Source of the DNA: an uncultured Candidatus Saccharibacteria bacterium | GTDB taxonomy: Bacteria; Patescibacteriota; Saccharimonadia; Saccharimonadales; UBA10212 | Assembly (NCBI GenBank): GCA_964460855.1 | Contig: CAYWQH010000001.1 | Location: 59,868-123,867 of the forward strand | Length of the DNA stretch: 64,000 bases | Direction: 5' to 3' | In this document: one piece after another, positions 1 to 64,000 of the stretch | Position numbering within the stretch: the first letter of the stretch is position 1 | Layout of the letters: each line of letters begins with the position of its first letter | Position numbers and translations under genes: made by a program | The notes under the pieces: generated by a model | What the model was told of the DNA's origin: nothing | The model's input: only the letters and a program-made list of their open reading frames with translations | Databases searched by the model: none

Positions 1-723
1 GGCCGGTTAAAGTATTTGACCGATTCCGGGGTTAGCGTCCCTAAAAGTTTTAAAGCCAACGGCACTAATACCGCTGTTTACGTAGCCGAAGATAATGAAT
101 TTTTAGGCGCCATATATTTCGAAGACCAGCTGCGCGACGACGCCAACCAAATGTTAGACCGCCTGCAAGACGCTGGCATTAAATACCAGATTTTAATTTC
201 TGGCGACAACCATAAGGCTGTAGAAAGCGTCGCCAAAAAGTTGGGCATCGAAGAATATTATGCCGACTGCTTGCCGGCCCAAAAAGTCGAAGCCATCGAG
301 GGTATCCCTAAAAAATACCGGCCAATTGCTTTTGCCGGGGACGGTATTAATGACGCCCCCGCCCTGGCTGCCGCCGATGTAGGCATTGCCTTGGGCGCCA
401 AAGGCGTACCGGCCGCCAGCGAAGCCGCCGAAGCGGTTATCATGCAAGGCAGCATCAGTAAAGTCGCCAGCGCCCTGGAAATTGCCGACCGCACCATGAA
501 CATTGCCCGCCAAAGCGTAGTGGTAGGTATAGTTCTAAGCATCGCCTTAATGGGAATTTTCGCCACCGGTAAATTCCGGGCGGCCAGCGGCGCGGTTATC
601 CAGGAAATCCTGGATGTTATTGTGATCTTAAATGCGTTGCGCGCCCACCGTACCGGGCCATTACCCAAAAACATGAAAGTTAAATTGGCTAAGAAGCCAA
701 CATATTCAAAAGCGCGATCGTAA
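1..723 (+). CDS. P-type (heavy-metal type) ATPase, C-terminal fragment; 5' end lies outside the window
   Basis: Frame is open from base 1. Has the GDGINDAPALAAADVGIALG hinge motif followed by two C-terminal TM helices. Confidence 0.85.
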   Translation, partial: GRLKYLTDSGVSVPKSFKANGTNTAVYVAEDNEFLGAIYFEDQLRDDANQMLDRLQDAGIKYQILISGDNHKAVESVAKKLGIEEYYADCLPAQKVEAIEGIPKKYRPIAFAGDGINDAPALAAADVGIALGAKGVPAASEAAEAVIMQGSISKVASALEIADRTMNIARQSVVVGIVLSIALMGIFATGKFRAASGAVIQEILDVIVILNALRAHRTGPLPKNMKVKLAKKPTYSKARS

Positions 724-1336
724 CTACCGGAATTAGTAAATTATCCATACCTTTGTAAGAGAAGTTTTCAATAAACATTAATATTGGCGGGATGACGGCC
801 ATCGCCAAGATGTAATCGTGGTAGCTCATTTTTTGGAGGTTAAAAATCAAGCTGATACCCAGTATCCACAAAGTTATCAGCCAAAAAGCCATGCTGCCAA
901 TAACCGTTTTGCTTTGGCCGTACAAAACATATTGCCAGCGCTGGCCGTACTTGCGGCCGATAACCGCCGCCAGGCCATCGGCAATCGCCATAATTAAAAT
1001 TGCCGTCATAAAGAAGATCTTATTGGTGGTGATAGCTGCCGCCAGGCCAATGCCCATAGCAAAATATATATCGCCGTAACTCGGCCGCTTTACCGAGAAT
1101 AAGGCATGGAAAATCCTAAACCGGCGGCTGATTAATACAGCCACTAAAAAAGCCAGGCTTATTAATTGGATGGCCTGCCAACTCATCAGCCACGGCCAAA
1201 AGGCAATAAAAATTCCAATGCTCATATGCACCGACTTGCGCAAGCCCTCGCCGCGCAGGATTTTGCGGCGCCACAAATATTCGGAAGAGACTAAAACCGC
1301 GAAGACAATCAGCAGGCAAACCGCGGCACTAAGCAT
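689..1336 (-). CDS. Polytopic membrane protein, CTP-dependent cytidylyltransferase / polyprenol (dolichol-phytol) kinase-like family
   Basis: 215-aa ORF with multiple TM helices and an IADGLAAVIGRKYG motif typical of this family. Convergent 35-nt overlap with the ATPase 3' end. Confidence 0.5.
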   Translation of the reverse strand: MLSAAVCLLIVFAVLVSSEYLWRRKILRGEGLRKSVHMSIGIFIAFWPWLMSWQAIQLISLAFLVAVLISRRFRIFHALFSVKRPSYGDIYFAMGIGLAAAITTNKIFFMTAILIMAIADGLAAVIGRKYGQRWQYVLYGQSKTVIGSMAFWLITLWILGISLIFNLQKMSYHDYILAMAVIPPILMFIENFSYKGMDNLLIPVVTIALLNMLAS

Positions 1337-1366
1337 AGCCCCAATTGTATCATTTACTTTTTTAGT

Positions 1367-1720
1367 TTATTCGATGAAGTCTGCTTCGATTTCGTCAGCA
1401 AGTTTATCAGCTCTGGTCGCAGCCCTGGTAAATTTGCGCCTGCCGCGTTCCATAAGTGCCGCGCCCGCTCCAGCAAGTATTATTGATCCCATATGGACTT
1501 CATTTAAATCTGCACGGCTGCCGGGATAAGACTTGCCGGTTAGTTCGAATGCAACGTTTATCGCTAGTAAACCCAAAGGAATTGCAGAGCGCATAATCCT
1601 GTAACCAGAAGCTTCTTCGCGACAATCCTTTGCAATATCGCGGTTAATATCCACGAAAGGCTGCATGTAGGGTTTAGCCGCACTCATTAAATCAATAATA
1701 TCAAAAGGCTCTGCAAGCAT
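1367..1720 (-). CDS. Hypothetical protein
   Basis: 117-aa ORF filling the gap between neighbours. No recognisable motif. Confidence 0.4.
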   Translation of the reverse strand: MLAEPFDIIDLMSAAKPYMQPFVDINRDIAKDCREEASGYRIMRSAIPLGLLAINVAFELTGKSYPGSRADLNEVHMGSIILAGAGAALMERGRRKFTRAATRADKLADEIEADFIE

Positions 1721-1743
1721 AAACCATAACCGCTTTCGTTCGA

Positions 1744-2256
1744 ATGCTAACTAAGTATAATTATTTTATGAGCAGTGAACCGGGATATGTTGACTCGCTT
1801 TTTCCGGCAGCCTCCAAAGAATCAAAACGGCGGGAAGCGACTAGCGTAGTTTCTTCAACTTGCCGCAAAGTTATAGAAAATTTTGCGTTTCGACCCTTAG
1901 CAGATCTAATAAGTACTAAATGTGTTTTGCCGGCGGTAAAATGGAATTCGGAAGGTGAACGTATTGAGTTAAAGGTTATAGACGAAGAGGACGGCCGTTT
2001 GGCTGAAGTAGACGCGAACCATCCGATTGAATCACTACGCTCCAAAAAAGTAATTGGAGAATTGATTTTTTACCCGAATGGTACCGATGGTATTGTTGCG
2101 CTGACAATTGATTTGTATGGTTACCGTCTGGATGGTCCGCAAATTTTAGATTTTGAAAGAAATGAATTATCTATAGAACAGCTTGAAGGGCTTAACAGGG
2201 ATATTATCAGGTATGGCGAGTTAATCGAAGCTGAATTAAAAGAATGGCAAGCCTAA
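1744..2256 (+). CDS. Hypothetical protein
   Basis: 170-aa ORF followed by a strong hairpin terminator. No recognisable motif. Confidence 0.45.
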   Translation: MLTKYNYFMSSEPGYVDSLFPAASKESKRREATSVVSSTCRKVIENFAFRPLADLISTKCVLPAVKWNSEGERIELKVIDEEDGRLAEVDANHPIESLRSKKVIGELIFYPNGTDGIVALTIDLYGYRLDGPQILDFERNELSIEQLEGLNRDIIRYGELIEAELKEWQA

Positions 2257-2277
2257 AATACCCACGTAACAAACTAT

Positions 2278-2306
2278 AAAAATGACCACAAAAGTGGTCA
2301 TTTTTA
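2278..2306. terminator. Bidirectional rho-independent terminator
   Basis: AAAA-ATGACCAC-aaaa-GTGGTCAT-TTTT. Perfect 8-bp stem flanked by an A-run and a T-run, between a + strand ORF and tRNA-Pro on the minus strand. Confidence 0.6.
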
Positions 2307-2308
2307 TA

Positions 2309-2384
2309 TGGTCGGGGTGATCCGACTTGAACGGACGACCTCAGCGTCCCGAACGCTGCGCGCTACCAACTGCGCTACACCCCG
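2309..2384 (-). tRNA. tRNA-Pro (anticodon CGG), CCA encoded
   Basis: Reverse complement folds as CGGGGTG/TA/GCGC-AGTTGGTA-GCGC/G/CAGCG-TTCGGGA-CGCTG/AGGTC/GTCCG-TTCAAGT-CGGAT/CACCCCG/A/CCA. Confidence 0.9.
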
Positions 2385-2404
2385 ATAAGAAAATGAGACA
2401 AAAC

Positions 2405-2959
2405 CTATTGGTAATGTTCGTGTCGTAATGTTACCAGACAAACTAACGCATCATTTGGAGATTTTTCGGGAAAATCCTCATGCACCACGGTGTCTATAAA
2501 ATAACCAGTGTTATCTTCGGGCAAAATTATTGGATTAGGCATAATTTTTATGTCGATATCATCTGAATTTTTGGTAACTACTTCTTCAAAAATATCTTCT
2601 ATTTCGAAATCGCCGTCTGCATTATCCGGCTTATATGCGGCACGGAGTTTGCTAGCGTCATAGACTCCCACAACCGGATGCTCGTATCCTTCGGCATATT
2701 GAAAGGCGTTTTGCGGAACCGGCTTAAGCCTAAAAGAATTCGCGTCCATAACGTGGACCATAGGGGGTTTTGGCAATCCATCACTTTTGTCGATAAACCC
2801 ACCATCGAAGCCACTAAATACTACATTTTTAGTATCTATGCCGCTGGCTTCTAAATTCTGCTTTAGCAATTCAAAAGTTTCCGGGTCGTTCGAAGATAAG
2901 TGGCTGGGTATTTCAAAGTCTATTACTTTTGGCAAATGCGGTGATAACTGTTCTGACAT
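2405..2959 (-). CDS. Hypothetical acidic protein
   Basis: 184-aa ORF between two divergent tRNA-Pro genes. No recognisable motif. Confidence 0.5.
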   Translation of the reverse strand: MSEQLSPHLPKVIDFEIPSHLSSNDPETFELLKQNLEASGIDTKNVVFSGFDGGFIDKSDGLPKPPMVHVMDANSFRLKPVPQNAFQYAEGYEHPVVGVYDASKLRAAYKPDNADGDFEIEDIFEEVVTKNSDDIDIKIMPNPIILPEDNTGYFIDTVVHEDFPEKSPNDALVCLVTLRHEHYQ

Positions 2960-3005
2960 ACAGTTAAAAATATACCCAATTATCGAATATGTCTAATTGT
3001 TAGGC

Positions 3006-3158
3006 TTAGCGAAAACTCTTTTTGCTGAAGAAAACTGCCCACAAAAAACTGCCAATGGCTATCCAAAGAGCCGCACCTTGTTTGTCAGATTTTTGCAACT
3101 TTCTTAGCGCCTTTACTATGGCCGCCATTCTTACCAATCGATACATAATCCAAAACAT
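3006..3158 (-). CDS. Possible 50-aa small membrane protein (below the ORF-track cutoff)
   Basis: Hand translation gives MFWIMYRLVRMAAIVKALRKLQKSDKQGAALWIAIGSFLWAVFFSKKSFR. GAAGGA sits 8 nt upstream of the ATG. Same strand as, and just upstream of, 2405-2959. Confidence 0.35.
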   Translation of the reverse strand: MFWIMYRLVRMAAIVKALRKLQKSDKQGAALWIAIGSFLWAVFFSKKSFR

Positions 3159-3261
3159 AAATTATCCTTCAGTTACGGATAATATTGTAAAGTTATTAAG
3201 TTAACTTGCCTGTTAGATTGCTAACTTAGTGCATATGAATTATAATCACCCCTGTTATTGT

Positions 3262-3338
3262 CGGGGATTGGCGCAGTTGGCTAGCGCGCGCGGTTTGGGA
3301 CCGCGAGGTCGGAGGTTCGAGTCCTCTATCCCCGACCA
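3262..3338 (+). tRNA. tRNA-Pro (anticodon UGG), CCA encoded
   Basis: CGGGGAT/TG/GCGC-AGTTGGCTA-GCGC/G/CGCGG-TTTGGGA-CCGCG/AGGTC/GGAGG-TTCGAGT-CCTCT/ATCCCCG/A/CCA. Confidence 0.9.
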
Positions 3339-3355
3339 TTATCTAGAGCACATAT

Positions 3356-4189
3356 ATGAGTGTTGAAATAATTGGCACCTATAACTTAAACGACGTATTT
3401 CCGCATCAAGACAGGCGATACGACGAAACTTTGGGCACTATTTTGTGTGATGAAGAGCCGAGCATCTTCATGCTTCAAGAAGTTTGTATGGAAGATGACG
3501 TCCGACTATTAAAACATACTGTTGCTGACACTTTAGGCAGGGATTACCGCGTACTTACAGCGCCCTTATACCGGGATAACCCTAAAAGTGGCCTAGCGGT
3601 CATAACAAACCTGGATGTTTTATTGCACGCACGCTTGGACTACGGTTTGAAATCTAGTAAAAATGACGCCCAGCTTCTTAGGCTTCGCAGCGCTGATGGC
3701 GTAGAACTAGAGGTAATAAATGTTCACCACGAAATGCCGTGGCCTACCGAATTTTTAAGATATTTTAAAGCCAGGGTGCTATCCAGAAGAATGAAACAAG
3801 AATTGCCGGTTATCGTGGCCGGAGATACTAACGCGCCAGATGCTTTTCCTTCGTCACGGAAACTGAAGCGCGGTACAATTTCAGTTGTAGACGCTTTACC
3901 GCCAAATGATCGCTGGACATGGCCAACCAGGATGGCCGAACATTATGCGGGCAACCCGGAAATTGGCGATTTGTCTCAAAATGAAGTTAGATCTCTAAAA
4001 ATATTCAGGAAACTGGGCTGGGGAGCAATAATAGCCGGTTCAAAATTGCCTAAATATACAGTGGATCGTATGCAGCTAAACGATTATTTTAAAATAAGAG
4101 AAGCTAAAGTTTTAGGTACTGGCGACCGCCAACTATGGCAGCATGTTTCGGATCATCGTGCATTACTGGCGGAAGTAGAAATTATTTAG
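3356..4189 (+). CDS. Endonuclease/exonuclease/phosphatase (EEP) family protein
   Basis: 277-aa ORF with VIVAGDTNAP and a C-terminal SDHRALLAEV, both motifs typical of the EEP fold. No signal peptide. Confidence 0.7.
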   Translation: MSVEIIGTYNLNDVFPHQDRRYDETLGTILCDEEPSIFMLQEVCMEDDVRLLKHTVADTLGRDYRVLTAPLYRDNPKSGLAVITNLDVLLHARLDYGLKSSKNDAQLLRLRSADGVELEVINVHHEMPWPTEFLRYFKARVLSRRMKQELPVIVAGDTNAPDAFPSSRKLKRGTISVVDALPPNDRWTWPTRMAEHYAGNPEIGDLSQNEVRSLKIFRKLGWGAIIAGSKLPKYTVDRMQLNDYFKIREAKVLGTGDRQLWQHVSDHRALLAEVEII

Positions 4190-5696
4190 CGAACTCAATG
4201 GCGCGGGTTTCGCGGATGACATTGACCTTGATAGTACCCGGGTACTGCATGGTCGATTCGATTTTTGTGGCAATATCGCGGGCCAGCTTTATAGCTTGCA
4301 GGTCGTCAATTTGGGCCGGGTAAACAAACACCCTCACTTCGCGGCCGGCGCTGATGGCGTAGGCCTTTTCGATGCCGTCAAAGCTGGTAGCGGTGTTTTC
4401 CAAGTCTTTCATGCGCTCCACGAAGTTTTCGGCGCTGACGTTACGGGCGCCGGGGCGGGCCGAGCTAATAGCATCGACTACCCTTACAACTAAAGCTTCC
4501 AAAGTTGTGGCTTCGATGTCGTCGTGGTGGGCTTCGGCGGCGTGGGCGACTTCTTCGGGCGCGCCGTATTTGCGCAGCATTTCGGCACTGATGTGGTGGT
4601 GCTTGCCTTCCATTTTATGGGTCAGGGCTTTGCCAAGGTCGTGGGTCAGCGAAGCGTACTTGGCAGTCTTAACGTCGGCGCCCAGCATTTCGGCCATTAT
4701 GCCGGCCAGGTGAGCCATTTCTACACTGTGCTTCAGTACGTTTTGGCCGTAACTGGTACGGTATTTAAGCTCACCCAGCAGTTGCAAAATTTCGCGCGGG
4801 ATGCCAACCAGGCCCACTTCGCGGGCGGCGTCTTCGGCGGCGTGGATGATATCGCGCTGCACTTGCTTTTGGGCTTTTTCTACAACTTCTTCGATGCGGC
4901 CTGGATGTACCCGGCCGTCTTTAAGCAGCATTTCCATGGCCTGTCGGGCGACTTCGCGCCGTACCGGGTCAAACGAGCTAAGAACAATCATGCCGGGGGT
5001 TTCGTCGACTAAAATATCGACGCCGGTGGCCCGCTGAAGTGCTTGGATGTTGCGGCCTTCTTTGCCGATAATCCGCCCTTTCATTTCTTCGTCTTCCAGC
5101 TTGATGGCACTAACCGTTCGTTCGGCGGCTACTTCGCTGGCCATGCGTTCCATGGCGGTAGTGATTATCAAAGCCGCCTGCTCTTCGGCGTTATCGCGGG
5201 CTTCGTTTTGGGCTTTGGAAATTAGGTTTATAAGGTCGTTTTTAATATCGCGCTCGGTCATCTGCATCAGTTTTTCGGCGGCATCGGCTTTGCTAAGCTT
5301 GGCGATTTTTTCTAATTTATCCTGCTGCTTAGTGCGGATTTCGCGGATATCGTTTTTAAGAGCCTCGACTTCGTCTTCGCTTTTGCGCAGGTTCTCAGAC
5401 CGCTTGTCTAATTCGTCTAGTTTTTTGTCGAGTGATTCCTCGCGGTTAACTAACCGTTTTTCGATGTCTTTAATTTCTTCGCGGCGGCGCTGTTCGTCTT
5501 TGCGGGCTTCATCGGTTACCCGCGAAGCTTCTTCTTGGGCTTTTTTAATTGCTTCGGCGGCTTCTTTTTTAGCTTTGGTCAGTTCTTTTTCGGCGGCGGC
5601 TTCGGCCTGGCCGCTGCGGCGTTTGGTATAAGCGGTACTCGCGCCAAAACCAACAGCTAGGCCAACGGCGGCCAACACCAAGGTAATTGGATCCAT
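4182..5696 (-). CDS. rny: Ribonuclease Y
   Basis: N-terminal TM helix, Lys/Glu coiled coil, KH region (GRIIGKEGRNIQALQ) and HD domain (LKYRTSYGQNVLKHS..HDLGK). Start placed at the ATG at 5696, preceded by AAAGGGGA. Confidence 0.95.
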   Translation of the reverse strand: MDPITLVLAAVGLAVGFGASTAYTKRRSGQAEAAAEKELTKAKKEAAEAIKKAQEEASRVTDEARKDEQRRREEIKDIEKRLVNREESLDKKLDELDKRSENLRKSEDEVEALKNDIREIRTKQQDKLEKIAKLSKADAAEKLMQMTERDIKNDLINLISKAQNEARDNAEEQAALIITTAMERMASEVAAERTVSAIKLEDEEMKGRIIGKEGRNIQALQRATGVDILVDETPGMIVLSSFDPVRREVARQAMEMLLKDGRVHPGRIEEVVEKAQKQVQRDIIHAAEDAAREVGLVGIPREILQLLGELKYRTSYGQNVLKHSVEMAHLAGIMAEMLGADVKTAKYASLTHDLGKALTHKMEGKHHHISAEMLRKYGAPEEVAHAAEAHHDDIEATTLEALVVRVVDAISSARPGARNVSAENFVERMKDLENTATSFDGIEKAYAISAGREVRVFVYPAQIDDLQAIKLARDIATKIESTMQYPGTIKVNVIRETRAIEFAK

Positions 5697-5854
5697 ATTG
5701 TCCCCTTTCGTCAGGGTGGTACGCCAATCTGCTGCGGGCAATCACTATCACTTCATTAGCCACCAGCGGTTCGGCGAAAAATATCAATTTTATATAGTTT
5801 TTCAGATGTGGATTATCCCAAAAGTCGGTAAAAATCCTAGCAATACTATACCAG

Positions 5855-6247
5855 TTATTTATCCCACTGGCTATATCCGTATTCCGGCAGGGCGATGCCT
5901 TCATTTTGATTATTACTTAACTTGTTAAGCGCATCAGATTTCCAATTTTTGCCCCCGGCAGAAACTATTGGAATACTGTAACTATCGGCCAGCGCATTCG
6001 CTACCGTTAGGCCAATGCGCAGACCGGTAAAACTGCCCGGGCCATTAAAACAGGCTATACCTTGTAAGTCCGTTAACTGTTTACCATTTTCCGTTAGCAA
6101 TTCTTGGATTTTTTGGTGGATGGTTTCAGCCAATTGGCGGCCGGCCGGCCATTTAGTTTCTGCAGTTTGTTCACCATTTTCATACAAACCCAGCTCACAA
6201 TCGGTTTGGTCGGTTTTTAATGCTAGCACCAGCATCAGCTTTTCCAA
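5855..6247 (-). CDS. tsaB: tRNA t6A biosynthesis protein TsaB, short form (N-terminal domain only)
   Basis: GPGSFTGLRIGLTVANALA motif. Only 130 aa. An alternative ATG at 6235 overlaps the tsaE stop codon by 1 nt. Confidence 0.7.
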   Translation of the reverse strand: MEKLMLVLALKTDQTDCELGLYENGEQTAETKWPAGRQLAETIHQKIQELLTENGKQLTDLQGIACFNGPGSFTGLRIGLTVANALADSYSIPIVSAGGKNWKSDALNKLSNNQNEGIALPEYGYSQWDK

Positions 6248-6735
6248 TCTCCCCAGCTTTTATTAAGTGTCTCCACAAGTTTAAGGTTGGCGTCGGTATA
6301 TTTAAAAGTCAGCTGCCGTGTATTTTCGCCGTCGGGTAATAAATTAAATTCGATGGTAATTTTACGGTCCGGAAGTATTGAGTTCACGTTTTCCGGCCAT
6401 TCCACGGCGGTAATATTAGACGGCTCGTCAATTATTTCAGCCAGCTCGTCTTTCATAATTCCCGGCTCGGCCAAACGGTAGAAATCGAAGTGGTGCAAAA
6501 ATATGCCATCTCGGCCTTGGTAAACGCGGCTGATAGTAAACGTCGGGCTGTTTACTTGCTCGTCAGATTCCAGGCCTGTTGCCAGGCCTTTAACGAAAGT
6601 AGTTTTGCCGCTGCCTAAATCGCCGACCAGTTCTAATACTTCTCCGCCTTTAAGCAGAGCCCCCAGCCGCGCGCCGAGCTGCTCGGTTTGCGCGGAACTG
6701 GTGCAAACGGTTTGCCAGATCATGCCGGTACTCAT
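6235..6735 (-). CDS. tsaE: tRNA t6A biosynthesis ATPase TsaE
   Basis: GDLGSGKTTFVKGLA Walker A motif and SPTFTI motif. Start is uncertain (ATG at 6735 or 6723). Either start overlaps the 3' end of the upstream gene. Confidence 0.85.
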   Translation of the reverse strand: MSTGMIWQTVCTSSAQTEQLGARLGALLKGGEVLELVGDLGSGKTTFVKGLATGLESDEQVNSPTFTISRVYQGRDGIFLHHFDFYRLAEPGIMKDELAEIIDEPSNITAVEWPENVNSILPDRKITIEFNLLPDGENTRQLTFKYTDANLKLVETLNKSWGDWKS

Positions 6736-7927
6736 AACACGCATATAGTACGATTGCCGCCCCCAGCCCGGCAAGCACAAACGGGTTTAGTTTATTGGCG
6801 GAGTTGGCGGCTGCCAGCTTTTCGCCTACGCTATTTCCGGTATTGGCACCAGAAACTTTTTTGTTTTTAGTGGTTGCTGGTTTTGTTTTAGCGCTGTGCA
6901 GCGCGGCGGGTTTTGATGCTTTAGTTTTGCCAGCCGTATTTGCGGCGGCTGATAATGTAATAATATTTGCCGCGCCGGGAGTTGGCTGGTTAGTCCACTG
7001 CCACTTGCCGTCTTTAAGCGCCCAAGCCTGGCCGCTTTGGGCGGCAGAGTAGGGGCCGGATTGGTCCACAATATTCCCCGCTGGGTCATAAAGTTTTACC
7101 TGGCCGCTGGTATTGCTGAGCGTGAGGTGGCTTTGTTTGCTGTAAATTACCGCGTAATTCCGGGGCTTAAGCGTAACGCCGGAAATTATATACTTATAAC
7201 TTTCTTTAGTGCCGCTGGTTAATTTATAGCCGGTCAAGTCTACAGTGGCAGAAGTTGGGTTATATAACTCCACGAATTCATCGTTGGCGTCGGTTTGCGG
7301 CGCCGCCGGGTTGGGCATTAACTCAGTTATTTTTATTACGGCCGGTTGGGCAGCAGCCGAAGTTGCGCTTAACGCTTGCGGCGGTAGCTGAAATATATTG
7401 GCGGCTTTTGGCGTTGGGCTGGCAGTAATTGCAAAGCCGGCGCCGCCCAGCGCAATCGAACTGCCGGGCGGGGGCGCGGCGCTAATAGCCCCGGCCGCGG
7501 TACCCCAGGCGATTTGGTCCTGCACTTGGCCGGCCGGGTCAACCAACCTCAGTTGGCCGCCTTCCTGGGCTAGCGTACTATTAAAGCTGCTATCGGCCTG
7601 GCCGGTTAAATAACCGCTGCTAGCAAGCAAGTAGTAACCGCCTGCCCCAACCGAACCATTTACACCAAGGCTGCGGGTAGGGCTTGTCCAATCAGTTGAA
7701 TTGGCGCTTAAATAAAATATTTTCCAGCCGCTTACATTAATTGCCACCGGGCTATTGTTATAAAGTTCGATAAATTCCTGCCCGGCGCTGTCCGTAGAGC
7801 CGGTTTGTACTTCAGAAAATCGCACGCCTGCCTGTTGCGCCGCAACGCTGCCGCCTCCCGGCGAACTAAACCCCAGTATTGTAAGCGTAAGTAATATAGC
7901 TATACAATATATCTTCACTAACCGCAA
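6650..7927 (-). CDS. Secreted, C-terminally membrane-anchored protein with two lamin-tail-domain (LTD) repeats
   Basis: Signal peptide, then two LTD signatures (QEFIELYNNS..VSGWKI and DEFVELYNPT..LTGYKL), a Lys/Ala-rich linker and a C-terminal TM helix. Start codon uncertain (TTG at 7927 or GTG at 7918). Confidence 0.7.
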   Translation of the reverse strand: MRLVKIYCIAILLTLTILGFSSPGGGSVAAQQAGVRFSEVQTGSTDSAGQEFIELYNNSPVAINVSGWKIFYLSANSTDWTSPTRSLGVNGSVGAGGYYLLASSGYLTGQADSSFNSTLAQEGGQLRLVDPAGQVQDQIAWGTAAGAISAAPPPGSSIALGGAGFAITASPTPKAANIFQLPPQALSATSAAAQPAVIKITELMPNPAAPQTDANDEFVELYNPTSATVDLTGYKLTSGTKESYKYIISGVTLKPRNYAVIYSKQSHLTLSNTSGQVKLYDPAGNIVDQSGPYSAAQSGQAWALKDGKWQWTNQPTPGAANIITLSAAANTAGKTKASKPAALHSAKTKPATTKNKKVSGANTGNSVGEKLAAANSANKLNPFVLAGLGAAIVLYACYEYRHDLANRLHQFRANRAARRAAGGSA

Positions 7928-7992
7928 TTATAGGCGCAAGCGTCCCTAATTCAAGGTGTTGTTGTAGCAATTAGTACGCTATACTTAAAACT

Positions 7993-8535
7993 ATGTTGGC
8001 ACTCAGTAATAACCTCATTGACCGGCCCATTTTGAGCTTGCGCAGCGGCGGACGCATCGGCACTGCCCTGGAGCCAATTGTTAACCCCCACAACCTGCAA
8101 ATTATCGGCTGGTGGTGCGATAATTTGGCCGAAGAAAGCGACAATGTGCTAATGACCAGCGACGTTCGCGAAGTTTTGCCAACCGGCATCGTAATCGACG
8201 ACAGCCATAACTTCAGCAATCCCGAAGACCTGGCCCGCCAAAAAGAAGTGCTAGACACTAACTACAAAATTATCGGCAAACAAGTGCGCACCGAACACCA
8301 AAAAATCGGCAAGGTAGCCGATTATGTTTATGATTCTACGTTTCTCATACAAAAGATCCATGTCGAGCAGTCGCTGCTTAAAGCTTTGGCCCAGGATACC
8401 CGCATTATTGGCCGCAACCAAATTATTGAAGTTACAGACAAATATATCTTAGTTAAAGATTCCAGCGTTAAGGCCGGCGCCCAAACCAGCAAGCTGAGCG
8501 ACAAGCTGGCCGACGCCCTGCTGCCCAACACCTAG
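7993..8535 (+). CDS. Hypothetical protein, possibly tandem PRC-barrel-like
   Basis: 180-aa ORF with two similar halves resembling PRC-barrel proteins (..G..IG.V.D...). The assignment is weak. Confidence 0.4.
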   Translation: MLALSNNLIDRPILSLRSGGRIGTALEPIVNPHNLQIIGWWCDNLAEESDNVLMTSDVREVLPTGIVIDDSHNFSNPEDLARQKEVLDTNYKIIGKQVRTEHQKIGKVADYVYDSTFLIQKIHVEQSLLKALAQDTRIIGRNQIIEVTDKYILVKDSSVKAGAQTSKLSDKLADALLPNT

Positions 8536-9134
8536 TCGCGGTTGAGTTCTTCTTTTATCATGCCGTAGTTAAAACCCTGGCGGAGTAAATATTGCATGAA
8601 TTTTACCGGGTCGTTTTTATAACGGCTGCGGTTGGCGGTTTTGGCGATTACATCACACAAGGCCGCCCGTTCGTCTTCTTCACTGTCATCTAGCACCTCT
8701 TTTATAATTTCCTGGTCAATGCCCTTTTGCCGGAGTTCGAGCTGAAGTTTGCGGTTACTGCTGCGCTTGCCGGCCCGCCGGCTTTCAACCCACCATTTGG
8801 CAAACGCTTCGTCGTCCAGGTATTTTTTAGCCAGGAATTGCTGCTCCCAGGCTTCTATTAACTCCGGGTCGGCTTTTTTGCGGCGCAAATAATCCCGGAA
8901 TTCTTTGACTGAATGTGGTCGCAACAGCAGCCAGTTTAGCGTCCGGAATTTGGCCTTGCCTTCGTCTGATATTTTTTGCAGCGCTTTTAACCGGGGCTGG
9001 TCTATTTCTTGGCCGTGTTTAAGCTTTTCGGCTACCAGCTCGTCCAGGCTTAGCGAAAAACTATATTTGCCATCGACAAAAATGCTGGCCCGCTCCGGGT
9101 TTTTAACCTGCTGTTTTATCGCGGTAATCGTCAT
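8532..9134 (-). CDS. recX: Regulatory protein RecX
   Basis: MTITAIKQQVKNPERASIFVDGKYSFSLSLDELV N-terminus and helical repeats typical of RecX. Its ATG overlaps the upstream stop codon (ATGA). Confidence 0.85.
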   Translation of the reverse strand: MTITAIKQQVKNPERASIFVDGKYSFSLSLDELVAEKLKHGQEIDQPRLKALQKISDEGKAKFRTLNWLLLRPHSVKEFRDYLRRKKADPELIEAWEQQFLAKKYLDDEAFAKWWVESRRAGKRSSNRKLQLELRQKGIDQEIIKEVLDDSEEDERAALCDVIAKTANRSRYKNDPVKFMQYLLRQGFNYGMIKEELNRD

Positions 9135-9595
9135 ACGGTTTTTAAGATAAGGGCGCTTACGAAAACAAACCACACGGCCTCCGCCCAGATGCCTTGCGGG
9201 AATTCTTTCCATTGGATGAATGAGTGGAAGCGCGACAGGTGGTTTTTTGGCTTGACGGTTTTACTGCGCCGTTCGTTAAAGAAGCGGAAGCCCCAGATAA
9301 GGTCGGGCGACATGCAGGCAAACATGCAAAGCGCCACCAGCCAGGGGTTTACCGTAGGCGCTATTAATATAGGCACGCTTATCAGCAAGGCCAGGGCAAC
9401 CGCGCAATCAATCGCCAGTACTTTTAAAAACCTCTTGTCGGCATTGCGCTTTAACACGTTAGGTTCATCAATGCCGAAATGCGGCATGGCGTCCATGGCA
9501 AAATGGGCGCCAAAAGCTAATATTACCGCCAGCACCGGCTGGTGTATTGCCACCGCGATTAACGCGCCGGTGATGGCATGGTTAGTGGCCGTCAT
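9131..9595 (-). CDS. Membrane-bound metal-dependent hydrolase-like protein (DUF457 / YdjM-like)
   Basis: 154-aa polytopic ORF with an MTATNH.. N-terminus and an HFAMDAMPH motif resembling the YdjM family. Lies between recA and recX. Confidence 0.5.
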   Translation of the reverse strand: MTATNHAITGALIAVAIHQPVLAVILAFGAHFAMDAMPHFGIDEPNVLKRNADKRFLKVLAIDCAVALALLISVPILIAPTVNPWLVALCMFACMSPDLIWGFRFFNERRSKTVKPKNHLSRFHSFIQWKEFPQGIWAEAVWFVFVSALILKTV

Positions 9596-9604
9596 GCCAC
9601 TATT

Positions 9605-10642
9605 TTATACTGCTTCGGCGGCGGCTACGGCTTTGCGGACTTCGTTGCTGACTTTTTTGAGAACCTCGGGCTTGTCCCGCAGGTATTGCTTGGCGGCTTC
9701 GCGGCCCTGGGCTATCTTGCTGCCGTCGTATTCGTACCAGGCGCCGGACTTAATGACGATCCCGTTGTTGGTAGCTATATCCAGCACGTCACCTTCGGTG
9801 CTAATGCCTTCGTTATACATAATGTCGAATTCAACTTCGCGGAAGGGCGGGGCAACCTTGTTTTTAACCACTTTTACCCTGGTGCGGTTGCCGATGACCT
9901 CATCCCCTGCCTTAATTTGGCCGATACGCCGGATGTCCATGCGCACACTGGCGTAGAATTTGAGGGCGTTGCCGCCGGTGGTCGTTTCGGGGTTGCCGAA
10001 CATCACGCCGATTTTCATACGCAGCTGGTTAACGAATATAACCGTGCATTTGGTTTTGTTGATAATACCGGTGAGCTTGCGCAGGGCCTGGCTCATCAGC
10101 CGGGCTTGCAGGCCCATGTGGGCGTCGCCCATCTCGCCTTCGATTTCGGCTTGCGGTACTAAAGCAGCTACGGAGTCGACAACGATAATATCCACCGCGT
10201 TGCTGCGCACTAATGCTTCAACCACTTCCAGGGCCTGCTCGCCGTTATCCGGCTGGCTGACCAGCAAACTCTCGATGTTAACGCCTAGTCGCCGGGCGTA
10301 GACCGGGTCAAGTGCATGTTCGGCGTCAACATATGCTGCCGTGCCGCCTTCTTTTTGGACTTCGGCCACGGCGTGTAAACAAAGCGTGGTTTTACCGGAA
10401 CTTTCCGGACCGTAAACTTCAATAATCCGGCCTTTGGGAATACCTCCGCCCAAGGCCATGTCCAGGCCTAAGCTTCCGGTTGGAATGCATTCTATATCTA
10501 CTTTGTGGGCCTCGCCTAGGCGCATGATAGAACCTTTGCCGAATTGTTTTTCGATTTGGGATAGCGCTAGATCCAGCGCCTGGCTCTTGCCGCTGTTATC
10601 TTCTGATTTTTTTGGTTTAGTATCCGCTTTTCCGTCTGCCAT
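9605..10642 (-). CDS. recA: Recombinase RecA
   Basis: Full-length 345-aa match to RecA hallmarks (GPESSGKTT Walker A, VVDSVAAL, and L1/L2 region sequences). Confidence 0.98.
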
Positions 10643-10699
10643 AATCCCCTACTTTCTTCACCCAAAGTTATAATTATCCACCCATAATGTACTCCTAAT

Positions 10700-10729
10700 A
10701 TTATACAAAATCTAGCAGTCTTGGGTCAA
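10700..10729 (-). promoter_or_regulatory. Sigma70-type promoter for recA
   Basis: On the minus strand: TTGACC (10729-10724), 18-nt spacer, TATAAT (10705-10700), about 55 nt upstream of the recA ATG. Confidence 0.55.
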
Positions 10730-10945
10730 GAGTGCTAACGCTTATTCAGGGCTTTCGCACCACGCCGGCTCGTACACTGGCAAAGCCAGTGAATCGCCGG
10801 CGTTTTTGGCGCATTACGTTGTCAAAGCCTCCGCTACTCCTTCACCGTACATTCCCGTACGGCTCAGTCCGTTACTCGACTTTTCCTAGTACTGCGCTCA
10901 AATGCAAAACCCCTGCAGCTATAAAATACGGCTATAATATTTATT

Positions 10946-11137
10946 GTGAATCCGGGGGATATTTCTAAAGCGATTATCAGCGCCTTGCCGCTGCTTGCGC
11001 TTTGCGTTAACTTGCTGTTCGTGGCCGATATTTACCTGCACGCCGAACACCGGCGGGCTTTATGGATAATTTTAACCATAATTACCGGCATTTTGGGCTA
11101 TATATTTTTTTGGTTTTCCGGCGACCGCCAAAAATAA
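10946..11137 (+). CDS. Small membrane protein, PLD-nuclease N-terminal (PLDc_N)-like
   Basis: 63-aa ORF with a GTG start and two TM helices. The ..ADIYLHAEHRRALWIILTIITGILGYIFFWFSGDR pattern is typical of PLDc_N. Confidence 0.5.
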   Translation: MNPGDISKAIISALPLLALCVNLLFVADIYLHAEHRRALWIILTIITGILGYIFFWFSGDRQK

Positions 11138-11150
11138 CTTATCAATTTAC

Positions 11151-11250
11151 AGCTTTCAACAATCAACAAGCTTTCAACTAAACAATTGTCAGCGATTTAA
11201 TGAAATTTGAAAGCTGACGCGTTGCTACTTTGTTGTTAATTGAAAGCTGA
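11151..11250. repeat. Four copies of a 9-11-nt motif (2 direct AGCTTTCAAC, 2 inverted TTGAAAGCTGA) upstream of pilB
   Basis: AGCTTTCAAC at 11151-11160 and 11169-11178. TTGAAAGCTGA at 11207-11217 and 11240-11250. Confidence 0.8.
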
Positions 11251-11315
11251 AATTTGTAAATTCTTAATTCCTAAACTTATCGTATATAATTGCTTATGAT
11301 TAACCTCGCATACCT

Positions 11316-13112
11316 ATGGATGTCCTAGACAAAAAAATCGAGCGTCTGCTAATTAAGACCCAAAAAGTTAGCGAAGACGAACTGGCTAAGCTCAAAGAGC
11401 AGGCCGTGGCCGATAAGAAATCGCTGCGTGAGCTGGTGCTTAATAAAAACATTGCCACCGAGCAAGAGCTGGCCATGGAGTACGCCGAAGAAATCGGCGT
11501 GCCTTATACCGAATTTGTGGCCAAAGATATTCCCCGGGAGATCTTAAAGAAAGTCCCGGAACACATCGCTAAACAGTACCGGGTAATCTTGTTTGATATT
11601 GAAGCCGAAACCGGCGTTAACCTGCTGGCCATGGAAGACCCCGACGACGTCCAGGCCGTAGATATTTTGCAAAAAACCCTGGGCGAAAACATCCGCTTAT
11701 ATACAGCTTCGCCAAGTAACATCAGCGCCGGGCTGGACCAGTACCGCGGCAATATCAGCAGCGAACTTGGCAAAGTTATGGCTGAGGACGATGAGGCTGA
11801 AGCCGAAGAAGAAGTCACCGAAGAAGATATTGCCGAAGATTCACCGATTGCCCAAACCGTTAATTTAATAATCGAATACTCAATCCGGGCCGGAGCCTCC
11901 GATATCCATATTGAACCGCGCGAGCAGTACATTTCGGTACGCTACCGCATTGATGGCGTATTAAAAGAAGTTAACCGGTTGCCCAAAAAAATCCTGCCCG
12001 CCTTAGTGAGCCGCATAAAAATCCTTTCCAGCTTGAAGATTGACGAACGGCGCGCCCCGCAAGACGGCCGCTTAAAAATAAACGTTGGCGACAAGGTCTG
12101 GAGCCTGCGCGTTTCTACTTTGCCGATTATGGAAGGCGAAAAAGTAGTAATGCGCGTACTTAATGACGCCGCCAAAGCCCAAACCCTGGAAGAACTGGGT
12201 TTTTGGGGCCATTCGCTGGATGTTATTAACGAAGCCATGATGCAGCCGCATGGCATGATTTTAGTCACCGGCCCGACCGGCTCGGGTAAGTCCACCACCT
12301 TATTTAGCTCGCTATCAATTTTAAACAGCCCGAATACCAATATTTCAACCATTGAAGACCCGGTGGAGTACCGTATACCCGGAGTTAACCAAGTACAAGT
12401 AAACCCCAAAGCCGGCATGACTTTCGCTAACGGCCTGCGGGCCCTGCTGCGCCAGGATCCCAACATTATTATGGTCGGCGAAGTCCGGGACAGCGAAACG
12501 GCCGGCCTGGCCGTGCAGGCTGCCCTTACCGGCCACTTAGTATTCACTACCCTGCACACCAACAACGCCTCGACTTGCCTGCCCCGCTTACTGGACATGG
12601 GCATCGAGCCTTTCCTGATTGCCAGCACCGTAAGGGCGGTTATCGGCCAGCGCTTAGTCCGCCGGTTGTGTATGGTCTGCCGCGAACAGTACAAGCCCGG
12701 CAACCTGGAAAATGACGGCCTTAATAAGATGTTCCGTTTTAACGAAGCCAAAATTATGAGCCGCTACCACGCCCTGGAAAAAGAAGCCTTGGAAGGCGGC
12801 ATCGGCAAACCAAAGGGTGACGAAAAAGCCGACTTAGCAACCTCTGACGACGCTATTAAGTATTTATGGCGGGCTAAAAAAGGCGGCTGCGACGCCTGCA
12901 ACCACAGCGGTTTTAAAGGCCGGATAGGTATTTACGAAGCCCTGGCTAATACTTCCACGGTTCAGGGAATGATAGTTGGCAGTTCTACCAGCGAGGAGAT
13001 TCAAATCCAAACTATAAAAGACGGCATGATTACCATGCAAATGGACGGCATCATCAAGGCATTCCGCGGCGAAACGGCCATGGAAGAAGTGCTGCGGGTA
13101 ACCAGGGAATAA
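11316..13112 (+). CDS. pilB: Type IV pilus assembly ATPase PilB (GspE family)
   Basis: 598 aa with an N-terminal T2SSE_N-like region, Walker A GPTGSGKSTT, Asp/His boxes, and a C-terminal tetracysteine-like region (C..C...C..C). Confidence 0.95.
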   Translation: MDVLDKKIERLLIKTQKVSEDELAKLKEQAVADKKSLRELVLNKNIATEQELAMEYAEEIGVPYTEFVAKDIPREILKKVPEHIAKQYRVILFDIEAETGVNLLAMEDPDDVQAVDILQKTLGENIRLYTASPSNISAGLDQYRGNISSELGKVMAEDDEAEAEEEVTEEDIAEDSPIAQTVNLIIEYSIRAGASDIHIEPREQYISVRYRIDGVLKEVNRLPKKILPALVSRIKILSSLKIDERRAPQDGRLKINVGDKVWSLRVSTLPIMEGEKVVMRVLNDAAKAQTLEELGFWGHSLDVINEAMMQPHGMILVTGPTGSGKSTTLFSSLSILNSPNTNISTIEDPVEYRIPGVNQVQVNPKAGMTFANGLRALLRQDPNIIMVGEVRDSETAGLAVQAALTGHLVFTTLHTNNASTCLPRLLDMGIEPFLIASTVRAVIGQRLVRRLCMVCREQYKPGNLENDGLNKMFRFNEAKIMSRYHALEKEALEGGIGKPKGDEKADLATSDDAIKYLWRAKKGGCDACNHSGFKGRIGIYEALANTSTVQGMIVGSSTSEEIQIQTIKDGMITMQMDGIIKAFRGETAMEEVLRVTRE

Positions 13113-13113
13113 T

Positions 13114-14346
13114 ATGGCCAGTTTTGCATACACCGCCCGCAACCCCCAGGGCCAAATTATCAAAGGCAATGTCAGCGCCAGTTCCAAGCAGGCCGCAACC
13201 CAGGCAATTGTTAAGCAAGACCTTAAACCGATCCTTATTAAACAGACTGATGATGGCAAAGGCGTAGCCGCCCACGGCAGCAAAATCCCGCTTTTAGGCG
13301 GTAAAGTTAAGTCGCGAGACCTGGTGATTTTTACCCGTCAATTATCCACTATGATAAATGCCGGCGTGCCGCTGGTACGTTCGATCAATACGCTGATGCT
13401 CCAAACTGCCAACAAAAAACTTAAGGAGCAGCTGGCAATGATTGGCAAAGATGTCGAAAGCGGTATTGCCTTAAGCGACGCCCTCGAAAAATTCCCCGGA
13501 ACTTTCTCGCCGATCTACGTCAATATGGTTCGGGCCGGTGAGGCCGGCGGTATATTGGACGAAATCCTTAAAAAGCTGGCTACCCAGCAGGAAAAAGACG
13601 CCGCCATCCGGGCTAAAGTTAAAAGCGCCTCGACTTACCCCATGATTTTGTTAATTATTACAGTTTCGGCATTCTTTGTGTTATCGATAGCCGTAATGCC
13701 CAAAATCGGCGGTATCGTTACATCTTTAAGCGGTGGTAATGCTAAGCTGCCGCCCCAAACCGTGGCTATGCTGAGCGTCAGCGGCTTTATGCGCCACCAG
13801 TGGTACATAATTATTGCCATTCTCGTCGGCGGACCGATATTCTTGTCGCGCTGGCGAAAAACCCCCAAAGGCCGCCAAAAATTTGATACTTTCCTGCTAA
13901 AAGTGCCGGTCGTAAAAACAGTTGTTACTAAAGTTGCCATCGCCCGCTTTGCCAATATTTTTGCCTCGCTGATGGCCGCCGGCGTTTCTGTTTTAGAAAC
14001 CCTGGAGGTTACTTCACGCGCATTAGGCAACTACGTTATAGAAACCGAGCTGCAAAACGCCGCCCGCGAAGTCAAAAACGGCAAGCAGCTCAGCCAGCCG
14101 CTCAGCCAAAGCAAGATATTCCCGCCGATTGTCGCCCAAATGCTAGCCGTTGGCGAAGAAACCGGCCAAACCGAAACTATCCTGGTCAAAGTCGCCGAAT
14201 TTTACGAGGAAGAGGTCGATACGCTTGTGGATAGTTTGAGTTCTATTTTAGAGCCGATAATGATCGTAATTATGGGGGCGATGGTCGGATTAATCGCTGC
14301 GAGTGTCATAGGCCCGATTACTTCTTTGAACCAAAGCATCCAATAA
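13114..14346 (+). CDS. pilC: Type IV pilus platform protein PilC (GspF family)
   Basis: 410 aa with two T2SSF repeats and three TM segments. Starts 2 nt after the pilB stop codon. Confidence 0.95.
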   Translation: MASFAYTARNPQGQIIKGNVSASSKQAATQAIVKQDLKPILIKQTDDGKGVAAHGSKIPLLGGKVKSRDLVIFTRQLSTMINAGVPLVRSINTLMLQTANKKLKEQLAMIGKDVESGIALSDALEKFPGTFSPIYVNMVRAGEAGGILDEILKKLATQQEKDAAIRAKVKSASTYPMILLIITVSAFFVLSIAVMPKIGGIVTSLSGGNAKLPPQTVAMLSVSGFMRHQWYIIIAILVGGPIFLSRWRKTPKGRQKFDTFLLKVPVVKTVVTKVAIARFANIFASLMAAGVSVLETLEVTSRALGNYVIETELQNAAREVKNGKQLSQPLSQSKIFPPIVAQMLAVGEETGQTETILVKVAEFYEEEVDTLVDSLSSILEPIMIVIMGAMVGLIAASVIGPITSLNQSIQ

Positions 14347-14348
14347 GT

Positions 14349-14376
14349 TGACAATTAAGCATTTGTGTAGATAATC
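14349..14376 (+). promoter_or_regulatory. Sigma70-type promoter for pilA
   Basis: TTGACA (14349-14354), 16-nt spacer, GATAAT (14371-14376), about 55 nt upstream of the pilA ATG. Confidence 0.55.
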
Positions 14377-14432
14377 ATAAGCATAATGTAATAAAGAAAC
14401 TGCCAAAAACAGCATCCAAAAGGAGGGTGGTA

Positions 14433-14897
14433 ATGACAATTAACAGAAAAAATAACCAACGGGGTTTCACGATCGTCGAACTTCTTATCGTCATCGTCGT
14501 GATCATCATCCTGGCCGGGCTGGTATTGAACAGCTTTAAAGGCGTCCAGGAACGGGCCCGTGACACAGAACGGCGCACCGACATCAACTCGGTCGCAACC
14601 CAACTGGAAGTTTACTATAACGACAACGGCGGATACCCGGTACTAACTGGTAACCTGGACACCGACTCATGGATCACCGCTAACTTAAAGGGTGCTGACC
14701 TAAACGCGTTCCGCGCCCCTAACGCTACTGCCAACACCATGACTAACTCCGCAACTCCTGACAAGGACCACTACGGTTACACCCCGCTGCAAAGCGACGG
14801 CACTACCGCTTGTACTACTGCTCCTTGCGCCAAATTCAAACTGTACTTCTTCGAGGAAAAGACCTCAACCGTTAAGAGCAAAGACAGCCTTAACTAA
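14433..14897 (+). CDS. pilA: Type IV major pilin (prepilin with N-terminal methylation motif)
   Basis: AGGAGG lies 6 nt upstream of the ATG at 14433. Leader MTINRKNNQRG|FTIVELLIVIVVIIILAGL, a C-terminal Cys pair, and its own promoter and strong terminator. Confidence 0.9.
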   Translation: MTINRKNNQRGFTIVELLIVIVVIIILAGLVLNSFKGVQERARDTERRTDINSVATQLEVYYNDNGGYPVLTGNLDTDSWITANLKGADLNAFRAPNATANTMTNSATPDKDHYGYTPLQSDGTTACTTAPCAKFKLYFFEEKTSTVKSKDSLN

Positions 14898-14910
14898 ACA
14901 AAGATTTCCG

Positions 14911-14946
14911 AAAAGCCCCTGGCAGGCAGTGCCAGGGGCTTTTTAT
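14911..14946 (+). terminator. Rho-independent terminator after pilA
   Basis: GCCCCTGGCA-ggcag-TGCCAGGGGC (10-bp stem) followed by TTTTT. Confidence 0.85.
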
Positions 14947-14982
14947 ATTCGCTGAAACAGCTTATTATTAAGCATAATCCTT

Positions 14983-15372
14983 ATGAAAAAACCCCAAGTT
15001 GGATTTACTGTTGTTGAGCTGGTTATATCAATCGTATTGATGGGCTTTATTATCCCGGCCGTTGCCATCGGCATGACTAATCTGGCCGTGATTAACAACC
15101 GGGCCCGCGATTTAGTTTTGGCAAATGCCATCGCCCAGAACAAAATAGAGTCGCTGCGCAGTATTGGCTATAACAGCGTTCCGATCAGCACGGTAAGCTT
15201 TACTACGTCGCTGCCGGTTTCGATGGGCAGCCCTAAAAGCGCCAGCTATACGGTTACGCAGAAGTCAGCCGGCTTAAAGCAAGTTGATATCTCCATTTCT
15301 TACAGCGAATATAAAACCACCCACACCCTGGCGTACCGGACTTATATTTATGAACTGGGGGTCGGCCAATGA
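14983..15372 (+). CDS. Minor pilin / pseudopilin (prepilin-type N-terminal domain)
   Basis: MKKPQVG|FTVVELVISIVLMGFII class III signal. Confidence 0.8.
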   Translation: MKKPQVGFTVVELVISIVLMGFIIPAVAIGMTNLAVINNRARDLVLANAIAQNKIESLRSIGYNSVPISTVSFTTSLPVSMGSPKSASYTVTQKSAGLKQVDISISYSEYKTTHTLAYRTYIYELGVGQ

Positions 15373-16028
15373 ACCGGCCTGGCAAACAATCCGGTTTTAC
15401 GCTCACGGAGCTAATAATATCCATTACGGTAGCCACTTTTTTAACCCTGGTATTATTTACGGTTACCGTTTACTACTACGCTAATATTTTGCAAGCCCAA
15501 GCTACCACCGAAATGGCCCTAGAATCGCAAACAATTTTAACCCAGTTAACTGACGACATCCGGCTGGCCGATGCAATTTCATCCACTAACCAGATAGCCG
15601 ATGCCAACGGCCCGGCTGGCGGCTGGGTAACCAGCGATCCCAGCAATATCTTAATTATTGAAAGCCCGGCAGTAACCAGTACCCGTGACATTATTTATAA
15701 CGACAGTACCGGACTGCCCTATAAAAACGAGTTTATTTATTTTTCCAGCGGTACGACCATGTATAAACGGGTATTAGCAAATGCATCGGCAGTCGGCAAC
15801 ATCGCCAAAACTACTTGCCCAACCGCTACGTCTACTTGCCCGCTCGACCGGATTTTTACCAGTAATTTGAGCAACCTTAGCTTTACCTTTTATGACGCTA
15901 ATGATGCCACCACCGCCAATGCCGGCTCGGCCCGCTCGGTAGTCTTAACCGTCGATATGGCTAAGAAAGTATTCGGCAAGAATATAACGCTTAGCAACTC
16001 AACCCGTGTAACGCTGAGGAACCAGTAA
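15369..16028 (+). CDS. Minor pilin / pseudopilin (prepilin-type N-terminal domain)
   Basis: MNRPGKQSG|FTLTELIISITVATFL class III signal. ATGA overlap with the upstream gene. Confidence 0.8.
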   Translation: MNRPGKQSGFTLTELIISITVATFLTLVLFTVTVYYYANILQAQATTEMALESQTILTQLTDDIRLADAISSTNQIADANGPAGGWVTSDPSNILIIESPAVTSTRDIIYNDSTGLPYKNEFIYFSSGTTMYKRVLANASAVGNIAKTTCPTATSTCPLDRIFTSNLSNLSFTFYDANDATTANAGSARSVVLTVDMAKKVFGKNITLSNSTRVTLRNQ

Positions 16029-17413
16029 TGAGGCAAAAAGGTTTTATCCTGCCAGTATTGTTGATTACCGGGGTAATGATAGTGCTGATGATTATTGCCG
16101 TATCTACCGAAACGGTAACCAACCAGAACGTATCGGTTAAAGGTAATTGGGCCCTGAACGCCCAACTGGCTGCCGATGCCGGCCTGGACGACGCCCTGCT
16201 GCATATGAACACGGTAAGCAACTGGAGCGGAAGCGGCGGCGATGTAACGCTGCTAAGCGACTCAACGAGGCACATCAAGACTACGTATAATACCGTTGTG
16301 ACCGACGGCGCGACGAATATATTAAAAACCATTACCGTTACCGCTAAAACATACTCGCCGGAAACGGCCACCACTCCTAAAACGACCCGTAAATACGATA
16401 TGGATATCCAGGCCGTGACTTCTGGCAACGGCCCGTCATCGGTGGTCAGCGGCGTGGGAGGCTTGATTATGGGCGGCAACAGCAAAGTGTCCGGCGGCGA
16501 CGTTGTGGTCAACGGCAAAATAACTATGAGCAACAATGCCCAGATCGGGCTGAGCACAAACGCGGTTAATTTAAGGGTCGCCCACCAAAGCTGCCCCAGT
16601 CCCGCTACAGCCTCATACCCGCAAGTCTGTGGACCAGGCAACGGCGAACCGATTTCGATGGGCACCAACAGCCTGATTTATGGCAATGTCCAGGCCACTA
16701 ACCAGGTAACCGGTACAAATATGTTCAATCCCGGCCTAATAGCCGGATCAACAGTATCGCCGGTAACTTTGCCATCATTTGACCGGGCGGGCTTAAAAAC
16801 AACTATAAACGCATCAGGAAACACCATGACCGGCGCGGCGGCCTCAAATTGCCCTAATAACGGGTCTGTTAGCTGGCCGGCTAACGTTAAAATTACCGGT
16901 AACGTCGATATCTCCAATAAGTGCACAATTAAAATAAACGGTAATGTTTGGGTTACCGGCTATATTTCAATTAAGAATAATGCCAACATGGTCGTCCAAA
17001 ACAGCGTAGGGAATTCGACGCCGGATATCATGGTAGATGGGCAGGCTGGTTTCGTAGTGGGTAACAGCAGTTCGATAACCCCCAATAATGCCGGTACGAG
17101 CATAGAATTGCTGACTTTTTATAGCGCGGCTCCCTGCTCTCCGGATTGCAGCACGGTAACCGGTACAGATTTGTATACCAGCCAGCAAGCATTGACCATC
17201 GACCTTAGTAATACCGGCTCGGCCCAAGGCGCCATACTGTACGCTTACTGGTCTAAAGTCCGCCTGGCAAATAATGGGGCTTTGGGCGCCATCGCCGGCC
17301 AAACCGTGGAGTTGGGCAACGGGGCAGTCATAACATTTGGCACTTCGATTCCGGGCAGCGACAACCGTATTACAACTTGGGTTAAAAGAGGATACATGCG
17401 GGTCTACAATTAA
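16028..17413 (+). CDS. Large PilX-N-like pilus-associated protein (possible tip or minor pilin)
   Basis: N-terminal MRQKGFILPVLLITGVMIVLMIIAV hydrophobic segment without the G|F-x-x-x-E motif. Gly/Asn/Ser/Thr-rich repetitive body. TAATG overlap with the upstream gene. Confidence 0.6.
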   Translation: MRQKGFILPVLLITGVMIVLMIIAVSTETVTNQNVSVKGNWALNAQLAADAGLDDALLHMNTVSNWSGSGGDVTLLSDSTRHIKTTYNTVVTDGATNILKTITVTAKTYSPETATTPKTTRKYDMDIQAVTSGNGPSSVVSGVGGLIMGGNSKVSGGDVVVNGKITMSNNAQIGLSTNAVNLRVAHQSCPSPATASYPQVCGPGNGEPISMGTNSLIYGNVQATNQVTGTNMFNPGLIAGSTVSPVTLPSFDRAGLKTTINASGNTMTGAAASNCPNNGSVSWPANVKITGNVDISNKCTIKINGNVWVTGYISIKNNANMVVQNSVGNSTPDIMVDGQAGFVVGNSSSITPNNAGTSIELLTFYSAAPCSPDCSTVTGTDLYTSQQALTIDLSNTGSAQGAILYAYWSKVRLANNGALGAIAGQTVELGNGAVITFGTSIPGSDNRITTWVKRGYMRVYN

Positions 17414-17499
17414 TGGCCGCCAACAGATACCAATACATTTATGCTTATGATATACTTGCGATAAGATAACAACTGGGTGGCGCATCAAATAAACATACT

Positions 17500-18570
17500 A
17501 TGAGCTCTTCGACCTTGTTTTACCGGGAAAAACCGTTATTTGGTTTTGATATCGGCCATGGCTCTATAAAAGTGGTCCAGCTAAGCATGGCCGGAAAACG
17601 GATGGTTTTAGACGGTTACGGCACGGTAGGCTTTGAGGCCGAAGCCATCCGAGACGGCGAAGTTATTGACTATGAAACGGTGGCGGCCGCCACCGCCAAG
17701 TTGTTTAAAGATAATATTACCGGCAGCATAAGCACCAACTCGGCGGCGATCTCGTTGCCTGTCAGCCAATCTTTCAGCCGGGTCATCCGCCTGCCGGTCA
17801 TGCCCGAAAAAGACGTATTAGAAGCTATCCGCCTGGAAGCCGAGCAATATATACCAATAGCTCTCGACGATTTGTATATAGATTACCAATTGATCCATAC
17901 CTACGAGGACAGCCGCGACTACCTGGTAGCCGCCTCGCCTAAGCGCGTAGTAGATTCCTATATGAAACTATTCGATATATTGGGTATTGATGTAGTTGTA
18001 ATGGAGCCAAGTATCATGAGCGTTACCCGGGTAGTCCGAAACTCCGAATTATCGGACTTGCCTACTTTGGTTATCGACTGCGGCTCAATCAGCACCGACC
18101 TGATCATTTACGACCGCATGTCGGTTCAAGTTACCGGTACCGTAAAGTTCGGTGGAAACACACTTACCAAGTCATTAATGGACAGCATGAGCTTAACCGA
18201 ACTGCAGGCCAATACCGTCAAAAGCAAATACGGGCTGGACCTCAGCAAAAAGCAGGCCGAAATTTCAAAAGCCTTGGAGGTGCCACTGCGCAGCCTCACT
18301 ACCGAAATCCGTAAAATAATCCGCTATTTCGAAGACCGCGGCAACGAACAAAACAGTAAAGTCGAGCAAATAATTATCCTGGGCGGGGGCGGCAACTTGC
18401 CCGGCTTTAGCTCATATATTACAAATGCCCTGCGCATTCCTACCCGGCTGTGCAGCATCTGGCAGCACATCGATTTTGACGGGCTGCAGCCGCCCAACAT
18501 TTTAGATACCACTATGTATGCCACGGCTGCCGGATTGGCATTAATTACGCCCAAAGAGGTAATCGAATGA
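17500..18570 (+). CDS. pilM: Type IV pilus assembly protein PilM (actin-like ATPase fold)
   Basis: FGFDIGHGSIKVVQL N-terminus, 356 aa, operon context. Confidence 0.9.
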   Translation: MSSSTLFYREKPLFGFDIGHGSIKVVQLSMAGKRMVLDGYGTVGFEAEAIRDGEVIDYETVAAATAKLFKDNITGSISTNSAAISLPVSQSFSRVIRLPVMPEKDVLEAIRLEAEQYIPIALDDLYIDYQLIHTYEDSRDYLVAASPKRVVDSYMKLFDILGIDVVVMEPSIMSVTRVVRNSELSDLPTLVIDCGSISTDLIIYDRMSVQVTGTVKFGGNTLTKSLMDSMSLTELQANTVKSKYGLDLSKKQAEISKALEVPLRSLTTEIRKIIRYFEDRGNEQNSKVEQIIILGGGGNLPGFSSYITNALRIPTRLCSIWQHIDFDGLQPPNILDTTMYATAAGLALITPKEVIE

Positions 18571-19232
18571 TTAACCTGATTCCTGATAACGTTAAGGCCA
18601 GCACCCACTACGCCATACTAAACTCCAAGTTAATCCGTTATTTGGCGGTCTCGGCCTTAACTATGGTGGCTATCGGCCTGATTACCGGCGCCTCGCTGCT
18701 GCGCATGCGCCAAGTCGATGAGAACCTGCAGGGGCAACTAAACGGCCAGAACCAGCAGATTACGCAGCTTAAACCTGTGGAGGCCCAGGGCCAGAAATTA
18801 TCCGACCAGATTACAACCATCAAAGAACTTTTAAACCGCCAGGTTAAATTCTCGCTGGTTATACCCAACATTGCCAAAATCCTGCCGCCCGGCGCGGTGA
18901 TGAGCAACCTGGATTTTTCGGTGGATGACATCGTAGCTTCCGCAACCGTTAAAGCTTCGGCGGCCAGCGCCGGCGACAAGCCGTTCGTAGTCAGCGCCCT
19001 GGTTAAAGACCAAGATACTGCCGCCACTTTACTGGATAATATTAACGCTAAAAAAGACCTGTTTACGGCTGCCGACACCATCGATATCAAGCGCAACGCC
19101 GACAGCGTGACCGCTACAAACTACCCGTACGTAACGGTAATTAACGCCTATCTCAAAAAACAAGCGCTAACCGATACAACTTCCAAGCAAAGCTATTTCG
19201 ACGCTTTCCATAAATTGGAGATTGGCGGCTGA
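18567..19232 (+). CDS. pilN: PilN-like pilus assembly protein
   Basis: MINLIPDN start, single TM helix, coiled coil. ATGA overlap with pilM. Confidence 0.75.
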   Translation: MINLIPDNVKASTHYAILNSKLIRYLAVSALTMVAIGLITGASLLRMRQVDENLQGQLNGQNQQITQLKPVEAQGQKLSDQITTIKELLNRQVKFSLVIPNIAKILPPGAVMSNLDFSVDDIVASATVKASAASAGDKPFVVSALVKDQDTAATLLDNINAKKDLFTAADTIDIKRNADSVTATNYPYVTVINAYLKKQALTDTTSKQSYFDAFHKLEIGG

Positions 19233-19833
19233 TATGAAAAGCAAACGGCTGTTTTGGATCCTGATTGCGCTTAACGTGTTGATGGTGGTGGGTATTATCG
19301 GTACATTCTCTTTTGCCAGCAAAATAGCTAAAACAAAATCGGCGGCCATAGCAGTTAAAAAAGCCCAGATCAGCAATAATGAGAAATCGCTGGATAATTT
19401 CCAGACGCTGGAGCATGCCCTCAACCAGAACAAAGAAGTTGAAGATATAGCCGCTAAAGTTCTACCCCAGGACAAAGAGCAATCAGTTGTCATAAAAGAA
19501 ATAAATAAATTCGCCACCGCGGCTGATATAAATTTGGATGACTTAACATTTGTAGCCGGCAGCGGCCCGACTACCACCAAAACCAGTACGCCGACGCTTA
19601 CAACACCCTCCGGGTTAAAGGGCGTGTACGTGCTTAAAGTGCAGATCACCGGTAAAAATACCAGCATCAACAATATGCTCGATTTTATGAAGCTCATCGA
19701 AGATAACCGGCGGCGCATGCAAGTTACATCAATCTCAATAAAGCCCAACCTCGTGCCGGCCAAAGATTCGCAAGGCAAAATAATTGACGTCCAGAACTAC
19801 GTTTTGGGCATCGACATTTACTTAAAACCATAG
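19222..19833 (+). CDS. pilO: PilO-like pilus assembly protein
   Basis: Single N-terminal TM helix plus coiled coil. Position after pilN, with an 11-nt overlap. Confidence 0.55.
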   Translation: MAADMKSKRLFWILIALNVLMVVGIIGTFSFASKIAKTKSAAIAVKKAQISNNEKSLDNFQTLEHALNQNKEVEDIAAKVLPQDKEQSVVIKEINKFATAADINLDDLTFVAGSGPTTTKTSTPTLTTPSGLKGVYVLKVQITGKNTSINNMLDFMKLIEDNRRRMQVTSISIKPNLVPAKDSQGKIIDVQNYVLGIDIYLKP

Positions 19834-19843
19834 GAACAAGAAT

Positions 19844-20185
19844 ATGAAGTTAGTTGGATCCAAAGACAAAAAAAAGAAAGCCGAAGACGTTTCAGCCGCG
19901 GAGTCGGTGAAGGCCAAAGGCCGCGTACTTTTAGCCTACATTAGCCGTTACCAAGTCATCATCATCGCCTTGGCGGTCGCAGCTATTTTGTCGTTCGCCA
20001 GCCTGCAAATGCTGCATCTGATTGACCCGCCGGTTGACGAAGATTACGCCAATCAAATCGCCCAGCAAACTAAGACTATCCGCATCAACAGCAAAGATAT
20101 CGATCAAATAAAGAGTTTAACTGACAGCCAAACGACTTCGTCGCCCAACCTGGACCCCAACCGCCAGAATCCGTTTAGCGAATAA
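19844..20185 (+). CDS. Hypothetical single-pass membrane protein, last gene of the pilus operon
   Basis: 113-aa ORF with a Lys-rich N-terminus and one TM helix. Confidence 0.4.
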   Translation: MKLVGSKDKKKKAEDVSAAESVKAKGRVLLAYISRYQVIIIALAVAAILSFASLQMLHLIDPPVDEDYANQIAQQTKTIRINSKDIDQIKSLTDSQTTSSPNLDPNRQNPFSE

Positions 20186-20186
20186 A

Positions 20187-20777
20187 TTAGCCGGGTTGGC
20201 CGGGATGGGTAAGTTTGTAAGCCTGCTCCATGTCGGTTTTAATAAACTGCTCGCGGGCCGCCAGTATTTCGCCGGCGTAATGGGTCGGGCTAGGACAGTA
20301 GGGAAATACGAAGTTTTCCTGCTCGCCGGCCGTTTCTACCGTTAAGGTGCCGTAGTTAAACATCGTCGCGAAAATGCCGTGCTGTTCGGCAGATACATCT
20401 TCTACGTTGCTCATCGACAAGCGCGATATTTTTTTGCTAAATAAGCCGTTTTGTAATACCTGGGTTAAGTTATCGTTGCCGACAATCAGGCGGCTTTCGC
20501 GGTATACATAGGTAGCCACAAATAAAACCAGCGCCATAATCACTACAATTATAATGCTGGCGGCCGAGACCAGGGCGCTTAAATTATGGCTGATGTTTTT
20601 GTCCAGAAAGTCGCGGGAGGCCTGCAAAATAAACAGTATGGCCACCACGGCAATTACCATGCCGATATATAAAATAATAATTCCAAACGGGTGGCGGTGG
20701 ATTTCCAGCATTTTTCGGTCGCCGTCCAAGTCCATGCCAAACACATTTTCTTTTTGTTCAACAGATTGGTCAGCCAT
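20187..20777 (-). CDS. Membrane protein with bacterial PH domain (bPH_2 / YdbT-like)
   Basis: Two TM helices followed by RLIVGNDNLTQV..ISRLSMSNVEDV..YGTLTVETAG, typical of bPH_2. Confidence 0.55.
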   Translation of the reverse strand: MADQSVEQKENVFGMDLDGDRKMLEIHRHPFGIIILYIGMVIAVVAILFILQASRDFLDKNISHNLSALVSAASIIIVVIMALVLFVATYVYRESRLIVGNDNLTQVLQNGLFSKKISRLSMSNVEDVSAEQHGIFATMFNYGTLTVETAGEQENFVFPYCPSPTHYAGEILAAREQFIKTDMEQAYKLTHPGQPG

Positions 20778-20798
20778 GGCTAGATTATAGCAGTTTAA

Positions 20799-21830
20799 TT
20801 AAAGCAAACTGCCCTGTTTGGGCGCCGGCGGCGGGTTTTTGCCTAGGTGTTTAAAAGCTTTAGGAGTGGCCTTACGGCCGCGCGGAGTACGTTCCAGCAA
20901 GCCAATTTGCATTAAATACGGCTCAAAAACATCTTCGATTGTGCCCCGCTCTTCACTCATCATGGCCGCCAGCGTTTCAATGCCTACCGGCCCGCCGTTA
21001 TAATTTTCGATAATAGCGTTTAGCAGTAATCGGTCGGAGGCATCCAAGCCCAATTCGTCAATTTCCAGCATTTCTAAAGCCAGGCGGCTGGTGTTGGCGT
21101 CGATAATGCCGTCGCCGTTAACATCGGCGTAATCACGGGTGCGTTTAAGCAGGCGGTTGGCGACCCGCGGTGTAAGCCGGGCCCGGCCGGCCAAAATTAT
21201 GGCGGCATCGGCGTGCAATTGGCTGTCTAATATTTTGGCAGCCCGTTTAATAATTTTGGCAATCTCGTCCGGCGAATAGAATTCCAGGCGGTGCACAATG
21301 CCAAAGCGGTCGCGCAGCGGGGCTGCCAGGGCGCCGGTACGGGTAGTGGCGCCAATAATAGTAAATTTCGGCAAATCCAGGCGCAAACTGCGGGCGCTGG
21401 GGCCTTTGCCCAGCATTATATCGAGTTTAAAATCTTCCATCGCGCTGTATAGCACTTCGGCAACACTGCGGTTAAGGCGATGGATCTCATCTATAAAAAG
21501 TATGTCGTTATCCTGGAGGTTGGTAAGCAAGCTGGCCAAATCACCGGCCCTGTCAATTGCCGGGCCGCTGGTCACCCTAATAGTTGCGCCCATTTCATTG
21601 GCAATAACCGTGGCCATGGTGGTTTTACCAAGGCCTGGCGGACCGTACAACAAAACATGGTCAATCGGTTCGCCGCGTTTTTTGGCGGCATCAATTGCCA
21701 GCTTTAGATTTTGCTTTAACCGCTCCTGGCCGATGTAATTGGCAAAATCACGCGGCCTCAGGCTATTTTCCAGTTCCTGTTCGGCGGCATCAGCCTGCAC
21801 GGTCGTATTTGCAATACGCTCAATCGCCAT
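20799..21830 (-). CDS. ruvB: Holliday junction branch-migration helicase RuvB
   Basis: [27 protein letters not shown] and a winged-helix C-terminus. 343 aa, full length. Confidence 0.98.
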
Positions 21831-21918
21831 ATATTAGATTATAGTGGATGGGGTTAAGTAAGACCCAGTAAAAAAGTTGTTTGACAATATAGTCGTAGTT
21901 AGTTAAAACTAAATTCCT

Positions 21919-22551
21919 ATGGGAGAGATACCTGGAAAATACGAACCAATCAATAACACGAATTGGTTATTGGAAACCGCTTTTCACCCTTATTGGAACC
22001 GCGAGAAAAGCCGGTTGCTTTACGATTTGCCGGTGCCGGTTAACCGCATAAGCCGCCGGCCCTATGGAATAGGCTACCTTACTAAAGAAGCCGGCTTAAA
22101 AATGGAGTATTTAAACCAGTTAGCCGGAATTTATGTATATTCCAGCCCGATGTCGCATATCGGTCCTTATAACTCAGCCATGGATATTATCGTAGCCGAC
22201 GGCACGCCCGTACTGGCGTCCCAAAAGGGCAAAGTCGTTCGTTTCCAAGACCAATTCGACACATGGGGTACTACACCGGAATATTCCAAATATTTAAATT
22301 TCATTACCTTGCAACACGAAAACGGCGAATTTTCGGAATATGGCCATTTAATGCGGCATTCAATTAACGACCTTTCGTTGGATTTAGGCGATGAAATAAC
22401 CAAGGGCCAGCGGATTGGCACAGTTGGCAAAACTGGCTGGACCACCTTAGACCACCTGCACTTCATGGTTTTCCGCGAAGACCAGGGCGATGAATCGTTC
22501 GAAAATAAAGCCGGCTTTAAAAGCCTGGCGCCGCGGTTCGCGGCATTTTAA
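21919..22551 (+). CDS. M23 family metallopeptidase
   Basis: GKTGWTTLDHLHFMV and H..DI...DGTPV motifs. No obvious signal peptide. Confidence 0.8.
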   Translation: MGEIPGKYEPINNTNWLLETAFHPYWNREKSRLLYDLPVPVNRISRRPYGIGYLTKEAGLKMEYLNQLAGIYVYSSPMSHIGPYNSAMDIIVADGTPVLASQKGKVVRFQDQFDTWGTTPEYSKYLNFITLQHENGEFSEYGHLMRHSINDLSLDLGDEITKGQRIGTVGKTGWTTLDHLHFMVFREDQGDESFENKAGFKSLAPRFAAF

Positions 22552-24419
22552 TAGAGGGCTGCGGCCTTTGGCATCACTGAGCCTTCGAATAGCTTCAGTA
22601 TTTCGTCGGCTTCGACGGTTTCTTTTTCCAGTAGCAATTTCTTTAGCTTTTCCAATTTATCCATATTGGCTTTAATCACATCTTTGGCCCGGACAGCAGC
22701 TTCGCTAATCAGATCCTCGACTTCATCGTCTATTACTTTGGCCGTCTCGTCGGAATATTGCCGCTCGTGCACCAGCCGGTCAAGCATCATACCGTCGTCC
22801 ACATGGAACACTTGGTTGCGCAGCTTTTTACCCATGCCCTGGTTAACAACCATGTCGCGGGCTAGTTCTGCGGCTTTTTGCAAGTCGGAGCCGGCACCGG
22901 TAGTTACGCGGTCATGCCCGTAAATAATTTCCTCGGCCATCCGGCCGCCCAGCACCCGGGCCAGTACATCTTTATATTCGATAATGCTGTGGTAGTTCTT
23001 GTCTTCCGGCGGGATAAACCAAGTTACGCCACCTGCTCCGCCGCGCGGGATAATGGTAACTTTGTGCACTAAATCACTGTCAGGCAGTACATGCCCAACA
23101 ATGGCGTGGCCGGCTTCGTGGTAGGCAGTCAGCTCCTTGTCTTTTTCGGTCATGACTTTGCTTTTACGCTCGGGGCCGATGGCAACTTTTTCGAACGCGT
23201 TTACTACGTCTTCGTTAGAAATTTCTTTATGGTCGTGGCGGGCTGCGATAATGGCTGATTCGTTGGCGATATTTGCCAGGTCGGCGCCGCTGGTACCGGC
23301 GGACTTGGCCGCCAGCGAGTCCAGGTCAACATCTTTAGCGATTGGCTTCTTGGCAAAATGGACTTTTAGTATTGCCTCGCGTTCCTTACGGTCCGGCAAG
23401 CCAATGTTTACCCGGCGGTCAAAACGTCCGGGGCGGAGCAGGGCGGGGTCTAACACATCAGATCGGTTAGTGGCCGCCAATACTATAATATTCTGGCCTT
23501 GTTCAAAGCCGTCCATTTCAACCAATATCTGATTAAGAGTTTGCTCGCGCTCGTCGTGGCCGCCACCCATGCCGCTGCCGCGCCGGCGACCGACGGCGTC
23601 AATTTCATCTATAAAGATAATGCACGGGGCGTTCTTTTTGGCCTTGTTGAATAGGTCGCGCACACGGCTGGCGCCGACGCCGACGAACATTTCAACGAAT
23701 TCCGAGCCGCTGATGCTAAAGAACGGCGCGTTGGCTTCGCCGGCTACGGCCCGGGCCAGCATGGTTTTACCGGTACCAGGAGGGCCAACCAGTAACACGC
23801 CTTTTGGTATTTTGGCTCCTAATCCTTCGAATTTCTTAGGGAATTTCAAAAACTCAACGACTTCTTCCAAATCTTGCTTGGCTTCGGCGTTGCCGGCAAT
23901 ATCCCTGAAATAAATCTGGTCTTTTTCGTTGCCGTATAATCGGGCCCGGCTTTTACCAAAACTTAAAGCCTGGTTGCCCTGCCCCTGGGCGCTGCGGAAC
24001 ATCATCACTAAGATGATCGTGATAATAATGATCGGTAAGATATTAACGCCAAGTTGCAGCCATAAATCGCCGGTTGTAGATTCTTTCTTATTCACGATTT
24101 CTACCTTTCCTTGTTTTAGGCCTTGCTCGTAAATGCTCGAGCCGGCTTCTTTGCGCGATTGCTCGGTGGGTTTATCGGAGCCTTTAGGTGTAACGGCTAA
24201 CTCTTCGCCAGTAACCGTAATACGGGTTAGCTGGCCGTTGTTAGCTTCGTCAACTACTTGAGAAAAAGGTACTTCTTTAAGTTGGCTGGGTTGGTTAAAG
24301 GCCGCGAATACAATCAAACCGAGTAGTAACAAAAGCGCCACAAAACCGGCGTTTTTGAAACGGTTGTTTTTCAAGTTGCTGCCACCTTCTCTGTTCATCC
24401 GTAACTGCTTTCTACTCAT
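22548..24419 (-). CDS. ftsH: ATP-dependent zinc metalloprotease FtsH
   Basis: Two TM helices, AAA module ([13 protein letters not shown]), HEAGHA zinc site. Start taken at the ATG at 24419 (the ORF is open from a TTG at 24425). Confidence 0.98.
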
Positions 24420-24447
24420 ACGCAATAATTATAACAGGTAAAAGTCA

Positions 24448-25323
24448 TTACTTAACTTGTAACATAATTTTATCACGGCCGATGTTAATTGAATTGTGTT
24501 TATCTAACGGGTATATTTTACCTATAGCAGCCGTTTTACTAAAAGACGCGGCTTTCTCGATTTGTTGCTTATCTAATTGCTTGACATCATTTAGCTTGAA
24601 CCATAACAACAAAATCTCTTTAGATACGCCGTGAGGCAGTCCAATAAAAGTACCCCTGTCAATTTCCCTGCCCTTTGCAATATTATGATATAAAGTCGCA
24701 ATAATATTATTGATTTTTTGTCTGTCTTTAACTGATTGATTAAGTATATTTATCAGTTTATCGCGCTGGGCCGAACCGGCAGGGAAGGCCGGCAGTAAAT
24801 TTTTACGAACATAATTACGCAAATACGACTGGTCTTCATTGGTAGCGTCTTCTACCCACTGCAAATTATTTTTTTTGGCATATTTAATAATGTCTGCTTT
24901 TGGCATGTCCAATAACGGCCGGCTGACGTTGGGGTTGGCTTTAATGGCCGACAAGCCTTTATGACCCGTTCCCCTTAAAATATTGATTATGGCGGTCTCC
25001 AGCCAGTCGTCTTGGTGATGCGCAGTTATGACTTTGGCAGCCTGATGCTTTTTTTGCACCGAAAACAGAAAGTTATAACGCGCCCGCCTGGCCTCCTCCT
25101 CGCTGCTATTGGGGCCTAAGTGCCCCTGCCCGGTTTCCAGTTGTAATTTATATGTTGTGGCTAATTGCTTAACAAATTTAGCATCTTCGGATGAGTTGGG
25201 CCTAATTCCATGGTCGAAGTGGACAACAATATACTTTTCCGGTCCGCCTCGCTTGGCCAGCATATCCAGTAGAACTACAGAATCGACGCCGCCCGAAACG
25301 GCAATAATGTAAGTATTATTCAT
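24448..25323 (-). CDS. tilS: tRNA(Ile)-lysidine synthetase TilS
   Basis: PP-loop IIAVSGGVDSVVLLDML. 291 aa. Confidence 0.9.
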   Translation of the reverse strand: MNNTYIIAVSGGVDSVVLLDMLAKRGGPEKYIVVHFDHGIRPNSSEDAKFVKQLATTYKLQLETGQGHLGPNSSEEEARRARYNFLFSVQKKHQAAKVITAHHQDDWLETAIINILRGTGHKGLSAIKANPNVSRPLLDMPKADIIKYAKKNNLQWVEDATNEDQSYLRNYVRKNLLPAFPAGSAQRDKLINILNQSVKDRQKINNIIATLYHNIAKGREIDRGTFIGLPHGVSKEILLLWFKLNDVKQLDKQQIEKAASFSKTAAIGKIYPLDKHNSINIGRDKIMLQVK

Positions 25324-25328
25324 ATAAA

Positions 25329-25655
25329 TTAATCCAAAGATTCGAGTTCGCTTAGTTTCCTAAGAAAAATTATGGCTTCCAAGCCTCCAACCGCCAGCGC
25401 CGGCCAACCATAAGAGGCTAGAAGTTCCGCCACTTTAATATCCTGTGTCGTTTCAGGCAGCGAAAATAATAGTTTAGATGAACCAACCGCGATCGCGCCC
25501 GTGCTGGCTAGTAAGAGGCTCATCGAACCATACCAGTCCGAGTCTTTTTGGATTTCTTTCTTGTATTTTTCCTGCGGGCTAATTTGTTGGGGGCCGGAAT
25601 CTCCCTCAGAAGCACTCATGCCCAGAATAATGCGCTTTTTAACACCTATAATCAA
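25329..25655 (-). CDS. Hypothetical membrane protein
   Basis: 108-aa ORF with two hydrophobic segments. Start uncertain. Confidence 0.35.
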   Translation of the reverse strand: MIIGVKKRIILGMSASEGDSGPQQISPQEKYKKEIQKDSDWYGSMSLLLASTGAIAVGSSKLLFSLPETTQDIKVAELLASYGWPALAVGGLEAIIFLRKLSELESLD

Positions 25656-25721
25656 GTGCCGTAATGGCTTAGCTGTTTAACTTAATCATCTTGCCATATT
25701 TAATGGAGGAGGAGATGTTAT

Positions 25722-26219
25722 CTAGAAGGTGGTCATCTTATTACGTCGGCGGTTATGAATCAGAATCACTAGCGATAAGATAATAATCGCGACAATCGTT
25801 GCCAGTATGGCATAAACCAGCCAGTTGTGGGTTACTGCACGCGTTGATGTTACGGTGTTGCTGTTGGCGACTGTGTTACTGCCTGTAGTTATTAGCCCGT
25901 TAGAATCAGAATTAGAGTTTTGCGGAGTCGTGTTCGCGGGGGTTGATGGTGGAGCCGTAGTGGTTGAAGCGGTTGTCTTTTTCTTGCTGCCGCCCGACGA
26001 GCTTTTGCTGCCAGAAGAGCCGCCGTTGCTGGTTCCCCCACTTGTGCCTCCGCTAGTACCGCCGCCGGTAGTCGTAGAAGTGGAGCACGTGTCATACGTA
26101 CAACCATCATAGCCGCCGCTGCCATAAGGTAAAGCGCTGGCCGGCGCCGCCAACATAAAGAATAGGCAAGCGCTGCTTGCCAGAAGTGCTGGAATTTTAT
26201 TGCGCCAGCGGCAAAACAT
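25722..26219 (-). CDS. Secreted Gly/Ser/Thr-rich low-complexity protein with C-terminal TM anchor
   Basis: Start at the ATG at 26219 gives the signal peptide MFCRWRNKIPALLASSACLFFMLAAPASA. GGTSGGTSGGTS repeats and a C-terminal TM helix followed by RRRNK. Confidence 0.5.
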   Translation of the reverse strand: MFCRWRNKIPALLASSACLFFMLAAPASALPYGSGGYDGCTYDTCSTSTTTGGGTSGGTSGGTSNGGSSGSKSSSGGSKKKTTASTTTAPPSTPANTTPQNSNSDSNGLITTGSNTVANSNTVTSTRAVTHNWLVYAILATIVAIIILSLVILIHNRRRNKMTTF

Positions 26220-26226
26220 TACACTA

Positions 26227-26430
26227 CTACCGCCCGTAGGCGCTGCCGCCGTAACCGGCCCGGGCCGTAGGCTGCTGCATTTTAGCCGTCTGGGCCGGCA
26301 CATGTTCGTGCAGGCCTTTAATAAACGCAGTGATGCCAAATATACCAATAAAAGCCACGCCGATATACTTTAAAAATTCGGAGCGGCTGACTTCCCTCTC
26401 TAGGAGGTTGCTGACTTTTATATCTCTCAT
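26227..26430 (-). CDS. 67-aa protein with Tat-like signal/anchor (SRSEFLK)
   Basis: MRDIKVSNLLEREVSRSEFLKYIGVAFIGIFGITAFIKGL. AAGG lies upstream of the ATG. Immediately downstream of tatC. Confidence 0.5.
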   Translation of the reverse strand: MRDIKVSNLLEREVSRSEFLKYIGVAFIGIFGITAFIKGLHEHVPAQTAKMQQPTARAGYGGSAYGR

Positions 26431-26511
26431 TTTTTACCTTTTGGATTTTTGTATAAAGGAACTGTGTTGGTTTCAGTTTAACTCTCTTATGCTTGTATTG
26501 CAAACCATATT

Positions 26512-27384
26512 TTATCGTTGTTGGGCGGGCCAGGCCACATCCATTATTAACTGGGGCCGCGGCCGTGGTTGGCGGGCAACAACGGGCGGCGCCTGGTTAG
26601 GTATAGCTGCCGGAACTAAATTAGTTGTGTCACTCCAAGCAGGTGATGGCGCGGCGGGCACAGGCTTGGCTTTATTGCTATTGGCAATCCAGATCATAAC
26701 GATTGATACCTGGTACAGAATGATTATCGGGGCGGCCATAATAGCCTGGTTGAGCGGGTCCGGAGTTGGCGTTAGTATGGCCGCGATTATGGCGCTGCCC
26801 AAGATTACGTAGCGCTGGTAGCGCATCAAGCCGCGCGGCGACTGCGGTTTTACCCGGTTAATAAACAAGATAATGAGCGGCAGCTGGAATAATATTGCAA
26901 AGCCAACGATATAGCTCAAGATAAAGTTCATATACTCATTAACCAGGATAAACGGCGCGATGCCCGGCGTATTAAGGTTGGTTAAAAAGTGCAGGGCAGC
27001 CGGTAAACTTATGAAGTAAGCGACCGCCGCGCCAATTGCCGCTAACGCCAGTGAAGTAAAAATTATATATATTGACCGCGACGGCAGCGACTTATGGAAC
27101 GCCGGCTGCAAAAAGCCGTGAAGTTGATGAATAATGACCGGCAAGGCCACGACCAATCCAAACAGGATTGACACTTTCAAAATAGCATTCAACCCGCCGA
27201 CCGGTGACGTGTAATAAAGCTGCTGGCCGAGCGGTTTTTGGATCATGGCAAATAACTGCGCATGCAACCAGTAGCCGGCAGCCGTGCCGGCTAAAATCGC
27301 AGCCAAACAAACAATCAGCCGTCGCCGAAGTTCGCGGATGTGTTCGCTAAAAGGCTGGCGGTGCATGCGAGAAGCACCATCCAT
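26512..27384 (-). CDS. tatC: Sec-independent translocase TatC, with a Pro-rich C-terminal extension
   Basis: FSEHIRELRRRLI N-terminus and six TM helices. AAGGAG lies 6 nt upstream of the ATG at 27384. About 50 extra C-terminal residues rich in Pro/Ala. Confidence 0.9.
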   Translation of the reverse strand: MDGASRMHRQPFSEHIRELRRRLIVCLAAILAGTAAGYWLHAQLFAMIQKPLGQQLYYTSPVGGLNAILKVSILFGLVVALPVIIHQLHGFLQPAFHKSLPSRSIYIIFTSLALAAIGAAVAYFISLPAALHFLTNLNTPGIAPFILVNEYMNFILSYIVGFAILFQLPLIILFINRVKPQSPRGLMRYQRYVILGSAIIAAILTPTPDPLNQAIMAAPIIILYQVSIVMIWIANSNKAKPVPAAPSPAWSDTTNLVPAAIPNQAPPVVARQPRPRPQLIMDVAWPAQQR

Positions 27385-27402
27385 ACTTTTCTCCTTAACT
27401 GT

Positions 27403-27579
27403 TTATTTTTGCTCTGGGGTTTCTGTTTTTTGATCAGAACCCTTGCCATTTAGCCCGTCGCGGAGTTCCTTGGCCGATTGGCCCAGGCTGCGCGATAGCT
27501 TTGGCAAGCGTGTACTGCCAAACAGCAACAGCAGGATAGCTAAAATTATTATTAATTCTGGTAAGCCGATATCCGGCAT
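27403..27579 (-). CDS. tatA: Sec-independent translocase TatA/E
   Basis: MPDIGLPELIIILAILLLLFGSTRLPKLSRSLGQS. GGAGG lies 8 nt upstream of the ATG at 27579. Confidence 0.85.
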   Translation of the reverse strand: MPDIGLPELIIILAILLLLFGSTRLPKLSRSLGQSAKELRDGLNGKGSDQKTETPEQK

Positions 27580-27657
27580 AATAAAACCCTCCAATCAGGT
27601 TTAACTTTATAATAGCATATGCTTTTTGAAATAGTACAACTTAATTTTGCGGTATTT

Positions 27658-30231
27658 TTACAACAGGCCGCACCAAAAGGTGAAGGCGCTGGCGGTACTG
27701 TTGCTGAAAAACAAGGTATTAGGCATTGTGGTTTGGCCGGCAATATTCGAAGCCCAGCGGATAACGAACTTGTCCGAGCCCATTACGCCGAGGTTGGCGC
27801 GGGCGGCCACGCTGTTGCCGCACCAGAAAACCGGCATTGTCGTACCGGTAGCCAACATAGCTACCACCATATACTGCCCCGGCGAGCCGGTGAGCTTTAC
27901 GGTTGAGGTCAAAGCCAAGCTTTGTTCCCCCGTACCGCCGAATGCGGCGGTAACATCGCCGGTCACCGCCATTTTGGTGCCGCGCATATCATAGATAGCC
28001 ATAAAGTTCCGCCCGGCCGTTAGCCCGGATCCAGCTGTTTCGATGCCGACCATAATGTTGCTGACATCCATAAAATCTTCCATCGGAACTTTAGCGATAA
28101 ATATCTGGGCACTAACCGGCGAATTGGTGGACTGGATATCATTGGGGTCAAAGCTCCACGACTTGAACTTATTCATGTTGGGGCGGACGCTGCGGCCCAA
28201 ACTCTTATTGGAAGTGGCCATGTCGTTGGTGACTTTGGGGAAAGCGGCTTGGTAGCCGGGCGTCACGTAGTTCAGGCCGGCAAAGGTGTTCGATACATAA
28301 TTGCCGGAAGGCGGCGGCCCGAGCAGCACCTGGCCGGAGATATTGGCTTTGGGCGGCCAGTAAACGCCTTTAATACTGTCGTAGTTGCCGAGTCCGTCGT
28401 CGGCGGTAGCGATGGAGCGCAATTTGACGTCCGGTTCGGCGGCGGTACCGTATGGCCGGCAAGTAGTTAGCAGCGTTTGTACCAGACCGCCCGTGGCAGT
28501 CATTTGGTAAGGAATAATATAAACGTCTTTAAGCTGCATAGGTATGTCGCGGGTGCCTTGCCAAAGCAGCTGGCGGGAACCAATGCCGGCAATCGTATCG
28601 ACGGCTGTGATGTCCATTCGTTTAGCCACTATGCCGCGGCAACGGGCGTCGACGTTGGCAACATTACTAGCGAATAATCCCTGGTAAGTAGAGTAGCCGG
28701 TCAGTTTATCTACCCGGAGTTCGCGGCAGCCGCCTTCCATTTCGATAATATCGGGGTGCTTATCGGTAAATGTCGAACTGTGGGCGACGATTGGCTGGCC
28801 GGGATCGCCTACGCGGCAGTTCTGGATCTGGACGATAGCTTCCGGGCAGTAAACCTGGAAGCCATCAGATAAGTCCACCCCATGAAGATAAAGTCCTTCG
28901 AGATGGACTACGCCGGTAGCGTTACCAATAAAAATGCCGCGGCTATAAGTATCGGAATCGTTGGGCCGCTGGTCGGGGTGGTCAATCTCACCGCCGATCC
29001 AGACAATATTGCGGCCGCCGCTTAAATAAACGGCACCCGTAGATAGGGTCGAACTAATCGTATTAGGGCAATAAATAACGTAATCTTGGTTGGGAAGTAA
29101 ATTGGGGTAATAGTTGCCGCCGGCTACCAATGTGATTTCTATCGGGTTATCCAGCTCGGGCGGCGCCCAGGTCAGGCGCTGGTCATCTACGGCCGACAGG
29201 CGCGGGTCGGTGGTATCCACGACAGCATTGCCATTGTGCTGCAAGGCGCCGGTAAAATCCTTATCGCCAGTTACCGTTTCGGTACCGGCTAAATGAACAA
29301 CGGACGTATCAGCGGCTTTAGCCGCCAAGCCTGGTACTGTCGGCGAGGCTGCCGTGCCGGCCAAGTCGCCGGCAAGCTGTACGATACCTTTGCTTAAAGT
29401 GGTAGCATCGGCCGCGCCGGAAGGCGTTACCCAGGTCTGGTCACCGCGTAAGAATTTTGTGTTATCAGCCCCTGCTCCACCTAATTGGGCGGTTGGAACT
29501 TTGGAGCCGCTATCGAGCGACGCGTAACCCGAAGCAGCCCCTTTATTGGCGGTACTTTCTTTAGAAGCTAAACCAGGGACTGTAGGCGAAGCAGCCGTAC
29601 CGCCCAAGTCGCCGGCAAGCTGGACGATACCCTTGCTGAGAGTGGTGGCGTCGGGCGCGCCGGCAGGCGCAACCCAGGTTTGGTCGCCGCGCAAGAATTT
29701 AGTGTTATCAGCCCCGGCACCGCCCAATTGGGTTGTAGGTACTTTGGTGCCGCTGTCGAGTGAAGCGTAGCCCGAAGCCGCGCCTTTATTCGCCGTATTT
29801 TCTTTGGCAGACAATCCCGGAACCGTAGGGGACGCGGCGGTACCGCCCAAGTCGCCAGCTAGCTGGACAATGCCCTTGCTTAGAGTAGTAGCATCCGGCG
29901 CCCCGGCTGATGTAGTACTGTCTACATACGCTTTAGTGGCGGCATCCTGCGGATTGGAAGGGTCGGCAACGTTAATAGCCTTCTTACTATTAAATGATAC
30001 GTCGGCGCTGGGCGAAGCCATCGGGCGGGCATCGCTTAACCGCGAATCGGATGTCGAGATAGTACCTAAATTCGAACGGGCAGTAGCGGCATCGGTCGCG
30101 CCGGTGCCGCCTTTAGTTACACCTAAGGTTTTCTGCGAACCGTCGGCGTTATGCTCCTGCGATAAAAAATCATTTAAGATGTCCCCCCAGGTGCCGTCAT
30201 CTGATCCCGGTATGGGCAGGCGATGAGCCAT
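27658..30231 (-). CDS. Phage-tail-fibre-like repeat protein with probable beta-helix core (857 aa)
   Basis: N-terminal GGTGATDAATARSNLG and DAATKAYVD motifs, three 81-aa repeats containing KGIVQLA and FLRGDQTW, then a beta-helix-like region. No signal peptide. Confidence 0.7.
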   Translation of the reverse strand: MAHRLPIPGSDDGTWGDILNDFLSQEHNADGSQKTLGVTKGGTGATDAATARSNLGTISTSDSRLSDARPMASPSADVSFNSKKAINVADPSNPQDAATKAYVDSTTSAGAPDATTLSKGIVQLAGDLGGTAASPTVPGLSAKENTANKGAASGYASLDSGTKVPTTQLGGAGADNTKFLRGDQTWVAPAGAPDATTLSKGIVQLAGDLGGTAASPTVPGLASKESTANKGAASGYASLDSGSKVPTAQLGGAGADNTKFLRGDQTWVTPSGAADATTLSKGIVQLAGDLAGTAASPTVPGLAAKAADTSVVHLAGTETVTGDKDFTGALQHNGNAVVDTTDPRLSAVDDQRLTWAPPELDNPIEITLVAGGNYYPNLLPNQDYVIYCPNTISSTLSTGAVYLSGGRNIVWIGGEIDHPDQRPNDSDTYSRGIFIGNATGVVHLEGLYLHGVDLSDGFQVYCPEAIVQIQNCRVGDPGQPIVAHSSTFTDKHPDIIEMEGGCRELRVDKLTGYSTYQGLFASNVANVDARCRGIVAKRMDITAVDTIAGIGSRQLLWQGTRDIPMQLKDVYIIPYQMTATGGLVQTLLTTCRPYGTAAEPDVKLRSIATADDGLGNYDSIKGVYWPPKANISGQVLLGPPPSGNYVSNTFAGLNYVTPGYQAAFPKVTNDMATSNKSLGRSVRPNMNKFKSWSFDPNDIQSTNSPVSAQIFIAKVPMEDFMDVSNIMVGIETAGSGLTAGRNFMAIYDMRGTKMAVTGDVTAAFGGTGEQSLALTSTVKLTGSPGQYMVVAMLATGTTMPVFWCGNSVAARANLGVMGSDKFVIRWASNIAGQTTMPNTLFFSNSTASAFTFWCGLL
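29317..29904 (-). repeat. Tandem in-frame coding repeats, period 243 nt (2 full copies plus 1 partial)
   Basis: CCAAGTCGCCGGCAAGCTG.ACGATACC.TTGCT recurs at about 29361, 29604 and (diverged) 29847. At protein level APDATTLSKGIVQLAGDLGGTAASPTVPGL occurs three times. Confidence 0.9.
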
Positions 30232-30294
30232 TGCTACTCCATGTTATGCTAATGGCTATTTTAGCAATTTTTTGCACAAATTTGTATCTGTAAT

Positions 30295-30984
30295 TTAGCC
30301 GGCGAATTCGTAGCCCGGGAAGTAATCGGTTTTAATCTGGTCCTCGGGAATATCCATACCCTTCAAAACTTCAACGTAATGCTCAACCATTGGTTCCGGC
30401 CCGGATACGTAAATAATTGCATTTGGCTTTTGATTAATAAGTAGTTTTAAATCATCGGCTTCGATTTTTTTATCGCCGGTGAAGTAGTGAATCTTAAATT
30501 CCGGATGCCGCTTTTGGACGGCTTCGAACTCGGCTTTAAATATAAAATCTTCGTCGCGGTTGGCATACATTAAGTCAACGTTCAGTGGCTGGCTGTCGTG
30601 GTCCAGCTGGCAAATTATCGAATGGAAAGGCGTGATACCGATGCCGCCGGCTACGAAAATATAATCTTGCTGCGGGTCTTCAACCACAAAATCGCCTTCG
30701 GGCGGGTCGGCTTCTATTTCGGCGCCCACATTTAAATCGAGCAGGGCGTTTTTAAAACTGCTGCCTTTGTCGCTGGCAATACGAGTAGTGATAGTTGGCT
30801 GGCCGGCGTAAGGCGGGGCAGAGATAGTAAACCAGCGGCGCTCTCCCCTATCGTCCTCATTCTTATGCGGCAAGTCATAATACATAAATTGGCCGGCCTG
30901 CCATTCGATTTTTTTGGCAGGCTCCCAAATAAAAGTTTTAACACCCGGTATTTCTGATTTAACGCTTACTAATTTTAGCTTCAT
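30295..30984 (-). CDS. FAD/NAD(P)-binding oxidoreductase (ferredoxin-NADP reductase-like fold)
   Basis: RWFTISAPP (R-x-F/Y-S/T-type FAD motif) and AGGIGITPFHS (NAD(P) motif). 229 aa. Confidence 0.8.
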   Translation of the reverse strand: MKLKLVSVKSEIPGVKTFIWEPAKKIEWQAGQFMYYDLPHKNEDDRGERRWFTISAPPYAGQPTITTRIASDKGSSFKNALLDLNVGAEIEADPPEGDFVVEDPQQDYIFVAGGIGITPFHSIICQLDHDSQPLNVDLMYANRDEDFIFKAEFEAVQKRHPEFKIHYFTGDKKIEADDLKLLINQKPNAIIYVSGPEPMVEHYVEVLKGMDIPEDQIKTDYFPGYEFAG

Positions 30985-31084
30985 AATTTTCCGGCCTTAC
31001 ATAATATAGAAATTGTAACCTTTTAATTGTAAATGCCGGCCTAAGCCAAAAAAAGCATATGCGGATAAAAGTAACACAGCGCCA

Positions 31085-31113
31085 TTGGTTTTAAGGTGTT
31101 ATTATGGTATATT
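31085..31113 (+). promoter_or_regulatory. Candidate promoter for tRNA-Met
   Basis: TTGGTT (31085-31090), 17-nt spacer, TGgTATATT extended -10 (31105-31113), 12 nt before the tRNA 5' end. Confidence 0.45.
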
Positions 31114-31125
31114 CTGATCTGTTAA

Positions 31126-31202
31126 GGCAGGGTAGCTCAGTTGGTTAGAGCACAGGACTCATAAGCCTGGGGTCGCGAGTTCAAATCTCGCCCCTGCTAC
31201 CA
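31126..31202 (+). tRNA. tRNA-Met (anticodon CAU), elongator type, CCA encoded
   Basis: GGCAGGG/TA/GCTC-AGTTGGTTA-GAGC/A/CAGGA-CTCATAA-GCCTG/GGGTC/GCGAG-TTCAAAT-CTCGC/CCCTGCT/A/CCA. The D and anticodon region closely resemble E. coli elongator tRNA-Met. Confidence 0.85.
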
Positions 31203-31214
31203 GAGCGCACGAAC

Positions 31215-31260
31215 GACAAGCTTTTACGAGAAGCAAAGCTCCTCGCCAAGCTTGTCTTTT
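31215..31260 (+). terminator. Hairpin plus T-run 3' of tRNA-Met (first part of the conserved module)
   Basis: GACAAGCTT...AAGCTTGTC 9-bp outer stem, loop core GAAGCAAAGCTCC, then TTTT. Confidence 0.7.
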
Positions 31261-31266
31261 CATTTG

Positions 31267-31354
31267 TGGCGGTGTCAAAACTTCCGGTGCTCGCAGCAGT
31301 ACTATTTGTACAGCTGCTTCCGCTCCTCAGTTTTTCCTACCCACAAATGAAATC
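31267..31354 (+). repeat. Conserved non-coding block A, copy 1 (partner at 58298-58385 on the minus strand)
   Basis: Hand alignment with the reverse complement of 58298-58385 gives about 70 of ~89 positions identical (TGGCGGTGTCA..TCCGGTGCTC..GCAGTACT..TGTACAGCT.CTTCCGCTCCTC..TTCCTACCCA..GAAATC). Confidence 0.8.
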
Positions 31355-31496
31355 GAGCGCTCTGGTTATGCCCGCAATTGATGTGGAGCGAAAACTCTCG
31401 CAGAAGCTTGCTTCGAGAAAGTTTGAGCGGAAGAGGACGAAGTCCGCTAATCTCGCTTTGGGCTTATACTGTGAATTGCTGGTAAACTTTAGCTGT

Positions 31497-32198
31497 ATGG
31501 CAAATACATCATGGCTCAATAAAGACGCTTCGCCATTAATGGGCAGAGTGCTCGATTACATATTCCCGAACTTTACCGAACTGCATTATTTTATATTGAT
31601 TTTTGTGATTGGCGCCGGCATGGTTTTTTACCAACCATCGGAACTGGCTGTATATGCCGGTAATTTCCCGTTATATGGCTTAATTATTGCTGCGGCAGTG
31701 CTGGCCAGCTTGTATATTCTGCTTAAAAATAAAGTTTACGGAAAAAGAGTTAAATCTGTCATCGCGGCTTTTTATTTTTTAATTTTCGCCATATTAGCTT
31801 ATAACGCAATAAGCGAGGCTGCTATACCCAAAGACGGCACACTTTTCGATATGATAAATTTCTGGCTAGTAAGGTTATCGTTATTGCTGGCAGTAATTAG
31901 GGGAGCCATAGTTTATCTATTTGGCCGGGTATCTTTAGAATCCGATGATTACTGGTTCTTTGATGTGTTTGACCGCAACTTTGATGATACGCAATTTAAA
32001 ATCCAAGGTTTTTTGCTGGCCACGCTAACAGCCTGCAGCATATTTTTAATTTTAAGCCGCCACTACCCTGGCCCGGCTACCGTGGTGCTGCTCGCGTACT
32101 CATATACAAATTTATTGCTGGCTTGTACCCGGCCGTTAATCGGAAAATACATTGCTTATCCTTTAAATAGCGATGCAACGGGTATGGTAGAAAACTAA
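31497..32198 (+). CDS. Hypothetical polytopic membrane protein
   Basis: Start moved to the ATG at 31497 (MANTSWLNKD..) because the longer ORF from 31266 runs through the conserved non-coding module. 6-7 TM helices. Confidence 0.5.
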   Translation: MANTSWLNKDASPLMGRVLDYIFPNFTELHYFILIFVIGAGMVFYQPSELAVYAGNFPLYGLIIAAAVLASLYILLKNKVYGKRVKSVIAAFYFLIFAILAYNAISEAAIPKDGTLFDMINFWLVRLSLLLAVIRGAIVYLFGRVSLESDDYWFFDVFDRNFDDTQFKIQGFLLATLTACSIFLILSRHYPGPATVVLLAYSYTNLLLACTRPLIGKYIAYPLNSDATGMVEN

Positions 32199-32211
32199 TA
32201 AAAATGCGATA

Positions 32212-32238
32212 TAAAAAAGCTCCCCGGTTGGGGAGCTA
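32212..32238. terminator. Rho-independent terminator (strong on the minus strand, weaker on the plus strand)
   Basis: AAAAAA-GCTCCCC-ggtt-GGGGAGC-TATTT. On the minus strand the stem is followed by TTTTTT. Confidence 0.7.
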
Positions 32239-32256
32239 TTTGGTTATGACGACTGA

Positions 32257-32352
32257 TTATTCAGATAAAATTGGGTCGATTGCTAGGATGGCGCTGTCGT
32301 TGGTGGGCAAAAGCTCGAACGACAATTGGCCGGTGGTTTGAATGCTACTCAT
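32257..32352 (-). CDS. Candidate 31-aa acidic peptide (below the ORF-track cutoff)
   Basis: Hand translation gives MSSIQTTGQLSFELLPTNDSAILAIDPILSE. AAGGAAAAG lies upstream of the ATG. Bracketed by a consensus promoter and a terminator. Confidence 0.4.
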   Translation of the reverse strand: MSSIQTTGQLSFELLPTNDSAILAIDPILSE

Positions 32353-32404
32353 TGTGCTTTTCCTTTTTTTATTTTTGTTTGTGTTATTCGCGATAACAAT
32401 TAAC

Positions 32405-32432
32405 ATTATACATGAGTTTGACAGAATGTCAA
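32405..32432 (-). promoter_or_regulatory. Consensus sigma70 promoter driving the 31-aa ORF unit
   Basis: On the minus strand: TTGACA (32432-32427), 16-nt spacer, TATAAT (32410-32405). The -35 box is half of the perfect palindrome TTGACA-GAA-TGTCAA (32418-32432). Confidence 0.6.
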
Positions 32433-32534
32433 TAGGCTTATGCTAAATTGTTTCGCTTTGTTTGTTTTAACTAAGACTAAAAATAAAATAACATAGTTAA
32501 CTTGTTAAGCAAAAGTTTTTTGGCCGGGCAGGGG

Positions 32535-33269
32535 TTATTGGCTTTTCATTTTGAGCATTGTGCCGGTAGCCATCTGGGCTATAGCAATCAGAGCTACGAA
32601 AAGCCAAATCATGCTGCCAGTAACTAAAATGGCAATTATAGATAGCAGCAGGAATGCTGCCCCGAGGGCAATAAAGAACCAGGGCGCTTGCGGCTGGGAG
32701 CTTATTTTTTCCGGCTCATCTTTAAGGACGCGTTCGAAGCGGTTAATAAACGAGCCGTGCTCCTGGGCATGCATTTCCACTTTGCTTTTAGCCTGGCTGA
32801 TCTCTTTATGCCCCTGCTCTACTTTTTGGCTGGCCTGCTGCACGGCTTCGTGGGTAGACTTAACCTGGTTTTCTAATTCTGCCGCGGTGAACTTGTCGAT
32901 AGCCGGCTCCGGCGTAGGCATATTCATTTCGTAATTCGGTTCGGGCGGTTTGCCGAGTGAACTTATTAAATCTTCGGCTTTAAAGCCTACGTCAATTTTT
33001 GGCTGACCGCCTTTGCCCTGTTTAACTTGCTGGGCAGCCAGTTTTTCTTTCTGTTTGGCCTCTTCCAGCTGGGCTTTGGATTCCTCGGCTTTTGCTTGGG
33101 CGGCGGCCATCTCTCGTGCTAATTGTTCTTCATTCTCTATAATCTGCTGCTCGGCATTCTTAGCTTGCTGCAGCGCCTCCTCCATGGCTTTTTGGGCCTG
33201 CTCCTGGCGCTGTTGGGCTATATCCAGCTGTTCCGTAATCTGTTGCGGGTCCGGTTCTTGTGGTTGCAT
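32535..33269 (-). CDS. Gln/Glu/Ala-rich coiled-coil protein with C-terminal double TM anchor
   Basis: 244-aa ORF with about 190 aa of heptad-like QEAK-rich sequence followed by two TM helices. Confidence 0.5.
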   Translation of the reverse strand: MQPQEPDPQQITEQLDIAQQRQEQAQKAMEEALQQAKNAEQQIIENEEQLAREMAAAQAKAEESKAQLEEAKQKEKLAAQQVKQGKGGQPKIDVGFKAEDLISSLGKPPEPNYEMNMPTPEPAIDKFTAAELENQVKSTHEAVQQASQKVEQGHKEISQAKSKVEMHAQEHGSFINRFERVLKDEPEKISSQPQAPWFFIALGAAFLLLSIIAILVTGSMIWLFVALIAIAQMATGTMLKMKSQ

Positions 33270-33395
33270 ATATACTCCTTTTTCGGCCTTAACTTTAAGC
33301 CTTGCTCAAGCTATTGGCTATAAACTATTTAACATTAACTGGCATGGCGAAGCGGCTGATCTGTATAATAAGAGAAACAATAATATGGAGGTGAT

Positions 33396-33806
33396 ATGAG
33401 AGGACCGATCGACTACATCATCGTGGGCTTCGAAGGCAATAAATTTGACGGCAGCATCATGAAAGCCCTTGGCGATGCGGTTGATAAAGGGATTATTGAT
33501 ATTGTCGCCTTATCCATGATTACCAAAGACAAAGACGGCAATGTGTCTGCCCTGGACGCCACAAACCTGGGCGATAGCTACGCCGTAGAAATCGCCACCA
33601 AATATAAGGACGCTTCCAGCAAGCAAGTCACCCAGGACGATTTAGACGAAGTTTCAGAACTTCTAGAAAATAATACGTCGGCCGGACTGCTGGTAATAGA
33701 ACAGTTATGGGCCATCCCGTTAAAGCAAGCATTAATAGACGCTAACGGCGTATTAGTCGCCGAAGGCCGCATCCACCCGGACGCCGCCGCCGAATTAGAT
33801 AAATAA
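33396..33806 (+). CDS. Conserved small protein (family I recall as DUF6325-like; name uncertain), paralogue of 43138-43566
   Basis: MRGPIDYIIVGFEGNKFDGS.. and ..TSAGLLVIEQLWA..EGRIHP. GGAGGTGAT lies upstream of the ATG. Clear alignment with the 43138-43566 product. Confidence 0.6.
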   Translation: MRGPIDYIIVGFEGNKFDGSIMKALGDAVDKGIIDIVALSMITKDKDGNVSALDATNLGDSYAVEIATKYKDASSKQVTQDDLDEVSELLENNTSAGLLVIEQLWAIPLKQALIDANGVLVAEGRIHPDAAAELDK

Positions 33807-33819
33807 GGAGTACATAGAT

Positions 33820-34068
33820 ATGCCAGGATTATTACGAGGCGTAGCCCGAACAGCAGTTATTGCCGGAACCGCCACCCACGTGTCAAACAACGTTAGCCGC
33901 CGCCAAGCCCAGCGCTGGGCCGCCGAAAACCCGCAGCCAATGGAAGCTGCTCCAGCCCCTGCTACCGACCCTTACGCCGAGCTGGAAAAGCTCGGACAGC
34001 TCAAAGAGCAAGGCATCTTAACCCAAGAAGAATTCGACGCCAAGAAAAAACAGCTGCTCGGCTTGTAA
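33820..34068 (+). CDS. SHOCT-domain protein
   Basis: C-terminal ELEKLGQLKEQGILTQEEFDAKKKQLLGL matches the SHOCT pattern. AAGGAG lies upstream. Confidence 0.7.
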   Translation: MPGLLRGVARTAVIAGTATHVSNNVSRRQAQRWAAENPQPMEAAPAPATDPYAELEKLGQLKEQGILTQEEFDAKKKQLLGL

Positions 34069-34070
34069 GT

Positions 34071-35576
34071 TTAAGCCGGTTTAGGATTATCGTCGCGCCC
34101 TCTTAAGGGCGCGTCTTTAAGCCGCAGGGCAATTATCAGCGCCAATATGGCGAAAGGTACGCCGGCTAAGAATAAGTCTCCAAAAGACAAGCCGAAAGCT
34201 TCGAGGATTGTGCGGTGGACATCGGGCGGCAAGTCTTTTAGCTTAGCTGCGCTTTGCTGCAAGTTGGCCGAAGCGTTGTTGGCCGCAGCGCCCGGCAAAA
34301 ATAAGTGAAGATAGTGGATCAGCCGGTTTGTCAGGATAGCGCCAAAAATAGCCGCGCCAATTGAGCTGCCAATGCTGCGGAAAAAAGATACTGAGCTGGT
34401 GGCCGTACCTAAATCTTCGCGGTCTACGGAGTTTTGGGCGGCCAAAGTTAATATCGGCATGATCTGGCCAATGCCCAGGCCCAGTACAAACATCCAAAGG
34501 GCTATGAGCGTGCGGCTGGTTTCAAATGTAATATGGCTAAGCAATATTAAAGACACTACCAGCATCGACGAGCCGATAATCGGAAATATGCGGTAACTGT
34601 TGCGCTTGGAAGTCAGCCGGCCGGCGACAATCGAGCTTATCAACAAGCCCAAAACCAGCGGAAACATCAGCAGGCCTGACTTAGTTGCCGAATCGCCGCG
34701 GACTAACTGCTGGTATTCCGGTAAAAAGATAATCGCCCCGAACATCACTATTCCCACTACAAAACTCAGCATGGTCGTTACCCGAAAAATACTGTTTTTA
34801 AACAAATGCAGCGGGATAATTGGCTCGTTGGCATGGCGCTCGCGCCAGATAAATAAGACAGCGGCTACCAAGCTGAGCGCGAACAGTCCTACAAGTTGGC
34901 CGGACAGCCAGGCGTATTTGTCGCCGCCCCACTCCAAACCCAACAGTAAAGCTATTCCGGAGACAGACAATAAACCGGCGCCCAGGTAATCCACTTGATG
35001 AGGTGATTTTTTAACCGGCAGATGCAAGCGCGTCGATATAACCGCCATCGTAAACAGGCCGATCGGAACATTGATATAAAACACCCAGCGCCAGCTGAAG
35101 TTATCAGTTATAAAACCGCCCAGCAACGGACCGATGACGCTGGAAATTCCAAATACGCCGCCAAACAAGCCCTGGTAGCGGCCACGCTCGCGCGGCGGCA
35201 CAACATCGCCGATTATAGCTAAAACTAGCGTGAACAATCCGCCGGCACCTAAACCTTGTAAGCCGCGGAAGAAGATAAGCTGGCTCATGTTCTGGCTTAG
35301 CCCGCACAATATCGAGCCGACTAAGAAAATACCAATCGCAAACAAAAAGATTTTCTTACGGCCATACATGTCGCTGATTTTGCCGTAGATCGGCGTCGAA
35401 ATCGCACTGGTCAACAGGTACGAAGTCGCCACCCAAGAATATTCGCTCAGTCCATTTAGGTCATTAACGATCGTCGGCATGGCCGTCGATACAATAGTTT
35501 GGTCCAGCGCAGCCAGCAGCATAGCCAGCATCAAAGCACCAATAATAACCTTTAAGTTAGTCGCGGTTTCCGGCAA
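34071..35576 (-). CDS. MFS transporter, 14-TM drug:H+ antiporter (DHA2/EmrB-like)
   Basis: 501 aa, 14 predicted TM helices, GKISDMYGRKK (motif A-like) and LQGLGAGG motifs. Confidence 0.9.
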   Translation of the reverse strand: MPETATNLKVIIGALMLAMLLAALDQTIVSTAMPTIVNDLNGLSEYSWVATSYLLTSAISTPIYGKISDMYGRKKIFLFAIGIFLVGSILCGLSQNMSQLIFFRGLQGLGAGGLFTLVLAIIGDVVPPRERGRYQGLFGGVFGISSVIGPLLGGFITDNFSWRWVFYINVPIGLFTMAVISTRLHLPVKKSPHQVDYLGAGLLSVSGIALLLGLEWGGDKYAWLSGQLVGLFALSLVAAVLFIWRERHANEPIIPLHLFKNSIFRVTTMLSFVVGIVMFGAIIFLPEYQQLVRGDSATKSGLLMFPLVLGLLISSIVAGRLTSKRNSYRIFPIIGSSMLVVSLILLSHITFETSRTLIALWMFVLGLGIGQIMPILTLAAQNSVDREDLGTATSSVSFFRSIGSSIGAAIFGAILTNRLIHYLHLFLPGAAANNASANLQQSAAKLKDLPPDVHRTILEAFGLSFGDLFLAGVPFAILALIIALRLKDAPLRGRDDNPKPA

Positions 35577-35638
35577 AATTTTATTTCCAATTAAAACTTA
35601 ACAACTATTATAACTTAACTTGTTTAGGGTTTTAAAGC

Positions 35639-35875
35639 TTAAGCTGCCGGTTCGGCGGGCGGCGGTGCCGGGGTATTACGGCGCGGCATTATGTAGGCGA
35701 TTATCAAAATCAGTAAAAAAGAAAATATGATGCTTAGTAAAAAGAACAGTAAAAAGCTGTAGCCTTTGCGTGAGGCCACCCGAGCCGGCCAGAATGCCAG
35801 CGCCAGCCAAATTAGAATGCCGATTATCAGCCATATTGTTGTCACCGTAGTACTGAGAATTTCTAGAGCGAACAT
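35639..35875 (-). CDS. Small membrane protein
   Basis: 78-aa ORF with two TM helices and a Pro-rich tail. Confidence 0.4.
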   Translation of the reverse strand: MFALEILSTTVTTIWLIIGILIWLALAFWPARVASRKGYSFLLFFLLSIIFSFLLILIIAYIMPRRNTPAPPPAEPAA

Positions 35876-35970
35876 ATTGAACTCCTTGTTTATCTAATTA
35901 TAGCCCTTTTATGGTCGGTTGCGTTAAATTACGTTTTAGCTTATGGTTAAGTTACTCAATCAAAAAGCTT

Positions 35971-38004
35971 ATGAAGCTCGCAAAACCAAAAATAAGCAAT
36001 TCAATTTCAAAAGACTCGGCTTTATCTAAAAAAGGCCTGTTTATATTTGCCGGCGCTTTCGCAATTATCGGCGCTTTTTTGTTAATTAAGAGTTTTGCGG
36101 CAACAACTTTAATTACAAAGTTAGAAGCCGAGCAGATGATATTATCTGCGGGAGAAAAAGTGGTTACAAGCCCCACCGGGTCGGGCGGCAAATCGGTGCA
36201 TTTAAACTACAACGGCAGCGCCACCGGGCAAGTTAGTTTTCCTAGCAGTATTACGTCGCTTACCGTAATGGCTGCCGGTTCGCAGTGTTATGGCGCGCCG
36301 CATATGACACTGAACGTTGACGGGGTGAACCTTTTAACTAATGTATCCGTTACTTCCAGCAGCTGGCAGGCATTCAGCATCGCGCATAACTATGGCGCTG
36401 GCGTTCATACCCTAAAGATTAGTTTTAATAATGACTACGCTAAATCCGGGGTTTGCGACCGGAACCTATACTTGGACGTCACCAGGTTCTACGGCCCAGC
36501 CGTAATTACGCCTCCCCCGACCATATCACTGTCGGCCACCCCAACCAAAGTAAGCACGGGGCAAAGCTCTACCCTAACTTGGAAAGCAACCAACGCAAGT
36601 TCTTGTACGGCCAGCGGATCATGGAACGGCGCTGTGCCAACCTCGGGTTCACAAAGTACCGGCGCGCTTAATGTTGCGTCAACTTATTCCCTGGCCTGTA
36701 CCGGCAGCGGTGGAACGGCCAAAGCATCAGTGACAGTTTCGATAGGCACGGCCGCGCCGCCGCCCTCATCTAATTCTTATATACCGACGTATTACGTTAG
36801 CGCCAACGGAAGTGACTCAAACAGCGGTACCTCGGCCGCGTCGCCGTGGCGGACTATAGCCAAAGCTAAAAGCGTGTGCATGTCGCCAGGCCAGGTAATT
36901 GCCTTTGAAGGCGGCCAAACATATAATGACACCTGGTTCGGACCGCGCTGTATGGGCACGGTATCAGCCCCGATAGTTGTTACCAGTTATGGTACGGGCC
37001 GGGCGGAAATTGCCGGCGGCGTTTGGTTAGACGGCGGTACCCACAATATAACTTTTGACGACCTCGATTTTACCGATTCAGCAAGCGGCATTATCGCGTC
37101 TTGCGGCAGCTGTAGTGCCAACCCCACCTACGATATAATCATTCAAAATTCTATTATCCACGACACGCCCAGTACAGGGTTGCAATGTAACCCTAACGAC
37201 CACAACTGGCTGATCCGCCATAATACTTTCCGCCACATCGGCGATTCCGGGCTAATTACTTACTACTGCCGCGATATCGTCATAACCGGCAACACCATTA
37301 ATGACACCGGCTGGAACGCTGCCATTACTTACGGCAAGCACGGCATTTATTCTAAATCGGTAGGTTCAGAAATTAGCTACAACGACATTTCCGGCAATGC
37401 CGGCGGCGGCGCCGTATCAATCCGTACGCACGGCCAGCGCATTTTTGGTAACGCGCTGCACGATACCATGTACCCGCTGGCTTTCTTTAACTACGACAAT
37501 AAAGCGCAAGACCCGGGCGTTGCGACGTACATTTACTACAACCGCATGTGGAATATCGGCGGCTACGGTTTCTATTACGATAACGGCCTCGACCCTTCCG
37601 GCCAAGTTTCCACTGTAAACTTCGTAATCGCCAACAATACATTCGTTTTCAATAATGCCTCAGAAGGCTTTAACTTCTCATTAACGCCCAGTACCGCCCA
37701 CGTAACGTTCGCCAATAACATAGCTACCGGTACTTTCGGTAACGCCTTCAGGACCTGCCCTACTTGCAGCGAATACAACAACATTTGGAATGGCGGCGCT
37801 TCGATGCCGCACGGCACAGGTGATATTGTAGCCAACCCGCTGGTTGGCGGCGCGCCCGGCTTGGCCCTGCCCAGCAACTCACCGGCAATCGACCGCGGCA
37901 GTTTGTCGGTTCCCGGTTTAAGTTATACGGTTAGCGCCGACGGCGCGCCGCTGCATTACCAAAGTTCGGCTCCCGATATGGGCGCCGTCGAATCGCCCTA
38001 CTAG
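35971..38004 (+). CDS. Secreted protein: CBM-like module, Ig-like domain and right-handed beta-helix
   Basis: Signal anchor ending in SFAAT. About 130 aa of beta-sandwich (EAEQM..), an Ig-like LSATPTKVSTGQSSTLTWKATNASSC segment, and repeated beta-helix turns (NSIIHDT, ITGNTINDTG, IFGNALHDT). Confidence 0.65.
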   Translation: MKLAKPKISNSISKDSALSKKGLFIFAGAFAIIGAFLLIKSFAATTLITKLEAEQMILSAGEKVVTSPTGSGGKSVHLNYNGSATGQVSFPSSITSLTVMAAGSQCYGAPHMTLNVDGVNLLTNVSVTSSSWQAFSIAHNYGAGVHTLKISFNNDYAKSGVCDRNLYLDVTRFYGPAVITPPPTISLSATPTKVSTGQSSTLTWKATNASSCTASGSWNGAVPTSGSQSTGALNVASTYSLACTGSGGTAKASVTVSIGTAAPPPSSNSYIPTYYVSANGSDSNSGTSAASPWRTIAKAKSVCMSPGQVIAFEGGQTYNDTWFGPRCMGTVSAPIVVTSYGTGRAEIAGGVWLDGGTHNITFDDLDFTDSASGIIASCGSCSANPTYDIIIQNSIIHDTPSTGLQCNPNDHNWLIRHNTFRHIGDSGLITYYCRDIVITGNTINDTGWNAAITYGKHGIYSKSVGSEISYNDISGNAGGGAVSIRTHGQRIFGNALHDTMYPLAFFNYDNKAQDPGVATYIYYNRMWNIGGYGFYYDNGLDPSGQVSTVNFVIANNTFVFNNASEGFNFSLTPSTAHVTFANNIATGTFGNAFRTCPTCSEYNNIWNGGASMPHGTGDIVANPLVGGAPGLALPSNSPAIDRGSLSVPGLSYTVSADGAPLHYQSSAPDMGAVESPY

Positions 38005-38119
38005 ATTCTTATATATTCGCGGAAGCGAAACGGTACTAAGACAATCAATTGCTTATACATTCCAATTGACATTCACCCCTGTTCATCAGACAATACGAAT
38101 ATCAATATAAGGAGTTAAT

Positions 38120-38524
38120 ATGAGCGCAAAAAACGAAACAACTAGCGGTTGGGTAGGCTGGATTGGCTTTGCCGGCTTAATGCTTTTACTGGCTGGTTTT
38201 TTCCACGTAATCGCCGGTTTCGTAGCCTTGTTTAAAGACGACGTATACATTAGGTCCAGTTCTAACCTATGGATTTTCGATTACAGCCAATGGGGCTGGA
38301 TCCACATCTTAGGCGGAATATTGGCTATCATTGCCGCCGGCTCTTTGGCCCAAGGCAATTTGTACGGCCGCACTTTTGCGATCGTAGTAGCTCTGGCAAG
38401 CGCTGTTGCCAATATGGCATTCGTGCCGGTCTACCCGATCTGGTCAATTTTGATCATCACCATCGACGTGCTGGTCATTTGGGCAGTTATGGCCCACGGC
38501 AACGAAGTCCGCAACTTGCGCTAA
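38120..38524 (+). CDS. Hypothetical 4-TM membrane protein
   Basis: 134-aa ORF with AAGGAG upstream, followed by a hairpin and T-run at about 38545-38567. Confidence 0.5.
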   Translation: MSAKNETTSGWVGWIGFAGLMLLLAGFFHVIAGFVALFKDDVYIRSSSNLWIFDYSQWGWIHILGGILAIIAAGSLAQGNLYGRTFAIVVALASAVANMAFVPVYPIWSILIITIDVLVIWAVMAHGNEVRNLR

Positions 38525-38597
38525 CACTAGCGCGTAGATTTAAGGGGGCCCCTTTGGGGCTCTTTTAATTTAACTTGCAATACCAATTTGGATTAAG

Positions 38598-40034
38598 TTG
38601 ATATTATTAATAGATATGGAGCACCTGGTAATAGCCCATGCATTTGGGCAACGTTATGAATTACCTATTTCATTAAAGCTCTTTTTGCTGGGCGGCGCGG
38701 CCGTAGTTTTTTTAACCTTCTTATTAATCATCCAGAAAAAAGTCAGTTCCAGGCCGGTAAAAACTAAAGAAGAAATTCACATAAAGGACTTTAGCTGGCC
38801 CTGGGCGGCGATATCTTTTGCTCTGTTTGCGCTTTTTGCGGCTGCAGGTATTTTTGGCTCGCAGGAAATTCCGGAAAATATCGTACCCACAGCGTTTTGG
38901 CTGGTCATTTGGATAGCCGTTCCGCTGGCCTGCGGCGTGCTTGGCAACTGGACCCAGCGGCTAAATCCGTTCGTGGCCATCGCCCAATTAGCTGACAGTA
39001 ATAAGTTCCGTAAACTAATTCTAAATGGCGAAATGCCTATAAAGTGGCCGCATAAACTAGGTTGGTGGCCGGCGGCCGTTCTTTTTTTCCTGATTGCCTG
39101 CGGCGAACTTATTTTTAACGAAACGGCCATCCGGCCGGAAGTAACGGCCATTGCCCTGCTGCTTTACTTTATAGCCAGCGCTTTGCTGGGTTTGGTTTTC
39201 GGCCGGAACTGGCTGCAGCGCGGCGAAGTTTTCCACGTACTGTTTTCTACCTGGGGCAAGCTCGGCATTTTCCGCTTTGGTTCCCCGGGCAAAACCGGCT
39301 TTGCAGGCGGGCTGGAAGTGCCTTTCGAAACTTCGGTCAGCCGCGTGGCATTTGTGCTGCTGCTTCTAATCAGCGTTAGCTTTGACGGCCTGCTTTCCAC
39401 TCCGCTTTGGACCCGGTTCGACCGTCACCTGCCGGGTGCTTTCGCGGTCGGTACAATGAACTACCGCTTGCTCCAAACCCTGATTTTTATAGCACTGGCA
39501 GTAATTATCTGGCTGTTTTTTATGGCGATGGCCGGGCTGGTAAACAAGGCAGGCAAACATGGCTTAAGCAGAACAGCTGAGCTTGCCGGCTTATTGCCGT
39601 CTTTACTGCCAATATCTTTCGGCTATTTATTAGCCCATAACATTGAGTATTTAATAGTTAACGGGCAGCTGCTGTTTCCGCTGGCCGGCAACCCGGTAGG
39701 CAAAGAAAGCTGGCCGCTGCACTTGCCCTACCCGTTTAATGATTCTTTCGAAGTGCATATACATTTACTGCCAAGCAGCTTTTACTGGTACTTTGCGGTT
39801 TTCGTGATTGTGCTGGTGCATGTCGTGGCTGTTATATTAGCCCACCGGCATTTGGGCTCGCTAACAAAAAATGCCGGCTTAGCCCGCCGTTCGGAATATC
39901 CATGGATTGCCGCCATGGTAGCCTATACAATCCTAAGTTTGTGGCTGCTGGCCCAACCGCTGATTAAAGAAAAAAGCCATGGCGCGGAAGCGTCAATCCG
40001 TTCTTGCCCTAAAATTTCTATTGCCCAACTATGA
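38598..40034 (+). CDS. Hypothetical polytopic membrane protein (about 12 TM helices)
   Basis: 478-aa ORF, first gene of a translationally coupled trio. No motif I can name. Confidence 0.5.
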   Translation: MILLIDMEHLVIAHAFGQRYELPISLKLFLLGGAAVVFLTFLLIIQKKVSSRPVKTKEEIHIKDFSWPWAAISFALFALFAAAGIFGSQEIPENIVPTAFWLVIWIAVPLACGVLGNWTQRLNPFVAIAQLADSNKFRKLILNGEMPIKWPHKLGWWPAAVLFFLIACGELIFNETAIRPEVTAIALLLYFIASALLGLVFGRNWLQRGEVFHVLFSTWGKLGIFRFGSPGKTGFAGGLEVPFETSVSRVAFVLLLLISVSFDGLLSTPLWTRFDRHLPGAFAVGTMNYRLLQTLIFIALAVIIWLFFMAMAGLVNKAGKHGLSRTAELAGLLPSLLPISFGYLLAHNIEYLIVNGQLLFPLAGNPVGKESWPLHLPYPFNDSFEVHIHLLPSSFYWYFAVFVIVLVHVVAVILAHRHLGSLTKNAGLARRSEYPWIAAMVAYTILSLWLLAQPLIKEKSHGAEASIRSCPKISIAQL

Positions 40035-40777
40035 ATTTAAAATCTAAAACCAAGTTTGTTTTACTGGCCGGCATTTTAGTAATAGCCGTGTCCTTTATTA
40101 ATGGCAAAGCCGTGCCGATTTACGACGGCTTGGGCCAGCCCGACGAACCTTACCGCTATGTAGCGCCGCCGGCCTCGCAAAAAAACCCTGCACCGCCGCC
40201 AACCGACGCCAACGAAACTTTCACCCCCGACAAAATTAATGGCGATATAAATGGCGTATTTATAGTAAGCAAAGAAAGCGGGCCGCAAATATCTTTTAAT
40301 TTGAGCCAGAACTCGGTAATATTTTCGGCCGGAGCCAAAAGCGTCAATTTTAAAGCGGAGCCCTTGGCACCGACCGACCAGCCGAACGACGGCACTATCG
40401 ACGGCAATGTTTACCGTTTAACGATGACTCCAGACGGCGGTAGCGTAAGCTTTGCGCCAAACAGCAGCAGCGTTTTCAAATACGTCGATATGCGTTTGCC
40501 CCAAAACTTTCCGCCTGGGGCAATAATCGAGCATAAACCGGAAACAGGCAGCGGCTGGCAAAAACTTCAAACTAACCAAGTCGGCCAGGATATATACGAG
40601 GCCAGGTTCGAACAAACCGGCGACTTTGCCATGGTTACTCCACATAAAGCTACGGGCAGCAACGGCCAAAAACATAAAAATAAAACGCCGCTTTATATAG
40701 GCGAGGCGGCAATTGTAGTGGCTATCGCGGCAGTGATAATAGCGATCCGGTATATGAACCGGCAGGATAAAGCATGA
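40031..40777 (+). CDS. Secreted protein with C-terminal TM anchor
   Basis: Signal peptide, Pro-rich segment, C-terminal TM helix. ATGA overlaps at both ends. Confidence 0.5.
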   Translation: MNLKSKTKFVLLAGILVIAVSFINGKAVPIYDGLGQPDEPYRYVAPPASQKNPAPPPTDANETFTPDKINGDINGVFIVSKESGPQISFNLSQNSVIFSAGAKSVNFKAEPLAPTDQPNDGTIDGNVYRLTMTPDGGSVSFAPNSSSVFKYVDMRLPQNFPPGAIIEHKPETGSGWQKLQTNQVGQDIYEARFEQTGDFAMVTPHKATGSNGQKHKNKTPLYIGEAAIVVAIAAVIIAIRYMNRQDKA

Positions 40778-41367
40778 GCACTGCAATAAAGTCCATGGCC
40801 CCGCCATTAAAATACCCGGCATTATTTTCTTTAGTTTTAATTTTGGGTTTTGCGGCGGCAGTTTTGCTAAGAGTTTTAGTGGGTGGCAACAACGCGGCTT
40901 TTTCTGTACCGGCCGCCCTGGTATTCGCCGGATGTTTAATGCTATTTACTTTCGCCTCTAAAACTAAATTAAAGTTCAACAACAAGGTTATTTTCATTGG
41001 CCTAGCCGGCGGTTTATTTTTATGCTTGCCGGCGGTAATACTAAAAATAACCGGCTCGAGCGTTAACTATAGTTATGGCGGCTTCGCTAACTGGGCCGTT
41101 GTTGCCGTTGTTGTTGCCCTTGCCGAAGAAGCTTTTTTGCGCGGCGCGCTTTACGACGCGGTAAATAAATGGCGGGGCGAAAAAGCAGCCATAGTTATAG
41201 CTGCTTTATTATTTGCAGCGCTACACATCCCGCTATATGGCTGGCGGGTAGTGCCGCTGGATTTTGCCGTTGGCCTTTGGCTTGGAGCATTGCGCTCTAT
41301 TAGCGGAACTTTCGTAGCTCCGGCCATTGCCCACTCCATCGCCGACTTGGCTTCCTGGTGGATATAA
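40774..41367 (+). CDS. CPBP family (CAAX/Abi-type) intramembrane glutamic protease
   Basis: EEAFLRGALYD, FAALH and AHSIADL motifs in TM helices. Confidence 0.8.
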   Translation: MSTAIKSMAPPLKYPALFSLVLILGFAAAVLLRVLVGGNNAAFSVPAALVFAGCLMLFTFASKTKLKFNNKVIFIGLAGGLFLCLPAVILKITGSSVNYSYGGFANWAVVAVVVALAEEAFLRGALYDAVNKWRGEKAAIVIAALLFAALHIPLYGWRVVPLDFAVGLWLGALRSISGTFVAPAIAHSIADLASWWI

Positions 41368-41413
41368 AATAGGGCTCCTGAGAGCCCTATTAAATAATTT
41401 GTGTTAGTTATTT

Positions 41414-42340
41414 TTAATGTACTTGCAGGTTTCCGCTGGTAATAGTGAAAGGCCCGCCGCCTGGAGTAGCCATTGTTGCAACTGCATTTTTAGCAGCGGC
41501 ATCGCTGGCGATTACTTGGCCCCAAATTTGATCATGGCCAATGCCGGGCTCACCGTTATCGGTTACTTTGATGAAAATCCATGTGCCGATTCCGAAGTTT
41601 CCAGAAGTAGTAGGCCCTGCGAACCAGGAACTGTTACCCGAAACATTTACATACTTAACATCCATGACGTAGTTGATGCCATTTGCATCTGAGTAAGTAA
41701 AGTTTCCTTTACCGGTACAGCCAGTATCAGCTACCATTTTTGCAGTTCCTGCTGTTGCTGACCATTCTCCGCTTCGTGAGCCACCCAGGTAATTGTCAGT
41801 CCAAGTTCCACTCATAGCACCATTTGATGCTATGGTGCCATTAACTATCATTGTAGTTAATGGCGTAACGGCATCGGCACCAAACGTATAGTCTGCAGTA
41901 AACGTAATTGTATTGCCGGTTACTGACCCTGAAGTAATAGTCCACTCATATTGGTGTGGTCCCACTATTGGAAAGTAGCCTGAACCACTAACTGATCCAC
42001 CAGTTTGAGTTAGCGATGCCGCGTGCGTATACATAGTCGCATCGTTGTGTAAGTTAAATGCTAAGTTGTAATTACCTGATACATCCCATTTCGAAGTACA
42101 CGATGTAGAAGTGGCAATTGCGTTAAAGTCATCATATGCTTGGGCGCCGCTGTTAGACCAGCCAATACCGCCGGTTGCCTTAGGCGCTGCAGCCGGCACA
42201 TTTGCAGGCTTTGCTGCAAGTGCTGGTACTGCTACCCCAGCTGCTAAAACCGTTGTTGCTATCCCTGTCGCCAAATATTTTTTGGAGTTTGTCTTGATTT
42301 TGGTCACGCCACCACGTACCGAATACCTGTATTTTCCCAT
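41414..42340 (-). CDS. Secreted hypothetical protein
   Basis: 308-aa ORF with a signal peptide (..AAGVAVPALAAKP) and a Gly/Ser/Thr-rich beta-type sequence. Confidence 0.5.
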   Translation of the reverse strand: MGKYRYSVRGGVTKIKTNSKKYLATGIATTVLAAGVAVPALAAKPANVPAAAPKATGGIGWSNSGAQAYDDFNAIATSTSCTSKWDVSGNYNLAFNLHNDATMYTHAASLTQTGGSVSGSGYFPIVGPHQYEWTITSGSVTGNTITFTADYTFGADAVTPLTTMIVNGTIASNGAMSGTWTDNYLGGSRSGEWSATAGTAKMVADTGCTGKGNFTYSDANGINYVMDVKYVNVSGNSSWFAGPTTSGNFGIGTWIFIKVTDNGEPGIGHDQIWGQVIASDAAAKNAVATMATPGGGPFTITSGNLQVH

Positions 42341-42516
42341 TCCTTATGCTCCCTAGTTAGTAACTACATTATGACATTTATTCCGCATCTCTGCTAATGT
42401 TTAAAAGACGAAGACGGAAAAGTTTACGTTGAATTTTATTGGGCAGCCTTAATTTTCGGCCTGGTACTGAGTATCTCATTGACGATTTTTCTGAATATAA
42501 TTTTCTAGTTGGCCAA

Positions 42517-42912
42517 TTACTTAACTACGATAGTACCGCGCATTGAGGGGTGGATACTGCAGTGGTATTGGAATGACCCGGTTTTATTAAAAGTAAAGCT
42601 GTAGGTTTGGCCTGGTTCAATATTGCCGCTTTTTGGTCCGTCTACATTCGATAAATCATCTACGACGGTGTGCGTCGTAGTGTCGTTGTTTGTCCAGGTA
42701 ACGGTGCCGCCTTTAGCCACGGTTATCTGCGAAGGCGTAAAAATCATATTCTTAATATCTATGCTTCCGGTTGATGCGCTTTGGTTTTGTGATGACGAAT
42801 TGGAATTTTGAGAGCCGGTAGTAGCCGGCTGCGAGTTATTTGATTTGCGCGTTAAGGCGATTGCCCCGCCAATGACCACAACGGCAATAATTATAATTAC
42901 TAGCTTTTTCAC
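42517..42912 (-). CDS. Cupredoxin (plastocyanin/amicyanin-like blue copper protein), membrane-anchored
   Basis: N-terminal anchor. H at TTHTVV plus a C-terminal YHCSIHPSMRGTIVV (Cys-His-Met type 1 copper ligand pattern). Confidence 0.75.
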   Translation of the reverse strand: MKKLVIIIIAVVVIGGAIALTRKSNNSQPATTGSQNSNSSSQNQSASTGSIDIKNMIFTPSQITVAKGGTVTWTNNDTTTHTVVDDLSNVDGPKSGNIEPGQTYSFTFNKTGSFQYHCSIHPSMRGTIVVK

Positions 42913-43042
42913 TTAAAGCTCCTTGGATTATTTGCTTAGTATAGAACTTTTCCGTTGCGTTAACTGTGAAGTTTTTTGCTAAGAAAAAGCCCTCATTCAA
43001 AGGGCTTTAGCTATGATATTTATTGGTTGGTGCTCTTTTGGC

Positions 43043-43117
43043 CTAAAGGCAGCCGCGGCGGCGCTGGCGCCTGCGGGCTCCGGCGATAGAAACTGGTGTG
43101 AGTGGTCTTCCGATCAT
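43043..43117 (-). CDS. Possible 24-aa Arg-rich ORF (truncated counterpart of the SHOCT-protein N-terminus?)
   Basis: MIGRPLTPVSIAGARRRQRRRGCL. AAGGAG lies 6 nt upstream. Followed by a terminator at 42981-43010. Same position relative to the paralogue as 33820-34068. Confidence 0.25.
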   Translation of the reverse strand: MIGRPLTPVSIAGARRRQRRRGCL

Positions 43118-43137
43118 ATGATTCTCCTTATTTATTC

Positions 43138-43566
43138 TTACTTTATTTGCGCGATGTCTTCAACTGCAGCTGCTGCTTTTTCAGGATGTATACGGCCCTC
43201 GTCCAATAAAACCGCGTCTTTATCCAATAACGCCTTTTTCAGGCCTTTAGCCCAAAGCTGTTCAATTACTAAGACTCCGGCGGAAGTGTCGTTCTCCATT
43301 TTACTGCCAAGTTTTTCGATATCAGATTCAGTCATAAGTGGCATATCATCTTCATGCCCTAATATCTTCGCGACTTCTTTTAAATCTTCGTCCTGGTCTT
43401 GAACTTCGGCCATTGCTATGGTGCCGTCTTTATCTTTTATAACAAATACTAAATCCACGATTCTTATAACGCCGCTCTCAACGGCCTTGGCTAATTCTTT
43501 TAAAACGCTGCCGTCAAAGTTGTTACCCTTGAATCCCACAACTATATAATCTATCGGTCCTAACAT
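43138..43566 (-). CDS. DUF6325-like small protein, paralogue of 33396-33806
   Basis: MLGPIDYIVVGFKGNNFDGS..TSAGVLVIEQLWA..EGRIHP aligns along its full length with 33396-33806. Confidence 0.6.
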   Translation of the reverse strand: MLGPIDYIVVGFKGNNFDGSVLKELAKAVESGVIRIVDLVFVIKDKDGTIAMAEVQDQDEDLKEVAKILGHEDDMPLMTESDIEKLGSKMENDTSAGVLVIEQLWAKGLKKALLDKDAVLLDEGRIHPEKAAAAVEDIAQIK

Positions 43567-43686
43567 TTGCTCTCCTTTTTAATAATTTCCGCGAACAATT
43601 CTACTCCCAACTCTTACGTTATTTTAAGTGTGCGCTTATTATTGAATGTTGGCAAAAGATAATGATTTTAAAAATGATGACCAGCT

Positions 43687-44013
43687 TTAGAGTACAAAGA
43701 GGTTTATGGAAACCGGTTCAGCGCAAGCACCTGCTAATTTACTGGGTACTATAATATCGCCAAGCTTTATAGTCTTATCCGCGGATATTTCGGATACTTT
43801 GCTGTCAAATTCAGCTTTGCCACCGGTAATTAACCGGTAATTATAATTAAATGGCTGGCTATAACCTATGCACACGCAGCTGCTAATTTTACCACTATTA
43901 ACTTGGCAGTTTTTAAAACCGGTAACCTTTTTTACAGGTATAAAGTGCAGTAGGCAAATACAAATAATTAGAATTGCTGTTGTGCTAATAATTATTTTTC
44001 GCCGGCGGGCCAT
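43687..44013 (-). CDS. Hypothetical protein with N-terminal TM/signal
   Basis: 108-aa ORF, no motif. Confidence 0.35.
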   Translation of the reverse strand: MARRRKIIISTTAILIICICLLHFIPVKKVTGFKNCQVNSGKISSCVCIGYSQPFNYNYRLITGGKAEFDSKVSEISADKTIKLGDIIVPSKLAGACAEPVSINLFVL

Positions 44014-44088
44014 ATTAGCTTAAGCATAGCAAACTTCATGACCCCGATAATAAAAAGGTACCGAAAAGATAATTACAGGCTAATTATT

Positions 44089-44397
44089 TTATTTATTGCT
44101 AAAAATATCTTCTAAAGATGAAGGTGATTGCTTGCGAAGTTCTTTAGCGAACTCGATTCCACTTACAGCGGCGCCAAATAATAGCCCGATTTCCAGAACT
44201 TCAATAACCATATATTCACTTTCATGAGCATTATCAATTTCGGATACGCAAGCTTTTGCTTGGCTCGGATCTTGATTATGGCATTCAATTTTTTCGCGGG
44301 CTAACGTTTCGTTAAGAGACTTATCCAGTTCAAAAGCGCCAAAAGATCCGGCAACAAATAGGCCGGTAGCTAAAGCAGCAGTTCTTAACTTATTCAT
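44089..44397 (-). CDS. Hypothetical secreted protein
   Basis: 102-aa ORF with a signal peptide (MNKLRTAALATGLFVAGSFGA). Confidence 0.4.
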   Translation of the reverse strand: MNKLRTAALATGLFVAGSFGAFELDKSLNETLAREKIECHNQDPSQAKACVSEIDNAHESEYMVIEVLEIGLLFGAAVSGIEFAKELRKQSPSSLEDIFSNK

Positions 44398-44498
44398 ATA
44401 ACTCCTAAAAGTAACTTAGCAAGAGCATATTTTAACACTTAATAGATAGTTTTTCAATTGCTGCATTGGGGGGAGAACAACGCACATCTGCAGTCGTG

Positions 44499-44741
44499 TT
44501 ATTTGTTCTTAAATCCAAAATATAAAGCTAAAATAAATAGCAGCGGCAAAGCAATTAAGCTAATTAAAAACAAATCATAAAAGAAAACGTCAGCACCATT
44601 CCCGTTACCATTAAATACATCTGAATATTTTGTGGTTTTGCTGCCAATCAGATCTAAAATTAGAAGTCCTGTAAAAAATAAACCTAGCCAATGATACTTC
44701 TTCATAAGCATAAGCATAACAAAGTATAAATTTTTTGGCAT
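44499..44741 (-). CDS. Hypothetical small membrane protein
   Basis: 80-aa ORF with two TM helices. Confidence 0.35.
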   Translation of the reverse strand: MPKNLYFVMLMLMKKYHWLGLFFTGLLILDLIGSKTTKYSDVFNGNGNGADVFFYDLFLISLIALPLLFILALYFGFKNK

Positions 44742-44825
44742 CGGGGGCCGGTCTACTTAAGGCTCCTCACTTTGACAGCTCATGGTTTACCATGAGCGAG
44801 GCTCGATACGTCGAGCCGAGTCGAA

Positions 44826-44901
44826 TGGTGGGGATGCCTGGACTTGAACCAGGGACCAATCGGTTATGAGCCGACTGCTCTAACCACTGAGCTACATCCC
44901 C
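44826..44901 (-). tRNA. tRNA-Ile2 (anticodon CAU, lysidine-dependent type), CCA encoded
   Basis: Reverse complement is GGGGATG/TA/GCTC-AGTGGTTA-GAGC/A/GTCGG-CTCATAA-CCGAT/TGGTC/CCTGG-TTCAAGT-CCAGG/CATCCCC/A/CCA. The body closely resembles E. coli ileX, and tilS is present in the window. Confidence 0.8.
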
Positions 44902-44957
44902 TTGGCTAACAGATCAGATTATAGCAGTTTGGTTAATTAATTTATACTGTTAATGGT

Positions 44958-45440
44958 ATGCTCGACAAAGCCCAGGATTTACTGCAGCACGAACGCGTAA
45001 AACAATTTACCGATATCCGTAATGTCGGTTTGTACGTATTCGCCTTGCTGGTTATAGCTACTACCTGGAGCGGCGTGCATACCGTAGAAGATAACTTTAC
45101 GCTGCAGCAAAAAATTAACCGTATCGCAGAAGAAAATAAAGTGCTGCAGCTGCAAAACGAAAACGCCGCCCTGCAAAATAAATACCTGGACAGCGAGCAA
45201 TACCTAGACTTGTCGGCCCGCCGTCAATTCGGCCTGGCCGCCCCTGGCGAAACGTTAATAACAATCCCCAAAGACGTAGCGATGAAATATGTAAGTGCGC
45301 AGCCGCAGCAAGCGGCCGGCGCAGCGGCTACGACAGCCAAAACGCAGCCCAAATATATCCAAAATTTCGAAGCCTGGCGTGACCTGCTAATGGGCCGCGG
45401 CCTCAACGCCTCCATTGACAAAACAGATCAAACTAACTAA
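44958..45440 (+). CDS. Septum formation initiator family protein (FtsB/DivIC-like)
   Basis: TM helix followed by the coiled coil NRIAEENKVLQLQNENAALQNKYLDSEQYLDLSARRQFGLAAPGE. Confidence 0.7.
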   Translation: MLDKAQDLLQHERVKQFTDIRNVGLYVFALLVIATTWSGVHTVEDNFTLQQKINRIAEENKVLQLQNENAALQNKYLDSEQYLDLSARRQFGLAAPGETLITIPKDVAMKYVSAQPQQAAGAAATTAKTQPKYIQNFEAWRDLLMGRGLNASIDKTDQTN

Positions 45441-45585
45441 AATTCATCATCGTTAACAGATAAGTTCGTTTGCAGCTCATAGCAATAGGGAAAAAGAGCA
45501 GCGAGCTTGGTCCCGAAGTTTACGAGGGACTCAGCTTTGCTGACGAGCGATGAGAAAAAACCGTCAGGTTTTGTCTCATTATTAC

Positions 45586-45660
45586 CGCGGGGTAGAGCAG
45601 TGGCAGCTCGTGTGGCTCATAACCACAAGGTCGCCGGTTCGAGTCCGGCCCCCGCTACCA
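45586..45660 (+). tRNA. Initiator tRNA-fMet (anticodon CAU), CCA encoded
   Basis: CGCGGGG/TA/GAGC-AGTGGCA-GCTC/G/TGTGG-CTCATAA-CCACA/AGGTC/GCCGG-TTCGAGT-CCGGC/CCCCGCT/A/CCA. Has a C1:U72 mismatch and a CGCGGGG start as in bacterial initiators. Confidence 0.85.
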
Positions 45661-45662
45661 AG

Positions 45663-45695
45663 AAAAAACGTCCATCACAATATGGACGTTTTTTC
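45663..45695 (+). terminator. Rho-independent terminator after tRNA-fMet
   Basis: AACGTCCAT-cacaat-ATGGACGTT followed by TTTT. Confidence 0.8.
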
Positions 45696-45700
45696 TTTGT

Positions 45701-46162
45701 TTAGATAATTTCTTCTATATATTCGTGTTCGATATCGTTGCTTTGTTTTTTGAAGTTTGCGTACTGCAATTTGCTTGGCGTAATTTTAAGTGGAATATAT
45801 TCGCCCTTATGCACTTTCATTAGCGGCGGAGCCCAGTTAATATCGTCTTTTGGCTGGATATCTACAAGATCTGTAAAGATTATATCTTTGTAGTCTTCAA
45901 CTGGCACTTTGGATATTTTACCTACAAGTTGCACCGTAGTTTGGTTATCTTCGTCTGCCACAGTAAGGGCGGCATATGGTTTTTCGTCTAAATTCTGGTA
46001 CTTAAAAGTCTTCATACGGGTAATAAAGAAAATATTAAAGTCTTCGTCAACAACAAAATAAATTGCCGACCCCCAGGGTTTATTACTTTTTGTAACAGTA
46101 GATAAAACACCCATGTGGTGAGTTTTAAGGAAATCGTATACGTGCTGTTGATTTGCTTTCAT
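45701..46162 (-). CDS. Pyridoxamine 5'-phosphate oxidase-like (FMN-binding split barrel) family protein
   Basis: ..HHMGVLSTVTKSNKPWGSAIYFVVDEDFNIFFITRMKTFKYQNL pattern. Paralogous to 60202-60681. Confidence 0.7.
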   Translation of the reverse strand: MKANQQHVYDFLKTHHMGVLSTVTKSNKPWGSAIYFVVDEDFNIFFITRMKTFKYQNLDEKPYAALTVADEDNQTTVQLVGKISKVPVEDYKDIIFTDLVDIQPKDDINWAPPLMKVHKGEYIPLKITPSKLQYANFKKQSNDIEHEYIEEII

Positions 46163-46236
46163 AAATCAAGAATAGCACAGGCGTTGTTTCTATTATGTTT
46201 CTGTCCGATTGCGGTCCGTGCTAATGAAATATATAG

Positions 46237-46476
46237 CTAATCTTCAAAATTACTTGGGCGCAAAAGCTGGCTGGATATTGCCGCGTTGCCCATCCGGTCA
46301 ATCCTATCCATGTTTCTAATAACTCTTATTGAGCCATCGATCTCATGACTTTTCATGCCGCTGACTATTATTAATGCGGCCAACTCTTCGTCTCCATCTA
46401 ATGAGAGTAATTGTTTTTGTGGAGAAAGCGGCCCCTCAGGAGTATGTGGGGGTTGGCTTTCTGCTGACATCTCCAT
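46237..46476 (-). CDS. Hypothetical small protein
   Basis: 79-aa ORF overlapping the dus 3' end by 41 nt. Weak support. Confidence 0.3.
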   Translation of the reverse strand: MEMSAESQPPHTPEGPLSPQKQLLSLDGDEELAALIIVSGMKSHEIDGSIRVIRNMDRIDRMGNAAISSQLLRPSNFED

Positions 46477-47446
46477 CTGTTATACGCCGCTTGGCCAGCT
46501 TTGTCAAAAGCTTTAGCAATTCGTCCGTGGTTTGGGCCTGCATTAATTCCTGGCGGAACTCGCCGGCGCCTTCGAAGTCATTTATATATAGCTTGCAGAA
46601 CTTATTGAGTGTCACGACTTTGCGCTCGTTGTTCTGCCAGGTTTCGGCAAATAGTTTTATATGCCGGGCATAAAGCTCCATCTTTTGGGCCGGCGAATAT
46701 TCTTGCCAATGTGACGGATTTTTAGAAAAAGCGAATGGGTCTTTAAGTACGCCGCGGCCAATCATTACTCCGTCCAATCCATATCTTTCAGCCAGCTCCT
46801 GACCGTGCTGGCGGTTAGCTACGTCGCCATTGCAAACTATTAATGTCCGGGGCGAAAGCTTGTCGCGCAGTTCGCGGATTTGGCCGGCCAGTTCCCAATG
46901 GGCCGTAACGGCGCTCATTTCTTTTTTGGTCCGCAAATGTACGGTCAGCATATCCAGGTCCTGGCCAAGTAAAAATTCGACCCAGTTTAAATCTATTTCA
47001 TTAAAACCAATGCGGGTTTTTACGCTTACCGGCACCCTGCCTTTAGAACCAATTTTAACCGCATCGATAATTTCTTTAGCGAGCGGCTGATTATTAATTA
47101 AAGCTGCGCAGCAGCCGTTTTTTAAAATCGACTTATCTGGGCAGCCCATATTTATATCAGTGCCGTCAAAGCCCATTTTAACCAATTGTTTTGCGACTTT
47201 CTCGTAATTATCAGGAGTTTTACCCCATATCTGGGCAATTATTGGCTTCTCAGCCGGACCAAACTTCAGTTTGGGCATTAACCGGTCCCGGCCGGCGCTG
47301 CTTAAGCCATCGACGTTAACGAACTCCGTAAAATACAAATCGGCCGGCGCGCAGCCGGCTACCATTTGCCTAAAGACGGTGTCGGTTACATCGTCCATCG
47401 GCGCCAATACAAAAAAAGGTTTTCTTAACCTCTCGAGAAAATTCAT
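46436..47446 (-). CDS. tRNA-dihydrouridine synthase
   Basis: FVLAPMDDVTDTVFRQ N-terminus, TIM-barrel Dus motifs (DINMGCP, catalytic Cys region). Confidence 0.9.
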   Translation of the reverse strand: MNFLERLRKPFFVLAPMDDVTDTVFRQMVAGCAPADLYFTEFVNVDGLSSAGRDRLMPKLKFGPAEKPIIAQIWGKTPDNYEKVAKQLVKMGFDGTDINMGCPDKSILKNGCCAALINNQPLAKEIIDAVKIGSKGRVPVSVKTRIGFNEIDLNWVEFLLGQDLDMLTVHLRTKKEMSAVTAHWELAGQIRELRDKLSPRTLIVCNGDVANRQHGQELAERYGLDGVMIGRGVLKDPFAFSKNPSHWQEYSPAQKMELYARHIKLFAETWQNNERKVVTLNKFCKLYINDFEGAGEFRQELMQAQTTDELLKLLTKLAKRRITDGDVSRKPTPTYS

Positions 47447-47466
47447 TGCTATATTGTATCTCTTAA

Positions 47467-47712
47467 TTAAGAAGGCTTGTCGGAATCGCGGTGTTCAGCT
47501 AAAAAGCGCTTTGATGCTTCACTTGCCATTTTGAGCTGTTGAGCTGTAGCTTGATCAAAATTCATTTGGTCTGGATTTTTCTCTGGAGTCATTTCTTTAT
47601 GTTCTTTAGATAGTTGCTCCCGAGTAACTTCACCATGGTTTACCGGCGGTTGATCACCAGTGCCTTCGGGCATCGGTATATATAATTGTTCGTTTGACAT
47701 ACAACTATACAA
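47467..47712 (-). CDS. Hypothetical small acidic protein
   Basis: 81-aa ORF, no motif. Confidence 0.35.
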   Translation of the reverse strand: MYSCMSNEQLYIPMPEGTGDQPPVNHGEVTREQLSKEHKEMTPEKNPDQMNFDQATAQQLKMASEASKRFLAEHRDSDKPS

Positions 47713-47756
47713 ACATAATCAAGGTTAGCATACAAGTATCATAGTTATGTTTAAAT

Positions 47757-48338
47757 TTAAATTCTTTGCTTTAGCGCAAGTTTAATGCGTTCTTCAGCTG
47801 ATAACTTGGGGTCGATACTGGCCAGGGCATGTGCGGCGTCATTAGCCGTAAAGCCTAACGCGATTAAGCCTTGCAGGGCTTCGTCGTCGCTTTGGATGGC
47901 GCCCGATGCCAAAAAATCAGTGGCGTGCTCGCTGGTAACCAATCCGACTTTGTCTTTAAGGTCAACAACAATGCGCTCGGCAACCCGGCGGCCGACGCCG
48001 CTGGCCCGGGAAATGTACTTAATGTCGCCGGCGGCGATTGCTGAGCGTACGGAATCCATACTGCCGATGCTCATAATACTCATGGCCATTTTTGGCCCTA
48101 CTCCATTTACTCCAAGCAATTGCTCAAATAATCCGCGGGCTTCCAGTTTTATAAAACCAAACAGGTCAAAATTATTTTCGCGGATGTGCTCGTAAATATA
48201 AAGCTTGGCTGGTTGGCCGGATTTAAGCGCGCCATGGTCTTCGGCAGTTACCAGTACGCCGTAGCCTACCCCTTGGCAATCTATAATTACCTGGTCGGTT
48301 AGTTTTTCGGCAACCTCGCCCCTAAGCTGGACAATCAT
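47757..48338 (-). CDS. ruvA: Holliday junction DNA helicase subunit RuvA
   Basis: MIVQLRGEV.., tandem HhH (LLGVNGVGPKMAMSI / ISRASGVGRRVAERI), C-terminal domain III. Confidence 0.95.
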   Translation of the reverse strand: MIVQLRGEVAEKLTDQVIIDCQGVGYGVLVTAEDHGALKSGQPAKLYIYEHIRENNFDLFGFIKLEARGLFEQLLGVNGVGPKMAMSIMSIGSMDSVRSAIAAGDIKYISRASGVGRRVAERIVVDLKDKVGLVTSEHATDFLASGAIQSDDEALQGLIALGFTANDAAHALASIDPKLSAEERIKLALKQRI

Positions 48339-48343
48339 AGGTG

Positions 48344-48838
48344 TTATTTTACACGAATGTGAGACATATGGTGCAGGGCGGCGGCTAAGGCGTCGGCGCA
48401 GTCGTCGGGTTTGGGCACTTCGTCGAGCCGAAGCATTGTTTTAACCATTTGCTGCATTTGGCTTTTTTCGGCCCGGCCGTAACCGGTTATGCCCTGCTTA
48501 ATTTGCAGCGGCGTATACTCAACAATTTCGAGCCCGCCTTTTTTGCCGGTCATCATGGCAACGCCGCGGGCGTGGCTGACGCTCATGGCAGTTGTGACAT
48601 TCTGGGCAAAGAAAAGTTTCTCGATAACCATTACACTTGGCTTGGTGTCTAAAATAATTTGCTTAAGTGAATCGTGGATTTCTACCAAGCTGTCGGCCAG
48701 CGGGTTATTGCGCGGCGTTTTTATTACGCCGGCATCAACCATAGTCGCTTGGCCGTTAGGCAAAGCGTCAATAACGCCAAAACCCAAAATACCCGTTCCC
48801 GGGTCAATGCCAATTATTCGCACTACGGGTCCTGACAT
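48344..48838 (-). CDS. ruvC: Holliday junction resolvase RuvC
   Basis: IIGIDPGTGILGFGVI, ..VIEKLFF.., ..DCADALAAAL. Confidence 0.95.
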   Translation of the reverse strand: MSGPVVRIIGIDPGTGILGFGVIDALPNGQATMVDAGVIKTPRNNPLADSLVEIHDSLKQIILDTKPSVMVIEKLFFAQNVTTAMSVSHARGVAMMTGKKGGLEIVEYTPLQIKQGITGYGRAEKSQMQQMVKTMLRLDEVPKPDDCADALAAALHHMSHIRVK

Positions 48839-49157
48839 ATATTAAGTACGGTGTAACTAAGACGGCAATCCAAATTAAAGTATTTAAGGCAAAACGATTA
48901 CGAGCCCAATACTCTGATTTAATGTCGACTCCGGCAATTCCGCCGGTTTGACGCATTTCTCCCTTGAATGCTATTGGAAAGCCTCTATCTAAATTAATAG
49001 AATTCGAAAATGAGTCAAAGGCACACGGGTTATTATCACACCATTCCGTATGAGTTTTAATGCCCCTAATATTTAACGTTCCGGAACCATAAGATAGCAG
49101 GATTGCGCATACTACCAGAGCTCCCGCAATTATCCAGGTAATTCTTGAATATATCAT
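48804..49157 (-). CDS. Hypothetical membrane protein
   Basis: 117-aa ORF with TM helices at both ends. Overlaps the ruvC start by 35 nt. Confidence 0.35.
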   Translation of the reverse strand: MIYSRITWIIAGALVVCAILLSYGSGTLNIRGIKTHTEWCDNNPCAFDSFSNSINLDRGFPIAFKGEMRQTGGIAGVDIKSEYWARNRFALNTLIWIAVLVTPYLIYVRTRSANNWH

Positions 49158-49573
49158 TTAGCCGTCTTTTTGCCGGTCTGAGGCTTTGCCGTTTTCATTC
49201 GTAAATATACAAAAAATAGAATGTTAATTGCTAGCCAAAGCAAGATATCCAAATCTAATGCGTTGCTATTATTGTCTACAAATTCTGTCGTAGTAGGTGC
49301 CGGTGGGATATTATTGTTTTGAAAATTGGGCGCGGTATAAAATATTGGTTCTGTCTTAATTACACTGATCCAAGTATATGGTAAGCCGATGTCTGCCGAA
49401 TATATCGCATATCTATCTGCGCATCGGTCACCACAAACCATAGCACCTGAAGTTAATTCGCTATTTTCCGTGTTAGTATGCTGGTAATTCCTTGGAGCAA
49501 ATAGCAATCCTAAGAGCAACAAAAAACTAAGAATTATTAATTTGTAATGCCGCTTGATAAGCTGCTTATTCAT
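49154..49573 (-). CDS. Hypothetical membrane protein
   Basis: 139-aa ORF with TM helices at both ends. ATGA overlap with the downstream ORF. Confidence 0.4.
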   Translation of the reverse strand: MNKQLIKRHYKLIILSFLLLLGLLFAPRNYQHTNTENSELTSGAMVCGDRCADRYAIYSADIGLPYTWISVIKTEPIFYTAPNFQNNNIPPAPTTTEFVDNNSNALDLDILLWLAINILFFVYLRMKTAKPQTGKKTAK

Positions 49574-49590
49574 AAGCTGATAATAGCACG

Positions 49591-50316
49591 CTATACTGCT
49601 ATGTTGTCGGCGATGTCGAAGTTGGTATAAGTATTTGTAACGTCATCTAAATCATCGAGCCGCTCCATGAGGTTCATAATTTTGCGGGCCGTGTTATCGT
49701 CGGAAATTTCGATTGTATTGTTAGGCTCGAACGTTAATTCGGCTTCGATAATTTCTACGCCCTGCTCGGCTAAAGCTTTGCGGACTTTGGCCAGGTCGGT
49801 CGGTGCTGTATAAACAATGATCTCCCCGTCTGACTCAATCGCGTCTTCGGCGCCGGCATCTAAAATCTGCATCAGCAGATCCTCGCCGCTGCCCTTAACC
49901 CTAATCATGCCTTTGCGGCTAAATTGGAATGCCACGCTGCCGGTTTCGGCAATGCTACCGCCGCTTTTACTAAATGCCGTACGGACATCCGGGTAAGTAC
50001 GGTTTTTATTGTCGGTAGCGCACTCCACTAATACGGCTACGCCGCCAGGTCCGTAACCTTCGTACACAATTTCTTCCAGCTGGGCTGCCGACTTATCGGC
50101 GACGCGCTGAATCGCCCTATCAATATTGCTGGTGGGCATATTGGCAGCTTTGGCTTTTTCGATGGCCATGGCCAATGACGAATTAGTAGCCGGGTCGGTG
50201 CCGCTGCGGGCGGCAATCGCCAATTGGTTGCCTAATTTGGTGAACAAGGCGCCGCGTTTAGCATCATTTACGCCTTTTTGGCGTTTGATTGTCGCCCATT
50301 TACTATGTCCTGACAT
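49591..50316 (-). CDS. yebC: YebC/PmpR family DNA-binding transcriptional regulator
   Basis: MSGHSKWATIKRQKGVNDAKRG N-terminus. 241 aa, full length. Confidence 0.95.
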   Translation of the reverse strand: MSGHSKWATIKRQKGVNDAKRGALFTKLGNQLAIAARSGTDPATNSSLAMAIEKAKAANMPTSNIDRAIQRVADKSAAQLEEIVYEGYGPGGVAVLVECATDNKNRTYPDVRTAFSKSGGSIAETGSVAFQFSRKGMIRVKGSGEDLLMQILDAGAEDAIESDGEIIVYTAPTDLAKVRKALAEQGVEIIEAELTFEPNNTIEISDDNTARKIMNLMERLDDLDDVTNTYTNFDIADNIAV

Positions 50317-50368
50317 ACCCTTATTATATCTGTTTTACCAGATGAAAGCTAAGGTTCTAGTTGCTGGT

Positions 50369-51442
50369 TTAGTAGTTGTAGCCAGGCGAAACGTAGTTGT
50401 AGCCAGCCACGCCGACCGGAACGAAGTCGCCACCCGCAGGGCTTCCCGGCAATATTTTTCCGATAATTCGGGCAGTGGCCGGCCATGATATAGATCCGTC
50501 TGAATTTTTAATGGCCCGGTTTCCAACAACCGGATCGACGTTGCTTGGTTTAACGGCTGCAATTAACGGTTCTGTAGTTCCATTGCCTAACTTTTGAGGC
50601 TGCAGGTAAACATTGGTTAAATAAAGCGCGTTGCGGTTATCTGCCCGCCAAAGCAATTGTGCATAGTGGGTGCCGGGGATCGGCGTGCCCCGTACATTAG
50701 TATTTCTGATATAAACCGGGTAGTTTTGGTTGGCTGCTGCTCCGCCTGTCCAGTGCGCAAAGAATAAAGCCTGGTAATCGGTTTGGATTGTAGCCCTGTC
50801 GACGCGGACCTGGTGAGCGCCGGGTGCTATGCCTGGATAGACATAAACGCCGTCGGGGTGGTCGTCGCTAAAGTTAACTTCGTCGCGGGCATTGATGCCT
50901 TCGACGCGAATATTTTCATATGTAACTGTAGCGCTGGAGCCGGAATATTCGGCAAAATCGAGCACGTCGCCGTGGCACCAAAAGCCTTCGACATGGTTCC
51001 AGCTCCGTATGTCATTGAAAGATAAGCAGCGCCGTATTTTATGGTCATAAACCAATGGCTGCTGCGGGATTTTACACTCTCCGCCGATAATTTTGGCCAT
51101 TCGCACATGGTTAACACTCAAGCAGCCGACTCCGGGCTTTGGAGTAACAGCGGTTTTCGGAAAAACGAATACGTAGTCTTTAGAAGGGTCACCGAAAAAT
51201 TCCAGCCCGGTTTTAGGCACATTAACGGTAATAGTGCTGGTTGTTGTAGGCCACGGCGCCCAGGCGAGCCTTGGAACTGTAGCCGCATGGCTGTTAGTAA
51301 TTAAATAAGTGCCGAGGGCCGCAAAAACGGTGGTGAATAAGGCTATTAAAAGCCAACTCAGGCGGTTGCCATAATTTAATTTTTGGCTTTTTGGGGCTGT
51401 TTTCTTTTTGGTGTGCGTATTTTTCTTTTTCATTTTGGTCAT
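50369..51442 (-). CDS. Secreted protein, paralogue of the central module of the 857-aa tail-fibre-like protein
   Basis: Lys-rich N-terminus plus a signal anchor ending in SHAAT. Colinear motif matches to 27658-30231 (see findings). Confidence 0.55.
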   Translation of the reverse strand: MTKMKKKNTHTKKKTAPKSQKLNYGNRLSWLLIALFTTVFAALGTYLITNSHAATVPRLAWAPWPTTTSTITVNVPKTGLEFFGDPSKDYVFVFPKTAVTPKPGVGCLSVNHVRMAKIIGGECKIPQQPLVYDHKIRRCLSFNDIRSWNHVEGFWCHGDVLDFAEYSGSSATVTYENIRVEGINARDEVNFSDDHPDGVYVYPGIAPGAHQVRVDRATIQTDYQALFFAHWTGGAAANQNYPVYIRNTNVRGTPIPGTHYAQLLWRADNRNALYLTNVYLQPQKLGNGTTEPLIAAVKPSNVDPVVGNRAIKNSDGSISWPATARIIGKILPGSPAGGDFVPVGVAGYNYVSPGYNY

Positions 51443-51478
51443 ATTTTTATTATTTTATTTTTAACTCTTAAGCTAAGG

Positions 51479-52933
51479 CTATTCTTCTCTTGGGTAATTG
51501 TCAACTTTTGGACGCCCGCGGCGATGCAGAATTAACACTGGCGCCGCAAGCAAACTATATAGCGCAGCCATGTAAGCCGCGCTGATTTTTACTGTTACCG
51601 CCGGGGCGGCGTTAGCTAAAACCGTTACCGCTTTTAATATATAGCCGCCAATCAGCCACTTTGCCGGCAAGGCCAGCCAGCCGCTGTATGCCGGCAATAA
51701 CCAACCTGCTATACCGGCAATTAACGCGCAGAGCATAGCCAATGGAATTAGCGGAACCACTAATACATTTGCTGCCAAAGATAATAAGCCGAATTTGCCA
51801 AATACGAACATTATTAACGGGGCTGTCATTAACGTAGCGCAAAAAGTTTCCAGGGCGATGCCCAGCACTACGCCCGGTTCGCGGCTGCCAAAGTACCGGG
51901 TTTTTACGGCCGGGGCTAAAATTAATATCCCGGCAAAAGCTAAGAAGGATAAATACCAGCCAATATCCGACCAAATGTATTGCGGATTCCATAGCGCGGT
52001 TAAAGCCGCGGCAAATAAAATTAATACCAGCGGCCTGATGGCGCGCCCGTAATACCAGCAGGCCAGCACCAGGCCGGACACCAAAGCCGCCCGGACGATA
52101 GAAGCGCTAAGCCCGGTTAGCTCAATAAACAGTACGATCAATATTAAACTGGCCGCCAATGTTTGGTAGCGCGAGCGGAACAACCGGCTACGGCGCACGG
52201 CATTAACTAAAATCGTTAAGTTATATCCCGATACAGCAATTATATGCGTCAGCCCCACGACACTTAAAGCGGCAAGCAGGTCGGGCGGCAAGGTGCTACG
52301 CTGCCCGACCAATAAACCCATGGCAAACGAGGCTTGGGGTTCGGGCAGGGCCGTTAACATACCGGCCGTAAACTTACGGCGGGCGGAGTCCAGCAAATTA
52401 CTGCCGGCGGCCAGGCGGCTTATTTGGGCAAAACTCAGTCGAGGCTGGCCGTGGCTCAGGTATATTTTTCCGCTGACTTCCACGTTATCGCCGCGGTACA
52501 CCATTGGCTCGCCAAAGCCGCTAACCGCCAAATTTCCTAATAAATGCTCCCCGCCTGGCTGCAATTGAAGATTGCCTAAAGTAAAAGCCAGCTGGCTTTT
52601 GTTGCCATAAACCGAGTCGGCCAACACGCTGCCATGGATAGTTACTTGATGCCCGGCTAAACTTTGCAGCTGGTTTAATTTTAAAAATTGCTGCTGGCCG
52701 CGGTATAAGGCGATAGTAAAACTAAGAATTATAAGGCCGGCAATGAACAGGCGGGGATTGGTTTTAAAAGATAAGATCGTTATCACCGCAGCGGTGAAGG
52801 CCGGCCAATAGTTTAGGTAAGGCAGCTTGCGGGCAGCCACCAAACCAATCAATATTGCCAGGCAGCAAAGCAACACCACGTTAGTCCGCCTTGGCAGCCA
52901 ATTGTCCCGCTCCACAGCCAAATCATGCCACAA
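51479..52933 (-). CDS. comEC: DNA internalisation-related competence protein ComEC/Rec2 (membrane domains only, no C-terminal beta-lactamase domain)
   Basis: 484 aa. N-terminal OB-like region followed by a polytopic competence domain with LTHIIAVSGYNLTIL. Confidence 0.85.
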   Translation of the reverse strand: MWHDLAVERDNWLPRRTNVVLLCCLAILIGLVAARKLPYLNYWPAFTAAVITILSFKTNPRLFIAGLIILSFTIALYRGQQQFLKLNQLQSLAGHQVTIHGSVLADSVYGNKSQLAFTLGNLQLQPGGEHLLGNLAVSGFGEPMVYRGDNVEVSGKIYLSHGQPRLSFAQISRLAAGSNLLDSARRKFTAGMLTALPEPQASFAMGLLVGQRSTLPPDLLAALSVVGLTHIIAVSGYNLTILVNAVRRSRLFRSRYQTLAASLILIVLFIELTGLSASIVRAALVSGLVLACWYYGRAIRPLVLILFAAALTALWNPQYIWSDIGWYLSFLAFAGILILAPAVKTRYFGSREPGVVLGIALETFCATLMTAPLIMFVFGKFGLLSLAANVLVVPLIPLAMLCALIAGIAGWLLPAYSGWLALPAKWLIGGYILKAVTVLANAAPAVTVKISAAYMAALYSLLAAPVLILHRRGRPKVDNYPREE

Positions 52934-52989
52934 GCCTGCCTAAAAAATAATTGCTTATGGCGATTTAAGTATTGTAAAAAATTACAAGC

Positions 52990-55230
52990 TTAGTTAAGGC
53001 TGTCTTTGGCGGTTACGGAATTTGAAACTTCAGAAAACCAATATAGGCGGTATTTAGCGCAAGGCTCATTTTTGCAAATTGTAGTACCGTCGGCTTGTAG
53101 CGGGATATAGCCAAAATGATTTTTATCAGGTTTTGCAGATTGGACCATGGAGTTGGCAGTTTGCCCCGGAGCCCGGAATTGTTGCGGCTCGGCGCCGTTC
53201 ATATTCGCGGAGATCCAGCTATCGGTATTAACCTGGCTTGACAACAAAGGGTAGCCGCCATTGTCGTTATAGTAGACTTCTAGCTGCACGGCGATTGAAT
53301 TAATGTCAAACTTGCGCTCAGCGTCACGGTTTTGCGGCGTTGGCCCAACACTACTGCTATCATTGCCGCCAGTACCGCTACTGCCGCCCAGCCCCAGCTC
53401 GGACGGGTCTAAGCCAATTTGTTTTAGCACTGTTTGGATGGGCACGGAGTCTTTGGGCTTGTTGGTATCAATTACGCCGCTATATGGCTTGGCTTCGAGA
53501 GTAACATTTACTTTGTCTTTGGTATCGCTGTTGGTATAGCTGATACTGCCGGTAGTTGTGGCCGATTTCGTATCACTAACCAATTTAACGTTGGTATCAG
53601 TTTTACTTTGGCCGTTATGGTTGTTGGCGAACAGGGTGAATGTATCCCCGCCTTTATATATTTGGCCGACGTCGGTATACGAAGAATTATCAATGTCGTC
53701 AGGAATCCGGAATTTATAAATAAGCTTATACTTGGCATCGATCCACATGTCGTATACTTTTTCTTTTCCGTTTGGTACGTCTCCCGATGGCAGATGCTTA
53801 TAACTATCGCAATCTTTTTGGGCCTGGGCTTTATCCTGGCTGATATTTTTTTCATCAACCCACGGCAGTTTTTTATAAGCGTTTGTAGAATAAACCTTGT
53901 CTACGGCGTCCTTGCAATAGGCCACGGCGTGGTCCTGGTTGATGGTGACTTTATAGTGGTAAACATTAAGGCCGTCTGACGTTTCTTTGCCTTCGTAACT
54001 CTTTTGGACGAACACGGCTTTGGACTGGTCGTTGGTAAACACATAGCTATTGGTTGACGTGGTAAAGGCATGGGCCAGTTCGGTATAATCGCCGGCCGTC
54101 AGCGTTTTGCTATTAGTTTTGCTGGCCGACGGGAAATCGCCCAGCGACTTTAAATAGCTGGCCGAAACTTCGATCCATTTACCGTCGTAAGCCAGCAGCT
54201 GCGGATAAAATTCCTCGACACCTAAAGATTTAAGGCCGTTTAGCTGGAAATATATATTGGGAAAATCGCTGTCTGCCGGAATTTCGCTAATGGCTTTGGC
54301 GTTGAATTTTATGTCGTTGCCGCCGGTACCCGCAGAAGTTACATTTATGCCGGCATTGGTTTTGGAGGCGTCGAATTTGGCGTCGAAAGCGGCATTGTAT
54401 TTAGCCCCGCCATAGTTGGCATCGACCTTTAAAGTCAGCTGGGTTTTTTTATAAGAGTCGATTGCCGTTTGGTTAGTCGATTTATCTACCACGATCGACA
54501 AAGCTTTGCCGGTGCGGCTGAAGCCGGTTTTATAAACATTTTGCGGCTGGTTGGGTAGGAATATTCCAAAAACATAACCGCCGCCAACTAACAATATAGA
54601 AACAGCGGCGATAGCCGGCAGCAGCCAGCGTTTTTTACCTGTTTTTGTAGGCTTGGCGGAATTAAAAGATTGGAAAACCTGGCCGGCCGGTTGCGTCGCA
54701 GGTTGCAGCGGATCTGCGGACGATGGCTGCTCCGGGCCGGGCAGCACCATTCCGTTAAACGGCTGGGGTCCGGGCGAAGGCTCGGCTATTGGATCGGCTG
54801 GTGTAACGACCGCGGCGGTAGCCAGGTTGCTCAGGCTGCCGGGCATTTCGGGCTGGCTGACTTTAAAAGCCGGGGCTACTTCGGGTTGGCTTACACTTGA
54901 CGGTTCGGCTTGAGGTTCTATGGTGTGCACGACTTGCGGCGTATCCACTAAGTTTTGGGCGGCCGGCACGGCCCTGGCAAACAAATCGGTGGGCGGTAAG
55001 TTAAGCGAACTGTGCTCTGGCGGATCCATTGGCTGTTCGGCGACCGCTGCCGGAGCAATGAAACTATTATTATCAATATCATTAAGAGATGATGATGTTC
55101 CGGTTTCAGAAAATGGCGCCTGGAAACCGGCGCTGGGTTCTATAACCAATGCCTTATGCGACAGCGGCTGGCCGGTTTGGTATAAATCGCCTGAATTGTC
55201 AGGATCCGGTGTTACGAGCGAATGATCCAT
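52990..55230 (-). CDS. Single-pass membrane protein with C-terminal pilin-head domain (PilA paralogue lacking the prepilin leader)
   Basis: About 200 aa of Pro/Ser/Gln-rich N-terminus, one TM helix, about 400 aa outside the membrane, a G/S linker, then 112 aa that are 70/112 identical (hand count, gapless) to PilA residues after alpha1-N. Confidence 0.65.
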   Translation of the reverse strand: MDHSLVTPDPDNSGDLYQTGQPLSHKALVIEPSAGFQAPFSETGTSSSLNDIDNNSFIAPAAVAEQPMDPPEHSSLNLPPTDLFARAVPAAQNLVDTPQVVHTIEPQAEPSSVSQPEVAPAFKVSQPEMPGSLSNLATAAVVTPADPIAEPSPGPQPFNGMVLPGPEQPSSADPLQPATQPAGQVFQSFNSAKPTKTGKKRWLLPAIAAVSILLVGGGYVFGIFLPNQPQNVYKTGFSRTGKALSIVVDKSTNQTAIDSYKKTQLTLKVDANYGGAKYNAAFDAKFDASKTNAGINVTSAGTGGNDIKFNAKAISEIPADSDFPNIYFQLNGLKSLGVEEFYPQLLAYDGKWIEVSASYLKSLGDFPSASKTNSKTLTAGDYTELAHAFTTSTNSYVFTNDQSKAVFVQKSYEGKETSDGLNVYHYKVTINQDHAVAYCKDAVDKVYSTNAYKKLPWVDEKNISQDKAQAQKDCDSYKHLPSGDVPNGKEKVYDMWIDAKYKLIYKFRIPDDIDNSSYTDVGQIYKGGDTFTLFANNHNGQSKTDTNVKLVSDTKSATTTGSISYTNSDTKDKVNVTLEAKPYSGVIDTNKPKDSVPIQTVLKQIGLDPSELGLGGSSGTGGNDSSSVGPTPQNRDAERKFDINSIAVQLEVYYNDNGGYPLLSSQVNTDSWISANMNGAEPQQFRAPGQTANSMVQSAKPDKNHFGYIPLQADGTTICKNEPCAKYRLYWFSEVSNSVTAKDSLN

Positions 55231-55300
55231 TTTTTTGCGAGTTTTTAGTTTTAGTGAACTTAACGCCAGTATATCTTATATATAAGCAAAAGCAATAAAT

Positions 55301-55729
55301 TTATTCCCTGTTTAACTCTAGTTTCATGTCAGTTTTAATTTGTTCTATTACTTCTTCGGGTACTTCTGCCCGCGAATAGGGGGCGAATTTTTTAGGGTAA
55401 TTCGGGTCAATAAATGCGTGGCCAAGGACTATACGCGGAGTTGCATAGCGGGGGATTATTTGCCATGTATATTGTTTTTGCTGATTATCAGCGTAAGAAA
55501 ATTCATCAGGTTGGTATAGTCTGTTTACTGCATTTGCCACGCCGCGAAAAATCATGTCTAATTCATCAAACTCTTTTATCGTTACTGCGACTTCTAAACC
55601 AATTCCCATTGCCCTATTTAATGAAACCCTGCTTCTGCCAAGGTAGGTTTGGTCGCCATCTAAAATAACCGCCCAGTTTTCGTATTGCTTTAGTGTGTTA
55701 ACTTCATAATCCGGTTTGGTTTCAGACAT
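55301..55729 (-). CDS. HIT-fold-like protein lacking the histidine triad
   Basis: 142-aa ORF. Its layout resembles HIT proteins, but the H-x-H-x-H-x-x position reads QYTWQIIPRY. Weak assignment. Confidence 0.3.
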   Translation of the reverse strand: MSETKPDYEVNTLKQYENWAVILDGDQTYLGRSRVSLNRAMGIGLEVAVTIKEFDELDMIFRGVANAVNRLYQPDEFSYADNQQKQYTWQIIPRYATPRIVLGHAFIDPNYPKKFAPYSRAEVPEEVIEQIKTDMKLELNRE

Positions 55730-55744
55730 TTGATTTAGCTGTAA

Positions 55745-56089
55745 TTATAGTGGCTGCTCGTGCGCTATTGTAACTTCGCTTTTGACAGTTTCTACCGCGC
55801 CTTGGCTGGCTAAAAATTCCAACCCCCTATGGTGTTCAACCAGCCGGTTTTTTGCATCTTCGCCTATAGCTTCTCGATCTCCCGCCAACTGCCCCTGGGT
55901 GAAATTTTGCTCAACTAATTTTCCGGCCGCCGCGCCCATCCAGCAAGCTGCCCGCTGCCGGTCTCTAAGCTCAAGCGACTCCGCGAATCTAACCAACGAA
56001 CCAATAGCACTGTCTATAGCCCTATCTATTCTTTGTTGCCTCTGAGCCTCATGGTACCTCGACTCTACATTTTCCCCATAATCCGACAT
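55745..56089 (-). CDS. Hypothetical protein
   Basis: Start at the ATG at 56089 (MSDYGENV..), preceded by AGGAG. No motif. Confidence 0.4.
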   Translation of the reverse strand: MSDYGENVESRYHEAQRQQRIDRAIDSAIGSLVRFAESLELRDRQRAACWMGAAAGKLVEQNFTQGQLAGDREAIGEDAKNRLVEHHRGLEFLASQGAVETVKSEVTIAHEQPL

Positions 56090-56183
56090 AAAATTCTCCT
56101 GTAATTTAAGTATCGGGATAATTAAAATCCTTTGCAAGCATATGCGATATAATATTTCTATTAATTAGCAACCGCTTGGCTGG

Positions 56184-56765
56184 TTATTTTCGCTTTATAA
56201 ACCGGGAAATGCGCCCGCTGCCTAAGGTGAGGGCGAATGCAATGCTTAAAGCATGGCCGGCAGAAAATAAGCGGCCGCTGTGGGCACCTTCGATTAAAGT
56301 ATCGCCGACGGGGACGATTTCGTCGGCGAAGGGCCGCAACGAAAGAATTTTATTTCGCTTTTGGCCATTTAATTGAGATAAACTCGCAGATAATTTTTTA
56401 ACGGATTCCTCGAAAGCAGGGTTTTTAGCATAATATGTTTGGCTTATAGTCTGGACATTTCTTAATTTACCGCAAACGCATACTACTTTATGTATACTCT
56501 CTTGCCTGGCGGCATAAGCGTTAATAGCCGCGCTGGCACCAGCGCTAACGCCGATCAAAGAAACCCGGTTGCCCTGCGCCAACTGCTTATCTATTTCTTT
56601 TAATACGTTATCGTATTTGCCAGCATATGGATTTTTATCGCTCCAATGCATCGGCACGTATACGGCCCCCAAGCCATAAATTCTCCAAAGCCGTAGTACT
56701 TTAGCTTGCGCCCCGCCCTCGGCATGGTCGCCCAGGCCTGGAATGTAAATTACGGTATGTTTCAC
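56184..56765 (-). CDS. Alpha/beta hydrolase fold protein
   Basis: VIYIPGLGDH N-terminus and GVSAGAS nucleophile elbow (G-x-S-x-G). Confidence 0.65.
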   Translation of the reverse strand: MKHTVIYIPGLGDHAEGGAQAKVLRLWRIYGLGAVYVPMHWSDKNPYAGKYDNVLKEIDKQLAQGNRVSLIGVSAGASAAINAYAARQESIHKVVCVCGKLRNVQTISQTYYAKNPAFEESVKKLSASLSQLNGQKRNKILSLRPFADEIVPVGDTLIEGAHSGRLFSAGHALSIAFALTLGSGRISRFIKRK

Positions 56766-56802
56766 CGGTTAATAATAGCAAATGAGAAGTGCCTTCCGGC
56801 AT

Positions 56803-57795
56803 TTATGCGATTCTTGGCAGGTCTTTTTGATGTACCTGATAGCGTAGTGGCTGGCCGCTTACATATCTAATTATTTCTTCGACTGCTAACGTGCCCATTA
56901 ATTGCTGTTCGTTACCCCTTGAACCGGCAATATGCGGTGTAACAAAAATGTTAGAGAGTTTTCTGAGTTGATGATCTGCCGGTAACGGCTCATTCGGATC
57001 GGTTACATCTAAAACAACCTCAATATTCTTTTGCGGGGTTAGGTCTACTAGGGCTTCGTAATCAACGATTGTGCCCCGGGCGGTATTTATAAAAAAGCTT
57101 CCGTCTTTCATGAGTTGTAGTTGCTGGCGGCCAATTAAGTTTTGGGTTTCCGGTAGTTTAGGCGCGTGAATACTAACCACGTCGGCCCAGGCCATTAACT
57201 CATTTAGTTCCATTTTTTGGACGCCAAGATTTTGGGCATCGTCCGGCGTTAAGTAAGGGTCATAAACCGCAATCTTGACGTTATAAGATTTTAATAACCT
57301 AATTACTTCCCGCCCGACAAACGAGGCGCCAACCAAACCAACATTTAGCCCGTTAAATCCTACCAGTGTATCGCGGAGTTTTAAGTAATTATCTTTGTCG
57401 TCGTTAACGTAATTTTCAGCGGCATGCCGGACGTTTTTTGCTAAAAATACCATTGCGGCCACGGTATACTCGGCAACCGCAATGGCATTTGCCGCGGCAG
57501 CTGAAGTTATTTTTATATCCCGTTACCAAAAGTCATCGGTTACGATTTTTTTAATTGTACCGGCGGCATAAGCGACCATTTTTAGATTCGGCAGCGCGTC
57601 CAAAAATTCCTTGTCCAGATTTGGTCCGCCCCAACTAGCCAGCAATATTTCAGTATCATTTTTTGGCGCGCCTTGCACAGGCTCCCAACTTAACACTTCG
57701 CACACGTCATTTAAGTCGCTCTTGGCTTGCTGGTTAAAAAGCGTACCAGCCAGGTTGGGTGCCATCATCACGCTAACTTTTGGTCTTGGCTGCAT
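56803..57795 (-). pseudogene. D-isomer-specific 2-hydroxyacid dehydrogenase interrupted by one in-frame TAA
   Basis: ORFs 57523-57849 and 56803-57462 are in the same frame. A single TAA at 57525-57523 (..DDFW*RDIKITSAAAANAIAVAEYT..) splits an otherwise colinear enzyme (GLVGASFVGREV NAD motif, TPHIAGS). Confidence 0.75.
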
Positions 57796-57889
57796 TAGCT
57801 GATAGTAACAGAAAATGCCAGCAAAACTCCAAGGCCCCGCACAATTCACTGCGGGGTTTGCTACTTAAATATTCGCGCCCGGCAAAAAT

Positions 57890-58192
57890 TTAAAAATAAA
57901 AATTTGTGCGTAAACCTGAAAGCCAGAATATTGAGGCGGTAGTAAAGATTGTTAAAGCGATTACCAATATCGTAGATATTTTTCGATTCTTGTAACAGGA
58001 GTAAAGTGCCAAGACAAGTCCGATTACCAGGGCAGCTACGGTCGGAGAATCAACAATATGCACTGTACCGTCATGAACCCTCATGCTTGTATGATGCGCT
58101 ACGGTTAAAACCGATTGCATATATATTACGGCCATCAAGAAGGATATAAGATCTATAACTTCAATTTTAGACTGGGCCGATTTTTTTGCCAT
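57890..58192 (-). CDS. Hypothetical 3-TM membrane protein
   Basis: ATG at 58192 (MAKKSAQSK..). Lies about 100 nt downstream of conserved module copy 2. Confidence 0.4.
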   Translation of the reverse strand: MAKKSAQSKIEVIDLISFLMAVIYMQSVLTVAHHTSMRVHDGTVHIVDSPTVAALVIGLVLALYSCYKNRKISTILVIALTIFTTASIFWLSGLRTNFYF

Positions 58193-58297
58193 AAGCAAAT
58201 AATATCAGTTCAAATATGGTTACGCTAGAGGTTACTAAAATGGTCTTGCGGGGCAGCGCACATCTGTGACTGTTCCGCAGGGCCCTCCGAGACAATT

Positions 58298-58385
58298 GAT
58301 TTCGCGACTGGGTAGGAAGAAGCGAGGAGCGGAAGAGCTGTACACGGAAGTACTGCGATGAGCACCGGAGCTTCTGACACCGCCA
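58298..58385 (-). repeat. Conserved non-coding block A, copy 2 (partner at 31267-31354)
   Basis: See the copy 1 entry. Orientation is inverted relative to copy 1. Confidence 0.8.
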
Positions 58386-58391
58386 GGCGCG

Positions 58392-58436
58392 AAAAAAGCA
58401 CCCTAGAAAGGGAGCTTTGCTTCCTTTCTAGGGTGC
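58392..58436 (-). terminator. Long hairpin plus T-run (minus strand), homologous in position and loop to 31215-31260
   Basis: GCACCCTAGAAAGG-aagcaaagct-CCCTTTCTAGGGTGC followed by TTTTTT on the minus strand. Confidence 0.7.
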
Positions 58437-58449
58437 TTGGTCAGTGTCT

Positions 58450-58466
58450 TGGAGGGCCCTGCGGGG
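58450..58466 (-). repeat. Exact 17-nt duplicate of the tRNA-Lys 3' end (att-like direct repeat)
   Basis: TGGAGGGCCCTGCGGGG at 58450-58466 equals 58634-58650. An inverted 14-nt copy CCGCAGGGCCCTCC lies at 58275-58288. Confidence 0.85.
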
Positions 58467-58633
58467 GGCGGTCGCTGCGCTCCCTATTTCCGCTCGGCTC
58501 ATGCTCGAAGTAAACTTCTGCGCGTGAACCTCGCTTCACGAACCCGCGACTTCAATCCGCTGCGCGTCTTGGTCGCGAGTTCGAGCCATAGAGCTCCACA
58601 AAAAATGCCCCACTTGATGTGAGATATTTTTTG

Positions 58634-58709
58634 TGGAGGGCCCTGCGGGGCTCGAACCCGCGACACGAGGCTTAAAAGGCCTCTGCTCTACCAACTGAGC
58701 TAAGGGCCC
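58634..58709 (-). tRNA. tRNA-Lys (anticodon UUU), CCA encoded
   Basis: Reverse complement is GGGCCCT/TA/GCTC-AGTTGGTA-GAGC/A/GAGGC-CTTTTAA-GCCTC/GTGTC/GCGGG-TTCGAGC-CCCGC/AGGGCCC/T/CCA. Confidence 0.9.
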
Positions 58710-58774
58710 CCAAACAACGCCTTATATTATCCTTATTTTTATCTGTTAGTCAATCTGTTTGATATCATTACATC

Positions 58775-59308
58775 ATGCAAACATATTTGGCTTTTTTGCG
58801 GGGAATAAACGTAGGCGGCAACAGCTTGGTAAAGATGGCCGAGCTTAAAGCCAGCCTGGAAAAAGCCGGCTTAATGGAAGTTAAAACCTATATCCAAAGC
58901 GGCAATGTTTTATTTGAATCGGATAAAGATAAAAAGGCCTTGGCCAAATTAATTGCCGTCGTTATTGAAAAAGATTTCAAAGCAAAAACCAATGTAGCGG
59001 TATTCACCAAAGCCGAATGGCAAAAAGTTATTAAGGACGCGCCTAAATGGTGGGGCCAAGATAAGACTTTCAAGCACAATATATTAATAATGACCGAAGC
59101 TCACAAAAACGAAGAGATTTATGCCGGCTTCGGCGAGCTAAAACCCGATATCGAAAACCTTGAACCAGGCAAAGGCGTATTCTACCAATCGGTTTCGTGG
59201 AAAGACTTCGGCAAAGCCGCCACCGGCAAGTTAAACACCAAGCCGGTTTATAAAAAAATGACCGTCCGCAACTTCAATACGGCCACTAAGCTCGCCCAAT
59301 TAGACTAG
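58775..59308 (+). CDS. DUF1697 family protein
   Basis: MQTYLAFLRGINVGGNSLVKMAELK..YIQSGNVLFES is the signature N-terminus of DUF1697. Confidence 0.8.
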   Translation: MQTYLAFLRGINVGGNSLVKMAELKASLEKAGLMEVKTYIQSGNVLFESDKDKKALAKLIAVVIEKDFKAKTNVAVFTKAEWQKVIKDAPKWWGQDKTFKHNILIMTEAHKNEEIYAGFGELKPDIENLEPGKGVFYQSVSWKDFGKAATGKLNTKPVYKKMTVRNFNTATKLAQLD

Positions 59309-59335
59309 CCATTAGCATTAAGCTACAATCGGGAT

Positions 59336-60166
59336 ATGAGTTCGGCCGATAAAGAGTCGCGCAAGCCTGAGATAGTTAAGGCCGTAATTGGCATATTGGT
59401 TTTCATTTTAGCCGGAATTTACGTTATTACTTACCAGCAGGAACATTTCAAAAATACCGCCGTAAAAACCAGCCCGGCCAAGCCGGCCGCTATCCCGCGC
59501 CCCAAATTCAGTATTAACTTAAACCGCCAGGTCGATGCCAATTATGCGGCCCAATACGGCCTTCAAGTTCAATTTCTGGACAGCTACGACCCCCTGGCCC
59601 CCTGCCCGGAAGTAATGAAAAACTTCAGCGGAAGTATAAAAACATCCGGCGTTTCGGCCGACAGCCTGACTCTAACGCTCGCCCAAAACGTTAAGCCCGG
59701 CGGCCAAAAAAAGCAGCCCGGCAAAAATACCGTTTGCCCTGCCATATACGCCGTTCCTTATACCAAACAATACCTTTTAGATAAAGCCTGGCTGGCTAAA
59801 GGCAGCCCGATTAAAACGATAAATATAGAAGATAAAAAATATGTATTGCATGTCGATAAAACCGATTACTTACTTATAATTGCGGGCCCCGAGGCTAAAC
59901 TTAATACGCCCTACTTGCCCGACGGTTTGGCCAGCTTGTCGACTAACACAGGCTGTTATAACACAGCCCAATTAAAAAAATATGCTAAAAATAATGGCAT
60001 CCAACAGGCAGAAACCTTATATCCTGAGATTGATCAAAAATTAACTGAAAACACGGTAGATGTGAGCAACCCGCACATAGCAGTAGTGGCCGGCACCAAA
60101 GTAAAAAGCTTAGGCGGGCACAATATTCAGGCAGCCAATTGCCAAGTTGTAGCAGGCAAGCTGTAA
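59336..60166 (+). CDS. Hypothetical membrane-anchored extracytoplasmic protein
   Basis: 276-aa ORF with an N-terminal TM anchor. Confidence 0.45.
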   Translation: MSSADKESRKPEIVKAVIGILVFILAGIYVITYQQEHFKNTAVKTSPAKPAAIPRPKFSINLNRQVDANYAAQYGLQVQFLDSYDPLAPCPEVMKNFSGSIKTSGVSADSLTLTLAQNVKPGGQKKQPGKNTVCPAIYAVPYTKQYLLDKAWLAKGSPIKTINIEDKKYVLHVDKTDYLLIIAGPEAKLNTPYLPDGLASLSTNTGCYNTAQLKKYAKNNGIQQAETLYPEIDQKLTENTVDVSNPHIAVVAGTKVKSLGGHNIQAANCQVVAGKL

Positions 60167-60201
60167 AATAAGCAATTCAGAACGCCTGCTATTATAAGCA
60201 T

Positions 60202-60681
60202 ATGGCTGAAATGTCAGAAGACTACTCGCTGGTAATAAAATTTATAAAGAAAAACCACCTCGGCGCCCTAGCAACGGTCAACAAAAAAGGCCAGCCCGAT
60301 GTAGCTGTAATTTATTGCAGCATAAAAGATGATCTCAGCTTGTATTTCTCCACCCGGGTAGAAGCCGCTAAATTCCAGAATATTTCCAACAATCCGGCGG
60401 TAGCTATAACTTTTTACGATGCCAAATCCGTCAGCACCGTCCAGATCCGCGGCCGGGCCAAACGCTTAGAAGACTTGAAAGCCGAGCAGGACATAATGCT
60501 GGAGCTGGTAAAACAATTTTACAGCCAGGGCGGCAAAATGCCCCCGTTCCAGCAATTATTCGAAAATTTCGACAGCAACGAGCTGGCAATCGTAAAAATC
60601 AAACCTACCGATGTAAGTTATTCCAGCTTTAAACAGACCCGACTCAGTAAAGCCAAGCCGGTTCACAAAAAAATACTATAG
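60202..60681 (+). CDS. Pyridoxamine 5'-phosphate oxidase-like family protein
   Basis: ..NHLGALATVNKKGQPDVAVIYCSIKDDLSLYFSTRVEAAKFQNI pattern. Paralogous to 45701-46162. Confidence 0.7.
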   Translation: MAEMSEDYSLVIKFIKKNHLGALATVNKKGQPDVAVIYCSIKDDLSLYFSTRVEAAKFQNISNNPAVAITFYDAKSVSTVQIRGRAKRLEDLKAEQDIMLELVKQFYSQGGKMPPFQQLFENFDSNELAIVKIKPTDVSYSSFKQTRLSKAKPVHKKIL

Positions 60682-60682
60682 T

Positions 60683-61228
60683 TTAGTGGCCTTTTTTGTC
60701 TTTGTCTTCTTTGATTTTCTTTTTGGTCAGCCATACGATAAATAAACTGGACACCACACCGGCGCCAACTATAATGGCCTGGAAATCCTCGAACTGCTGC
60801 CAGGGTTTAGACTTGGCGATATTGAAATTGCCGATGGCTCCCAGGTGCGGGGCGGCCAATAGCGCCAGCAAGGCTCCTGTACAAACTGCCGGTACGGCAT
60901 ACATTAAAAACTTATTGCGGTGAATAGACTTGCGCATAAAAATTAATGTAAGCAGCAATGGCAAAACTAATAGTACGAGACTTAAGTGGTCCGTATCTGA
61001 TTGCGGCAGTTTTTGGGCCGATGCCAAATCGGTAACCCGCCGGGTGCAGAATTGCTGCAGCATACCTCCGGCGCAAACGCTTAAGAACGCGATGGCCGGA
61101 TTGCTTTTTAGCAGGAACATTAAGACAGCAGGCACGGCAATTATTCCAGCAAGTAGCGCTGTTTCCATAATGCTTATGATACCAAATGCTTGCCTAAAAA
61201 GTGAGTTGGGTACCGTTTTCGATGCCAA
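60683..61228 (-). CDS. Hypothetical polytopic membrane protein
   Basis: 181-aa ORF with about 5 TM helices and a Lys-rich tail. Confidence 0.45.
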   Translation of the reverse strand: MASKTVPNSLFRQAFGIISIMETALLAGIIAVPAVLMFLLKSNPAIAFLSVCAGGMLQQFCTRRVTDLASAQKLPQSDTDHLSLVLLVLPLLLTLIFMRKSIHRNKFLMYAVPAVCTGALLALLAAPHLGAIGNFNIAKSKPWQQFEDFQAIIVGAGVVSSLFIVWLTKKKIKEDKDKKGH

Positions 61229-61718
61229 GCTCGATGGAGCGGTTGGCGCGCATCTCTAAAACATATTGGGCTGGCTGGGTATTGGTAAATGTTTGCGGGT
61301 AAGTAGAGGGCTGGATATTAGGTTGGACCGTTACGACTTGGCGGTCGCTGTTGAGCCAGATAATATCGATGGGGAACTTCATATCTTTCATCCAAAATGG
61401 AAAATAGCCGGAATTTTCAAACGAAAATAGCATGGCGTCGTTAGCCCCCAGGCAAGGCCGGCCGCCCAGCCCTACGGCGCGGGCATCGTAACTGTCAGAA
61501 ATTTCGACGGCAAGCTCCTGGTTATTTGGCAGCTTTATGATTGTATCTTTGCGGATGGCGTTTTGGCAGCCGCTAGCAACGGGTTTATGCCTGGAGTGAA
61601 AAGCTAAAAGTATAAATAAAATAACTGCGGCCGAGGCAATTGCCCGCCAAGCCGGCCGCAAACGGTTAAGCGCCGACTTTGTCTTTGCGGCGGCGTTGCT
61701 TGGCGTTGTGCTCGACAT
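61194..61718 (-). CDS. DUF192 domain protein with N-terminal anchor
   Basis: ..ARAVGLGGRPCLGANDAMLFSF..FWMKDMKFPIDIIWLNSDRQVVTV matches the DUF192 pattern. Confidence 0.7.
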   Translation of the reverse strand: MSSTTPSNAAAKTKSALNRLRPAWRAIASAAVILFILLAFHSRHKPVASGCQNAIRKDTIIKLPNNQELAVEISDSYDARAVGLGGRPCLGANDAMLFSFENSGYFPFWMKDMKFPIDIIWLNSDRQVVTVQPNIQPSTYPQTFTNTQPAQYVLEMRANRSIELGIENGTQLTF

Positions 61719-62571
61719 ATTCTATTATCTTAGTCGCCACATCGCGTTTAGTCACTTTTTCAGGGGTTTTGAGGCTGGCAGAGGAGTTAACTTCCAGTAC
61801 TAAAGAGCCCCGGTCGGAGCGCATCATATCGACGCCGCAGATTGGCAGGCCCATGGCCTTGGCGGCTTTAACGGCCGTCCTTTCTTCTTCGGGAGTGAGT
61901 TTTACGGCCCGGCCGTCACCGCCCTGGTGGGTATTGGAACGGAAATCTTCGTCCAGGCTCTGGCGTTTCATACTGGCCACGACTTGGCCGCCGACCACCA
62001 GCGCCCGGATATCCGTACCGGCAGACTCTTTGACAAACTCTTGCACCAAAAAGCTCACGCCTTCGACATAAAAAGCCTGCATTACAGCTTTGGCCGCTTT
62101 GGGCGTTTCGGCTAATACCACGCCGTTGCCGTGGGTGCCGCGGGCAACTTTAACAATTAACGGCGTGCCGCCGGCCAATTGGATAACGTTATCAAAATCT
62201 ACGGTTTCGCGGGCTAATACGGTTTTAGGGATACCTACCCCGGCTTTGCCTAAAATCTGGTAGGCCCGAAGCTTGTCGCGCGAACGGTTAATGGCCAGTG
62301 AAGTAGCCGTAGTGAATACTCCCTGCAGCTCGAACTGGCGGACAATGGCCGTACCGTATTTCGTATAACTCTGGGCGATACGCGGGATAATGGCGTCGAA
62401 TCCGGTGAGTGCTTCACTCTTGTAATAAACAACCGGCGTATTTTTCTCGACGGTAACATAACATTTGGCATAGTTAATTATTTTAACTTCGTGCCCGCGC
62501 TCAATAGCCACTTCTTTCAAGCGTTTCGTTGTATAGTTGGCGGCACCTTTGGATAGAATGGCGATTTTCAT
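61666..62571 (-). CDS. rimK: RimK-family alpha-L-glutamate ligase (ATP-grasp)
   Basis: MKIAILSKG..TKRLKEVAIERGHEV..PLIVKVARGTHGNGV..CGVDMMRSDRGSLVLEVNSS. Confidence 0.9.
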   Translation of the reverse strand: MKIAILSKGAANYTTKRLKEVAIERGHEVKIINYAKCYVTVEKNTPVVYYKSEALTGFDAIIPRIAQSYTKYGTAIVRQFELQGVFTTATSLAINRSRDKLRAYQILGKAGVGIPKTVLARETVDFDNVIQLAGGTPLIVKVARGTHGNGVVLAETPKAAKAVMQAFYVEGVSFLVQEFVKESAGTDIRALVVGGQVVASMKRQSLDEDFRSNTHQGGDGRAVKLTPEEERTAVKAAKAMGLPICGVDMMRSDRGSLVLEVNSSASLKTPEKVTKRDVATKIIEYVEHNAKQRRRKDKVGA

Positions 62572-62572
62572 T

Positions 62573-63967
62573 TTACGAGCTCCTTTGCAATAAGCGCCGC
62601 ATGCTGGCCGTTCGGGCTTTTTCGGCGGCCACTAATGGCTTTCCTATCTTAACATTGACGATAAAGTTCCCGCTCAGTACATTTCTGCCGACTAATATCG
62701 GATAGGTCATTTGCGAGCGGTCGGTAAGGGTGAATGCAACTCGCATCTTTTTGCCTTTGAGGCTGATTACCAGCCTTACTTTGTAACGCTTTTCTAACTT
62801 GCCGTTTGAGCTGGCGACCACGGTTTCGGAAAAAGCTTTGGTACTGATTACCTGGCCGGTGTAAAACGGGCTGCCTTTGCCGAATAATTTAAAGCTCAAC
62901 TTGCCGTCTTTTGCCAGCTTTATATCGCTGGCCCAGATGGCCGATGTCTTAGCGCCGGTGTCAATACGGGAACGGACCGAAATTTCGTAATCCGGCAGGC
63001 GTATGGATTCTACGCGGCCAACGTGAAGCATACGGCCGCCATTGGGCGATTTAGCCGGCGTGCGGGCTAAAATATCGTCTAGGGCTTCAGTATATGCCCG
63101 TAATTTTTTAGGCCCGAAAGCGCCGGTTGCTAATTGCGGGGCCCGGTTAACTTCTAAAATATAGTGGCGGCCGTTCTCTTTATTTATAACAATATCAACT
63201 CCGGCTACTTCCAGTTCTTCCAAACGGGCGGCCAGCCGGCTGTCGCGCAATATCTTTTTACTGAACTTATCAAGGCTATAGGATTTAGCCGTGCCGCCCT
63301 GGGAGGTGTTGTTAAGGTGAGAACCACTGACGCTCTGACGATGTATTGCCAGCCGTGGCTTGTAATTTAATACCAGGATCCGATAGTCGCCATCGTTAGG
63401 GATAAAGTTTTGGGCGACAAACGAAATATCCGGGCTGCCATCTATTTTTCCCAGTAGCTCATTGAGGTTTTTAACCAGGTAGTTGTCGCGGCCTTTGCGT
63501 CCAAAATCGGCTTTTAATATTACCGGAAAGTTAAATGGCGGGTCGGTTTTAAAGACTTTTTCGAATACTTCGCGGCTGCCATGGAAAGTTTTTGGAACCG
63601 GCAAGTTATTGGCGGAACGCAAGAAGGCGCCAACTAATTTGCCTTTGCTCTGGGTTAACAGGTAAGAATCTATAAAGGCGGTGCCGGTCATATAGGCATA
63701 ATGCGCAGTCGCGATGCCTAATTCTATTTCTGAGCCTACAACGCGGAAGACAACCAAATCAAAATCGGCGACATCCCAGCCTTTTTCGGGATGCCAAACG
63801 CGCGAACGGTAGCCATCGGCCAAGTATGCCAATTCGCTAAAAAAGGCGTTCTCAACCGAATATTTGCCTTTTAGCAATTTAGTCACCGAACTAATAAACA
63901 GTTGGTGGCCGGGATAGTTCGACGCGCTTTCGCTAATGTAATTTGTTAGTATCAGTACTTTTTTCAT
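62573..63967 (-). CDS. Fusion protein: ATP-grasp ligase domain plus C-terminal COG4067/DUF785 retropepsin-like (RimB-type) domain
   Basis: N-terminal ATP-grasp (FPVILKADFGRKGRDN.., AGVDIVINKENGRHYILEVNRAP). C-terminal ..RIDTGAKTSAIWA..YPILVGRNVL. Its stop codon lies 1 nt before the rimK start. Confidence 0.7.
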   Translation of the reverse strand: MKKVLILTNYISESASNYPGHQLFISSVTKLLKGKYSVENAFFSELAYLADGYRSRVWHPEKGWDVADFDLVVFRVVGSEIELGIATAHYAYMTGTAFIDSYLLTQSKGKLVGAFLRSANNLPVPKTFHGSREVFEKVFKTDPPFNFPVILKADFGRKGRDNYLVKNLNELLGKIDGSPDISFVAQNFIPNDGDYRILVLNYKPRLAIHRQSVSGSHLNNTSQGGTAKSYSLDKFSKKILRDSRLAARLEELEVAGVDIVINKENGRHYILEVNRAPQLATGAFGPKKLRAYTEALDDILARTPAKSPNGGRMLHVGRVESIRLPDYEISVRSRIDTGAKTSAIWASDIKLAKDGKLSFKLFGKGSPFYTGQVISTKAFSETVVASSNGKLEKRYKVRLVISLKGKKMRVAFTLTDRSQMTYPILVGRNVLSGNFIVNVKIGKPLVAAEKARTASMRRLLQRSS

Positions 63968-64000
63968 GGTTATTGGTCCTATTATAGCTATGGCGCCAGG

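Follow-up and report, generated by a model that had tools for sequence, protein, structure and literature searches.

A phage-type tail fibre encoded among housekeeping genes of a probable Saccharibacterium, with a distal half resembling tail proteins of high-GC phages

Introduction

The phage-like fibres of Bdellovibrio bacteriovorus, termed mosaic adhesive trimers (MATs), are encoded by the cell itself as a family of multiple paralogues (Caulton et al. 2024, PMC10769870). They join one conserved proximal end to diversified tips (TNF-like, beta-sandwich and lectin) that recognize glycans on the prey surface; each begins with a signal peptide followed by a beta-rich domain that is conserved and spans ~130 aa, and the fibres have been demonstrated on the cell surface (PMC10769870). 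Cultivated Saccharibacteria are epibionts that grow on Actinobacteria, and the candidates put forward so far for host binding are only type IV pili and a few glycan-binding proteins (PMC10633639). In one statement in PMC11623550, the mechanisms of host recognition by episymbionts are called 'largely unknown'.

The gene described here lies in a stretch of DNA of 64 kb, referred to below as the window. A sequence-only reading first picked it out as encoding a stand-alone fibre of the receptor-binding or depolymerase type outside any prophage, and that description was strengthened by the follow-up, in which both the N-terminus and the tip are homologous to phage proteins. The probable Saccharibacterium as the bearer, the large multi-paralogue family and the clustering of the distal half with actinophage proteins had escaped that reading.

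The Fibre Gene and Its Surroundings

The gene and the expression signals ahead of it are as follows.

27658..30231, minus strand: whole open reading frame, 857 aa plus stop; a modular protein of phage-tail-fibre type
30237-30240, minus strand: Shine-Dalgarno sequence GGAG, read by eye upstream of the frame
30258-30266, minus strand: extended -10-like element TGCTAAAAT, read by eye; weak

The frame begins at the first possible start codon after the upstream stop, and an N-terminal extension is impossible. No signal peptide, transmembrane segment or twin-arginine (RR) motif was found in the protein, as the ORF map and a Kyte-Doolittle scan confirmed for the 857-aa frame originally reported to be signal-less: the N-terminus, MAHRLPIPGSDDGTWGD..., is hydrophilic (mean of -0.69 over the first 40 aa) and the maximum over the whole protein is 1.28 with a window of 19. 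Because of this hydrophilic N-terminus, the missing RR motif and the impossibility of an upstream extension, the protein has neither a Sec nor a Tat signal. Phage fibres have no need of a signal peptide, as they leave the cell by lysis. The consensus scan called no full sigma-70 promoter upstream of the gene, so its own transcription signal is weak.

As first reported, the fibre gene lies between tatA/tatC and, in the opposite direction, an FNR-like reductase with a tRNA-Met gene, and ordinary chromosome carrying housekeeping, pilus and membrane genes surrounds the fibre gene for ~27 kb in one direction and ~34 kb in the other. The ORF map of the 64-kb window holds no phage structural gene, which agrees with the first account, and the neighbours that were scanned gave no PHROG structural match. 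Within the window, then, the gene is not part of a phage or prophage with tail or baseplate genes beside it, and the extent of ordinary chromosome on both sides effectively rules out that it simply marks the border of an intact prophage. Export by the Tat system on the strength of the tatA/tatC adjacency was considered and rejected, as the RR motif is missing, a Shine-Dalgarno and a promoter-like sequence precede tatA separately, and the paralogue loci do not show the adjacency. A conserved downstream partner or chaperone was likewise rejected: the ORFs tightly coupled after the paralogues are unrelated to one another, and the gene in the window has none.

Exact copies of the 857-aa protein (P0001) are encoded by an NCBI contig of 193 kb and by a Logan contig of run SRR9179563. 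The sequence was seen on these two contigs only, it is the sole member of its 90% cluster, close orthologues did not turn up, and the next relative has 44% identity across the C-terminal half only. A tatC-anchored look at JGI metagenomes for synteny, gene presence and repeat number gave one distant locus (32% identity). Searches with the protein gave no match among PDB sequences (whole protein), none to NCBIfam profiles and none to PADLOC defence models at E<=0.01. The literature searched on DUF5907 and on Saccharibacteria or Patescibacteria tail fibres held no description of a fibre family with this N-terminal module or of the samples behind the sequencing runs, and the Tn-seq and annotation supplements for Southlakia epibionticum held no tail-fibre or DUF5907 entry; the silence of both on the family weighs against host recognition by the epibiont.

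An orphan gene without partners, with no close orthologues and with a tRNA-Met gene ~900 bp away, could be a neutral relic of an old phage integration or gene transfer, open by chance or recently acquired, and with no current role. That is quite unlikely, as the 2.6-kb frame is intact in a streamlined genome and has its own Shine-Dalgarno sequence, and other Saccharibacteria have several intact paralogues per genome in housekeeping contexts. The tRNA-Met gene was also rejected as an integration site, there being no att-like repeats and no integrase, and the fibre gene is located 5' of the tRNA, whereas integration usually takes place on the 3' side.

Modular Architecture and the Repeat Stalk

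Four modules make up the fibre protein, namely an N-module, a DUF5907 stalk, a beta-rich domain and a jelly-roll tip, and this layout is that of a full actinophage tail fibre or minor tail protein. From the N-terminus to the C-terminus, the parts are the following.

30064..30231, minus strand: N-module, residues 1-56, with the core M-x-RLP-x-PG-x-DDGTWGD-x-LN-x-FL-x-x-EHN-x-DG followed by KGGTGATDAATARSNLG
29905..30063, minus strand: collar, residues 57-109, including PSNPQDAATKAYVD; PHROG tail-fibre, head-decoration and minor-tail families align here
29302..29904, minus strand: DUF5907 stalk (Pfam PF19264), residues 110-310
29662-29904, minus strand: repeat 1, residues 110-190, a full 81-aa unit
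29419-29661, minus strand: repeat 2, residues 191-271, a full 81-aa unit
29302-29418, minus strand: partial repeat 3, 39 aa, an incomplete third copy
29182..29301, minus strand: BppL_N-like neck, residues 311-350 (VVHLAGTETVTGDKDFTG...), with a weak, sub-cut-off Pfam BppL_N match at residues 310-330 (E 0.0036)
28249..29181, minus strand: beta-rich middle domain, residues 351-661 (~310 aa), without a Pfam model and with conserved D/E/H/Y
28168..28248, minus strand: linker, residues 662-688, predicted disordered (AF2 pLDDT <50 across fragment residues 325-368)
27661..28167, minus strand: jelly-roll tip, residues 689-857 (~170 aa), a putative receptor-binding domain, from AF2, tblastn and Foldseek

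The tail-fibre-like motifs first seen near the N-terminus proved to be well founded, with three DUF5907 stretches, the weak BppL_N match and, at residues 1-340, matches to PHROG minor-tail and tail-fibre families. With the collar region, tblastn matched decoration or structural proteins of mycobacteriophages and cyanophages, and the BppL_N-like motif of the neck is significant in the paralogues P0004 and P0041. The stalk belongs to PF19264 with a score of 72.7 bits (E 2.9e-20, in three stretches) against a gathering cut-off of 27 bits, and DUF5907 repeats are common to hundreds of relatives of the fibre protein.

The repeats themselves differ from the first description of them. Instead of three tandem 81-aa units there are 2.4 copies, two full and one partial, as found by TRF (period 243, 82% match) and with the pair confirmed by a repeat-finding run (family D1). 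Nor are the 243-nt copies near-identical, since copies 1 and 2 share 80.7% of their nucleotides and 91.4% of their amino acids, and at most 17 nt in a row are identical. A dS of 1.3 marks the stalk duplication as old, a dN/dS of 0.03 shows purifying selection on it, and the suggestion that the gene is a likely site of repeat-mediated copy-number variation was rejected, given these values, the 81% nucleotide identity and the shortness of the identical runs. The same dN/dS speaks against a gene that is a neutral relic, although some of that selection could pre-date a transfer.

A Widespread N-Terminal Module

By sequence comparison, the N-terminus is homologous to the corresponding part of fibre-type proteins that phages encode in their virion gene modules. 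A search at E<=1e-3 gathered 4,140 cluster representatives of the N-module family, and in nearly all of the best 150 of them the module stands at residues 3-39. On IMG/VR phage contigs, it forms the very start of proteins whose genes belong to virion gene modules or adjoin them, with portal, major-head and virion-structural genes around them or a tape-measure gene immediately before; the phage structural modules L085 and L088 both contain proteins headed by it. The match to the N-terminus of gp186 of Streptomyces phage BRock reaches 67% identity. The GC of the phage contigs with the N-module is 42-56%, near that of Saccharibacteria, with some at 42-44%. Pectate-lyase, GDSL, deacetylase, GH26/39 and CBM domains are carried by members of the family.

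In Saccharibacteria, the paralogues share the N-module, differ in their distal domains and scatter among core housekeeping genes. The family thus has multiple paralogues in which the proximal end is conserved and the distal tips are a mosaic. At least two of them (P0029 and P0075) are on one contig of 898,771 bp, between the genes for TruB/S15/PNPase and between those for L31/RF1/S2/EF-Ts, and P0118, P0041 and P0008 also have non-phage contexts.

A conserved module that heads proteins encoded together with virion genes is no less suited to a phage or particle than to a cellular setting, and this counts against a role in host recognition by the epibiont, as does the fact that neither an export route nor a cellular docking partner of the N-module was found. 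The fibre could instead act in trans, as one of several spare chromosomal fibres with a standard adaptor that dock on the tails of a prophage, a tailocin or an infecting phage and leave by lysis, which makes a signal peptide needless; the C-terminal half would then set the target range of the particle. The place of the N-module at the head of virion-block proteins on bona fide phage contigs and the missing export signal both favour this, conservation of the module across thousands of proteins implies a single conserved docking site, and, as the visible genome is 64 kb, a tail or tailocin cluster is possible elsewhere. Yet genes for tail, baseplate, capsid, terminase, holin or integrase proteins were found neither in the window nor at the five paralogue loci examined, each paralogue stands by itself among the core genes of a ~1-Mb genome with no cassette array, and a particle aimed at Actinobacteria would be unusual from a Saccharibacterium of 48% GC; action in trans is unlikely, though worth keeping in view.

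A second explanation built on the same docking site is that the fibre is an anti-phage decoy that competes for it, leaving phage progeny mis-targeted or non-infectious. A decoy would have no need of export, and the N-module is indeed common to cellular genes and to phages of Saccharibacteria-like GC (42-56%), but no defence genes are nearby, no PADLOC model matched, and a distal half so elaborate, kept by selection and equipped with glycan-active domains, would be superfluous, all of which makes this extremely improbable.

The Distal Half and Its Kinship with High-GC Phages

The middle domain is predicted by AF2 with a pLDDT of ~85-90 and ends in the motif GPPP-x-G-x-(F/Y)V...Y-x-(S/T)PGY. Invariant D, E, H and Y columns run through 24 homologues, and a catalytic role is putative. 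The probable beta-helix first proposed for this part has some backing from Foldseek, which gave a match to tailspike beta-helices at E 3e-4, but the match is weak (TM ~0.19) and no Pfam beta-helix model hit the domain; a search of PDB sequences with the middle-domain profile also gave no match. The domain was found in 55 genome loci and 17 viral loci. Homologues that stand alone bear a signal peptide, a lipobox or a TM anchor and are predicted to be exported proteins, and one such relative lies in the window itself.

50369..51442, minus strand: a 357-aa protein paralogous to the middle domain alone, its N-terminus being a membrane anchor or signal

This paralogue aligns with the middle domain by blastp at 28% identity over 319 aa (E 4e-22), its translation has a hydrophobic N-terminus, and it gave no Pfam or PHROG match.

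The tip was modelled by AF2 as a monomer (pLDDT 80.8, pTM 0.81). With the tip as query, tblastn against records of isolated phages found Streptomyces phages in 26 of 26 cases, the matched products being minor-tail or fibre proteins, and the tips of BRock gp186 and gp211 align at 30-33% identity (E ~1e-15); the tip of the Saccharibacteria paralogue P0041 has 43% identity to that of gp211. The comparison with tail structures that had been suggested at the outset gave Foldseek matches of the predicted fold, at probability 1.0, to the tail tip of mycobacteriophage Bxb1 (9d93, TM 0.63) and the central fibre of mycobacteriophage Douge (8zdp, TM 0.59). The distal domain is therefore homologous to phage receptor-binding tips, and a C-terminal domain is present as first read, but with ~170-190 aa instead of ~250. 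A word-indexed search with the tip alone found just three mini-fibres; tblastn and BLAST over the collected proteins were more informative.

The closest relatives of a C-terminal fragment of 518 aa have 41-44% identity over 92-95% of the fragment and sit in the phage structural modules L001 and L004. In a neighbour-joining tree, the middle domain of the window falls with the high-GC phage clade, to which its identity is 50-52%, compared with 38% or less to every other group, and the middle domain and tip cluster as one unit with tail-module proteins of phages of 63-70% GC, well above the 48% of the window. One of these phages is clearly an actinophage, and the head-to-tail adaptor of L001 matched 419 phage records, nearly all of them actinophages.

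The fibre gene has a GC of 55.8%, against a window mean of 48.1%, and its GC3 climbs from 0.54 to 0.69 along the gene, the 0.69 of the tip standing against a genome mean of 0.545. GC3 is all that the inferred direction of transfer draws on. While the raised GC and the tip GC3 would suit a relic of past transfer with no current role, GC3 in the N-terminal two-thirds of the gene is already at the genome mean.

The protein might also be a nutritional or self-directed enzyme, acting on environmental polysaccharide or on the cell's own envelope in remodelling or daughter-cell release, with its phage-like parts as a scaffold only. There are family members with GH, GDSL, deacetylase and CBM domains, and the window encodes other secreted glycan-binding proteins, including the Sec-type copy of the middle domain. 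A purely enzymatic use is very doubtful, however, as catalytic activity is putative, an adaptor and a long stalk are needless for a soluble enzyme, and it is with high-GC phages and their virion proteins that both tip and middle domain specifically group.

A Possible Role in Host Recognition

The distal half finds its closest likeness in phages of Actinobacteria, and Actinobacteria are the known hosts of cultivated Saccharibacteria, which together suggest a possible role in recognition of an actinobacterial host. It is quite possible, though still short of probable, that a domesticated fibre lets the epibiont recognize, and perhaps cleave, a cell-wall glycan of its host. The ultrasmall epibiont, assigned to Saccharimonadales as a probable member from labelled relatives and gene content, would use the fibre itself, as an extracellular and presumably trimeric structure, with the conserved N-module holding it on some conserved structure of the epibiont cell and the DUF5907 stalk projecting the distal half outward. 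The tip, perhaps with the beta-rich domain as a glycan binder or depolymerase, would recognize actinobacterial cell-wall polysaccharide, a receptor of the same kind as that used by the related actinophages, and new host specificities may be gained by swaps of distal modules with the phages of the host. Similar tips could also be borne by phages whose own hosts are Saccharibacteria, and this counts against host recognition by the epibiont.

A broader and more doubtful proposal is that phage tail fibres have been domesticated by Saccharibacteria, and perhaps by further CPR epibionts, as organelles of host recognition, in which an N-terminal adaptor fixes the fibres to the epibiont and distal halves are exchanged with phages of the actinobacterial hosts, such that epibiont and phage compete and co-evolve on the same glycans.

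The chromosomal fibre, with some 500 distal residues most like those of Actinobacteria-infecting phages, is a concrete and clonable candidate for epibiont host binding. If the role is as proposed, the type or sequence of the tip could predict the hosts of uncultured Saccharibacteria from metagenomes and guide co-cultivation, host, phage and epibiont would be engaged in a three-way arms race over the same cell-wall polysaccharides, and fibres without signals would imply an export or display route not yet described. Should the reading be wrong, the 4,140 clusters still define a widespread, uncharacterized fibre N-terminal module, and the beta-rich domain without a Pfam model is still a new domain family.

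Comparison with Known Systems

Among phage proteins, gp211 of BRock, a minor tail protein, is laid out in the same way, from N-terminus through coiled coil and beta-helix to tip, and its tip is common to the window fibre (30%), while gp186, a putative virion protein, has both the N-module (67%) and the tip (33%) in common with it. Related minor tail proteins occur in the Streptomyces phages FlowerPower, TG1, Ibantik, LuckySocke and others. All of these are phage-encoded, whereas the window fibre is chromosomal among housekeeping genes, and it differs from the BRock-type proteins in its DUF5907 stalk and in a different beta-rich middle domain without a Pfam model. The putative fibres of uncultured high-GC phages (P0002, P0003 and P0121-P0125, at loci L001, L004, L098 and L099) share 41-44% identity over the C-terminal 480-500 aa and the same join of middle domain, linker and tip; unlike the window fibre, they have other N-terminal parts without the N-module and an extra inserted domain, and their genes adjoin tail, adaptor, tape-measure or sheath genes. 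In Bxb1 (PDB 9d93) and Douge gp20 (PDB 8zdp), one domain superposes on the predicted tip at a TM of 0.59-0.63, a likeness at the level of fold, with a sequence identity of 14-16% only, to a single domain of far larger proteins.

Among cellular proteins, those annotated 'tail fiber domain-containing protein' in Flavobacteriia and Saccharimonadales have the DUF5907 repeats in common with the window fibre, but the flavobacterial ones are 1,000-1,400 aa long and have other termini, such as an endosialidase chaperone domain. The MAT fibres of Bdellovibrio, to which the window fibre is likened by their description, begin with a signal peptide and a beta-rich N-domain of ~130 aa, neither of which the window fibre has; it has instead a phage-type N-module of ~56 aa, and its display is putative. 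If the proposed role is correct, the window fibre would be the second independent case, after the MAT fibres, of phage-type adhesion hardware in a bacterium that lives on other bacteria.

Fibre gene and its modules

A complete fibre of actinophage type is encoded, with its gene intact, in a chromosomal context that is not that of a phage. The open reading frame that an earlier sequence-only reading described as tail-fibre-like is real, and its product (P0001) can be divided into modules, which are listed here from the N- to the C-terminus together with two other genes of the window.

27658-30231 (-): fibre gene, 857 aa
Residues 1-56: N-module, core M-x-RLP-x-PG-x-DDGTWGD-x-LN-x-FL-x-x-EHN-x-DG, then KGGTGATDAATARSNLG
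Residues 110-310: DUF5907 stalk, with a BppL_N-like neck
Residues 351-661: beta-rich middle domain
Residues 689-857: tip, a predicted beta-sandwich or jelly roll
26512-27594 (-): tatA-tatC, on the same strand as the fibre gene and 63 nt downstream of it
50369-51442 (-): middle-domain paralogue, 357 aa, with an N-terminal membrane anchor or signal

Since the frame opens at the first possible start codon past the upstream stop, the protein has no hidden N-terminal extension. A signal peptide is indeed lacking, with a hydrophilic N-terminus (Kyte-Doolittle mean of residues 1-40, -0.69), and neither a transmembrane segment (maximum Kyte-Doolittle 19-residue window, 1.28) nor a twin-arginine (RR) motif was found in the protein. 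The gene is intact and, having its own Shine-Dalgarno sequence, apparently expressible. The tail-fibre-type domains suspected from N-terminal motifs were borne out by profile searches: Pfam detected three DUF5907 repeats (72.7 bits; cut-off 27) and, below its threshold, BppL_N, and PHROGs minor-tail and tail-fibre families matched the protein, all within residues 1-340.

The 243-nt repeat unit was also recovered, but the three units of the sequence-only reading became 2.4 copies, namely two complete 81-aa units followed by 39 aa of a third. Nor are the copies near-identical, as copies 1 and 2 share 80.7% identity in DNA and 91.4% in protein, with 17 nt as the longest in-register identical run. 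The 40 synonymous and 7 non-synonymous differences between them (Nei-Gojobori; dS 1.31, dN 0.040, dN/dS 0.03) point to an old duplication under purifying selection, and not to the slippage or recombination hotspot that the idea of copy-number variation would call for.

The N-module family

An exhaustive HMMER search with residues 1-40 retrieved 4,140 cluster representatives (E<=1e-3), and in nearly all of the best 150 of these the module occupies residues 3-39, the extreme N-terminus. Proteins that open exactly with the module also occur on IMG/VR viral contigs, which range in GC from 0.42 to 0.67. One such contig (L088) has the N-module gene between portal, major-head and virion-structural genes, another (L085) has it directly 3' of the tape-measure gene, and the window N-module shares 67% identity with what is probably the true N-terminus of gp186 of Streptomyces phage BRock. 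In phages, then, the N-module heads proteins encoded with virion genes; by analogy with the general build of phage fibres, it would be the end that attaches the fibre to the tail.

The domains behind the module are highly varied. Among 104 family members, Pfam identified pectate-lyase-like and other beta-helices, GDSL esterases, polysaccharide deacetylases, GH26, GH39, CBM5/12, CBM4/9, Laminin_G_3, Mtd_N, Gp10_C, the endosialidase N-extension and collagen, a set typical of phage receptor-binding proteins and depolymerases.

The annotated start of BRock gp186 (L082 8188-9135; NC_048650.1 100187-101134) overlaps a tRNA-Lys gene, and the conserved N-module starts about 70 codons past it (MTRLPIPDSDSGTWDD...). 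The start as deposited is therefore likely to be an error, and the actual protein, of about 245 aa, would consist of the N-module and the tip, both in common with the window fibre. A 280-kb contig that bears the label Candidatus Limnocylindrales (Chloroflexota) encodes two further N-module proteins (P0159 and P0179; HUQ85068.1 and HUQ85063.1), five locus tags apart; either the module extends beyond Saccharibacteria, or the case reflects a prophage or a binning error. Four family members (P0198, P0204, P0216 and P0274) carry three to six internal copies of an N-module-like motif instead of one N-terminal copy.

Middle domain and tip

Sequence searches of Pfam, PHROG, NCBIfam and the PDB gave no match to the middle domain. 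AF2 models it with confidence as beta-rich (pLDDT ~85-90). The nearest structures in Foldseek are phage tailspike beta-helices (Klebsiella K2-2 TSP, Kp7 gp52, the CBA120 TSPs and RaK2), and since that match is marginal (E 3e-4, TM ~0.19), a beta-helix or depolymerase is a lead and not a result. Across 24 homologues, the invariant residues include D, E, H and Y. The domain belongs to a widespread, undescribed family that occurs at 55 GTDB genome loci (many Actinomycetota, Chloroflexota and Saccharimonadales, among others) and on 17 viral contigs; most of these proteins are stand-alone copies ~300 aa long. Most of the cellular stand-alone proteins open with a signal peptide, lipobox or membrane anchor, as does the in-window paralogue, which adjoins ComEC (51479-52933 (-)), is 28% identical to the fibre middle domain (E 4e-22) and is without a match in Pfam, PHROG or NCBIfam; the domain therefore acts outside the cell.

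The tip was modelled by AF2 from a 13-sequence alignment (pLDDT 80.8, pTM 0.81). In a Foldseek search of the PDB, the predicted fold matched a capsid-associated chain of cyanophage A4 (E 1e-5), the tail tip of mycobacteriophage Bxb1 (9d93; E 1e-4, TM 0.63) and the central fibre gp20 of mycobacteriophage Douge (8zdp; E 5e-4, TM 0.59), with CBM6, CBM32 and TNF-like lectins lower down (E ~0.03). A tblastn search of 50,697 phage records matched the tip in Streptomyces phages only (26 of 26). Wherever annotated, the matching proteins are minor tail or tail fibre proteins, and in both of those translated the match is the C-terminal end. BRock gp211, a minor tail protein, has an N-terminus, a coiled coil and a beta-helix followed by a tip of the window-fibre type, which the tip of a Saccharibacteria paralogue (P0041) matches at 43% identity (E 2e-34). 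In three mini-fibres of 212-220 aa (P0150-P0152), a variant N-terminus (MAIPPITLGSSNWGTPVND...) and a short coiled coil lead straight to a jelly-roll tip of this type; with no other parts, these are the minimal form of the fibre type.

Origin of the distal half

The C-terminal 518 aa found only 32 matches in 5.8 billion proteins. In the eight best, the middle domain, linker and tip stay together as a single unit; these eight align across 92-95% of the fragment and are 41-44% identical to it. A genomic location was found for four of these eight, on contigs of 63-70% GC against 48% in the window: P0123 lies on an uncultured phage contig (L001) between genes for a major-tail-like protein, a tail protein, a head-tail adaptor and a tape-measure-like protein; P0003 has a tail sheath gene in its vicinity on another (L004); and P0121 and P0002 each lie in a tightly packed same-strand gene array. 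The L001 adaptor has 419 matches among phage records, nearly all from actinobacterial hosts (Gordonia, Microbacterium, Mycobacterium, Streptomyces and others); the L004 sheath has distant relatives only. In a distance tree, the window middle domain groups with the clade of these phage proteins at 50-52% identity, against at most 38% to every other group (31-33% to Saccharimonadales versions, 28% to the in-window paralogue). By these comparisons, the distal half is nearest to actinophage virion proteins.

Composition changes along the gene as well. GC3 rises from 0.54 in the N-module, equal to the genome mean (0.545, SD 0.057), to 0.62 in the middle domain and 0.69 in the tip. This gradient fits a long-resident N-terminal part joined to a partly ameliorated distal half acquired from a high-GC source, the direction of transfer being read from composition only. 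The exact window fibre protein is also present in run SRR9179563, and L004 comes from the adjacent-numbered run SRR9179559.

Chromosomal setting and paralogues

The window encodes RecA, RuvABC, FtsH, TilS, TatA/TatC, YebC and ComEC, a type IV pilus operon (PilB, PilC, pilins and PilM) and several secreted glycan-binding proteins. No integrase, capsid, terminase, tape-measure or baseplate gene is present in the 64 kb, and ten unannotated neighbours gave no PHROG structural match, their sole PHROG match being to an M23-type peptidase domain. The fibre gene lies on the 5' side of a nearby tRNA-Met, of which no att-like repeat was found. Because chromosome extends for ~27 kb to one side of the gene and for ~34 kb to the other, the edge of a prophage is excluded, and the gene stands alone as first proposed. 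A 210-aa window protein with an M23-type metallo-endopeptidase domain and no obvious signal peptide (21919-22551 (+), between RuvB and FtsH) is matched by PHROG families of endolysins, peptidases and tape-measure proteins (best E 7e-14). Two more glycan-related, probably surface or secreted proteins (35911-38004 (+) and 6650-7927 (-)) have, one, a CBM60, a right-handed beta-helix and a hydrophobic N-terminus and, the other, lamin-tail domains. Three tRNA-Met (CAT) genes fall within 15 kb (31126-31202 (+), 44826-44901 (-) and 45586-45660 (+)).

The Tat system exports folded proteins, and no terminator-like site separates the fibre gene from tatA-tatC. This adjacency is probably a coincidence, because five paralogue loci lack it, tatA carries signals of its own and the fibre protein is without a twin-arginine motif.

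Of the named relatives that have the complete N-terminal architecture, nearly all carry the label Saccharimonadales or Saccharibacteria. Gene content agrees with this, and the source is probably a member of the Saccharimonadales (Saccharibacteria, CPR). Five paralogues could be placed.

P0029, 898,771-bp contig: between TruB and S15/PNPase
P0075, the same contig: between L31/RF1 and S2/EF-Ts
P0118, 432-kb contig: between housekeeping and glycogen-metabolism genes
P0041, 1.16-Mb contig: between TrmD and other core genes
P0008, L006 1-9400 (JGI Ga0105032_100002): directly beside the Saccharibacteria T4SS, with TrbL_3 and six T4SS_pilin genes

No phage genes were found at these five loci; the family is cellular and multi-copy in Saccharibacteria, which, in genomes of ~1 Mb, argues for retention by selection. 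That the fibre gene is a neutral relic is improbable, given an intact and ameliorated gene, the low dN/dS of its repeat copies and its multi-copy family. It is also rather unlikely that the fibre serves, in trans, a phage or tailocin whose genes lie elsewhere, and leaves the cell on lysis; this would account for the absent signal peptide and the phage-type N-module, but particle genes were seen at none of the six loci.

A tightly coupled or overlapping ORF lies behind each of four fibre paralogues (L095 8631-11393, L096 8706-9515, L097 8797-10005 and L008 11536-12696; 920, 269, 402 and 386 aa). None of the four carries a signal peptide or a precomputed Pfam match, and by BLAST they are unrelated to each other; the window fibre gene has no such partner.

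Proposed role and comparison with known systems

Our tentative reading, which we hold at somewhat less than even, is that the epibiont itself displays the fibre, presumably as a trimer. The N-module would hold it on a conserved cell structure, and the tip, perhaps with the beta-rich domain, would bind or cleave cell-wall glycan of an actinobacterial host. The main weakness is topology, as signal peptide, RR motif and transmembrane segment are all missing; the T4SS beside P0008, a single case, is among the candidates for a route or platform that signal-less fibres could use. A nutritional or self-directed enzyme seems a poor prospect, and an anti-phage decoy that competes for the tail docking site is very improbable, the fibre protein having no PADLOC match.

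The logic of host recognition is supported by work on cultivated epibiotic Saccharibacteria, whose hosts are Actinobacteria (PMC10633639). In Southlakia, several essential envelope proteins contain glycan-binding domains, for which the authors speculate that host-cell glycans are the targets, and the highlights of that study state that epibiotic growth needs multiple adhesins (PMC10633639). Host cell-wall polysaccharide genes affect epibiont defence and phage susceptibility alike (PMC13622651). The evidence for the fibre reading is entirely computational, and the finding turns the question of host recognition by CPR epibionts into a direct binding experiment.

No mention of DUF5907 or tail-fibre-like proteins in Saccharibacteria or Patescibacteria was found in the literature. 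DUF5907 is already catalogued and phage-like fibres are known from predatory bacteria; the N-module family, its presence in both phage virion modules and epibiont chromosomes, and the actinophage affinity of the distal half appear to be undescribed. The closest cellular precedent is the mosaic adhesive trimer (MAT) family of Bdellovibrio, 21 phage-like fibres on the surface of the predator that combine a conserved N-domain with mosaic tips (PMC10769870).

Follow-up and report, generated by a model that had tools for sequence, protein, structure and literature searches.

The question raised by this locus is why a non-coding segment that directly follows the 3′ end of tRNA-Met recurs, in inverted orientation and 27 kb away, behind tRNA-Lys. 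An initial annotation of the window (the whole Saccharibacteria stretch that was analysed, 64 000 nt in length) had divided the segment into a hairpin, a block A and a block B, and had offered three readings: conserved arms of tRNA-targeting integrative elements, a shared leader or non-coding RNA, and inverted repeats able to flip the DNA between them. The analysis below describes the segment as a non-coding module of ∼170–195 nt and as a candidate new structured non-coding element, which other Saccharibacteria genomes carry as well.

Three copies of the module in the window

A sensitive blastn search with 31203–31500 against the whole window gave a single non-self match, 31230–31343(+) with 58423–58309(−) (116 nt, 76% identity, E = 1.4 × 10−15). 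This is above chance and bears out the inverted pair behind tRNA-Met and tRNA-Lys, which was also recovered by a repeat search of the window. The loop sequence said to be common to the two hairpins is likewise real: the 13 nt apex GAAGCAAAGCTCC occurs exactly twice in the window, in the H1 hairpins of copies 1 and 2. Three copies (n = 3) were found in the 64 kb by covariance model R1, with matches at 31271–31340(−) for copy 1 (50.7 bits, E = 1.6 × 10−14), 58312–58381(+) for copy 2 (59.2 bits, E = 2 × 10−17) and 10818–10889(−) for copy 3 (33.9 bits, E = 7 × 10−9, filters off). A further R1 match at 49840–49896 (13.7 bits) lies within coding sequence and was rejected as chance. Each copy consists of a closing stem enclosing two hairpins, H1 and H2. 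The third copy, the enclosing inverted repeat and the identity of block A as a long hairpin (H2) go beyond the initial annotation. The strand given for copy 1 is that on which the core motif reads GAGGAGCGGAAG...GAGCACCGGA. The features are as follows.

10747–10915, minus strand: copy 3 module, not in the initial annotation, no adjoining tRNA
10903–10915 with 10747–10760, closing stem of copy 3; 10805–10902, H2 of copy 3; 10763–10802, H1 of copy 3, apex GGCTTTGCC
31126–31202, plus strand: tRNA-Met (CAT), found by ARAGORN and Rfam, contributing its 3′ end to the copy 1 closing stem
31199–31366, minus strand: copy 1, three-way junction module directly 3′ of tRNA-Met
31199–31208: copy 1 closing stem, left arm ACCAGAGCGC, including the last 4 nt of tRNA-Met
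31215–31260, plus strand: copy 1 H1 and T-run, terminator-like for tRNA-Met
31258–31352, minus strand: copy 1 H2 (block A), long imperfect hairpin, conserved core 31283–31328
58273–58466, plus strand: copy 2 module, joined to a 17 nt duplicate of the tRNA-Lys 3′ end and not to the tRNA-Lys gene
58273–58294: copy 2 closing stem, far arm TTCCGCAGGGCCCTCCGAGACA, pairing with 58445–58466 (TGTCTTGGAGGGCCCTGCGGGG)
58300–58394, plus strand: copy 2 H2 (block A), core 58324–58369
58392–58436, minus strand: copy 2 H1 and T-run, 18 bp hairpin 58398–58436, same apex as copy 1
58450–58550, minus strand: pseudo tRNA-Lys 3′ half, read by comparison with the tRNA-Lys sequence
58634–58709, minus strand: tRNA-Lys (TTT), with its own terminator hairpin at ∼58590–58631

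In copy 1 the H1 hairpin GACAAGCTT...AAGCTTGTC occupies 31215–31256, carries the conserved apex and is followed by TTTT (31257–31260); the left arm of the closing stem pairs with 31357–31366 (GCGCTCTGGT) in the minimum-energy and centroid structures of both strands. On the minus strand the H1 hairpin of copy 2 is followed by TTTTTT (58397–58392). In copy 2 the far arm of the closing stem repeats, in inverted form, the tRNA-Lys 3′ end plus AGACA, and blastn aligned 58275–58294 with 58445–58464 over 20 nt at 95% identity. Between tRNA-Lys and copy 2 lies a 167 nt patchwork of tRNA fragments. The 17 nt duplication of the tRNA-Lys 3′ end was found as annotated (58466–58450 versus 58650–58634, 100%); the pseudo-tRNA consists of GTCGCGGGTTCG (58550–58539), a 72 nt insert that includes block B, and CCCCGCAGGGCCCTCCA (58466–58450), which in copy 2 forms the near arm of the closing stem. 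Block B itself does not hold up as a shared part, its 19 nt match (89%, E of about 0.2–0.3) being at chance level. The same applies to the similar hairpin proposed upstream of tRNA-fMet at 45510–45545: it has four mismatches to the apex pattern, and matches with two or fewer mismatches are already no commoner than in shuffled sequence (12 observed, 15.6 expected).

The core of copy 3 (10830–10877) is the variant GAGTAACGGA...GAGTAGCGGA. This copy is located upstream of recA, between the recA promoter and a 63-residue membrane ORF; the syntenic pilB–recA spacer of two relatives (L113 and L115; 148–151 nt) contains neither copy 3 nor the small ORF. Over H2, copy 2 is 79% identical to a module in another genome (L073) and 74% identical to copy 1. 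Because copy 2 is closer to L073 than to its neighbour in the window, there is no homogenization of the window copies within the genome, and the Saccharibacteria copies are old paralogues, not a homogeneous population.

Fold and architecture

All five Saccharibacteria-type copies gave the same three-way junction on folding, with z scores from −6.8 to −11.7. For copy 1 (31196–31375) the values were −90.8 kcal mol−1 and z = −9.5 on the minus strand and −78.2 kcal mol−1 and z = −9.9 on the plus strand; for copy 2 (58270–58470) they were −124.2 kcal mol−1 and z = −11.4 (plus) and −106.3 kcal mol−1 and z = −11.7 (minus), and copy 3 adopted the same three-way fold at −85.6 kcal mol−1 (z = −6.8). The three helices of copies 1 and 2 differ in sequence and pair in both, the apex and the internal loops being conserved. 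The closing stem is an inverted repeat; where the module lies beside a tRNA, one arm is the tRNA 3′ end and the other its inverted copy.

H1 is a GC-rich hairpin with the apex GCTTTGC/GCAAAGC and with a U-run next to it on the tRNA-sense strand. Its stems, read by eye, are 9–18 bp long and are followed by TTTT, TTTTTT and TTTTT in copies 1, 2 and 3, respectively; the H1 hairpins of L073 and L105 have U-runs likewise. With this U-run H1 should act as an intrinsic terminator of the upstream tRNA or gene. It is absent from the calls of a consensus terminator scan because its loops and internal loops exceed the limits of the scan rules.

H2 is an imperfect hairpin of ∼95 nt with a nearly twofold symmetric core, in which both strands have the sequence GA-GNANC-GGA. 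Pairing between the GNANC segments gives a five-position helix with a central A·A, and the GA and GGA segments are opposed as purine-rich internal loops. A second conserved loop has the sequence CAAGG/GAC. The conserved core segments are direct repeats (GAGNANCGGA on both arms), not inverted ones.

A small peptide read through block A was considered and rejected: 17 of 29 amino acids are identical (59%), compared with 76–80% identity at the nucleotide level. In relatives the length of the central hairpin ranges from 15 to 37 nt with differences that are not multiples of three, and the module is therefore non-coding. The initial annotation had reached this view from compensating 1 nt indels in block A; these depend on the alignment chosen, an ungapped alignment keeping the frame, and it is the variation in hairpin length that sustains the conclusion.

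Distribution and covariation of the H2 core

A 69-position covariance model and a 22 nt search pattern describe the family. Searches for the core retrieved about 60 distinct elements from Saccharibacteria, Burkholderiales, Dormibacterota, Kofleriaceae (Myxococcota) and a cultured Brevibacillus; with the core pattern, 64 metagenome loci yielded ∼42 structured elements and 44 genome loci yielded 30. Nearly every example is from an uncultured genome, a possible reason for the family having been overlooked. Many members are single hairpins without the other parts of the module. Copies with the exact core reach four in one draft genome assembly, and decayed and tandem copies are present. Four copies in the Burkholderiales assembly RBC005 (L074, L079, L086 and L108) are very alike, and the Burkholderiales subfamily carries GTAG on both arms in direct orientation, a head that the window copies do not have.

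In the alignment of 61 distinct rows to the covariance model, 85.7% of the model pairs were formed, compared with 25–46% when the 3′ partner was slid by 1–3 columns. Changes on both sides of a pair were counted in 201 alignment cells (a cell being a given sequence at a given pair), compared with 67 ± 6.5 in shuffles, and none of the 500 shuffles reached 201. Covariation of the stems is strong. Pairing of the core helix is kept in the variants GGAGC/GCACC, GUAAC/GUAGC (copy 3) and GGAAC/GUACC (L099), and the outer stems are locus-specific yet complementary in each copy. The strand carrying the core motif folds better in 25 of 28 elements, and in the apical helix this strand has G·U pairs in 25 cases versus five; the basal helix is without strand bias (20 G·U versus 33 A·C).

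H2 belongs to a widespread family that is absent from Rfam 15. At the gathering threshold its 4227 covariance models, among them those for T-box, 6S, SRP and tmRNA and for known ribozymes and riboswitches, detected only six tRNAs in the whole window, scans of both module regions at E ≤ 10 returned only noise (miRNA-type matches far below threshold), and a scan of 16 related loci at E ≤ 1 placed nothing on the motif. The core pattern had two chance matches in viral contigs, both in GC-rich coding DNA, and no match to the module came from 50 697 phage records searched with blastn. In full-text literature the core and subfamily sequence strings matched only unrelated primers and genes, and keyword searches turned up no account of an element of this kind in Saccharibacteria or Patescibacteria.

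A sporadic, multi-copy, intergenic and orientation-independent distribution across phyla, with an invariant core and covarying stems, is also what small ribozymes display, and the lack of a match to any known class would suit an RNA of a new kind, be it a self-cleaving ribozyme, another catalytic RNA or a ligand-binding RNA, whose active core would consist of the symmetric internal loops and CAAGG/GAC. The core is however very small and has no similarity to known ribozyme cores, and the elements do not take the consistent 5′-UTR position that a riboswitch would have; this explanation is considered highly improbable.

Genomic context and likeness to known systems

Family elements are intergenic, often between convergent genes, and they occupy boundaries of transcripts, namely the 3′ ends of genes, the spacers between cistrons and the 5′ or 3′ ends of tRNA genes. 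The Brevibacillus copy, for example, lies within an ABC transporter operon, in the spacer that separates the substrate-binding-protein gene from the permease gene. About one in eight family loci abuts a tRNA end, which is far above chance, so that the emphasis placed on tRNA 3′ ends in the initial annotation is justified as an enrichment and not as a rule, since most members are not at tRNAs; neither copy 3 nor L105 has a tRNA nearby. In L073 the same module sequence follows tRNA-Asp with the junction CCA followed directly by AGACACTGAYCAAGCACCC, as in copy 2 (Lys), and in both cases the far arm complements the locus's own tRNA. Two Logan contigs (<2 kb) break at tRNA-Met beside the module. 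The orientation of the elements relative to neighbouring genes is inconsistent, and the GC skew of the window showed no switch to which copy orientation and replication direction could be tied. When the ORFs lying up to 4 kb from 44 elements were clustered all against all, no conserved neighbour protein emerged beyond redundant loci.

Remnant attachment arms of tRNA-targeting integrative elements, or inverted repeats flipping the intervening 27 kb, would account for two of the three copies abutting tRNA 3′-end sequence, and the direct 17 nt tRNA-Lys duplicate and the patchwork of tRNA fragments are signs of past rearrangement at tRNA-Lys. Pfam scans of ∼70 ORFs of the 64 kb window, however, detected no integrase, transposase or reverse transcriptase, and the DNA between copies 1 and 2 is of housekeeping character (ruvA, ruvC, yebC, dus, divIC, comEC and two tRNA-Met genes). 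The module is bounded by inverted instead of direct repeats, the structure is kept while the sequence is not, which attachment arms do not require, and a nearby tRNA is lacking for copy 3, L105 and the majority of the family. As regards the flip, copies 1 and 2 align over 116 nt at 76% identity and share no exact stretch longer than 13 nt. Both proposals, which date from the initial annotation, are judged very unlikely.

The leader proposal survives in part. A conserved, structured non-coding element is what the data indicate, but the membrane proteins encoded downstream of the three modules and of L073 have no mutual homology, and the ideas of a leader of a gene family and of a gene cassette were dropped for this reason. 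On the strand of the putative leader the module contains a terminator-like hairpin with a U-run.

Some arrangements bear on transcription of the element. At L087 a promoter-like TTGACT-16-TAGAAT precedes the hairpin, which is followed by tRNA-Leu with no gap, and at L020/L095 the hairpin lies in the spacer from tRNA-Val to tRNA-Asp; these arrangements suggest transcription in some contexts. A promoter-like TTCACA-16-TATTTT is directed into copy 3 on the core-motif strand. A stand-alone structured or tRNA-linked small RNA, read from the core-motif strand and freed by RNase P or other processing, might bind or titrate a conserved dimeric protein, its 3′ part in Saccharibacteria being antisense to the tRNA 3′ end. 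RNA genes typically combine a conserved apical core with covarying stems, as seen here, and the better folding and additional apical G·U pairs of the core-motif strand, the two promoter-like sites and the retention of old paralogues across genomes argue in the same direction. On the other hand, a sigma-70-like promoter lies upstream on the motif strand in only two of 51 elements, so that an own promoter is not a general feature, and the window copies have no terminator after the module on that strand. A transcript of copies 1 and 2 would run antisense into the tRNA gene, the neighbouring transcripts of the Brevibacillus and Saccharibacteria modules are on the strand opposite to the core motif (in Brevibacillus that of the operon), and decayed copies exist. 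Such a small RNA is regarded as rather unlikely.

Slightly less doubtful, though still improbable, is a mobile single-stranded-DNA hairpin element of REPIN or PATE type, in which the core would be the recognition site of an HUH/Y1 or other hairpin-binding transposase or recombinase encoded once elsewhere in each genome, insertion would occur into hairpin loops and tRNA gene ends, and any effect at the RNA level would be incidental. The absence of copy 3 from the syntenic site of relatives points this way, as do the decayed and tandem copies, the very similar RBC005 copies, outer stems that are locus-specific yet complementary, the same module sequence placed exactly after CCA on different tRNAs, and an orientation independent of neighbouring genes. 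Against it, neither the window nor the surroundings of the ∼60 elements contain a transposase, RAYT, integrase or reverse transcriptase; more specifically, no Y1_Tnp, RAYT or other HUH-type gene was found among ∼70 ORFs of the window, 64 kb from a contig of at least 193 kb, and no Y1_Tnp or transposase domain among the neighbours of paired copies. Known hairpin transposons conserve their ends or base, whereas here the conserved part is central; the copy number is low, the Saccharibacteria copies are old paralogues, and viral contigs and phage records hold no match.

A 22 nt core that is identical across phyla is more in keeping with a functional RNA than with a selfish repeat. With some reserve, the H2 core and the CAAGG/GAC loop may be the hallmark of a new class of functional RNA that would be made from boundary regions of tRNAs and mRNAs; this is considered possible but not probable. 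The hairpin at L087 would then be the 5′ leader of a tRNA-Leu precursor, released by RNase P cleavage, a conserved dimeric protein would read the RNA or the RNA would itself be catalytic, and the three-way junction modules of the window would be genes for an RNA and not repeats.

The reading preferred here, with a probability of roughly 0.45, is that the module is a REP-like structured repeat built on a deeply conserved core that would be recognized in folded form. As a multi-copy extragenic hairpin it would function as a folded single strand in the manner of REP/BIME sequences; a dimeric protein probably reads the symmetric core, and the flanking stems would need only to pair. New copies would come from duplication or insertion events at the boundaries of hairpins and tRNAs; template-switch (snap-back) copying of the adjoining flank may then lengthen the outer stems, which would account for the inverted copy of the tRNA 3′ end. 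The element may also affect how RNA is stabilized or processed.

Structured non-coding motifs common to bacteria of the candidate phyla radiation, Proteobacteria and Firmicutes are rare, and those described so far belong to essential RNAs, riboswitches or ribozymes. The H2 core is unusually small and nearly twofold symmetric, with strong covariation in about 60 independent sequences and nothing corresponding in Rfam 15. If the functional-RNA view is true, such an RNA would be conserved from Saccharibacteria to Proteobacteria, Dormibacterota, Myxococcota and Firmicutes. The covariance model, the search pattern and the cultured host Brevibacillus sp. SIMBA_040 are experimental handles that could reveal the binding partner and whether the element marks, stabilizes or processes transcript ends beside tRNAs. 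The proposed copying would moreover be a general route by which inverted tRNA 3′-end copies can form beside hairpin elements with no need of an integrase.

Among known systems, T-box leaders share a long hairpin with purine-rich internal loops, a terminator hairpin and a complement of the tRNA 3′ end; the module differs in that the order of parts is wrong, a specifier loop and T-box sequence are lacking, no aminoacyl-tRNA synthetase or amino-acid gene lies downstream and the Rfam T-box model gave no match. The att sites of tRNA-targeting elements also adjoin partial tRNA 3′-end copies with a junction exactly after CCA, but here the copies are inverted, integrase and cargo are missing and the majority of members lie away from tRNAs; a single direct repeat, of 17 nt, is present, and the 167 nt that it encloses contain no gene. 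Integron attC sites and other recombination sites read as folded single strands, such as the CTX phage attP, resemble the module in keeping structure while sequence varies, in near twofold geometry and in unpaired bases within a paired hairpin as likely recognition features. Unlike attC, the module has no R or L boxes (RYYYAAC/GTTRRRY), its closing stems are tRNA-derived or locus-specific, its conserved part is not at the base, and it is accompanied by neither an integron integrase nor a cassette array.

Retron msr/msd regions likewise have a variable inverted-repeat closing stem around a short and a long hairpin, as in the five Saccharibacteria-type copies. The window however has no reverse transcriptase, the downstream genes encode unrelated membrane proteins or recA, the long hairpin of the module has a core conserved across phyla and many members are single hairpins. 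The archaeal bulge–helix–bulge motif has a short central helix with unpaired nucleotides on both strands, is nearly twofold symmetric and is read by a dimeric enzyme. H2 looks similar in its near twofold central helix flanked by unpaired nucleotides, but has 2 × 3 internal loops (GA opposite GGA) instead of 3 nt bulges and a central helix of five positions with A·A. Bacteria are not known to possess the bulge–helix–bulge splicing endonuclease. SRP RNA domain IV, the sarcin–ricin loop, k-turns, C/D boxes and CsrA GGA sites were compared by eye and set aside, the conserved positions not fitting, and the Rfam models that exist for these motifs gave no match.

The closest likeness is to REP, BIME and REPIN sequences. 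The module differs from them in a core identical across phyla, REPs being normally lineage-specific and much more abundant, and in a conserved part that is central and asymmetric, with GAGNANCGGA as direct repeats on the two arms; compared with REPIN–RAYT systems the window copies have no GTAG head, the copy number is low and the window has no RAYT. Shared with them are tandem or decayed copies, presence or absence between relatives, and positions downstream of genes, in the gap between convergent genes and in spacers between cistrons; the classic REPs of hisJ–hisQ and malE–malF occupy the same kind of spacer as the Brevibacillus copy. Both are multi-copy extragenic imperfect palindromes that act, or in the case of the module would act, as a folded single strand.

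The module and its copies

In a sensitive blastn search of the window, the sole non-self match of 31203-31500 was 31230-31343 (+) against 58423-58309 (-) (116 nt, 76% identity, E = 1.4e-15), and the same pair was recovered by a repeat search as I5/I6. The initial annotation, which had placed a repeated module 3' of tRNA-Met and tRNA-Lys, is borne out here, as is its observation of one hairpin apex in both copies: the 13-nt apex GAAGCAAAGCTCC of hairpin H1 is present at two places only in the 64 kb, the hairpins of copies 1 and 2. Beside copy 2 stands an exact 17-nt duplicate of the 3' end of tRNA-Lys. A shorter block B, described as a further shared part, was reduced to a 19-nt match (E about 0.2-0.3), and the resemblance of a hairpin at 45.5 kb to the apex motif is at chance level (12 matches with up to two mismatches versus 15.6 expected).

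31126-31202 (+), tRNA-Met (ARAGORN, Rfam)
31199-31366 (-), module copy 1; closing stem 31199-31208 paired with 31357-31366 (fold)
58634-58709 (-), tRNA-Lys (ARAGORN, Rfam)
58273-58466 (+), module copy 2; closing stem 58273-58294 paired with 58445-58466 (fold)
10747-10915 (-), module copy 3, complete; same junction by folding (z = -6.8)

Block A, the longer shared stretch, is a long imperfect hairpin (H2) rather than a linear block, and an inverted repeat encloses the whole module. RNA folding of 31196-31375 and 58270-58470 gave one three-way junction for both regions, whichever strand was folded (z = -9.5 to -11.7). Between copies 1 and 2 the stem sequences of all three helices diverge with pairing kept in both, and the H1 apex and H2 internal loops are conserved. 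H1 looks like a terminator of the upstream tRNA, because a T-run directly follows the hairpin on the tRNA-sense strand (TTTT in copy 1, TTTTTT in copy 2); a simple terminator scan made no call for H1 of either copy because of its internal loop.

Two mobile readings had been proposed for the pair, and both are regarded as highly unlikely. Inversion of the intervening 27 kb is opposed by the longest identical run between copies 1 and 2, which is 13 nt. Against arms of an integrative element, the bounding repeats are inverted, the 31-58 kb interval consists of housekeeping genes, and a search of about 70 window ORFs found no domain of an integrase, a transposase, a reverse transcriptase or a RAYT (REP-associated tyrosine transposase).

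Two Logan contigs apparently from the same organism (L116 and L117; SRR9179559/60) break about 165 nt upstream of a ferredoxin-reductase-like gene, inside tRNA-Met and beside copy 1; the module may therefore interfere with short-read assembly. Between copies 1 and 2 lie two oppositely oriented DUF6325 paralogues, some 10 kb from each other (33396-33806 (+) and 43138-43566 (-)). A D-2-hydroxyacid dehydrogenase, 56803-57849 (-), is apparently split over two ORFs (57523-57849, without a Pfam hit and possibly the N-terminal part, and 56803-57462, the NAD-binding domain); the split may reflect a frameshift, a pseudogene or a start called at the wrong place. Three 243-nt tandem repeats, 76-83% identical, occupy 29316-29906 within an 857-aa ORF (27658-30231) that has DUF5907 repeats and weakly matches the baseplate-like BppL_N. 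A 59-nt inverted repeat (78% complementary) has one arm in a gene that carries a pilin-type N-terminal methylation motif and the other in an unannotated 746-aa ORF, 52990-55230 (arms 14580-14638 and 53249-53307).

A covarying family

In the orientation antisense to both tRNAs, H2 reads GAGGAGCGGAAG, a hairpin and GAGCACCGGA. This pattern, with a variable gap, was scanned over public collections; the exact 22-nt core was demanded, so that diversity and copy numbers are underestimates. Structured elements have a short hairpin between the two core halves and complementary stems enclosing all; the remaining loci were chance matches within GC-rich genes.

Loci returned by the pattern scans
Viral contigs: 2 loci; 0 structured elements (chance hits)
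Metagenome contigs: 64 loci; about 42 structured elements
Species-representative genomes: 44 loci; 30 structured elements

By the record titles of the genome hits, the family occurs in Candidatus Saccharibacteria/Saccharimonadales (L073, L076, L078, L105 and L107, numbered as loci of the scans), in many draft assemblies of Burkholderiales and Usitatibacteraceae (up to four copies per assembly), in a draft genome labelled Moraxellaceae (three copies), in Dormibacterota (L077, L100), in Kofleriaceae (L096) and in the cultured Brevibacillus sp. SIMBA_040 (L092).

Covariation, which the initial annotation had proposed to test, is strong. Across 61 distinct sequences in the model alignment, with a cell defined as one sequence at one pair, 85.7% of cells hold standard pairs; shifting the 3' partners by 1-3 columns lowers this to 25-46%. 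Both sides are changed in 201 cells, versus 67 ± 6.5 after shuffling, and none of 500 shuffles reached the observed value. Counts from a model-fitted alignment lean towards the model; a MAFFT alignment of the 27-sequence seed gave the same result. The central helix covaries too:

GGAGC/GCACC, usual form
GUAAC/GUAGC, window copy 3
GGAAC/GUACC, locus L099

From these variants the general core is GA-[GNANC]-GGA on each strand, in which the GNANC segments pair around A.A and each GA lies opposite GGA: a near two-fold symmetric motif built from two direct repeats. Another internal loop, in which CAAGG or UAGG faces GAC, is also conserved and is found 5-7 bp below the core. That these loops belong to a new ribozyme or ligand-binding RNA is considered very improbable. 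No Rfam 15 family matched the window copies or 16 related loci, permissive thresholds included.

The length of the central hairpin ranges from 15 to 37 nt, with increments not divisible by three, and the reading frame through block A is 59% identical as protein versus 76-80% as DNA. The element is therefore judged non-coding, in line with the proposal that block A is conserved as nucleotides. The core-motif strand gave the better fold in 25 of 28 elements, and G.U pairs in the apical helix are commoner on it (25 versus 5); the basal helix has no such bias.

Five contigs of one metagenome (Ga0228698; L011, L024, L031, L037 and L060) carry a GC-rich subfamily, also with a three-way junction, whose second hairpin is CCCCCCTGCAAAGCAGGGGGG; the apex of this hairpin, GCAAAGC, equals the Saccharibacteria H1 apex, GCTTTGC, in reverse complement.

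Genomic setting and the closing stem

R1, a covariance model built on the core region of H2, was run over the window with filters off and picked up a third copy (10818-10889 (-); 33.9 bits, E = 7e-9). Its H1 has the apex GGCTTTGCC, with TTTTT after it on the opposite strand. Copy 3 has the recA promoter on one side, a 63-aa membrane ORF on the other, and no adjacent tRNA. In relatives with RecA 82-83% identical and shared pilB/recA/recX/LTD/tsaD/RNase Y synteny, the pilB-recA spacer is 148-151 nt versus 674 nt here, which indicates that copy 3 and the 63-aa ORF are lineage-specific; the covariance model found no module copy in those recA loci. On the recA strand, a promoter-like TTCACA-16-TATTTT aims into copy 3, and the interval from the module to recA holds a second such site, the near-consensus TTGACC-18-TATAAT (the two sites are 10923-10950 and 10700-10729 (-)). 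A 36-nt inverted repeat (75% complementary, 11143-11256) upstream of pilB, rich in TTGAAAGCT / AGCTTTCAA motifs, falls in the stretch missing from the relatives.

A tRNA gene lies within 300 nt of the core at about one-eighth of loci (4 distinct metagenome loci; 4/30 genome loci), far above expectation from tRNA density. In Burkholderiales the hairpin base contacts the tRNA 5' end, and at L020/L095 the hairpin occupies the spacer from tRNA-Val to tRNA-Asp. At L087 a good promoter-like site, TTGACT-16-TAGAAT, precedes the hairpin, and tRNA-Leu follows the hairpin without a gap; on this arrangement the tRNA precursor must carry the hairpin as its 5' leader. Such a promoter is present at only 2/51 elements, so an own promoter does not appear to be general. 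A stand-alone or tRNA-linked small RNA is rated rather improbable for the family.

Five Saccharibacteria-type modules (window copies 1-3, L073, L105) align across H2, an A-rich linker and H1, and all give the same junction. L073, from a different genome, sits after tRNA-Asp (junction CCA|AGACACTGATCAAGCACCC); copy 2 follows the tRNA-Lys 3'-end duplicate (CCA|AGACACTGACCAAGCACCC). In both, the far closing-stem arm is an inverted, slightly degenerate copy of the own tRNA 3' end plus AGACA; copy 1 mirrors only ACCA and the six bases after it. Copy 2 is nearer to L073 than to copy 1 (H2, 79% versus 74%; overall, 70% versus 54%), so the window copies are old paralogues, not recent duplicates.

Judging by how quasi-palindromes are known to mutate, the simplest account of an inverted copy of whichever flank is adjacent would be palindrome extension: at a hairpin already present, snap-back synthesis or a template switch would copy the constrained flank, here the tRNA, onto the opposite arm. 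It would also account for the outer stems across the family, which are specific to each locus yet complementary. Between tRNA-Lys and copy 2, 58450-58633 (-) is a patchwork of tRNA fragments, including a pseudo tRNA-Lys 3' half broken in its T-loop by a 72-nt insert, and bears the marks of past rearrangement at this tRNA. The patchwork also holds an inverted T-arm-like piece, GGCTCGAACTCGCGACC (about 58553-58590), which forms a hairpin with GTCGCGGGTTCG.

Possible function and kind of object

No neighbouring protein family was common to unrelated loci. By rough ORF maps the elements are intergenic, frequently between convergent genes or just 3' of a gene, in mixed orientation to neighbouring transcripts. 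The Brevibacillus element lies in an ABC transporter operon, between the substrate-binding-protein and permease genes; such a spacer is a classic site of repetitive extragenic palindromes (REPs). The proposal of a shared leader or ncRNA holds as to a structured non-coding element and fails as to a leader of the downstream membrane-protein genes: the proteins are mutually unrelated, and on that strand the module itself contains a terminator-like hairpin.

Some family members are decayed, tandem or paired. In L086, from a Burkholderiales draft genome, a degenerate hairpin stands in tandem with an intact one at a distance of 115 nt (1768-1945), L110 has one copy without its 3' half-core, and L023 has two inverted copies (2301-2364 and 7326-7386) on either side of tsf-pyrH-frr-uppS. 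One L023 copy has GGA changed to GCA simultaneously in both half-cores. GC skew gave no clue to replication direction. A single-stranded-DNA hairpin mobilised in trans is rated unlikely.

The reading tentatively favoured, at a probability of about 0.45, is a REP-like structured repeat. Such an extragenic hairpin family would act in folded single-stranded form at transcript boundaries, where H1 would supply termination and a dimeric factor would read the symmetric H2 core. No match to the family, its symmetric core or its cross-phylum spread was found in Rfam 15 or by literature searches; conserved hairpins in extragenic DNA and orphan structured motifs are, as a kind of object, known.
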